This document shows positions 1-7,848 of a DNA stretch of 7,848 bases, piece by piece. The stretch's first letter is position 1. The number at the start of each line of letters is the position of its first letter. Made by a program: the position numbers and the translations under genes. Source of the stretch: a virus. Taxonomy: Duplodnaviria; Heunggongvirae; Uroviricota; Caudoviricetes. Location of the stretch: positions 1-7,848 of IMG/VR virus record IMGVR_UViG_2778261058_000010; one strand, given 5' to 3'. The notes under the pieces were generated by a model, which worked only from the letters and a program-made list of their open reading frames with translations, searched no databases and was not told the DNA's origin.

Positions 1-176
1 TGATGTCATGGCTGGCCTGGCTGCTGATGCTGCTGTATGCCTTTGCGCCCCTCAGTTATCTGTGTGGTCGCCCGTTAGCGGCGAACTGGCTGGCGGTGGG
101 GCTTAATCTGCTGTTCTGCGTGCTGGTGATACGTGCACGCGGGAACGTTTCAAAAATTCTTTCATTCCGGAGGTGA
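1..176 (+). CDS. putative holin or small membrane protein, possibly 5'-partial
   Basis: Reading frame 3 is open from the window edge (first ATG at 3) to TGA at 174-176. Translation shows two hydrophobic stretches (WLAWLLMLLYAFAPL; WLAVGLNLLFCVLVI) and a basic tail RARGNVSKILSFRR. The stop abuts the endolysin start (GTG 173 / ATG 179), which is the usual holin position. Not in the ORF track because it is short or truncated. Confidence 0.45.
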   Translation, partial: MSWLAWLLMLLYAFAPLSYLCGRPLAANWLAVGLNLLFCVLVIRARGNVSKILSFRR

Positions 177-178
177 GT

Positions 179-556
179 ATGTCGGGTAAATTCAGATTCA
201 GTCGTCGCAGTGAAAAAAATCTGGAGGGCGTTAAACCACAGCTGGTTGCTGTAGTTCGCCGTGCGCTGGAGCTGACGGAGGTTGATTTCGGTATTACGGA
301 AGGCCTGCGCAGTAAGTATCGCCAGAAACAGCTGGTCGCGGAAGGGAAAAGTCAGACCATGAACAGCCGCCATCTGACCGGTGATGCGGTGGATGTTGTG
401 GCTTATGTTGGCAGCCAGGTGTCATGGGACTGGCCTCTGTACGAGAAAATCGCGCAGGCATTTAAGCAGGCTGCCGCAGAGCTGGGAACTGCCATCGAAT
501 GGGGTGGGGACTGGAAAACACTGAAAGACGGGCCTCACTTTCAGTTGAAGTGGTGA
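179..556 (+). CDS. endolysin, peptidase M15 family (L-alanyl-D-glutamate peptidase-like)
   Basis: ORF 173..556; ATG at 179 is preceded by GGAGG at 169-173. Translation contains a Zn-ligand-like pattern, H-x6-D (SRHLTGDAVDV) and a later His (DGPHFQ), as I recall for M15/VanY-type phage endolysins. Stop TGA at 554-556. Confidence 0.8.
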   Translation: MSGKFRFSRRSEKNLEGVKPQLVAVVRRALELTEVDFGITEGLRSKYRQKQLVAEGKSQTMNSRHLTGDAVDVVAYVGSQVSWDWPLYEKIAQAFKQAAAELGTAIEWGGDWKTLKDGPHFQLKW

Positions 557-582
557 CAATTACTCTGTTAACGGAGGTGGTT

Positions 583-714
583 TTGAAAAAAGAAGAAGAT
601 AAACAAGAAGCCGCTGCATCAACAAATGCAGCGGCTGGTACCCAGCTTAATTCAGATTGGGTCGAGACGGTAAACTCTGAATTGCTGGCGCTGCTTAATG
701 AAGCAGGCTCTTGA
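583..714 (+). CDS. hypothetical small acidic protein (about 43 aa), uncertain
   Basis: In-frame TTG at 583 sits 5 nt after GGAGG (573-577) inside ORF 499..714. Product is Ala/Glu-rich with no transmembrane segment or lipobox. Its 3' end overlaps the 3' end of the convergent minus-strand gene. Could be non-coding. Confidence 0.25.
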   Translation: MKKEEDKQEAAASTNAAAGTQLNSDWVETVNSELLALLNEAGS

Positions 715-967
715 TTTTCTCCTCAATATCCTTCTGGCCTTCTGCTCGTGATGTATCAATGCCATCGGCAATCTGGTTGAGTGTCAACGCTATGATTTTT
801 TTATTGCGCATTCTTTCATCCAGATGGTTTGCCGTTTTGCGAAATGAATCTGCCAGTTCCGTTTTATCAAGGCCAGCTTGCTCTGCAAGCTTCATTGACA
901 GATGAACAATTGCTACCTGTTGACCGGCAAGAAGGGCGGCAATTAACTCAAGTTGTTCTTTAGTCAT
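695..967 (-). CDS. hypothetical protein (90 aa), phage late-region accessory gene
   Basis: ORF 695..967 on the minus strand. ATG (plus 965-967) is preceded by GGAG with a 5-nt spacer. Product is hydrophilic and helical-looking (MTKEQLELIAALLAGQQ...); I do not recognise a family. Confidence 0.55.
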   Translation of the reverse strand: MTKEQLELIAALLAGQQVAIVHLSMKLAEQAGLDKTELADSFRKTANHLDERMRNKKIIALTLNQIADGIDTSRAEGQKDIEEKIKSLLH

Positions 968-1035
968 AAATTCTCCAGTTACCTTTCATTAAATGCATGG
1001 GGATTTTATCAGTCGGTTAATAAAGGCAGAAGATT

Positions 1036-1224
1036 ATGGTTATGAACAGAAGACACTGGACACACAGAATGCCGCGAACGGCGGCGAAATGGGCACCGGT
1101 AGCGATACTGGTGCCTTTTTTCCTGGTGGGATGCGTCAGCCTGGATAAAGCGCGCCAGCTTTTCGATACAGCTTCTCAGGTCTGCGAAATTGTCGACGGT
1201 GTTCGGCAGTGTCTGCAGAACTGA
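1036..1224 (+). CDS. putative small lipoprotein
   Basis: ORF 1036..1224. Internal Met at 1069 begins a textbook lipoprotein signal: MPRTAAK, hydrophobic core WAPVAILVPFF, lipobox LVGC. The mature part is only about 29 aa and is not proline-rich. Start could be 1036, 1042 or 1069. Confidence 0.45.
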   Translation: MVMNRRHWTHRMPRTAAKWAPVAILVPFFLVGCVSLDKARQLFDTASQVCEIVDGVRQCLQN

Positions 1225-1244
1225 TCGCCTGTAAGAGCAGAATA

Positions 1245-1292
1245 TTTTGCTGAAAAATGAAGGATACGCCAGCGTCCGGAAAGCATGAAATT
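1245..1292. repeat. copy A of a 48-bp imperfect direct repeat (partner at 6420-6467)
   Basis: 1273-1292 (cgtccggaaagcatgaaatt) is identical to 6448-6467. The flanks gccagc and t.tgct.aaaaatga are also shared, with 2 mismatches and 1 indel. Lies in the intergenic region upstream of the 98-aa gene. Confidence 0.7.
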
Positions 1293-1398
1293 CTGTGTTT
1301 GTGGCTACTCAATAAAATAAATTCTTTCTGTCGCCGCGAATACTCAAATGTTGATCAGTGCCCGGTGCGGCGACGGGCTTCGATATCAGGAGACGATG

Positions 1399-1695
1399 AT
1401 GGAAAAAACAGAAAACAAACCGATTGTAATTGGTGCTGATGCTGCTCCGTTTAAGTTTGAGTTGTCTCAACTGGTGGAGATGCGCATCAGTGATGAATGG
1501 GGTGAGGTTAAAGCCCGCGCGCAGTATGCGGATGGCGAAAACCAGTACTTGATCCACTACAAAGCAGCTGATGGTCGCGCCACAACGGAGTGGTTTGGTG
1601 AGTCAATGCTGGAAGCAACAGAAGATGATCGCCATCCGGGCTGTCCGGTATTTGCCGGTATGAAATTACCGGAAGGCGCAGTTGTTACTGAGTAA
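1399..1695 (+). CDS. hypothetical protein (98 aa) upstream of HNH endonuclease
   Basis: ORF 1348..1695. ATG at 1399 is 5 nt after AGGAGA (1388-1393); an alternative ATG is at 1396. Stop TAA at 1693-1695. No recognisable motif. Confidence 0.55.
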   Translation: MEKTENKPIVIGADAAPFKFELSQLVEMRISDEWGEVKARAQYADGENQYLIHYKAADGRATTEWFGESMLEATEDDRHPGCPVFAGMKLPEGAVVTE

Positions 1696-1756
1696 CAGGC
1701 ATTACAGCAGCCCTTCAGTGAGGGGCTGCGATAATGCCGGTATTAAGGAGATTCCA

Positions 1757-2107
1757 ATGCCATCACGAATACCCCGCGCCTGTCGTAAGCGTGGATGTGC
1801 AGGCACAACAACAGACAGTTCGGGTTACTGCGATAAGCATCGCGGTGAAGGCTGGGTGCAGCACCAGCGCGGACTGAGCCGCCACCAGCGTGGCTATGGC
1901 TCAAAATGGACGGTGATTCGTGCCCGTATTCTGAAGCGCGATAAAGGTCTGTGTCAGTTGTGTCTGCGTGTCGGTGTGGTGAGCGAGGCGAAAACCGTCG
2001 ACCACATCATCCCGAAAGCGCATGGCGGAACAGACGCAGACAGCAACCTGCAGAGTCTGTGCTGGCCCTGCCATAAAGCGAAAACAGCGCGCGAACGAAT
2101 CAGGTGA
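1757..2107 (+). CDS. HNH endonuclease, phage packaging-associated
   Basis: ATG at 1757 within ORF 1682..2107, preceded by AAGGAG (1744-1749). Cys pairs (CRKRGC; CWPCH) and an HNH-like core (VDHIIPKAHGG...N) are present. It sits directly upstream of the terminase small and large subunit genes, as in HK97-like cos phages. Confidence 0.85.
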   Translation: MPSRIPRACRKRGCAGTTTDSSGYCDKHRGEGWVQHQRGLSRHQRGYGSKWTVIRARILKRDKGLCQLCLRVGVVSEAKTVDHIIPKAHGGTDADSNLQSLCWPCHKAKTARERIR

Positions 2108-2120
2108 TAATTATTCTCAC

Positions 2121-2181
2121 TTGTGGGGAGGGGCGGGTCAAATCCCTGCAACCCTGGCTGTCCGGGACCGCCCGCCAACCC
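2121..2181. other. candidate cos / packaging-initiation region (GC-rich HNH-terS intergenic segment)
   Basis: The 147-bp HNH-terS intergenic region contains a conspicuous G/C-rich block (ggggaggggcgggtc ... gggaccgcccgccaaccc) with partial dyad symmetry, then a T8 run at 2210-2217. In HNH-associated cos phages, cos lies between HNH and terS. Positional inference only. Confidence 0.25.
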
Positions 2182-2254
2182 TTCTTCGCATCGCCGCAGG
2201 TTCGAAAACTTTTTTTTGGGAATGTGATTAAACGATTGATAGGTAAAACCGATT

Positions 2255-2737
2255 ATGTCAGGACCCCCGAAAACCCCGCCACGCCTGCATTTGATACGAG
2301 GCAACCCCTCAAAGCGCCCCGTTAAAGACTCCAAAAAAACCGCTAAAAAGGACGAAAAAGGTCTCCCTAAAATTCCGCAGCATTTAGGGGCGCAGGGGAA
2401 GTACTGGTTCAGGCGAATGGCGGAAGAGCTGAATGCGGAAGGGATCATTTCTCAGCTTGATGCGCGTGCACTTGAGTTACTGGTGGAAGCCTACACCGAA
2501 TACCGGCATCACTGCGAAACACTCGATGTTGAGGGGTATACCTACCGCACGGAAACGCAGAATGGCGATGTGATGATCAAGGCACATCCGGCTGCGGCGA
2601 TGAAGGCGGATGCCTGGAAGCGGATCCGGGCGATGCTTGCAGAGTTTGGTATGTCACCGGCAAGCCGGGCGAAAGTAAATATCGCCGGACCGGATGATGT
2701 TGATCCGCTGGCAGAGCTTTTAAAAGCGAGAGACTGA
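2255..2737 (+). CDS. terminase small subunit, P27 family
   Basis: ORF 2255..2737 (160 aa). Basic Pro/Lys-rich N-terminus and overall composition match what I recall of P27-family small terminases. Stop TGA overlaps the terL ATG (cTGATGg at 2735-2739). Confidence 0.8.
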   Translation: MSGPPKTPPRLHLIRGNPSKRPVKDSKKTAKKDEKGLPKIPQHLGAQGKYWFRRMAEELNAEGIISQLDARALELLVEAYTEYRHHCETLDVEGYTYRTETQNGDVMIKAHPAAAMKADAWKRIRAMLAEFGMSPASRAKVNIAGPDDVDPLAELLKARD

Positions 2738-3930
2738 TGGCAAAAGTGGCTGACGGGATCCGCTACGCCGAACGTGTTGTTGCAGGAGAAATTGTCGCTG
2801 GCGAATTTGTCCGTCTGGCCTGCCAGCGTTTTCTTGATGATCTGAAGTACGGCGAAGAGCGGGGGATTTATTTCAGTGAACCCCGTGCGCAGCACATCCT
2901 GAATTTCTACAAATTTGTGCCCCATGTAAAAGGGGCGCTGGCAGGTCAGCCCATTGAACTGATGGACTGGCATGTTTTTATCCTCATTAATATTTTTGGT
3001 TTTGTCATTCCGCTGGTGAATGAAGAGACCGGGGAAGTTGTCATGCGCAGCGATGGCAGCGGACGCCCGGTGATGGTGCGCCGGTTCCGGACAGCGTACA
3101 ACGAAGTCGCCCGTAAAAACGCAAAATCAACCCTGTCATCGGGTATCGGTCTGTATATGACGGGGGCAGATGGTGAAGGCGGGGCTGAGGTGTATTCAGC
3201 CGCAACCACGCGTGACCAGGCCAGAATTGTGTTTGAAGACGCCAAAAATATGGTCAGAAAAGCCCGGTCGACACTCGGGCGATTGTTTGATTTCAACAAG
3301 CTGGCGATTTACCAGGAGCAGAGCGCATCAAAATTTGAACCGCTTTCCTCGGATGCAAACAACCTGGACGGTCTGAACATCCACTGCGCCATTATTGATG
3401 AGCTGCATGCACATAAAACCCGCGACGTGTGGGACGTTCTGGAAACGGCAACCGGTGCCCGTCTGCAGTCCCTGTTATTTGGTATCACCACGGCGGGCTT
3501 TAACAAGGAAGGGATTTGTTACGAGCAACGCGATTACGCCATCAAGGTATTGCGAGGCTATAACAGTGACGTGGAGGGCGCGGTAAAAGACGACTCCTAC
3601 TTTGCGATTATTTACACGCTCGATGAGGGAGATGATCCGTTTGATGAAACGGTCTGGCAGAAAGCGAATCCCGGCCTGGGCATCTGTAAACGCTGGGATG
3701 ATCTGCGTCGTCTGGCGAAAAAAGCGAAGGAGCAGGTTTCAGCACGGGTGAATTTTTTCACGAAGAAAGTAACATCACGCCGTAACAACAGTGCGACCTG
3801 TCCTGATTTTTTTAGTAACCAAATGAAAGAAAAAGATTTTTTCTTGTTCGTCGTTTTTGTTTTTTCTGGAAGGTTCTGGCTGTTTTCATCATTTGTGTAT
3901 TGCACTGTGTATTGCAAAAACGGGTTATAA
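2737..3930 (+). CDS. terminase large subunit (Terminase_1-like), C-terminally truncated, probable pseudogene
   Basis: ORF 2737..3930. Deviant Walker A (ARKNAKST), Walker B (IIDELH) and the W.KANPGLG motif are present. After NFFTKK (codon 344, about 3768) the translation becomes low-complexity and Phe-rich (VTSRRNNSATCPDFF...FLFVVFVF) and the DNA becomes AT-rich. The expected nuclease domain, roughly 200 aa, is missing. Confidence 0.75.
   Translation: MAKVADGIRYAERVVAGEIVAGEFVRLACQRFLDDLKYGEERGIYFSEPRAQHILNFYKFVPHVKGALAGQPIELMDWHVFILINIFGFVIPLVNEETGEVVMRSDGSGRPVMVRRFRTAYNEVARKNAKSTLSSGIGLYMTGADGEGGAEVYSAATTRDQARIVFEDAKNMVRKARSTLGRLFDFNKLAIYQEQSASKFEPLSSDANNLDGLNIHCAIIDELHAHKTRDVWDVLETATGARLQSLLFGITTAGFNKEGICYEQRDYAIKVLRGYNSDVEGAVKDDSYFAIIYTLDEGDDPFDETVWQKANPGLGICKRWDDLRRLAKKAKEQVSARVNFFTKKVTSRRNNSATCPDFFSNQMKEKDFFLFVVFVFSGRFWLFSSFVYCTVYCKNGL
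3894..3916. repeat. tandem 11-bp direct repeat upstream of the integrase
   Basis: tgtgtattgca at 3894-3904 and again at 3906-3916, separated by one base; ends 20 bp before the int ATG. Confidence 0.6.
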
Positions 3931-3935
3931 ATCAC

Positions 3936-5144
3936 ATGGCGCTAAACAAACTGAGCGATAAAAAACTTCGTTCCCTGCTTGGGCGCAGGAGTGAGAGGCA
4001 GGAAACCATCGCTGATGGTAACGGGCTTTCGGTACGGGTCAGTAAATACGGATGTGTTAGTTTTGTTTTCTTTTACAGATTGGCGGGAAGGGGAACCGCG
4101 CCCATCTGGCTGACACTTGGAAAATATCCTGATCTGAGTCTCAAATCAGCGAGAGAGATGCGCGATCAGTGTCGAACCTGGCTTGCGGAGGGCAGAGATC
4201 CACGGATTCAGATAAAAATTGAACGGGAAGCCACCTTGCAACCTGTTACCGTTCGTGAGGCACTTGAATACTGGCTTGATAATTATGCAATGGATAAGCG
4301 TAGGGGAGCAGAACATATCAGGCAGTGCTTTGGTAAACATATTTATCCGGTGATTGGTCATGTACCACTTAGTGATTGCTCTATATCTATGTGGATCAAG
4401 TGTTTTGACAAAATAAAAAAAGTAGCACCTGTACAGGCCGGAGCTTTGTTGCGTATATCAAAACAGGCGCTTAAATTTTGTAGGGTAAGAAAATACGCGA
4501 TTAGTCATGAAATTGATGATCTTGAGGTCTGTGATGTGGGAAAAAAGTCTGCGCGAAGAAGCAGGGTTTTAACAGATGATGAAATCAGAGATTTATGGCG
4601 AAGTATTAATACTGATTATGACAATCACGAATTATCATATGAAAACCGAATTATTTTACGTTTCCTGGTAGTTTTTGGTTGTCGACTGTCAGAAGTATTA
4701 CTGTCGTCCTGGGTAGAGTGGGATTTTGATAAGAAATTATGGCGCGTTCCCGCTGATCATAGCAAAAATGGCAGGGAAATAATCAGACCGATTCCTGATG
4801 GCATGTTTAACTGGTTAGTTACGTTAAAAAAAATAACAGGTAACAAAGAAAATGTGATTGGGTTTGATATGCGTCAGTGTACGGCAAGCGTAACTATCGG
4901 TAAGACATGGAAAAGGATGAAACACTCGGAAAAATGGACGGCGCATGATATGCGAAGAGTGTTTGCCACAAAGCTAAGTGATCATGGTTTTGAACATAAT
5001 GTGGTTGAACAGTTGCTTGGGCACACATTAGGCGGTGTTGCCGGGGTTTATAACAGAAGTCAGTATATGGACAGAAAAAAAGAAGCTATGAACTGGTGGT
5101 ACGACTATCTGAATAAGCTAATTAGTGGTGACGGTAATGATTGA
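3936..5144 (+). CDS. tyrosine site-specific integrase, P4-like
   Basis: ATG at 3936 within ORF 3900..5144. N-terminal arm-binding-like region (MALNKLSDKKL...GNGLSVRVSKYG...LTLGKYPDLSLKSAREMRD) and C-terminal catalytic region (HDMRRVFATKL...LLGH...GVYNRSQY) are typical of P4-type integrases. Confidence 0.9.
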   Translation: MALNKLSDKKLRSLLGRRSERQETIADGNGLSVRVSKYGCVSFVFFYRLAGRGTAPIWLTLGKYPDLSLKSAREMRDQCRTWLAEGRDPRIQIKIEREATLQPVTVREALEYWLDNYAMDKRRGAEHIRQCFGKHIYPVIGHVPLSDCSISMWIKCFDKIKKVAPVQAGALLRISKQALKFCRVRKYAISHEIDDLEVCDVGKKSARRSRVLTDDEIRDLWRSINTDYDNHELSYENRIILRFLVVFGCRLSEVLLSSWVEWDFDKKLWRVPADHSKNGREIIRPIPDGMFNWLVTLKKITGNKENVIGFDMRQCTASVTIGKTWKRMKHSEKWTAHDMRRVFATKLSDHGFEHNVVEQLLGHTLGGVAGVYNRSQYMDRKKEAMNWWYDYLNKLISGDGND

Positions 5145-5358
5145 AATAGTTACGCGTGAAGAACTTGAAAATGATAAAACAATCGACAGGATGATTAAGG
5201 AAGATGAATGTGCATGGTTAACAGCTCTTGGCCGGAGACACAGAGCATTACTTGAAAAGGAAGGAAAATTTCCACGGAAAATATGTATTGGCCCACAAAC
5301 AAAAGTCTGGCGCTTATCTGAGGTGCTGGAATGGGTAAAGGGTGAATGGAAACCCTGA
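5137..5358 (+). CDS. AlpA-family transcriptional regulator (helix-turn-helix)
   Basis: ATG at 5137 overlaps the int stop (ATGATTGA, 5137-5144), implying translational coupling. The 73-aa product carries the AlpA-like pattern (...LTALGRRHRALLEKEGKFP...W.LSEVLEWV). Confidence 0.8.
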   Translation: MIEIVTREELENDKTIDRMIKEDECAWLTALGRRHRALLEKEGKFPRKICIGPQTKVWRLSEVLEWVKGEWKP

Positions 5359-5382
5359 ACTAAATTAAATGAGATATAATCA

Positions 5383-5407
5383 ACCCGTCTTTTGGCGGGT
5401 TTTTTTA
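5383..5407 (+). terminator. weak intrinsic terminator-like hairpin between the two AlpA-like genes
   Basis: Short stem acccg / cgggt (5383-5400) followed by T7 at 5401-5407. The stem is only about 5 bp. Confidence 0.3.
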
Positions 5408-5421
5408 TAGGTGATATTTTT

Positions 5422-5700
5422 ATGCAAAAATTTATTTATCCTACACCCGAAGAACGCATTCAGATTCTGAAAGAACATGGCGAACCGTATGATCGCCGTA
5501 TACGCGAACATGAGTGTGCCAATCGTACCGGGCTTTCAAGAAGCAGACGTTGGGTACTTGAACAGGAGGGAGCATTTCCTGCTCGTGCTCATTTAGGGAA
5601 AGTGTCTGTTTCCTGGTTGCTCTCTGATGTGCTCTGGTGGGTTATGCATCCGCCAGGAGTAAAGGAAGTAAACAGCCCATACAAAAACGCCAATAAGTAA
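5422..5700 (+). CDS. AlpA-like helix-turn-helix regulator, second copy
   Basis: ATG at 5422 within ORF 5392..5700; AGGTGA at 5409-5414 with a 7-nt spacer. Contains an AlpA-like core (ECANRTGLSRSRRWVLEQEGAFP...VSVSWLLSDVLWW). Confidence 0.7.
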   Translation: MQKFIYPTPEERIQILKEHGEPYDRRIREHECANRTGLSRSRRWVLEQEGAFPARAHLGKVSVSWLLSDVLWWVMHPPGVKEVNSPYKNANK

Positions 5701-5709
5701 TTACCGACA

Positions 5710-5739
5710 CCCCCGCACCACGCAATGCGGGGTTTTTTG
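5710..5739 (+). terminator. Rho-independent terminator
   Basis: GC stem ccccgca (5711-5717) / tgcgggg (5726-5732) followed by T6 at 5733-5738, just after the second AlpA-like stop. Confidence 0.6.
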
Positions 5740-5757
5740 TATGTGAGGTAGAAAGTG

Positions 5758-6351
5758 ATGAATAAAAATATTGCCGCGACGGGCAAGGGTGACGCACGTC
5801 ATGTGAAAAAATTCTGTGATATTCGTGATCTGGTCGTTCTGCGCTTTGATAGTGTGAACGTTCGCGTGGTGTATCTGAACGGCGATCCGTGGTTTGTTGG
5901 CGCTGATGTGTGTGCGGCGCTGGAAATTAGCAACGTTACCGATGCTGTTTCAGTTCTGGATAGCGATGAGGTAATGACCCTAGCTTTAACCGAGGGTCAT
6001 TCAGGTAAGCGTGGTGGTGCCAGAAGTTGGAATGTTGTATCAGAATCAGGTTTTTACAAGTTGATCGCCAGAAGTCGCAAAGCTGTTAATCCTGGCACGT
6101 TCGCCCATCGTTTCAGTAATTGGGTATTCAGAAATGTGATACCGGGTATCAGAAAAACGGGGGCTTATGGTATCCCGTGGGGCGCATTACAGGATTTTTC
6201 CCGCCGCAAAGAGCAATACCAGATAAGTGCCAGTGAGAAGGGGAGGGCGCTACAGGCATGTAAGCGCAAAAAGCGTGAACTGGAGGAAGAAGAAAAAAGG
6301 CTGATACGTGAATATCAGCCTGAGTTTTACTTTGGTGAGCGTATTCAGTAA
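5758..6351 (+). CDS. Bro-N domain protein, putative antirepressor
   Basis: ORF 5755..6351 (GTG 5755 / ATG 5758; GAGG at 5745-5748). N-terminal segment VVYLNGDPWFVGADVCAALEISN is Bro-N-like; the C-terminus is basic/acidic and coiled-coil-like. Confidence 0.75.
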   Translation: MNKNIAATGKGDARHVKKFCDIRDLVVLRFDSVNVRVVYLNGDPWFVGADVCAALEISNVTDAVSVLDSDEVMTLALTEGHSGKRGGARSWNVVSESGFYKLIARSRKAVNPGTFAHRFSNWVFRNVIPGIRKTGAYGIPWGALQDFSRRKEQYQISASEKGRALQACKRKKRELEEEEKRLIREYQPEFYFGERIQ

Positions 6352-6419
6352 CCGCGTACGGTGCTGATTATACGGTACATCGTGTTAACCGGGAAGTTAC
6401 CCACCAGCAAGGCAAAATC

Positions 6420-6467
6420 TTCTGCTAAAAAATGACATATGGCCAGCCGTCCGGAAAGCATGAAATT
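6420..6467. repeat. copy B of the 48-bp imperfect direct repeat (partner at 1245-1292)
   Basis: See copy A. The 20-bp exact core is at 6448-6467. Lies in the convergent intergenic region after the Bro-N gene. Confidence 0.7.
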
Positions 6468-6509
6468 TTACAAAAATGGAAAATGAAGATTTTTATTGTG
6501 CTGGTGGGT

Positions 6510-6540
6510 AAAAACAAAAAGCGCCCCGTTGCCGGAGCGC
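6510..6540 (-). terminator. Rho-independent terminator (minus strand)
   Basis: On the minus strand: stem gcgctccg / cggggcgc (one G-U pair) with a GCAA tetraloop (plus 6521-6540), followed by TTTTTGTTTTT (plus 6510-6520). Confidence 0.6.
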
Positions 6541-6634
6541 TCTTGCGAACAATTAACCTACTGCGCAAAAAATGAATCTGTGCGGGGGGATTATATCAAC
6601 CGTGGTCGAAATGACCATAGTTGCAGGATAACAG

Positions 6635-6664
6635 GCAAAACAAAGGCCACCCGCTACGGTGGCC
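6635..6664 (-). terminator. Rho-independent terminator (minus strand)
   Basis: On the minus strand: stem ggccacc / ggtggcc (plus 6645-6664) followed by TTTGTTTTG (plus 6635-6643). About 130 nt downstream of the 50-aa gene stop. Confidence 0.55.
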
Positions 6665-6794
6665 CCTTGACACAAGCTACACGTTATCCCCAACGCATGA
6701 GCATAGCCAACAATGCCACATTTACGGCTGGTGGGCAAATCCTGAGCTGTTCTGTAATTACAGGAACTACGGCATTGTCGCGGTTAGGTTATGC

Positions 6795-6947
6795 TCAACT
6801 TTTTTTCAACTCTATATCGCAAGCACGCCGTAATATATCGCCTTCATTGCTTCCGCAAAGATTCTTTTTCTCGAAGCATGATTTTAAGATAAAGGCGGCG
6901 ACAATTAGAACAATCGCACAGAGTGCACAATTTTTAAGTTTTGGCAT
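6795..6947 (-). CDS. small membrane peptide (50 aa), single transmembrane segment, Cys-rich; not in ORF track
   Basis: Hand-translated from the minus strand: ATG (plus 6945-6947) is 6 nt after AGGAG (plus 6954-6958). Product MPKLKNCALCAIVLIVAAFILKSCFEKKNLCGSNEGDILRRACDIELKKS; stop TGA (plus 6795-6797). Second gene of the minus-strand pair. Confidence 0.4.
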   Translation of the reverse strand: MPKLKNCALCAIVLIVAAFILKSCFEKKNLCGSNEGDILRRACDIELKKS

Positions 6948-7001
6948 CTTTTACTCCTATGGTTGCCGCCGTGATTCCTCACACCACGGCGCTGATAGTA
7001 A

Positions 7002-7181
7002 TTATTCTGATTCTTTGGCCTTGCGGCGCTGGCGGCGTTTGATCTCGCCACGCATGGCTGTAACGATAAACTGCGCGTCTGTTTCGTTTTCCTCTTTGAC
7101 AAAATTCATTTCGCTTAAAACTTCTAGAGGGATTCTAGCCGTTTTTTGTTGTGATTTGTTGTTGGTTGTACCCGTTGGCAT
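7002..7181 (-). CDS. small putative DNA-binding protein (59 aa), possibly ribbon-helix-helix-like
   Basis: Internal ATG of ORF 7002..7349 (plus 7179-7181) is preceded by a perfect AAGGAGG (plus 7189-7195) with a 6-nt spacer. Product MPTGTTNNKSQQKTARIPLEVLSEMNFVKEENETDAQFIVTAMRGEIKRRQRRKAKESE. The strand/helix-like pattern and basic tail suggest a small regulator; fold assignment is inference. Confidence 0.5.
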   Translation of the reverse strand: MPTGTTNNKSQQKTARIPLEVLSEMNFVKEENETDAQFIVTAMRGEIKRRQRRKAKESE

Positions 7182-7247
7182 TACTGGCCTCCTTACTGTT
7201 AGGTGGCGTTCAGTATACGTAGAAAAAAAAATAAAAAAAGGCTTGAA

Positions 7248-7293
7248 GTGCAAGTCACCTAAAAGTAGCATAACCCTCAAAGGTGACTTGCAC
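7248..7293 (+). promoter_or_regulatory. 13-bp perfect inverted repeat with 20-nt loop; candidate operator or structured leader RNA
   Basis: gtgcaagtcacct (7248-7260) is the exact reverse complement of aggtgacttgcac (7281-7293). Preceded by A9-T-A7 (7222-7238) and followed by a second imperfect hairpin (7305-7337). Sits between the divergent minus-strand pair and the Icd-like gene. Confidence 0.4.
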
Positions 7294-7374
7294 CTTAAAG
7301 ACAAAGCCCCGCAAGTGTCGTTACCACTCGCAGGGCTTCTAACCACCAACGATAACGAGAGTATCGAGGTAGCT

Positions 7375-7581
7375 ATGAGAAATCATACCACACACCCGCA
7401 AGGGCGGGACTCGCACAACCTGAATAAATATATCTGGCGTTTTATCGCTCTGAGCACGGCACAACCGCGCGTGATTACCATTGAGGCCACCAGCGAACAG
7501 GAAGCACGCCAGCAATCTCCTGATGGCTGTGTGATGGTATTCGCCGCCCGTATTCGCCAGGGGGTGCACCATGTGCAATAA
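7375..7581 (+). CDS. Icd-like (host cell division inhibitor-like) small protein
   Basis: ATG at 7375 inside the spurious long ORF 6496..7581; GAGG at 7366-7369 with a 5-nt spacer. The 68-aa product (MRNHTTHPQGR...VITIEATSEQEARQQSPDGCVMVFAARIRQ) resembles Icd-like proteins of P4-like elements as I remember them. Confidence 0.5.
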   Translation: MRNHTTHPQGRDSHNLNKYIWRFIALSTAQPRVITIEATSEQEARQQSPDGCVMVFAARIRQGVHHVQ

Positions 7582-7831
7582 CCCACGTCCGGACGCAGCA
7601 GCCGCCGCGCTCACTACGCTGATGCACGCGCTGATTGATATTTCATGCACGGCAGCAAACGTAGAAAAACACATTGCCAGAGAGACGGAATATGCTGGGG
7701 CTTTAGTTCCTCATTCACTGGCTGTTATGCAACTTAGTGCTGATATGGCACTGAATGAGGCCAAAGCCATCCTGATTGCTGATTGTGAAAATGGGGGGGG
7801 GTTATGCGTGATGATCGTTTTAATGCCCTGA
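7571..7831 (+). CDS. hypothetical protein (86 aa); reading frame depends on the G9 tract
   Basis: ATG at 7571 overlaps the Icd-like stop (ATGTGCAATAA). The frame ends shortly after the G9 run at 7793-7801. One extra G would fuse it to the downstream ORF. Confidence 0.3.
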   Translation: MCNNPRPDAAAAALTTLMHALIDISCTAANVEKHIARETEYAGALVPHSLAVMQLSADMALNEAKAILIADCENGGGLCVMIVLMP

Positions 7832-7848
7832 AACAGGAATTTGATGGC
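7804..7848 (+). CDS. hypothetical protein, 3'-partial (runs off the window)
   Basis: ATG at 7804 immediately after the G9 tract, which could serve as a Shine-Dalgarno sequence. Translation MRDDRFNALKQEFDG... is open to the window end. Confidence 0.3.
   Translation, partial: MRDDRFNALKQEFDG

Follow-up and report, generated by a model that had tools for sequence, protein, structure and literature searches.

A conserved intergenic hairpin element of putative function in phage late operons and capsid-forming PICIs of Escherichia coli

The RNase III hairpins of T7 early mRNA (R0.3, R1.1) and the sib/tI retroregulator of lambda act in cis on mRNA ends and stability. The REP/BIME sequences of E. 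coli are thought to protect the upstream mRNA. In lambdoid phages, conserved boundary ("linker") sequences lie at mosaic joints (Juhala et al. 2000, cited in PMC4104026). Prophage late regions also encode Hfq-bound small RNAs, among them AsxR/AgvB (PMC4104026), HnrS (10.1101/2025.11.27.690950) and Pas (PMC8550237).

The element described here resembles each of these and, judged by its sequence, is a member of neither the T7 hairpins, lambda sib, REP nor the lambdoid boundary sequences. It is best regarded as a conserved intergenic hairpin/boundary element of phage late operons with a putative function. Like the T7 and lambda structures it is an irregular hairpin of ~60 nt, in which an internal loop separates the lower from the upper stem, located between or after the cistrons of long phage transcripts. 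However, the sequences are unrelated, the helix of the element is short (16-17 bp) with large A-rich loops, and its strand preference is split. With REP/BIME it shares the form of a short, presumably transcribed, imperfect palindrome, a 3'-UTR or intercistronic position and a multicopy nature, but it is found only in prophage late regions and in satellites, each locus has a single copy whose orientation does not vary, and its invariant boxes are A-rich and enclose a variable centre. As with the linkers, a short conserved sequence is found exactly where modules change, and its flanks assort independently; in addition, the orientation and length of the element are constant and its hairpin covaries, all of which suggests a function over and above homology. 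The late-region small RNAs (AsxR/AgvB, StxS, HnrS, PasA-D) are likewise non-coding, located in lambdoid late regions and multicopy across prophages, and HnrS lies between lysis and terminase genes. These RNAs have their own start sites, intrinsic terminators and Hfq binding, whereas the element has no promoter, plus-strand terminator, listed Hfq peak or sequence similarity to them.

The window, which is the whole stretch of 7,848 nt analysed here, joins a phiP27-like prophage to a satellite. Positions 1-2176 are 97.4% identical to phage phiP27 and cover the holin end, an M15 endolysin, small ORFs, an HNH gene and the annotated cos. The terS and terL genes come after cos, and similarity to the intact terL of phage records stops at ~3764. 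The DNA past this point is a capsid-forming PICI (cf-PICI) of ~15.3 kb inserted within the prophage terL, whose N-terminal part ends at ~3765. Its genes in the window encode an integrase, two AlpA-like HTH proteins and a BRO-N domain protein (5758..6351, plus strand). In locus L002, which contains the full cf-PICI, there follow a DUF927 primase, SSB, PerC, major capsid protein, prohead protease, portal, connector, HNH, terS and terL, and then a C-terminal fragment of the prophage terL. The cf-PICI is bordered on both sides by a 21-bp direct repeat, GTGTATTGCACTGTGTATTGC, found at 3895-3915 of the window and again 15,264 bp downstream (18501-18521 and 33765-33785 in L002). The same terL-inserted arrangement is present in E. 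coli 042 and many other genomes. The cf-PICI also carries a gene of the YlcI/YnfO family (window 7002-7181, minus strand; L296 6806-7000, minus strand; L223 4757-4990). Elsewhere this family adjoins the cos/terS of lambdoid prophages, for example E2348/69 PP2 and K-12 Qin, so the BRO-N-to-YlcI segment of the satellite looks syntenic with the Rz-to-terS segment of such phages.

An earlier note, made from the letters of the window, had reported an exact 20-bp repeat shared by the prophage and the satellite, and recomputation agrees. The sequence CGTCCGGAAAGCATGAAATT is present at 1273-1292 (copy A) and 6448-6467 (copy B), both on the plus strand, and the window holds no further match with up to 2 mismatches allowed. 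That this exceeds chance, as the note had held, was borne out by dinucleotide shuffles, 0 of 200 of which contained any match. The similarity, put at about 48 bp, is real but slightly longer. Ungapped extension aligns 1237-1292 with 6412-6467 (56 nt, 77% identity), and a profile of 96 family members delimits copy A at 1236-1297 (E = 4.6e-19) and copy B at 6411-6471 (E = 6.4e-14), which gives a span of 56-62 nt; beyond these borders the two loci are dissimilar. The flank "gccagc", described as conserved, is offset by one base between the copies, so their middle parts are only loosely alike.

Both copies occupy the gene positions that had been claimed for them. Copy A lies upstream of the genes for the 98-aa protein, HNH, terS and terL. 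It begins 12 nt past the stop codon of a small lipoprotein ORF with the lipobox LVGC (1036..1224, plus strand) and ~100 nt ahead of the 98-aa ORF, and its locus is 100% identical to the phiP27 copy at 20862-20982. PGAP annotates a 51-aa version of the lipoprotein in L002, again ending 12 nt ahead of the element; the ORF has no match in Pfam. Within its signal-peptide part there is a terminator-like hairpin with an 11-bp stem and a T-run (1091-1116). Copy B follows the BRO-N gene, beginning 60 nt past its stop at 6351, and is enclosed by a long inverted repeat (6397..6511; fold z -3.2 on the plus and -5.1 on the minus strand). The outer arms of this repeat are perfect over 13 bp (6397-6409 and 6499-6511), each holding one Chi octamer in opposite orientations, and the inner arms lie at 6415-6423 and 6484-6492. 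Chi octamers (GCTGGTGG) are abundant overall, with 5 in the 7.8-kb window against 0.33 expected; 4 of them are within the cf-PICI (6401-6408 minus, 6500-6507 plus, 6727-6734 plus, 7487-7494 minus) and one is at 1882-1889 (minus). Beside copy B, and outside the repeat, there are a minus-strand promoter-like site (TGGTCA-16-TATAAT with TG, 6617-6590) and a strong minus-strand terminator-like hairpin (6544-6517). Together (6515-6617) they predict an RNA of ~65-70 nt, which recalls HnrS (66 nt) by position; the two sequences are dissimilar.

Copies A and B are independent members of a widespread non-coding element of ~60 bp, and their repeat is no private link between prophage and satellite. A 69-nt form of the element matches 1,702 of 5,426 complete E. 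coli genomes (~31%) at 2,217 places, with up to 9 per genome, as well as 13 plasmid records. Copy A as the query matches 201 phage records, and in IMG/VR each of two anchor patterns is found at no fewer than 119 loci. The earlier note had listed membership in a widespread unrelated repeat family, such as REP/ERIC or an IS end, as an outcome that would speak against it. The family is indeed widespread, but it is phage-specific and is neither of these. All loci examined individually are prophage late regions or cf-PICIs, which does not fit a REP/ERIC chromosomal repeat, and among the matches listed in the search that gave 1,702 genomes the copies adjoin lysozyme genes or sit in unannotated intergenic DNA. 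An IS end or MITE-like insertion was rejected as well: no transposase is adjacent, no border duplication is visible and no empty site was seen, since the element is present in all 135 loci that share this lysozyme 3' end. K-12 Qin and E2348/69 PP2 were found to contain no family member. The family is apparently undescribed, and a literature search by sequence string found, among the papers covered, none that prints the element sequence. Among GTDB species representatives the exact left-box 20-mer has 15 matches, (L207-L221), and the sole isolate is Citrobacter braakii; the other matches are in MAGs of unrelated phyla, labeled as cyanobacteria, Bacteroidota, archaea and others, and are probably E. 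coli phage contamination.

Four types can be distinguished. T1 is located directly at the stop codon of the lysozyme R gene in Stx-converting and related lambdoid phages (for example Sakai Sp5, Sakai Sp10, P13374 and GER2), and a strong intrinsic terminator comes 30-70 nt on, followed by ant or Rz. T2, to which copy A belongs, is found after the lipoprotein gene in phiP27-like late regions, and the 3' end of this gene precedes every T2 element. T3 is the cf-PICI form and includes copy B; it is conserved at 94-99% in 52 E. coli genomes. T4 occurs in a different temperate, podovirus-like phage, after a RecA-dependent nuclease gene and before HTH and T7-type portal genes. In every instance read, the element has the orientation of the upstream or flanking late genes, and in the instances read it starts 0-60 nt past a stop codon.

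The layout is common to the family: a near-invariant left box of 25 nt, a GC-rich variable hairpin and a conserved right box. In copy A (1236..1297, plus strand), as delimited by the 20-mer, the extension and the profile, the left box is at 1237-1260 (GCAGAATATTTTGCTGAAAAATGA), the variable hairpin consists of GGATAC (1262-1267), a loop (1268-1271) and GCGTCC (1272-1277), and the right box is at 1278-1295 (GGAAAGCATGAAATTCTG). Copy B (6411..6471, plus strand), resting on the same three lines of evidence, has its left box at 6412-6435 (GCAAAATCTTCTGCTAAAAAATGA), its variable centre at 6436-6452 and its right box at 6453-6470. In T1 and T2 the left box, AGCAGAATATTTTGCTGAAAAATGA, hardly varies, the centre is ~18 nt long and GC-rich, and the consensus of the right box is GGA(A/T)A(G/A)CA(T/C)GAAAT(T/C)CTG. 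The 20-mer shared by the two copies is simply the common form of the right box, carried by T2, T3 and T4. Length is identical in 96 of 102 unique sequences and fixed within 1 nt. The boxes are invariant or nearly so while the adjoining coding and non-coding DNA varies. As the search patterns fixed about half of the box positions, this conservation rests on the free positions and on the lysozyme-anchored set, both of which show comparable conservation apart from a few variants. Where cf-PICIs differ, despite ~98% identity elsewhere over 380 nt, their substitutions are concentrated in the centre.

Small ORFs on both strands were rejected because of stop codons and missing starts. In T1, the plus-strand frame that begins at the left-box ATG runs for 8 codons before a stop. 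On the minus strand, the frame RISC[FY]P has an in-frame TAA in the common Sakai-type variant, and in T2b it has no start codon. In the same minus-strand frame (window 1278-1295; T1 loci such as L222 9543-9605), four of the differences between T1 and T2 look synonymous, as they change third positions; three of them fall in the right box and the fourth in the centre (RISCFPDA against RISCYPSA). These may hint at an old coding origin.

The two boxes form an imperfect inverted repeat (CAGAATATTTTGCT against AGCATGAAATTCTG) that gives a closing stem and a middle stem, and the centre forms an apical stem of 4-6 bp. In an alignment of 71 distinct sequences, 85.3% of the cells are paired, compared to 27-47% when each partner is shifted by 1-3 columns, and covariation scores 0.169 versus 0.048-0.076 in these slid controls. 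As the sequences fall into only four main lineages, their relatedness inflates the covariation counts. None of 500 shuffles reached the observed pairing and covariation. Four pairs change on both sides, for example from G-C to A-U at 9/62 between the phage and cf-PICI types; at pair 32/45 the both-side change is from G-C to U-A. RNAalifold found no consensus structure on the plus strand across all types and, on the minus strand, no more than a weak lower stem (-4.1 kcal/mol). Copy A folds no better than shuffles (z = -0.92), and copy B beats them solely on account of the extra long inverted repeat that surrounds it.

The strand signal is divided. Closing and middle stems pair better on the minus strand (0.95 and 1.00, versus 0.885 and 0.88 on the plus), but the apical stem pairs better on the plus strand (0.79 versus 0.62). 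Lower-stem mismatches that are A.C on the plus strand are G.U on the minus, and the U.G of the apical stem on the plus strand is C.A on the minus. The pairing statistics support formation of a hairpin by the element, with a split strand preference. Its 25 contiguous invariant bases exceed what a plain stabiliser hairpin should need.

The better pairing of the lower stems on the minus strand would suit an intrinsic terminator of that strand, in which a GC-rich hairpin followed by UCAUUUUUC shields the upstream late gene from antisense transcription out of downstream minus-strand morons. The variable hairpin is indeed followed directly by TCATTTTTCAGC on the minus strand, and in the cf-PICI the DNA immediately upstream in this direction holds minus-strand genes and two terminators of the same strand. 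However, an intrinsic terminator scan flagged neither copy on either strand. The T-run is present on the minus strand, but the stem has a systematic C.A mismatch: pair 34/43 is C.A in 62 of 96 sequences and paired in only 3 of 96. The stems are also short (4-6 bp), and no minus-strand gene that would need terminating lies close to T1 or T2 copies, all of which makes a minus-strand terminator extremely unlikely. On the plus strand, a T-run after the element hairpin is absent.

In the set of 135 lysozyme R 3' ends, T1 is always fused to the R stop codon, and the flanks of T2 fall into 2 clusters on the left and 7 on the right; the element therefore follows the upstream gene. In E. coli 042, a prophage with the same HNH-terS-terL type has only 42 nt between the lysis gene and HNH, which leaves no room for the element, and so the element is dispensable for the downstream packaging operon. 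A T3 copy is nevertheless present in this genome, within the same cf-PICI, and the genome yielded no second member of the family. Among the matches listed, the same holds for 8 of 11 genomes with copy B. No third copy was found ahead of the PICI capsid and packaging genes in L002. These observations argue against both a late promoter and a helper-satellite signal, and favour a 3' module of the upstream cistron.

Conserved boxes at a fixed spacing around a variable centre are also what a two-box protein-binding DNA site would look like, either an activator-dependent rightward late promoter or an operator for a phage or host factor, with the centre as a spacer of fixed length. T2 and T4 copies are located upstream of packaging or structural genes, and a weak -10-like AATTCT after TG is present at the right end of T2-T4. 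The earlier note had suggested a shared late-promoter or activator site, and a late promoter of the packaging operon did not hold up. A sigma-70 promoter scan (-35/-10 with 16-18 bp spacing) found 0 sites in 900-1800, and in 6200-7400 its sole site was the minus-strand one at 6617-6590 outside the element, so no sigma-70-type site passes at either copy. The TG and -10-like bases are altered in T1, the commonest type, and the element tracks the upstream and not the downstream gene. The same packaging operon occurs without it, the capsid and packaging genes of the cf-PICI are preceded by no copy, and the cf-PICI copy points into convergent minus-strand genes. A spacer would have no need of the hairpin potential that the centre keeps. 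A DNA site of this kind is considered unlikely.

The suggestion that a phage late-region sequence is also carried by the satellite is supported, but the specific readings given to it fail. A packaging-recognition site can be dismissed, as the cos of the phiP27/HK97 type is located between HNH and terS and maps to ~2169-2178, ~900 bp from the element at 1236-1297. The repeats are not att-like either: the cf-PICI is flanked by the different 21-bp repeat given above, and copy A is 2.6 kb outside the island while copy B is inside. Coupling of satellite to helper fared no better. Here the cf-PICI copy would sense or mimic the helper: a factor belonging to the late programme of the phage would recognise it, and the satellite would thereby keep step with late expression of its helper. 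In favour of this, the cf-PICI copy shows strong conservation (52 genomes, 17 sequence variants), it shares an identical right box with the phiP27-type, T2 and T4 phages, and the satellite in the window sits inside a prophage that bears a copy. Yet the 042 cf-PICI is in a prophage with no room for the element, other members are unseen in most genomes with copy B (the 8 of 11 among the matches listed), and no copy lies ahead of the PICI packaging operon. Moreover, the family is common in phages of unrelated morphogenesis types, and no candidate recognising factor is common to all contexts. Such a signal is very improbable. A broader idea is that in this element the late transcripts of phages carry a signal of a new class, recognised by a dedicated factor, with the variable apical stem as the specificity determinant, and that cf-PICIs captured a copy between inverted Chi sites, tying their regulation to the helper late programme; this is regarded as speculative and quite improbable. 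On this idea, candidate roles would be an RNA site for processing or of the antitermination type, or a decoy that engages a host nuclease or a defence system.

A recombination site, another suggestion of the earlier note, is retained as a rival explanation only. The boxes may have no biochemical role and persist as "linkers" because homologous recombination there yields viable hybrids, in which case late-region modules that can be exchanged would have their borders at the boxes. Four unrelated upstream genes are each followed by a homologous element, and T2 has 7 right flanks to 2 left ones. There are hybrid types, such as L118 with a T1-like centre and a T2 right box. Phage GER2 (L004) has two members, a T1 after R (777-838) and a decayed T2 before terS (2514-2571). 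In L021 (~2692-2737) the middle of the lipoprotein gene has become fused to the right box by a deletion at the octamer GCGCCAGC, which is common to the gene and the element centre. The G.U pattern, too, prefers neither strand clearly. However, the orientation is constant and the length fixed within 1 nt, the centre retains pairing potential with both-side changes, and the boxes exceed the adjacent coding sequence in conservation. Recombination alone also leaves a variable centre between homogenised arms unexplained. As the whole explanation of the element, this is judged rather unlikely.

Another possibility considered was that cleavage of the late transcript releases a regulatory RNA acting in trans, or a decoy, whose boxes pair with a host or phage RNA. 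Long contiguous invariance suits base pairing. As the T1 terminator is 30-70 nt downstream, a 3'-UTR RNA of ~130 nt could be released, and Hfq-bound small RNAs are known from prophage late regions (AsxR/AgvB, HnrS, Pas). On the other hand, T2, T3 and T4 copies are not followed by a terminator, and the EcOnc data list no Hfq peak near the Sakai copies in Sp5 (1273543-1273700) and Sp10 (1945285-1945420); these data come from uninduced Sakai cultures, in which late operons are mostly silent. A search of Rfam 15, with C4/IsrK, AsxR, AgvB and STnc100 included, found nothing on the element in the window at E <=1. Its only match was a sub-threshold terminator at 6514-6568, off the element, and the loci holding T1 and T4 copies likewise gave nothing on the element. 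There is no identified target. Spot 42 has a hairpin loop that resembles the left-box loop GAAUAUUUU, part of the RyhB seed resembles the right box, and lambda Rz contains GCTGAAAATGA; all three matches we take to be short enough for chance. A trans-acting RNA is judged distinctly unlikely.

None of the late-region small RNAs compared appears to correspond to the element. AsxR and AgvB sit 3' of stx2B. HnrS is encoded on the minus strand of Sp10, in the interval from Rz to terS, and is related neither to the element nor to the putative cf-PICI small RNA. The element is absent from the part of the PasA sequence that is in print, and no copy is present in E2348/69 PP2. Sakai coordinates and gene names gave no match in the supplements of PMC5286369.

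Our best guess, made with low confidence, is that the element acts as structured RNA in the 3'-UTR of late transcripts or between their cistrons, with arms that double as mosaic joints. It would be a portable module placed directly 3' of a gene and transcribed in the sense direction within the message of that gene, the upstream genes seen being the Stx-phage lysozyme R, the phiP27 lipoprotein, the cf-PICI BRO-N and the podovirus-like RecA-dependent nuclease genes. The two conserved boxes would pair and close an irregular hairpin, and the GC-rich apical stem would be free to vary provided that pairing holds. Such a structure may protect the mRNA end of the upstream cistron, or it may be a processing site for an endonuclease of the RNase E/III type. 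The AU-rich loop of the left box (AAUAUUUU) would fit a candidate RNase E site. As a by-product, the invariant arms would serve as exchange points of late-region modules. The anatomy, distribution, upstream linkage and pairing statistics were observed directly, and cos, att, promoter, plus-strand terminator, ORF and known RNA families were excluded; beyond this we infer action as an RNA, from the plus strand, with an effect on mRNA processing or stability.

For the window, the repeat alone indicates neither a helper-satellite relationship nor a packaging site nor an att site. If functional, the element would be among the commonest uncharacterised non-coding features of E. coli prophages, found in ~31% of complete genomes. 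Its presence in capsid-forming PICIs means that satellites draw on the same pool of late-region sequences. In Stx-converting phages it directly follows the endolysin gene, in the operon that controls toxin release and lysis, and a family this common merits a direct test in an Stx phage. A defined cis element in this place, if true, would bear on the processing of late messages and on the swapping of late-region modules, including morons such as ant.

Follow-up and report, generated by a model that had tools for sequence, protein, structure and literature searches.

The window, that is, the whole stretch of 7,848 nucleotides analysed here, carries prophage lysis, HNH and small terminase (terS) genes upstream of a cut large terminase gene (terL), followed by an integrase gene and a series of satellite genes (Table 1). 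In relatives, complete prophage lies on both sides. The 351-nt homologue of the HNH gene carries an HNH endonuclease annotation in loci L001, L002 and L005, and the small terminase gene carries the same annotation in relatives. The integrase gene (int), both alpA genes and the Bro-N gene were found on the + strand like terL, and the primase gene, located beyond the window, is co-oriented in relatives. The initial annotation had described the genes downstream of terL as satellite- or island-like, and searches with Pfam and NCBIfam confirmed two AlpA genes, a Bro-N gene, a YlcI/YnfO gene and an Icd-like gene. The YlcI/YnfO gene is likewise annotated in L001 and L002, and a zone scheme with a Bro zone is given in the work on helper-embedded PICIs (HE-PICIs) by Tommasini, Mageeney & Williams (NAR Genom Bioinform 2023; PMC10111431). 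An identical copy of the 86-aa protein is encoded by PICI/cf-PICI-like elements located at chromosomal sites and equipped with other integrases. P4 CI-like RNAs (Rfam C4, isrK) gave no match at E <= 0.1 over the whole window.

Table 1 Features of the 7,848-nt window, with positions counted from its first nucleotide.
Feature	Positions	Strand	Basis
Helper prophage HNH endonuclease, accessory gene of HNH/P27-TerS/TerL packaging modules	1757..2107	+	Pfam HNH, E 2.5e-16
Helper prophage small terminase, P27 family / Terminase_4	2255..2737	+	Pfam Terminase_4, E 3.3e-26
Helper prophage terL 5' fragment, residues 1-343 (whole ATPase, start of nuclease domain)	2737..3764	+	Evi TerL alignment, Pfam
attL crossover core TCACGAA, 7 bp, terL codons F341-T342-K343	3758..3764	+	attL/attR of relatives
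Satellite attP right arm, AT-rich, GC 0.38-0.40	3765..3935	+	no TerL homology
Doubled motif TGTATTGCacTGTGTATTGC, HE-PICI-specific arm motif, presumed arm-type binding site	3896..3915	+	exact match
Satellite tyrosine integrase, 402 aa, apparently intact	3936..5144	+	Pfam
First AlpA-family gene (regulator/excisionase family)	5137..5358	+	Pfam Phage_AlpA, E 2.5e-09
Second AlpA-family gene	5422..5700	+	Pfam Phage_AlpA, E 7.2e-10
Bro-N domain gene, 'Bro zone' of gram-negative PICIs	5758..6351	+	Pfam Bro-N, E 1.8e-16
YlcI/YnfO family gene	7002..7181	-	NCBIfam NF041551, E 1.4e-16
Icd-like host cell division inhibitor gene	7375..7581	+	NCBIfam NF033153, E 9.5e-20
86-aa satellite ORF, upstream of DUF4222/primase replication zone in relatives	7571..7831	+	

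An ORF call on the window confirmed a 397-aa frame at 2737-3930. Protein alignment showed that residues 1-343 were identical at 342 of 343 positions to the 585-aa TerL of Escherichia phage Evi, and that from residue 344 the two proteins were unrelated (KVTSRRNNSATCPDFF... in the window versus HMNVWVTAESAWMDMI... in Evi). The 5' part of terL shared 97% nucleotide identity with phage terL genes, ending at 3758-3764. The DNA and protein alignments together placed the breakpoint at 3764/3765, with TerL homology stopping at K343, which is 4 nt off the position (about 3768) up to which the initial annotation had considered the gene family-typical. GC content, 0.50-0.54 within terL, was lower at 0.38-0.40 over 3701-4000. 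The last 54 codons of the ORF (stop codon at 3928-3930) are read-through into foreign AT-rich DNA, and the sequence after 3764 had no similarity to TerL in either the DNA or the protein alignments, in agreement with the earlier description of an AT-rich nonsense tail. The Pfam TerL_ATPase domain was complete (aa 112-268 of the 397-aa ORF), and the TerL_nuclease profile was matched only at positions 2-68 (67 of 286). The nuclease domain, initially reported as missing, is therefore truncated near its start rather than wholly absent.

The exact 397-aa read-through protein is on record in 946 sample blocks. A functional role of the C-terminal tail was considered and rejected, because a 1-nt difference in the length of a T run shifts the tail frame in 7 of 36 genomes, E. 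coli 042 included (632 bases in the record versus 631 in the query), and the tail frame is thus not conserved. The same frame shift weighs against the explanation that terL is uninterrupted here, either because members of this TerL family normally measure about 345-400 aa or because the tail after 3768 is still terminase. This explanation, which the initial annotation had raised for a length of about 345 aa, agrees with an ORF that stays open to 3930 and with gene callers that give a 397-aa protein; however, the close homologues are 585 aa long, homology ends at 3764 and only about a quarter of the nuclease profile is covered, and we attach practically no probability to it.

The core TCACGAA at the end of the terL fragment is a synonymous variant of TTACCAA, the core of most copies. 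The element of strain 2014C-3075 has TCACGAA at attL and attR both, and the elements of 042 and ETEC4090 have TTACCAA at both ends. The initial annotation had suggested a search for an uninterrupted terL, and such an empty site was found for each allele: TCACGAA in the intact terL of E. coli E30 and 60 genomes (32-nt query), and TTACCAA in the terL of phage Evi. The corresponding 32-nt query for TTACCAA gave no match, its T7 run being probably masked by low-complexity filtering, and the 60 genomes therefore yield no ratio between the alleles. The published 'Att Identity' entries for the site group A_Terminase_1_246 include both ttaccaa and tcacgaa (PMC10111431). ARAGORN detected no tRNA in the window, which supports the earlier statement that a tRNA is absent at the junction. 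No terminator-like site or hairpin was found on the + strand between the terL fragment and int (3765-3935).

Within the AT-rich arm, the doubled motif TGTATTGCnnTGTGTATTGC was an exact 20-nt match, with 0.00 matches expected by chance. The motif follows the core, with a start-to-start distance of 138 nt in the window and in L003 and L005, and of 139 nt in L002; L002, L003 and L005 each have another copy that begins 95 nt ahead of the attR core, the window spanning the right arm only. A doubled motif with fixed spacing has been reported for HE-PICIs (PMC10111431), and tgTGTATTGCantgTGTATTGCa stands at set distances on either side of the attP centre, its left arm being seen in relatives.

The integrase start codon lies 171 nt past the breakpoint. 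The protein contains the Pfam domains Arm-DNA-bind_3 (1e-17) and Phage_integrase (1.4e-18) and is 99-100% identical to the integrases of other copies, with differences confined to the last 5 residues (402 aa in the window versus 407 aa). The initial label 'P4-type' was appropriate for the domain architecture, but the score against NCBIfam PRK09692 was 111 bits versus a cut-off of 434, and the HE-PICI integrase clade nests in a larger PICI/P4 clade (PMC10111431). In 5426 complete E. coli genomes, the integrase gene occurred only beside the terL 5' fragment and in no other context. The element of 042, a listed member of A_Terminase_1_246, carries a 631-nt attP-arm/int stretch that is 99.1% identical to the window DNA, strong indirect evidence that the integrase of the window falls in the HE-PICI clade, in the subclade of this site group. 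This integrase clade uses terL itself as its attB, and the initial proposal that an integrative element had entered a packaging gene of the prophage, at an atypical target, was correct.

The same junction was present in 36 of the 5426 complete E. coli genomes (39 copies), and 35 of these 36 also hold the matching attR beside the terL 3' half, where the neighbouring gene is annotated 'TerL endonuclease, missing N-terminus'. One 7-bp core is common to attL and attR within each genome of the relatives, whose elements measure 14,049-15,245 bp; in full-length relatives, the second core at attR is the matching att repeat for which a search had been advised. The nuclease-encoding 3' part of terL lies 14-15 kb downstream in complete copies and, from codon 344 onward, begins ACACATGAATGTGTGGGT. 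In-silico deletion from core to core in three complete relatives rebuilt a 585-aa TerL, 96-99.5% identical to Evi TerL. Relatives thus show the features of HE-PICIs, namely a short attL/attR block, an attP without replacement sequence and an exactly restored terL. Since attP brings no replacement sequence, the terL frame enters the AT-rich attP arm and stops after 54 meaningless codons.

A non-specific deletion or an illegitimate-recombination scar that joined prophage terL to an unrelated integrative island had also been put forward, as a secondary rearrangement, and the initial annotation had leaned towards the latter for want of a tRNA. The junction lacks a tRNA or other classical att target, as such a scar might, and an abrupt GC drop is expected of any join between unrelated DNAs. 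However, every copy examined is joined at this 7-bp core, which recurs at the far end of the element with the terL 3' half directly behind it, and the frame is restored exactly when the element is removed. Moreover, two different prophages of a single genome were struck at the same codon in ETEC4090, and also in CP025676. A scar is very improbable on these grounds, and site-specific insertion is the reading retained below.

The window stops at 7848, approximately 10-11 kb before the expected attR; excision and att pairing were computed on relatives, and it is in relatives that a right junction, a terL 3' half and satellite head and packaging genes were seen. Among complete E. coli genomes no match to the whole window was obtained (best, 97.2% identity over 76%), and exact-protein look-ups returned related, non-identical loci, with no public locus identical to the window being found. 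The window copy may also be decayed, because right-end deletions are seen in three relatives: in L001 (the first copy of ETEC4090) the DUF927 primase is truncated and fused to a helper tail completion gene, in L006 (GF31) the Icd-like gene is fused to a tail-fibre fragment and attR is lacking, and L019 passes from DUF927 directly into helper head genes. If the window copy had the same attL origin but were an immobile remnant whose right part and attR were later deleted, terL could never be restored and the composite would be a dead prophage. Over 2869-6738 the window is closest to GF31 (99.1%), and many helpers appear truncated (PMC10111431). We nevertheless consider decay of this copy unlikely: attR junctions are kept in nearly all of the complete genomes with this integrase (35 of 36), the integrase in the window is intact, no truncation or frameshift other than that of terL occurs within the window, and the window runs past the GF31 deletion point (~7517) to 7848 with 97.5-99% identity to other PICIs.

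These results indicate that the segment 3751-3938 is very probably the attL of an HE-PICI of site group A:Terminase_1:246, inserted inside and co-oriented with the terL of a lambdoid E. coli prophage. The group bears this name in PMC10111431, where the main text has A:Terminase_1:245; the same source catalogues the E. coli 042 element as Eco33.15.A_Terminase_1_246, with the att identity 'ttaccaa' and the note 'reannotate term_int fusion'. The window shares with the group the target gene, the codon and the 7-bp identity blocks (ttaccaa / tcacgaa), the attL arm sequence printed in the published alignment, the doubled TGTATTGC motif with its fixed spacing, and the gene order int, AlpA, Bro zone. 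Nothing substantive differs from the catalogue, the window having the less common core TCACGAA and an integrase of 402 aa instead of 407 aa, owing to its C-terminus. Site-specific satellite insertion in prophage terL is already known, and the window is a further instance; the 2023 publication already covers the phenomenon, the site, the two core variants and even a sister copy (E. coli 042), and the value as a discovery is small.

Compared with satellite P4, the element has the same integrase architecture (Arm-DNA-bind_3 plus catalytic domain) and the common themes of AlpA, Bro-family, Icd-like and primase genes. It differs in its target, terL in a window without tRNA (ARAGORN), in the lack of a detected CI, C4 or isrK RNA within the window, and in an integrase score far below the PRK09692 cut-off. 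P4 itself is without capsid genes. A parallel in the mode of insertion is 11capE, in which a late gene is likewise broken, without replacement sequence, by a co-oriented satellite that brings along a homologue of the gene it disrupts. In 11capE, however, the target is the capsid gene E instead of terL, the core differs, and terS is absent, with packaging presumed to use the helper cos, whereas the terL-site elements have a full head and packaging set. Experiments on 11capE showed excision of the composite, then replication, then excision of the satellite; in the literature consulted, excision after induction is shown by experiment for this capsid-gene element only.

The satellite's own packaging genes were further compared with those of cf-PICIs, whose prototype is EcCIEDL933 (Alqurainy et al., bioRxiv 10.1101/2022.09.08.507074) and for which a model was given by de Sousa et al. 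2023 (PMC10085698). EcCIEDL933 was shown by experiment to form its own small capsids and to take only tails from the helper (bioRxiv 10.1101/2022.09.08.507074). L002, L003 and L005 carry their own capsid, protease, portal, connector, HNH, TerS and TerL genes without tail genes, and L016-L021 carry the same capsid-to-TerL set in the portion retrieved. In full-length relatives, capsid, prohead protease, portal, head-tail connector, HNH, TerS and TerL follow the proteobacterial cf-PICI order. Satellite and helper TerL share 32% identity, and the DNA of the 6-kb capsid-to-TerL zone is 98.5% identical to the corresponding zone of elements with another integrase beside the ilv operon. On the other hand, E. 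coli cf-PICIs use six chromosomal attB sites (bioRxiv 10.1101/2022.09.08.507074) rather than a prophage terL, the integrase here is very probably of the HE-PICI clade, and zero cf-PICI genes lie inside the 7,848-nt window. The term cf-PICI is absent from PMC10111431, and no paper stating a link between the two classes was found.

The satellite splits terL into an ATPase-encoding 5' part, within the window, and a nuclease-encoding 3' part, found 14-15 kb downstream in complete copies. While the satellite is integrated, the helper would be unable to make TerL. Upon prophage induction, helper late transcription through terS and the terL fragment would be expected to continue into int and alpA; the satellite would then excise, which, judging from the computed restoration, should make terL functional again. 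The initial conclusion that the prophage cannot package on its own thus applies to the integrated state but not beyond it, as the helper would package again only once the satellite is gone. By analogy with cf-PICIs, the satellite might pack itself in its own small capsids, the helper supplying only tails and lysis functions. The prophage could be a mere donor of this kind because the satellite splits the helper terL, sits in the late operon and carries a full head and packaging set. We suggest, tentatively and as a possibility we still doubt, that terL-embedded satellites are cf-PICIs that swapped their integration module for an HE-PICI integrase, turning helper prophages, Stx-converting ones included, into donors of tails and lysis functions.

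The residual ATPase-only TerL fragment could hamper related terminases, and the synonymous core alleles TTACCAA and TCACGAA could mirror phage escape and satellite pursuit. In terms of annotation, read-through into attP makes the 397-aa 'terminase' ORF an artefact; the prophage is better annotated as a helper-satellite composite, and terL as a gene whose integrity hinges on satellite excision. Shiga-toxin prophages are among the carriers, so whether the satellite is present, and in what condition, could influence how well these phages spread.

The prophage part of the window was, by its ORFs and Pfam matches, the late region of a lambdoid prophage. In the terL-derived ORF, 342 of the first 343 residues were shared with the 585-aa TerL of Escherichia phage Evi, and protein and DNA alignment from residue 344 on found zero similarity to it. 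Nucleotide similarity to phage terL genes stopped at the 7-bp att core, the nuclease profile was matched at positions 2-68 of 286 only with the ATPase domain entire, and GC content across 3701-4000 fell from 0.50-0.54 to 0.38-0.40. The initial annotation had terL cut near 3768, followed by non-homologous DNA and int, with no tRNA at the junction; the window holds no tRNA. Since TerL alignment, Pfam, GC, gene content and tRNA absence agree, that description was accurate to within 4 nt. Pfam/NCBIfam-type profile matches likewise recovered its AlpA, Bro-N and Icd-like genes downstream of int, in the order AlpA (twice), Bro-N, YlcI/YnfO (minus strand), Icd-like.

Features of the window and gene blocks of the complete elements
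Feature	Position (nt)	Description
M15 endolysin	173-556	helper late region
HNH endonuclease	1757-2107	helper late region
Small terminase	2255-2737	P27-family; helper late region
terL-derived ORF	2737-3930	397 codons; directly after small terminase
att core	3758-3764	TCACGAA
Variable T run	3837-3842	
Doubled motif	3896-3915	tgTGTATTGCantgTGTATTGCa
Tyrosine integrase	start 3936	402 aa, intact; Arm-DNA-bind_3 and catalytic domain
Conserved block	6509-6651	
Candidate antisense small RNA	6510-6620	minus strand
Its promoter-like site	6617-6590	TGGTCA-16-TATAAT with TG extension, 10/12 matches
Its terminator	6544-6517	12-bp GC-rich hairpin and U run
Second hairpin near it	6667-6642	
86-aa ORF	7571-7831	
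Complete element, first block		int, AlpA, AlpA, Bro-N, YlcI, Icd-like
Complete element, second block		DUF4222, primase or helicase, SSB, then PerC or ProQ
Complete element, third block		major capsid, prohead protease, portal, head-tail connector, HNH, TerS, TerL

The initial annotation left two alternatives, an integrative element within the packaging gene at an atypical target, or a deletion/recombination scar or secondary rearrangement. The window core lies over codons F341-T342-K343 and encodes the same residues as TTACCAA. In any one genome, attL had the same core as attR (the right junction, beside the terL 3' half), TTACCAA in E. coli 042 and ETEC4090 and TCACGAA in 2014C-3075, and no mixed pair occurred in the three complete copies (042, the second ETEC4090 copy and 2014C-3075). 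Core-to-core deletion of the element in silico yielded a 585-aa TerL with 96-99.5% identity to that of phage Evi. Both core versions also occurred in uninterrupted terL genes: phage Evi carries TTACCAA, and E. coli E30 and at least 60 genomes carry TCACGAA. These alignments indicate that the window junction is a site-specific insertion into terL, as the first alternative had it; the core at both ends of the complete copies and the rebuilt terL rule out a scar or rearrangement. The core alleles differ by synonymous third-position changes only, TTT ACC versus TTC ACG (window compared with loci L004, 4022-4028, and L007, 6634-6640).

The terL-int junction was present in 36 of 5426 complete E. coli genomes (39 copies), and attR in 35 of these 36; the integrase with its upstream arm occurred in no non-terL context among the 5426. 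In 042, the second ETEC4090 copy and the Stx1d strain 2014C-3075, the integrase begins a 14.0-15.2 kb element, directly 3' of which lie a fragment, 'TerL endonuclease, missing N-terminus', and the helper portal, protease and capsid genes. ETEC4090 (L001, L003) and CP025676.1 (L020, L021) each carried two satellite copies, in terL of two different prophages. The two ETEC4090 helpers differ in their tails, with lambda-like gpJ tail genes in one and a tail-sheath gene in the second; phages of differing tail types are therefore targeted at the identical terL codon.

Helper-embedded PICIs (HE-PICIs) were described by Tommasini, Mageeney & Williams (2023) as satellites of one integrase clade, inserted co-oriented at 14 sites within nine prophage late genes (PMC10111431). 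Their supplementary group A_Terminase_1_246 has the att identity 'ttaccaa' or 'tcacgaa' and includes Eco33.15.A_Terminase_1_246 (FN554766.1/2250958-2235714, E. coli 042; helper Eco33.57.zinT|mtfA) (PMC10111431). The arm in their printed attL alignment is the same as the window from 3765 on. A doubled motif, HE-PICI-only and at fixed distances either side of the attP centre (PMC10111431), was present in the window (chance expectation 0.00 matches). It starts 138 nt from the core start in the window, the second ETEC4090 copy and 2014C-3075, and 139 nt in 042, owing to one additional T; the left-arm copy begins 95 nt upstream of the attR core in 3/3 complete relatives. The window feature is another instance of this described system, and so of low interest as a discovery.

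By alignment, residues 344-397 correspond to the attP arm translated in the terL frame, which is what the initial annotation had called a Phe-rich nonsense tail. This frame is not conserved: a 1-nt difference in T-run length (around 20068 in L002, the 042 locus) shifts it in 7 of the 36 genomes, recognised by a record span of 632 bases against the 631-base query. In 042 and six other genomes the difference joins the terL read-through ORF to int, giving annotated 'terminase-integrase' fusion ORFs or integrases with an N-terminal extension. The 042 fusion explains the table remark 'reannotate term_int fusion' on Eco33.15.A_Terminase_1_246 (PMC10111431). As the arm DNA itself is conserved, the protein collection has the exact 397-aa product in 946 sample blocks.

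The gene set defining proteobacterial capsid-forming PICIs (cf-PICIs) is present whole in the complete terL-embedded elements. Their capsid-to-TerL DNA has 98.5% identity with elements beside the ilv operon that have a different integrase, which suggests that the terL-embedded form is of cf-PICI type and has exchanged its integration module. The term cf-PICI is absent from PMC10111431, and de Sousa et al. just remark that prophage-embedded satellites call for future work; the HE-PICI/cf-PICI link is one small point for which we found no published statement. The 86-aa ORF is the same, residue for residue, in PICI/cf-PICI-like elements (L008-L015) with different integrases at chromosomal sites, for example beside the ilv operon leader, and in some the HK97-type head module is replaced by a lambda-E-type capsid gene. 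Its presence across different integrases and late genes shows that integration and late modules are swapped freely about a common central part. A candidate antisense small RNA of ~65-70 nt lies after the Bro-N gene, before the YlcI/Icd region (fold -26.5 kcal/mol, z -2.65), which matched no Rfam family; the block around it is ~91% conserved in PICIs with other integrases (L008, L009, L013, L015).

The window stops at 7848, ~10-11 kb short of the expected attR. A minority of copies have decayed through right-end deletions, which recurrently start within the satellite, in its primase or Icd-like gene, and reach structural genes of the helper. The primase is joined to a tail completion gene in the first ETEC4090 copy (L001, 25208-26920) and directly followed by helper head genes in another copy (L019, 15584-18573), and the Icd-like gene is joined to a tail-fibre fragment in GF31 (L006, 21415-22847). 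Such deletions take out attR and lock terL split. GF31 is the closest relative of the window across 2869-6738, but the window sequence goes on normally beyond the GF31 deletion point, and we consider it unlikely that the window's copy is such a remnant.

The attP carries no replacement sequence, and the helper would be without TerL until the satellite departs. The satellite is co-oriented with the helper late operon, and the stretch from the terL fragment to int had no terminator-like hairpin on its + strand. Induction experiments on 11capE, which sits in a capsid gene, showed excision and replication of the helper-satellite composite, with the satellite excising later (PMC10111431). By analogy, the same succession may apply here after induction, and helper late transcripts may run on into the satellite, as those authors proposed (PMC10111431). 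Because complete elements hold the full cf-PICI gene set, with a TerL only 32% identical to that of the helper, the satellites would package themselves, the helper supplying just tails and lysis functions. The earlier claim that the prophage 'cannot package on its own' holds only while the satellite is integrated; in silico, its excision from the complete relatives restores terL exactly. Helpers with a satellite in terL include Shiga-toxin prophages, with stxA1d/stxB1d in 2014C-3075 (L005, 11643-12869) and a RIP and SLT_beta gene pair in L017 (5286-6521). Packaging of these Stx phages would hinge on satellite excision.

Follow-up and report, generated by a model that had tools for sequence, protein, structure and literature searches.

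In our best explanation, positions 6795–7181 of the window (the whole stretch of viral DNA analysed here, 7,848 nucleotides long) hold a leftward regulator operon of a satellite island, in which a small membrane effector would be expressed together with the regulator and would more probably act in exclusion or defence than as a toxin. We assign this reading a probability of about 0.5. Comparison with related loci shows that the two genes are always adjacent and co-oriented and are followed by a terminator with a covarying stem. A stop-free frame covers the pair on the opposite strand, and the Icd-like (P4 Kil-type) domain in which it ends stands at the head of the replication operon. The features referred to in this study are listed below.

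7002..7181, minus strand: ylcI/ynfO-family gene (gene 1), 59 aa, with an RHH-like (ribbon-helix-helix-like) core and a basic C-terminal tail
6948..7001, minus strand: intercistronic spacer of 54 nt, with a 7-bp hairpin (6991-6967) and the Shine-Dalgarno (SD) sequence of the peptide gene (AGGAG, 6958-6954)
6795..6947, minus strand: gene of the 50-aa membrane peptide (gene 2), with a basic N-terminus, a hydrophobic core, a K/R-S-C junction and a polar Cys tail
6632..6794, minus strand: conserved 3' region, ending in the intrinsic terminator T1 (stem 6667-6642 and T-run)
6507..6617, minus strand: promoter-like site followed by terminator T2 (6544..6517 and T-run); candidate short RNA of about 70 nt
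7182..7374, no strand assigned: divergent control region between ylcI and the Icd-like gene, with an inverted repeat and a strong hairpin
6487..7581, plus strand: stop-free frame antisense to the whole pair (listed ORF 6496..7581, 361 aa)
7375..7581, plus strand: short Icd-like gene at the end of the stop-free frame

The initial annotation had described two minus-strand ORFs in this interval, and both were found, at 7181..7002 (59 aa) and 6947..6795 (50 aa). Each has a strong SD sequence 6 nt 5' of its ATG, as had been noticed: AAGGAGG at 7194-7188 for the 59-aa ORF, and AGGAG for the 50-aa ORF. The basic tail ascribed to the first product is also present (RRQRRKAKESE). The two genes are indeed close to each other, but the spacer between them (7001-6948) is one nucleotide shorter than the 55 bp that had been given.

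The pair is conserved as a putative leftward operon

Conservation across related islands had been proposed as a check on the pair. In all 16 loci that were read, the peptide gene is kept directly behind a small co-oriented gene, which is either a member of the YlcI/YnfO family or a 57-59-aa relative that matches YlcI weakly (E 3.6e-4 for the copy in locus L016) and whose sequence follows an RHH-like pattern. In each of these loci a Bro/AntA/HTH gene stands on one side of the pair and the replication operon on the other. The peptide gene and the gene upstream of it are 36-54 nt apart in the E. coli loci and 27 nt apart in one locus. Six loci outside E. coli have a gap of 3 nt, and there the final codons of the upstream gene contain the SD of the peptide gene.

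The stem of the spacer hairpin is paired in 95% of cells over six alleles, with one GC-to-AU double change. As a candidate terminator, this hairpin was rejected, for it has no T-run, a fold z-score of -0.7 and one covarying pair only. A scan of the region found four terminator-like sites where 1.6 were expected. T1 and T2 are located 128 and 251 nt past the stop codon of the peptide gene. Four versions of the T1 stem were observed, all of them complementary (GGCCACC/GGTGGCC, GGCGACC/GGTCGCC, GGCGGCC/GGCCGCC and GGCAGCT/AGCTGCC), and in other loci the T1 stem is kept through fully compensatory changes. Upstream of T1, the 3' region contains a conserved motif, TTGNCC-17 nt-NATNNT, at 6738-6710, and in four of the six alleles compared the divergence of the 3' region as a whole is no higher than that of the ORF.

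The first gene belongs to the YlcI/YnfO family

Gene 1 is assigned to this family by its match to NCBIfam NF041551 (YlcI/YnfO), which covers the full 42-position profile with 62.5 bits, for a cut-off of 30 (E 2.7e-17); it also matches phrog_949 of PHROGs. Two sequence features link it to the family of the E. coli K-12 prophage genes ylcI and ynfO, the NNKSQ...AR.P motif at the N-terminus and the QFIVTA...GEIKRRQR helix. It differs from these prophage genes in that it is located in the control region of a satellite island, divergent from an Icd-like gene, and the family gene in such islands sometimes has the peptide gene next to it. The family is spread widely in Enterobacterales (114 clusters), and the substitutions among ylcI alleles fall mostly at third codon positions, which is a coding-type pattern. 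Searching the literature under the names YlcI and YnfO, we found no paper describing a function of the family.

It is likely, but not proven, that gene 1 encodes an RHH-like DNA-binding regulator. The AlphaFold2 model of YlcI, built with a 42-sequence alignment, has helices at residues 12-16, 19-28 and 35-58 (pLDDT 82), and its closest likeness, a weak one, is to RHH proteins. The matches of gene 1 in Pfam were sub-threshold only (PSK_trans_fac, 0.0094; CB_ParB_C, 0.011), and both families are presumably of the RHH type. Sequence and profile searches of the PDB with YlcI gave no significant match, and Foldseek found no PDB match for the model. Matches to folds of the RHH type were weak, and no profile of an RHH family gave a significant match for the RHH pattern that had been suspected in this product. 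Close systems that can be named for gene 1 are RHH regulators and antitoxins such as Arc and Mnt of P22, CopG, ParD and the N-domain of NikR.

The second gene encodes a predicted membrane peptide

Judged by its conservation, gene 2 is a true protein-coding gene. Homologues of 47-53 aa, in 11 clusters and with E-values of 1e-10 to 1e-23, were obtained by an exhaustive profile search and by a further homologue search, from E. coli, Klebsiella, Enterobacter/Cronobacter, Citrobacter and Pectobacterium. Residues M1, S23, C24, C31, D37, R40, C43 and K49 are invariant in the 11-member alignment. The hydrophobic core is 13-17 residues long in 13 of 14 members and is flanked by basic residues on both sides; it is followed by the K/R-S-C junction and by a polar tail with the invariant C24, C31, C43, D37 and R40. 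AlphaFold2 predicted a helix at residues 3-26, a loop, and a helix at 38-49 (pLDDT 67). These results support a single-helix membrane peptide, in line with the hydrophobic helix and Cys-containing tail first read from the sequence. Basic residues on both flanks of the core make any orientation of the peptide in the membrane a tentative one.

Between genera, the dN/dS of the peptide is 0.14-0.45, with an excess of third-position substitutions in its own frame, and its SD and start codon are conserved among loci. The frame is intact in five different E. coli alleles, one of them with an in-frame 3-nt deletion. With the observed substitutions re-placed at random, three allele lineages kept the 50-codon frame in 43%, 8% and 28% of trials, and kept it together with the three cysteines in 20%, 1% and 14%. 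Most comparisons of close E. coli alleles give a dN/dS of about 1 or more, and these alleles have no third-position excess. The hydrophobic half is hypervariable in these alleles, diverging by up to 36% compared with 4-13% in the flanking non-coding DNA. The high dN/dS among close alleles fits either diversifying selection or relaxed constraint, and the fast variation is a hint of an arms-race function.

The peptide ORF was found by DNA search in 18 of 5,426 complete E. coli genomes. The ylcI region was matched in 412 of the 5,426, and the peptide is present in 18 of these 412. Genes of the ylcI type without the peptide are far commoner than those with it, as exemplified by locus L003 and phage record vB_KppS-Ant. 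That the peptide is rare among genomes with the ylcI region suggests that it is dispensable for the role of the regulator. The peptide had been called unannotated, which is true of RefSeq in 17 of the 18 E. coli carriers, the remaining one being annotated with an 87-aa stop-loss form; the exact sequence is, however, in GenBank as a 'hypothetical protein' (e.g. EQR39491.1; 75 contigs).

No significant match to the peptide was obtained in Pfam, NCBIfam, PHROGs or PADLOC. Matches by tblastn in phage records were at chance level (E >= 2), and a scan of one genome per species gave no confirmed relative. Like Hok/Gef proteins, the peptide has about 50 residues, a basic N-terminus, one hydrophobic helix and a polar Cys-containing tail; unlike theirs, its gene stands behind the gene of a protein regulator. 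Pfam Hok_Gef matched none of eight members at E <= 10, and the Hok/Gef motif was present in none of 14. Membership of Hok/Gef, or of a known Kil or lysis family, is accordingly not supported. No Sok-like antisense RNA is among the Rfam matches in the window, and no mok-like overlapping frame was noticed.

The island is a helper-embedded PICI

The left part of the window comprises the lysis, HNH and terminase region of a prophage, in which the large terminase gene is truncated (2737-3930). The island part has an integrase gene (3900-5144), two genes of the AlpA/HTH type, among them the AlpA-like gene at 5125-5358, a Bro-N gene (5755-6351), the minus-strand pair and the Icd-like gene. Locus L001, a near-identical E. 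coli locus with the same insertion in the terminase gene, continues with DUF4222, a DUF927 primase, SSB, ProQ/FinO and a major capsid protein.

Helper-embedded PICIs have the layout Integration-Bro-Replication-Late according to Tommasini et al. 2023 (PMC10111431). Here, the Integration, Bro and replication zones were found in that order beside the truncated large terminase of the prophage. The gene order (integrase, AlpA, Bro-N, Icd-like, replication genes) and the location in a large-terminase gene are the same as those of helper-embedded, capsid-forming PICIs (PMC10111431). The capsid gene in L001 points to the capsid-forming type. The setting is a helper-embedded, capsid-forming PICI in the large-terminase gene of a prophage. 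P4 itself was rejected as the identity of the element, and the earlier term 'P4-like island' gives way to a PICI with one P4-like feature.

A conserved stop-free frame runs antisense to the operon

The P4-like feature is on the plus strand. Frame 6487-7581 contains no stop codon, while each of the other five frames contains 10-27. A stop-free plus frame, of 837-1959 nt, is present in all 15 loci compared and ends in an Icd-like domain in every one of them; for a single locus, the chance of so open a frame from composition alone is 1e-6 to 1e-15. In the window this is the NF033153 domain at residues 312-355 of the frame (E 7e-19). The kil role that had been considered for the minus-strand pair does not hold, as the Kil-type (Icd-like) domain of the locus is encoded on the other strand.

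Where the plus frame has no minus-strand gene opposite to it, substitutions are spread evenly over the three codon positions, which argues that the openness of the frame is conserved and not its amino-acid sequence. Apart from the Icd-like and Ash domains, no family was matched by the frame. With these even substitutions and with no other family matches, the frame was rejected as an ordinary protein gene. The initial annotation had named a clear plus-strand gene over the same interval as an observation that would speak against the pair. Formally, the conserved stop-free frame is such an observation, but it does not remove the minus-strand genes, because the third-position excess of substitutions is found in ylcI and not in the plus frame.

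In six non-E. coli loci, the start codon and SD of the plus frame lie within -14 to +11 nt of the stop codon of the upstream gene, and the start of the frame in vB_KppS-Ant is likewise coupled to its upstream gene. In the clade of the window, the frame opens 136 nt past the Bro-N stop codon and has no convincing SD. With no such SD, translation of the frame is only putative in this clade.

In P4, eta and kil are nested genes of a single frame, and eta also contains the CI immunity RNA (Forti et al. 1999, cited through PMC10111431); according to PMC10111431, premature termination is prevented by the translation of eta. The locus studied here resembles P4 eta/kil in having a long frame downstream of alpA/Bro genes with the same Icd-like C-terminal domain: the P4 eta ORF (214 aa) overlaps the end of the P4 alpA homologue and carries NF033153 at its C-terminus (E 1.4e-20). 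As BLASTP of the window frame against P4 eta was not significant (E 0.74), the link to P4 eta rests on the shared NCBIfam domain. There are also differences between the two. P4 has a same-strand RNA repressor inside eta, whereas the window has an opposite-strand protein-coding operon inside the frame; and P4 eta overlaps the alpA homologue, whereas the window frame and the Bro-N gene are apart. A search of the whole window with Rfam gave one chance-level match and no C4 or IsrK immunity RNA at E <= 1. Since no such RNA was found in the window, it is conceivable that YlcI stands in for the RNA repressor of P4.

The divergent control region contains candidate operators

Between ylcI and the Icd-like gene, the window has an inverted repeat with 18-nt arms (7243-7260 / 7281-7298), which is a candidate operator, and a strong minus-strand hairpin at 7339-7297 (-27 kcal/mol, z -4.55). 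Inverted repeats of differing sequence were found upstream of eight of the nine regulator alleles examined (the window and seven of eight others), and perfect 11-12-nt palindromes lie upstream of the regulator in loci L014, L016 and L021. As far as can be judged from their sequences, repeats that differ between alleles in this way look as allele-specific operators would be expected to look. In a scan of 7182-7377, no sigma-70-like promoter passed.

Proposed mechanism and alternative explanations

We propose that the Bro-type gene and the replication genes of a PICI, itself inserted in a prophage large-terminase gene, flank a two-gene leftward operon. YlcI would fold as an RHH dimer and bind the inverted repeats, specific to each allele, that lie between the ylcI promoter and the Icd-like gene. 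It would probably control the divergent promoter region and, as the protein regulator or immunity factor of the island, could do the job that the CI RNA does inside P4 eta. Leftward transcription would oppose rightward read-through from the int/alpA/bro side and, after induction, translation of the open plus frame could carry rightward transcription into the replication genes, as has been described in the case of P4 eta. Regulator and peptide would be produced jointly in the quiescent island, and the peptide would insert in the inner membrane with its N-terminus in and its C-terminus out, placing an oxidised tail in the periplasm. We suggest that it is an accessory membrane effector. Exclusion of, or defence against, incoming phage would be its most likely role because it would be made while the island is silent, is dispensable and varies fast among close alleles; a membrane toxin is less likely.

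How would a toxin fit the evidence? The pair could be a toxin-antitoxin-like module for addiction or abortive infection, in which the peptide is a membrane-depolarising toxin that the RHH protein keeps harmless, by autorepression or by binding, until island loss or phage attack frees it. We regard such a module as unlikely. The layout of a type II system is present, with the gene in the antitoxin position first, a tight two-gene operon and palindromes upstream; an RHH gene followed at 3 nt by a small gene is what type II operons look like, and the size and layout of the peptide recall toxins of the Hok/Gef type. The peptide, however, matches no recognised toxin family in Pfam, NCBIfam, PADLOC or PHROGs, and all that the 59-aa regulator has outside its RHH core is a basic tail of 11 residues, which leaves little for toxin binding. 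A cytoplasmic regulator would have no access to the conserved part of the peptide, should that part be periplasmic. That ylcI occurs without the peptide in most islands would be unusual for an antitoxin, and stop-loss and frameshift variants of the last residues of the peptide persist in several isolates. If exclusion is instead the function, the peptide might exert it as a lipoprotein, cleaved and lipidated at Cys24, whose 26-residue disulfide-bonded mature part masks an outer-membrane receptor in the manner of Cor or the Llp protein of T5. The invariant Cys stands right after the core, whose 13-17 residues (in 13 of 14 members) are what signal peptides usually have; one Cys could be lipidated and the other two form a disulfide, and the P0003 allele (LLISC) has a canonical lipobox. 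Two of eight members also gave weak matches to the colicin lysis lipoproteins (PF02402, best E 0.15), which fall below a family match. Against this stands the finding that 13 of 14 members fail three lipobox patterns, 12 with K or R at -2 and one with T at -1. The predicted helix runs on through Cys24, and no likeness to Cor, Llp or known exclusion lipoproteins was seen in PHROGs or Pfam. A lipoprotein thus seems quite improbable to us.

It has also to be considered that only the long eta/kil-like ORF on the plus strand is functional, the 50-aa minus-strand ORF being a by-product of antisense sequence. The stop-free frame in every locus and the missing third-position excess among close peptide alleles would agree with this, as would the record of vB_KppS-Ant, which lists the plus frame as a protein of 324 aa but not the ylcI-like gene within the frame. 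We nevertheless find it very improbable: across genera the peptide is constrained in its own frame, with its SD, start codon, cysteines and hydrophobic core all conserved, whereas the plus frame has no constraint at the amino-acid level and no families beyond its Icd-like and Ash domains. A more far-reaching version of the regulator operon, which we put forward as a doubtful one, would make the ylcI-plus-peptide operon a protein-based immunity cassette that has replaced the CI RNA of P4, antisense in a translated eta-like frame and forming a bistable switch over both strands, with the peptide as a new exclusion or abortive factor under diversifying selection. If so, both strands of about 1 kb of DNA would be in use, but never at once: the quiescent island would be read leftward here, and the induced island rightward.

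Implications for satellite control and annotation

For Gram-negative PICIs, AlpA is said to be the main route of control, with P4-like immunity RNAs serving in some of them. The presence of ylcI in the control region of many islands would make it an obvious, unstudied candidate for satellite silencing. Gene 1 is of a known family, and gene 2 represents a small family deposited only as 'hypothetical protein'. What is new is the pair as a leftward operon antisense in a conserved open frame, of which we found no description in the satellite papers checked: text searches of the helper-embedded PICI paper (PMC10111431) turned up no account of a leftward ylcI-plus-peptide operon or of antisense nesting, and the other papers neither mention the pair nor describe the nesting.

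The peptide is a repeatable annotation gap, in that a conserved small membrane protein is omitted by RefSeq from nearly all of its carriers. For the stop-free antisense frame, it may be the act of translation, not the product, that is under selection, and the frame explains why annotation pipelines make conflicting gene calls here.

A candidate short RNA beyond the operon

Two terminators had initially been placed behind the pair. Two terminator-like sites are indeed found on the minus strand, but T2 may lie outside the operon and close a separate short transcript of about 70 nt, with a promoter-like site of its own between T1 and T2 (6617..6590, TGGTCA-16-TATAAT with a TG, 10 of 12 matches). 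Rfam assigned this candidate RNA to no family beyond a chance-level match. Its predicted fold energy is -26.5 kcal/mol (z -2.65). The promoter-like site and T2 are absent from locus L010 and from the non-E. coli loci, and are conserved in the E. coli loci.

The island and its prophage

The prophage large-terminase gene is the insertion site of the island, and the island is therefore a helper-embedded phage-inducible chromosomal island (PICI), of the kind described in PMC10111431. The ORF of the terminase (2737-3930) continues into the island, and with its end at 3930 it overlaps the integrase ORF (3900-5144) at the latter's listed start.

Mosaic ylcI alleles

Comparison of the ylcI/ynfO-family gene of the window (7002-7181) with those of L001, L002, L004-L008 and L010 shows that its alleles are mosaic. 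The N-terminal two-thirds of the product diverge strongly between islands, and what the islands have in common is a block that runs from the RRQRRKAKE tail at the C-terminus through the spacer and the gene of the 50-aa membrane peptide. A 101-aa form of ylcI is found in L002 and L005, the latter having two ylcI genes. The exact allele combination of the window is absent from complete E. coli genomes and is present in the viral contig L009.

A stop-free frame opposite the operon

6487-7581, plus strand: stop-free frame spanning the ylcI/peptide operon, with counterparts among the related loci (L001-L021 and L023)
L023 2682-3656: long frame annotated as a 324-aa gene in vB_KppS-Ant
L023 3289..3086: 67-aa ylcI-like ORF, antisense within that frame and missing from the annotation

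In all 15 loci compared, the plus-strand frame contains zero stop codons over 837-1959 nt. Its C-terminal end is an Icd-like domain, a likeness to the nested eta/kil genes of phage P4, whose frame likewise terminates in such a domain. Codon-position bias is absent from the frame, so that what is conserved seems to be its openness and not its sequence. The locus in which the frame is annotated, L023 (LR881103.1, Escherichia phage vB_KppS-Ant), is a 16.5-kb record labelled 'induced prophage' that looks like a capsid-forming PICI.

Candidate transcription signals around the operon

7339-7297, minus strand: 15-bp hairpin (-27 kcal/mol, z -4.55)
6738-6632, minus strand: TTGNCC-17 nt-NATNNT motif (6738-6710) and the stretch on to T1
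6617-6507, minus strand: promoter-like site (TGGTCA-16-TATAAT with TG) and terminator

The hairpin is placed between the candidate operator and the start of the Icd-like gene; L001 has it too, and on the minus strand it is followed by UUUGUCUUU. It was not reported by the terminator scan, but it looks like a terminator of transcripts antisense to the replication operon.

Past the peptide stop codon and 30-60 nt ahead of the terminator-like site T1, the TTGNCC-17 nt-NATNNT motif is kept across genera, at equivalent positions in L010, L016, L019 and L021. It could act as an internal promoter from which a very short RNA is made, or as a binding site for a protein. At the promoter-like site, a strong terminator follows after ∼45 nt, and the two would delimit a putative RNA some 70 nt long. 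This candidate has a fold z of -2.65, is conserved only among E. coli loci and matches no Rfam family.

A repeat shared by prophage and island, and an ORF of the lysis region

1237-1292 and 6412-6467: 56-nt direct repeat, 77% identical, one copy each in prophage and island
1036-1224, plus strand: 62-aa ORF of the prophage lysis region, with the canonical lipobox FFLVGC

The prophage copy of the repeat is directly past the lysis genes, and the island copy is between the terminator-like site T2 and the Bro-N stop. Similar short minus-strand ORFs start in both copies (MLSGRW... and MLSGRL...), and the repeat could be a site with a regulatory or packaging-related role common to both elements. The 62-aa ORF probably encodes an Rz1-type outer-membrane spanin, and its canonical lipobox can usefully be contrasted with the 50-aa peptide, whose junction is non-canonical.

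Follow-up and report, generated by a model that had tools for sequence, protein, structure and literature searches.

How is the first gene of the replication operon controlled in a phage satellite? The DNA analyzed here, a viral stretch of 7,848 nt referred to as the window in its whole length, raises this question through a strongly structured region upstream of an Icd-like gene, which an earlier note had read as the leader of a c4/CI-type antisense RNA. We describe the anatomy and conservation of this region, the covariation and strand asymmetry of its stem-loops and its matches to covariance models, and from these we infer transcription starts, protein binding and a regulatory outcome. The arrangement that we consider likely is a promoter flanked by operators, combined with a SymR-like antisense RNA of ~80 nt that would cover the ribosome-binding site of the Icd-like gene.

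In the window, the late region of a prophage is joined to a phage satellite. The prophage part holds genes for an M15 endolysin, an HNH endonuclease, TerS and an interrupted TerL, and the satellite part holds a P4-type integrase gene, two AlpA-family genes, a Bro-N gene, a leftward YlcI/YnfO-family gene and the rightward Icd-like gene. The satellite is inserted within the TerL gene of the prophage (2737-3930 and 3933-5144); the ATPase domain of TerL is whole, and its nuclease domain ends at profile position 68 of 286 (~nt 3784), directly before the integrase. With int, alpA, a Bro zone, a replication zone, a single orientation and an insertion in a late gene of a prophage, the satellite is a Gram-negative phage-inducible chromosomal island (PICI). 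Because the island sits inside the terminase gene, it is a "helper-embedded" PICI; such PICIs are described in PMC10111431, and the layout of the window agrees with that paper. The AlpA-family genes lie in tandem and are followed by the Bro-N gene (5125-5358, 5392-5700 and 5755-6351). An Rfam scan found no C4 or isrK RNA in the Bro zone of the window, unlike in some PICIs in PMC10111431.

Two genes flank the structured region.

7002-7181, minus strand: ylcI/ynfO-like gene of 59 aa (NCBIfam NF041551, E = 3e-17), with the Shine-Dalgarno sequence AGGAGG at 7189-7194.
7375-7581, plus strand: Icd-like gene (NCBIfam NF033153, E = 1e-19), the first gene of the operon.

The match to NF033153 bears out the Icd-like assignment of the downstream gene in the earlier note; a Pfam search with the Icd-like and YlcI-like proteins of the window matched no family. 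In complete E. coli genomes, the operon runs through small overlapping ORFs to a DUF4222 gene and then to a primase or RepA helicase gene, and overlapping stop and start codons are found between operon genes in related loci L005-L012. Where the second and third operon ORFs meet in the window, there is a run of nine G residues (7793-7801), which could reflect a tract of variable length or a slip in sequencing. The second ORF (7571-7831) extends beyond the ATGCGTGA-type stop/start overlap inferred for L005 from annotated CDS coordinates. The Icd-like reading frame is open in the window from 6496, upstream of the true ATG, and in some genomes the RefSeq CDS of the Icd-like protein is 30-55 codons too long (L006 2998-3369, L007 3080-3364), covering the promoter, the operators and the antisense RNA region described below. 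On the leftward side, a terminator-like hairpin with a T-run (6514-6568, minus strand), which has a weak Rfam match to a generic sRNA terminator, lies downstream of a unit composed of ylcI and a small ORF (6795-6947) and probably terminates this unit.

About 190 related loci were gathered from E. coli genomes, GTDB genomes and IMG/VR. The first locus set comprised 63 unique upstream regions, which gave 22 operator classes. A BLAST search of 5,426 complete E. coli genomes found the locus in about 1,600 of them, at up to 6-7 copies in one genome; a GTDB scan with a single Icd-like protein gave 4 loci only, and a BLASTN search with 7190-7600 against 50,697 phage records gave no match.

Each sequence feature named in the earlier note was found in the window, at its position or 1-2 nt from it. 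The palindrome has 13 perfect pairs (7248-7260 with 7281-7293) around a 20-nt loop (7261-7280) and extends to 18 nt at 89% complementarity. The region 7222-7374 folds at −45.6 kcal/mol, with z = −5.5 against shuffled sequences. The palindrome and the second hairpin (hairpin 2) are far beyond chance, since structured forms of both recur in ~100 related loci. The position of the palindrome should be noted, since the elements around it are those of a promoter, as listed below.

7243-7271, plus strand: P_icd promoter, with −35 TTGAAG at 7243-7248, a 17-nt spacer and −10 TAGCAT at 7266-7271.
7248-7258, no strand: operator copy O_R1, GTGCAAGTCAC, the left arm of the palindrome, in the promoter spacer.
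7283-7293, no strand: operator copy O_R2, GTGACTTGCAC, the right arm of the palindrome, at ~+4 to +15 of P_icd.
7203-7213, no strand: third, degenerate operator copy O_L, GTGGCGTTCAG, adjoining the conserved CAGTATAC box.
7212-7217, minus strand: putative −10 (TATACT) of a leftward ylcI promoter, a tentative assignment.
7222-7240, no strand: A-tract separating the two promoters; nearly all related islands are A-rich here, with differing sequence.

Arm 1 of the palindrome lies between the −35 and −10 of this conserved promoter, and therefore upstream of the predicted start and outside the mRNA, a position that speaks against the palindrome as an RNA element. With a consensus-based start at ~7278-7280 (near 7279), both arm 1 and the "loop" would be untranscribed. 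In all 22 operator classes, a −35-like hexamer is found 17-18 nt upstream of a −10-like hexamer at the P_icd position. The −35 is TTGAC(A/G) or TTGAA(A/G) in 21 of the 22 (TTAATG in L054 is the exception), and the −10 is TAnnnT, again in 21 of 22, with AATAAT in L041. Because this frame is kept across the classes, the former loop corresponds to the −10 region and the left arm to the promoter spacer. A simple promoter and terminator scan, which needs 9/12 hexamer matches and an uninterrupted stem, returned no element here; such a scan misses these promoters because P_icd of the window scores 8/12 and the predicted antisense promoter described later is without a −35.

The unit that varies between the classes is an 11-bp GTG-N5-CAC sequence; one copy overlaps the −35 by a single base, its last, and another follows shortly after the −10. 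In the window, O_R2 is an 11/11 inverted copy of O_R1. The second copy at P_icd is inverted in 8 classes, including that of the window, direct in 4 (L008, L012, L014 and L054) and palindromic in 7, and it is offset from the −10 by either 17 or 4-7 nt. No hairpin is conserved, since the copies in related islands may be inverted, direct or palindromic, and the RNA folding energy predicted for the region, −22.7 kcal/mol, weakens to about −11 kcal/mol in islands with direct copies. The repeat is thus kept where an RNA hairpin is impossible, which is the signature of a protein-binding site, and the 13-bp "hairpin" appears in this island only because its two P_icd copies happen to be inverted. The fallback of the earlier note, an operator for divergent promoters, is supported by this class comparison and by the tracking of operators with a protein described below. 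The palindrome was also considered as a terminator on the minus strand and rejected; the T-run begins 8 nt past the stem, and the inverted repeat is not conserved.

These observations bear directly on the c4/CI reading, in which the sense leader would be a c4/CI-type RNA whose loop (7268-7278) pairs with a downstream site and blocks translation of the ORF there. The proposed target is as follows.

7797-7807, plus strand: proposed target site of the loop, a chance match outside the system.

The complementarity does exist: 7268-7276 pairs with 7799-7807 over 9 nt exactly, or over 11 nt with one G·U pair, and the complement covers the ATG at 7804. This match, a perfect palindrome that folds well and the Icd-like gene context, as in P1 immI, are what recommends the reading. 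The match had been graded as suggestive only, and aptly. When only the loop is allowed to pair with the 555 downstream nucleotides, a 9-nt match arises in 1.9% of shuffled loops (p ~ 0.02), and it arises in 17% of shuffles (p = 0.17) when the whole 153-nt region may pair. The comparison with homologous islands goes against the pairing: L005 and L088 share the palindrome without the target, with other loop bases and other genes at the downstream junction. In place of the repeated, conserved target sites of the c4 type, there is a single 9-nt match (p 0.02-0.17), absent in the closest relatives. Covariance models for C4 (RF01695) and isrK gave no match on either strand at E ≤ 10 in the window or in 7270-7420, and none at E ≤ 1 in eight relatives; Rfam scans for sar also gave nothing. 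For related PICIs, PMC10111431 reports C4/isrK matches in the Bro zone rather than at this position. Adding that the loop is the −10 box, that arm 1 is the promoter spacer and that the arms are direct repeats in several islands, we regard the complementarity between the loop and 7797-7807 as chance and the c4/CI interpretation as wrong in every specific; that a c4/CI-type RNA acts here is barely credible.

The third operator copy lies on the leftward side. O_L of the window matches the other two copies at 7/11, whereas in most other islands the third copy matches at 9-11/11; it always ends CAG|TATAC, next to the start of the leftward gene. The CAGTATAC box is kept across the operator classes, ~24 nt upstream of the ylcI start codon; since no good −35 is present, the leftward promoter is put forward as putative. 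The A-tract at 7222-7240 is possibly an UP-element or a bend. A LexA box at 7196-7213 was considered and rejected, judged by eye: the CTG...CAG pair there, the only one near the promoters, is spaced 12 nt and not 10.

Which protein may bind these sites is suggested by the leftward gene itself. The homologues of the YlcI-like protein have the common pattern N-x-K-S-x4-R-x-P-x-E/D-V...G-E-S...F-I-V-T-A, and most of them have the G-x-S (G-E-S) turn. By hhalign, residues 9-32 align with residues 6-29 of P22 Arc at 46% identity (E = 0.0015, with a probability of only 16%); the aligned part of Arc consists of the DNA-reading β-strand and helix A. Some homologues show weak Pfam matches to antitoxin families of the ribbon-helix-helix type, a PDB sequence search with the YlcI-like profile gave only noise, and AlphaFold with a single YlcI-like sequence gave one long helix, which is uninformative. 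The variable residues 12-15 correspond to the base-contacting strand of Arc. Each β-strand motif has an operator of its own, and islands with similar motifs have similar operators (Mantel-type permutation p ~ 0.01); L008 and L011 have the same motif and the same operator, yet their Icd proteins are ~33% identical. Linkage could explain part of this association, since the gene and the sites are adjacent, and the assignment is rated likely: the YlcI-like protein, which looks Arc-like (ribbon-helix-helix), is likely to bind the GTG-N5-CAC sites. In L024 and L048 (both from IMG/VR), the YlcI-like gene is replaced by a different small protein with an Arc-like N-terminus (…PPFHMRIVPELKEQF…), and the operators are palindromic GTGTACAC. 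The repressor module appears to be exchangeable between islands.

Another regulator, such as AlpA, a Bro-domain protein or a protein of the helper phage, might occupy these operators in place of the YlcI-like protein. The island does hold two AlpA-family genes and a Bro-N gene, AlpA is the known activator of Gram-negative PICIs (PMC6092414), and the ribbon-helix-helix assignment is weak. We nevertheless judge this unlikely, as the operator sequence tracks the β-strand motif of the YlcI-like protein, the third copy on the start region of ylcI suggests autoregulation, and islands that lack YlcI have another small Arc-like gene at the same place together with other operators (L024).

Hairpin 2 lies downstream of the operators, and the claim of a second hairpin was confirmed: in the window it spans 7304-7338 (GC core 7306-7336), with two C×A mismatches on the plus strand. 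The assignments made here on the minus strand are as follows.

7304-7338, minus strand: hairpin 2, Rho-independent terminator stem-loop of the predicted antisense RNA, as judged from covariation, wobbles and energy.
7296-7305, minus strand: U-rich tail of the terminator, UUUGUCUUUA; the conserved module begins at ~7297.

Hairpin 2 is kept in nearly every relative. Its 13 pairs include 9 that have changed on both sides, and none of 500 shuffles was as good; in slid controls, only 26-43% of cells pair. The kinds of mismatch in this stem should be noted, since they distinguish the strands. On the plus strand, 59 cells are unpaired, and 42 of these are C×A or A×C, which become G·U on the minus strand. 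G·U wobbles thus number 42 on the minus strand versus 0 on the plus strand; at least nine columns show the minus-only kind and none shows the opposite kind. This asymmetry points to the minus strand, because transitions should create both kinds equally. In a second, independent set, the wobbles number 68 versus 14 on the minus and plus strands, respectively. In the window, the folding energy of hairpin 2 is −25.0 kcal/mol on the minus strand versus −15.6 kcal/mol on the plus strand. The 10-nt tail holds on average 6.1 T on the minus strand versus 2.6 on the plus strand, with the minus strand higher in 32 of 33 variants, and the means in the independent set are 5.6 versus 2.0. The U-tail is found on the minus strand only, and its own sequence differs between islands; many BLAST matches in 1,604 E. 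coli genomes begin at 7297, the end of the tail. The wobble asymmetry, the folding energy and the minus-only U-rich tail together identify hairpin 2 as the terminator of a minus-strand transcript.

Since hairpin 2 lies in the predicted 5' UTR of the Icd-like gene and can also form on the plus strand (−15.6 kcal/mol), it might instead work in the sense mRNA, as a 5'-UTR attenuator, a stabilizer or a protein-binding stem-loop, with no dedicated antisense RNA; covariation alone does not separate the strands. Such a role for the plus strand is very unlikely in our judgment. All 42 tolerated wobbles are G·U on the minus strand and C×A mismatches on the plus strand, the minus strand is the more stable one in 33 of 33 variants and in 29 of 31 in the second, more divergent set, the tail on the plus strand is CUAACCACC, which is not U-rich, and the SymR model matches the minus strand, as described later.

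Upstream of this terminator on the minus strand, a complete small RNA is predicted, with the following parts.

7294-7377, minus strand: predicted cis-antisense RNA of ~80 nt (~7376 to ~7297), matched by covariance model R1.
7341-7374, minus strand: 5' domain of the antisense RNA, with an outer helix of 7368-7374 paired with 7341-7347.
7350-7366, minus strand: inner hairpin of the 5' domain, 7350-7354 paired with 7362-7366 around the loop 7355-7361; it is a third, small hairpin, next to the Shine-Dalgarno sequence.
7382-7390, minus strand: predicted antisense promoter, an extended −10 TGgTATGAT inside codons 3-6 of the Icd-like gene, with the −10 at 7382-7387.

No window-type sequence went into model R1, which matches the window at 78.4 bits (E = 4e-26), its sole match there, and gives one minus-strand match in each of 27 related loci searched, except L157. 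The predicted RNA folds at −40.1 kcal/mol (z = −6.8) on the minus strand versus −21.9 kcal/mol (z = −2.7) on the plus strand. In the two-domain fold on the minus strand, 94.5% of cells are paired and 12 pairs have changed on both sides, and again none of 500 shuffles was as good. In the 5' domain, which is complementary to the Shine-Dalgarno sequence of the Icd-like gene (GAGG, 7366-7369), the minus strand has 96.8% of its cells paired, and only this strand forms the G·U pairs. Over a stretch of 70 nt, all positions are invariant except the loop 7355-7361, for which 89 loci show 12 variants. A recognition loop that has to avoid cross-talk would be expected to vary in this way, because a genome may contain up to 6-7 of these islands, and the loop may set the pairing specificity between the antisense RNA of each island and its own mRNA.

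The antisense start is predicted from the consensus at ~7374-7376. Of 62 distinct ORF starts, 61 have a minus-strand TAnnnT hexamer whose end lies 7 or 13 nt into the ORF, and this hexamer is kept in three unrelated classes of N-terminal sequence. The MRNHT/MKDHI class has an extended −10, TGnTAT(G/A/T)AT; TATGCT or TAGACT is found in the MA..QHTQT and MA..QSTQT classes, mostly preceded at a distance of 17 nt by a 4/6 −35 (cTGA(t/a)A); for the MAKQKCTW class, the promoter is TTGATC-16-TACACT. Where H is replaced by Y, N or S in the protein, the antisense −10 hexamer is retained or improved. As the box lies in conserved codons, part of its conservation is coding constraint. A conserved GC-rich hairpin, CCCGC-AAGG-GCGGG (7396-7409), in the coding sequence of the Icd-like gene shortly precedes the predicted antisense promoter on the minus strand.

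The terminator might serve simply to shield the operator and ylcI region from stray antisense transcription, with no regulatory role. Terminator quality is the best-supported fact of the minus strand, and the promoter is only predicted, which is how such an insulator would look. We consider it quite unlikely, however, given a conserved 5' stem-loop domain with minus-only wobbles, a −10 box at a fixed distance in three coding contexts, a hypervariable loop of the recognition type and a resemblance to SymR over the full length. An antisense RNA from the opposite strand probably controls the Icd-like gene. The general idea of antisense control in the earlier note therefore stands as probable, whereas its c4/CI type and its origin in the sense leader do not, since the structured RNA under selection is on the opposite strand.

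The proposed mechanism has two levels, with the region 7190-7390 as the control region of the early/replication operon, from the Icd-like gene to the primase or helicase gene. At the level of transcription, two GTG-N5-CAC copies bracket P_icd and a third overlaps the start of the divergent ylcI/ynfO-like gene; the Arc-like YlcI protein would bind these sites, shut P_icd and regulate its own gene. At the level of translation, the ~80-nt minus-strand RNA would start just inside the Icd-like ORF (~7375) and end at the hairpin 2 terminator and its U-tail (~7297). The predicted RNA is perfectly complementary to the leader, the Shine-Dalgarno sequence and the start codon of the Icd-like gene. As for SymR and symE, it would pair with leaky mRNA, with the hypervariable 7-nt loop as the probable point of first contact, keep ribosomes from binding and probably lead to decay. 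The replication genes downstream could be damped as well, given the overlaps between operon genes.

A wider reading, which is possible but which we hold tentatively, is that Gram-negative PICIs carry an undescribed two-part immunity switch, composed of Arc-like YlcI/YnfO repressors with ~20 operator specificities and a SymR-like cis-antisense RNA, that silences the replication operon, and that SymR/SymE of K-12 is a domesticated offshoot of it. If true, the hypervariable loop would give each island its own pairing specificity. The locus offers two candidates for the quiescence of Gram-negative PICIs, namely a divergently encoded small repressor with island-specific operators and an antisense RNA that would cover the ribosome-binding site of the operon's first gene. 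A proposed function for the widespread YlcI/YnfO (DUF3950) family also follows, as does a predicted RNA family new to Rfam, which would improve annotation, and the locus suggests where SymR came from. Searches of the literature on PICIs or SpLE2 with small or antisense RNAs, on SymR with satellites and for the conserved sequence string found nothing relevant.

Among known systems, the closest likeness is to SymR/SymE of E. coli K-12, in which SymR (Rfam RF01809) is a cis-antisense RNA and a type I antitoxin. In both, an RNA of ~77-80 nt is encoded (here, predicted) on the strand opposite its target, with its promoter a few nucleotides inside the target ORF; in K-12, symR (NC_000913.3 4579835-4579911) starts at +6 of symE, and its −10 TAGAAT lies in codons 5-7. 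SymR and the predicted RNA both cover the start codon, the Shine-Dalgarno sequence and the 5' UTR, share a fold of two domains, a long 5' stem-loop and a terminator with a U-tail, and face a target promoter with repressor sites, which are candidate sites here. The Rfam SymR model matches the minus strand of L013 at 1428-1500 with 32.8 bits, where the icd ATG is at 1501, and that of L011 with 26.3 bits; both matches are full-length (model positions 1-77) and end at the icd ATG, and the primary identity is ~62% for both (z ~ 3.3). Conversely, when R1 is run on the K-12 symE locus with filters off, its best match falls on the annotated symR gene (19 bits, E ~ 3e-6). These reciprocal matches are weak, with the strand and the boundaries as expected. 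The best relatives, L013 and L011, score below the gathering threshold of the SymR model (61 bits), and the RNA of the window itself has no match to this model at E ≤ 10; we therefore regard the window RNA as a probable distant relative of SymR, SymR-like but not a member. The target here is an Icd-like gene heading a satellite replication operon, whereas that of SymR is SymE, and the repressor sites are island-specific GTG-N5-CAC sequences here but LexA boxes at symE. SymR may derive from such a mobile satellite module.

The P22 immI region (Mnt, Arc and sar RNA) has divergent promoters under small ribbon-helix-helix repressors, and its sar is a cis-antisense RNA of ~69 nt against the ribosome-binding site of the downstream gene ant. 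Divergent promoters, a small repressor and an antisense RNA (the latter two being candidates here) are common to both, and the YlcI-like protein aligns to the β-strand and helix A of Arc. However, sar is made within the operon, between arc and ant, and the target gene differs; no sequence relation of the RNA to P22 sar was found, SymR being the only significant match at this site in Rfam.

The c4 and CI RNAs are cut from the sense transcript, and their short loops act on repeated target sites. The likeness lies in the control, predicted here, of an icd-type gene heading an operon in a phage or satellite by an antisense RNA; in contrast to c4 and CI, the predicted RNA here is on the opposite strand, is fully complementary to its target and has no C4 match.

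In CopA/CopB of plasmid R1, a repressor acts on the rep promoter and an antisense RNA acts on the leader of a small ORF; translation of this leader ORF is coupled to that of the replication gene, and recognition starts at loops. The overlapping operon genes down to the primase or helicase gene and the hypervariable loop recall this arrangement, and the comparison is one of layout. By this analogy, a role of the antisense RNA in copy-number control is a speculation. As judged from the sequence comparisons, the system of the window would combine two known kinds of control, that by a SymR-type antisense RNA and that by Arc-type operators.

Follow-up and report, generated by a model that had tools for sequence, protein, structure and literature searches.

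Among the described systems closest to the locus studied here are the contingency loci of Neisseria, Haemophilus, Campylobacter and Bordetella, in which slipped-strand mispairing acts on a run of 7–11 G or C within a coding sequence, and single-base differences in its length among close relatives shift the reading frame. Coupled overlapping genes offer a second comparison, with stop and start codons arranged as ATGA or ATGnnnTGA and the Shine-Dalgarno (SD) site inside the upstream gene. At programmed frameshift or transcriptional-slippage sites such as those of lambda G/GT, dnaX and the IS3 and IS630 transposases, a repetitive run at the 3' end of one open reading frame (ORF) joins it to the following ORF, which lies in a different frame. 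With regard to the carrier, the island described here has the integrase and AlpA of the Enterobacteria PICIs and cf-PICIs, and relatives of the island have a primase/helicase module, to which capsid, protease, portal, HNH and terS or Nu1-type terS genes are added; according to PMC10085698, PICIs and cf-PICIs have their integrase-proximal modules in common.

Here, we describe a poly-G tract in a phage satellite of E. coli, located where two small genes, ORF1 and ORF2, adjoin. Although the tract resembles those of the contingency loci, no gene would be turned off by its changes in length, which yield a split gene pair, a tailed ORF1 or a fusion with the downstream start kept, and the tract is carried by a phage satellite of E. 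coli. The form with eight G (G8) has exactly the layout of a coupled overlap, as do all other operon junctions in relatives, but the SD site is here a pure homopolymer long enough to slip, so that the coupling geometry is polymorphic. By contrast with lambda G/GT, dnaX and the IS3 and IS630 transposases, the tract keeps to no set slippery motif or length, is accompanied by no stimulatory structure, consists of G instead of A or T, and, as far as the data go, gives rise to fusions through genomic length alleles and not through recoding.

The explanation that we favor, and regard as likely, is that a homopolymer derived from an SD site slips in replication at the coupled ORF1/ORF2 junction, its various lengths being tolerated, and that the variation arises as a mutational by-product and is not a regulated switch. 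Such a mechanism belongs to a known kind, and its setting is without an earlier description in the literature searched: our searches of work on PICIs, cf-PICIs and E. coli prophage-like elements found no description of such a poly-G tract. If correct, this explanation would make the locus a clear natural case of a ribosome-binding site that has become a slippage hotspot, repeatedly fusing and splitting two genes and killing neither.

Results

Genomic setting

The window, by which we mean the whole 7,848-nt stretch of DNA that was analysed (positions 1–7,848 of IMG/VR record IMGVR_UViG_2778261058_000010), contains one end of a satellite with an integrase and an AlpA-type regulator, as in PICIs and cf-PICIs, and breaks off within ORF2 (Table 1). 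The operon to which the tract belongs has the gene order Icd-like, ORF1, ORF2, ORF3, DUF4222 and primase-helicase in homologous islands, and the first of these genes is annotated as "host cell division inhibitor Icd-like protein" at homologous E. coli loci. Past ORF2, the homologous islands encode a third small ORF, a DUF4222 protein, an AAA_25 or DUF927 primase-helicase and SSB, followed farther along by capsid, protease, portal, HNH and terS genes, by lambda E/D-type capsid genes, or by a Nu1-type terS. Island L063, which is 94–96% identical to the window over the aligned parts, encodes DUF4222, AAA_25 helicase, SSB, capsid, protease, portal and HNH. The setting of the tract matches the replication/early operon of an E. 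coli PICI/cf-PICI-type phage satellite, the primase and capsid genes being known from relatives.

Table 1. Positions in the window of the tract, the genes that flank it and the left part of the satellite.
Feature	Position	Strand	Remarks
Tyrosine integrase, left end of satellite	3900..5144	+	Pfam Phage_integrase, Arm-DNA-bind_3
Two AlpA-like genes (5125-5358, 5392-5700) and BRO-N anti-repressor-like gene (5755-6351)	5125..6351	+	Pfam Phage_AlpA; regulatory part
Icd-like gene, 68 aa	7375..7581	+	First of the coupled string; stop overlaps ORF1 start by 11 nt; phrog_6196, E = 2.5e-46
G5 Shine-Dalgarno-like run	7560..7564	+	6 nt upstream of ORF1 ATG (CAGGGGGTGCACCATG); predicted anti-SD duplex -10.7 kcal/mol; same design in relatives
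ORF1, G9 allele, 86 aa	7571..7831	+	Residues 1-74 are a conserved helical-hairpin protein (phrog_5146); ends ...ADCENGGGLCVMIVLMP, then stop
Poly-G tract, here G9	7793..7801	+	Codes C-terminal Gly of ORF1; putative Shine-Dalgarno site of ORF2; G6-G11 among homologous islands
ORF2 5' end (MRDDRFNALKQEFDG...)	7804..7848	+	Cut by window end; 77 aa in relatives; phrog_24341
TGA closing ORF1 in canonical G8 allele	7809..7811	+	ATGCGTGA, 8-nt overlap; out of ORF1 frame in the G9 window
TGA closing ORF1 in G9 frame	7829..7831	+	28-nt overlap with ORF2

The satellite sits inside the large-terminase gene of a lambdoid prophage (2737–3930 in the window, preceded by HNH at 1682–2107 and terS at 2255–2737). 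This TerL ORF encodes the ATPase domain and, of the nuclease domain, no more than its first 68 positions, and then runs into island DNA just ahead of the integrase, whose true start is probably the ATG at 3936. The layout of L063 is the same, with its satellite within a TerL gene; integration of satellites inside prophages was previously reported in a preprint cited by PMC10085698. The window carries a tandem pair of AlpA-like genes, and most of the related islands retrieved have a single AlpA gene. A TTG-started ORF of 361 aa (6496–7581) takes in the Icd-like gene and the DNA upstream of it. Relatives are annotated here with an incomplete "ash family" pseudogene and an opposite-strand YlcI/YnfO gene, and some databases name "Icd-like" proteins of 288–311 aa there; the 361-aa ORF is probably an over-extended call across a decayed gene.

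Reading frames at the junction

Positions 7787–7806 of the window read GAAAAT-GGGGGGGGG-TT-ATG, followed by CGT, with the ATG at 7804–7806. The initial annotation had described nine consecutive G at the end of ORF 7571–7831 and immediately before ATG 7804, and the sequence bears this out, with 2 nt between the run and the ATG; on either strand of the window, it is the sole run of at least seven G. On composition alone, at least three G7 matches were obtained in 14 of 200 dinucleotide shuffles (~7%), and as a single copy the run is unremarkable. We regard the tract as real and not a product of chance because it recurs at the same junction in 737 of the 5426 complete E. coli genomes and on 51 metagenome contigs.

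The length of the tract sets the frame in which ORF1 leaves it. With G8, ORF1 is a 79-aa protein ending in ...GGGYA and ORF2 a 77-aa protein, the two sharing a ATGCGTGA stop/start overlap of 8 nt. With G9, as in the window, three tract-coded glycines are followed by nine last residues (LCVMIVLMP) that are an out-of-frame reading of the 5' end of ORF2, and the overlap of the ORF1 stop with the ORF2 start grows to 28 nt. With G7, a single fused protein of 154 aa (...ADCENGGVMRDDRFN...) is encoded, and with G10 a fused protein of 155 aa (...ADCENGGGVMRDDRFN...); the earlier expectation that a tenth G would merge the two frames was thus correct, and both kinds of fusion exist in nature. The ATG of ORF2 and its predicted SD site are retained in the split, tailed and fused frames alike.

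Existing annotation follows tract length, with two coding sequences at G8 loci and one of 154 aa at G7 loci; the first four E. coli homologues retrieved were all G8 or G7 loci, the former annotated with a gene pair and the latter with one gene of 154 aa. PHROGs likewise holds three families for this one locus: phrog_2512 for the fusion, phrog_5146 for ORF1 alone and phrog_24341 for ORF2 alone. Tract length explains these three families (2512, 5146 and 24341), and also why annotations of the locus disagree, some giving one gene, some two and some a "frameshifted" gene.

Sites of programmed recoding, too, usually consist of a long homopolymer that closes one ORF and is followed by an ORF in a different frame, and the commonness of G7 and G10 alleles indicates that fusions are viable. 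Ribosomal frameshifting or transcriptional slippage on the G run might accordingly produce a fixed share of fusion protein from split alleles. We consider this highly improbable, since tract length is not fixed (G6–G11) and the shift required depends on the allele, being +1 from G8 and -1 from G9. Folding found no stable RNA structure 3' of the tract (z = +0.74 and -0.76), and no Rfam family matched in the window. At other sites in E. coli, transcriptional insertions in homopolymers were found in A/T runs only, and G/C runs were reported not to be slippage-prone (PMC5574713), which argues against transcriptional slippage on a run of G. Furthermore, ORF2 has a conserved start of its own and is an independent gene in relatives.

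The tract as a ribosome-binding site

The initial annotation also proposed that the tract might simply be a G-rich ribosome-binding site for the downstream gene. Stand-alone ORF2-like genes, predicted pairing with the anti-SD sequence and a junction that lacks the tract all point in this direction. The predicted duplex with the 3' end of 16S rRNA has an energy of -9 to -11 kcal/mol for G5–G12 and about -11 kcal/mol for G7–G12, and the canonical GGAGG-type junctions of the operon give -9.4 to -11.6 kcal/mol.

An exhaustive profile-free search of 1.84 billion cluster representatives returned only 45 relatives, most of them separate ORF1-like (72–84 aa) or ORF2-like (75–77 aa) proteins. The distant ORF2-like proteins start exactly at the Met encoded by ATG 7804, and their upstream neighbors differ. 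At loci without the tract, ORF1-like and ORF2-like genes are always separate and lie, with different neighbors, in strings of small genes whose junctions are stop/start overlaps of 4, 8 or 11 nt, each with a GGAGG- or GGGGG-type site upstream. One tract-less relative has GGAGGTGGGG-C-ATG at the aligned position, which matches the G8 allele base for base; in locus L070, where the ORF1-like gene ends CAGGAGGTGGGGCATGCATAA, this alignment is with AATGGGGGGGGTTATGCGTGA of the G8 allele. From the separate genes of relatives and the agreement of the tract-less junction with the G8 allele, we infer that the tract is an SD site turned homopolymer, with G8 as the canonical length and two separate genes as the more ancient arrangement. 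G8 reproduces the standard coupling geometry of the operon, and most simply, the non-G positions of the SD site have become G.

On the preferred reading, an SD element would have turned into a homopolymer that slips during DNA replication, and slips of one base would give either a fusion (G7 or G10) or the tailed ORF1 with its 28-nt overlap into ORF2 (G9). Every length state should be tolerated, because ORF2 keeps its own ATG and a run of at least five G would stay a strong ribosome-binding site. Given the retained ATG and SD site, ORF2 would be made whatever the tract length, and the one thing to vary would be the C-terminus of ORF1, which is free, tailed or fused. Judging from the sequence, translation of ORF2 would presumably be equal in all states and the variation neutral.

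The junction between the Icd-like gene and ORF1 (7560–7581) is built similarly, its SD-like site being G5 and its overlap (CAGGGGGTGCACCATGTGCAATAA) 11 nt long. A few proteins in the databases join Icd to ORF1 or to ORF1-ORF2 (P0010, 219 aa; P0140, 135 aa), and this junction too is therefore occasionally frameshifted.

Distribution of tract lengths

Complete E. coli genomes were searched with 44–48-nt core queries, one for each tract length, and the junction was found at 883 places in the 737 genomes. Exact matches were obtained for G6 in 7 genomes, G7 in 382, G8 in 204, G9 in 182, G10 in 28 and G11 in at least 3, the G7 count being inflated by clonal O157, O145 and O26 strains. A pattern scan of metagenome contigs, most of them short-read NODE assemblies, gave 51 loci with full flanks, of which 11 were G7, 26 G8, 12 G9 and 2 G10; two of the 51 runs were followed by an interruption. 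Fused proteins are also represented in a large protein collection, where ENGGVMRDD (G7) heads 55 clusters and ENGGGVMRDD (G10) heads 47. A search with the ORF2 protein was discarded as a census of fused and split clusters, as 77-aa forms dominated its list and known fused clusters were omitted. A scan of one genome per species yielded only Shigella flexneri and one chance match, and nothing informative beyond Escherichia/Shigella.

All length states are thus found in nature at appreciable frequency. Set against plain neutrality, pure runs persist across ORF alleles that are up to 42% apart in DNA sequence, and few alleles fall below G7 (G6 occurs in 7 complete genomes and in none of the metagenome contigs). 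Pure runs and scarce short alleles could reflect selection that keeps the tract long; on this question, the sample is biased, as most loci were ascertained by a pattern requiring the tract. As long G/C runs are otherwise rare in E. coli coding DNA, a tract that stands at 7–10 G over hundreds of islands is convenient for measuring slippage and its tolerance.

Length change and its interpretation

The ORF1 allele of the window occurs in four length states, as G8 on 76 contigs, G9 on 49, fused G10 on 8 and fused G7 on 2. Across the 51 metagenome loci, the ORF1/ORF2 flanks differ by up to 42% in DNA sequence, and tract length is scattered over the flank tree. Of the seven pairs whose flanks are identical, six agree in tract length and one does not (G8 or G9); all five pairs with flanks less than 0.5% diverged differ in tract length, and the fraction of differing pairs is at the value expected at random (0.64) once the flanks are about 5% diverged. 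From this comparison, it follows that the tract mutates much faster than single sites, yet identical sequences are not randomised. Match lengths in an isolate series named from one source strain are all consistent with G7.

Some of the variation is technical. Two assemblies of strain 97-3250 (L060 and L061) differ in 6 kb only at the tract (G9 versus G10) and at an A7/A8 run at position ~5319. We rejected this pair as evidence of switching, the sole other difference being another homopolymer, which points to assembly error. Part of the length variation in complete E. coli genomes is assembly error; homopolymer lengths in long-read "complete" genomes are not fully reliable, and the tract flags a site where long-read assemblies disagree. 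Might the G9 of the window itself be a homopolymer sequencing or assembly error, the true allele being G8 or G10? The 97-3250 assemblies, the G6 calls in clones that are otherwise G7, and the G8 of the closest complete-genome relative of the window stretch (95.9% identical) would all agree with such an error. However, 49 contigs (82 index blocks) from many independent assemblies encode precisely the 86-aa protein of the G9 frame, with islands at several chromosomal integration sites, and G9 was present in 12 of the 51 metagenome contigs, mostly short-read assemblies. From these two counts, the G9 allele is genuine in nature; an error in the single call of the window, which the initial annotation had listed first among its explanations, is needless to account for the window and in our estimation very unlikely.

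The initial annotation further raised the possibility of a slipped-strand, phase-variable switch. Its first half holds at the population level, where lengths of G6 to G11 occur, G8 and G9 are both seen between identical flanks and a single ORF1 allele has four length states. Close homologues do not show a stable short G-run between two conserved genes; lengths vary among them. The second half, a phase switch, is weakened by the lack of a clear OFF state, as ORF2 retains its own start.

In its adaptive form, phase variation would involve a long tract maintained by selection as a reversible switch between separate ORF1 and ORF2 and the fusion, perhaps together with a tract in ORF3. Differences in tract length among near-identical sequences, a sharp lower limit at G7 and uninterrupted runs retained across very divergent alleles would be expected of such a switch, as would a second variable poly-G in ORF3 type B, 343 nt downstream, and, in some islands, a C run as a third variable tract. 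Nevertheless, the start and SD site of ORF2 are present in every frame, dN/dS is equal for fused and split alleles, and in the less clonal metagenome sample, lengths are roughly symmetric about G8 (11/26/12), as in plain stepwise slippage. The six of seven identical-flank pairs that share a length, together with the isolate series, suggest a moderate rate, 8 of 10 copies of the ORF3 tract are frame-broken, which resembles decay, and the ascertainment of most loci via the tract reduces the weight of the long, pure runs. We therefore consider adaptive phase variation unlikely, and the same low probability applies to the idea that it diversifies the dealings of the satellite with helper phages or the host. 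If it were a true switch, the locus would exemplify phase variation on a phage satellite; unless switching proves fast or functional, its importance is modest.

Selection on ORF1 and ORF2

ORF1 and ORF2 matched no Pfam family, and their PHROG matches are all of unknown function. BLASTP found no similarity between the two, and a paralogous relationship was rejected. Pairwise dN/dS is ~0.37 for ORF1 and ~0.30 for ORF2, and fused-fused pairs equal split-split pairs; both ORFs are under purifying selection. ORF2 is intact (73–79 aa) in 56 of the 60 loci examined.

These values bear on the notion that ORF1 and ORF2 are dispensable in resident cryptic islands and that their frameshifts mark the onset of pseudogenisation. 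The adjacent ORF3 type B, mostly frame-broken and annotated as "frameshifted", and the rare Icd-ORF1-ORF2 triple fusions would agree with such decay. It is nonetheless extremely improbable, given purifying selection on both ORFs across large divergence (dN/dS 0.30–0.37) and an ORF2 that is destroyed in none of the three frames.

Modelled with AlphaFold2 (mean pLDDT 60.5), the fusion is predicted to comprise a helical hairpin (residues 9–73) and a three-helix module (80–146) joined by a low-confidence linker, which is compatible with two independent modules that tolerate tethering. When this model was compared with the PDB by Foldseek, the matches were generic helical hairpins and none had an E value under 1.

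In loci L062–L069 (genes at 8001–8261 and 8234–8467), a single ORF1 allele, identical throughout, is accompanied by no fewer than six ORF2 protein alleles and also by different integrases, integration sites and capsid modules. The conserved junction of ~45 nt may serve as a recombination joint between gene cassettes.

Other homopolymers in related islands

One ORF3 allele type (type B, MDKIPFDV...) carries midway along its length a second variable poly-G (G7–G10), ~343 nt downstream of the tract at the ORF1/ORF2 junction; this poly-G was seen at L066:8566, L068:8567, L039:4778, L038:442, L020 (minus strand), L007, L045:8930 and L056. Only 2 of 10 copies are in the frame of the full protein (L020, 69 aa; L038 by reading, with the ORF start off the contig), and PGAP labels ORF3 type B "frameshifted" in L001 and L002. 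L063 has the other ORF3 type, without a tract. The second poly-G would fit the design of a contingency locus as well as simple decay. That the junction tract, the ORF3 poly-G and perhaps a third C run form a set of contingency switches, through which clonal satellites hedge replication control or helper interaction by being split, tailed or fused, is in our judgment distinctly unlikely.

Further G/C runs of at least seven were located at L039:11201 (C9), L069:13162 (C7) and L041:9332 (C9 followed by A9). One of these, the ACGTAAT-Cn-TGGTGAC run, is of unequal length in two loci and, in L069, sits in the distal part of the island. For E. coli DNA, long G/C homopolymers may be uncommonly abundant in these satellites.
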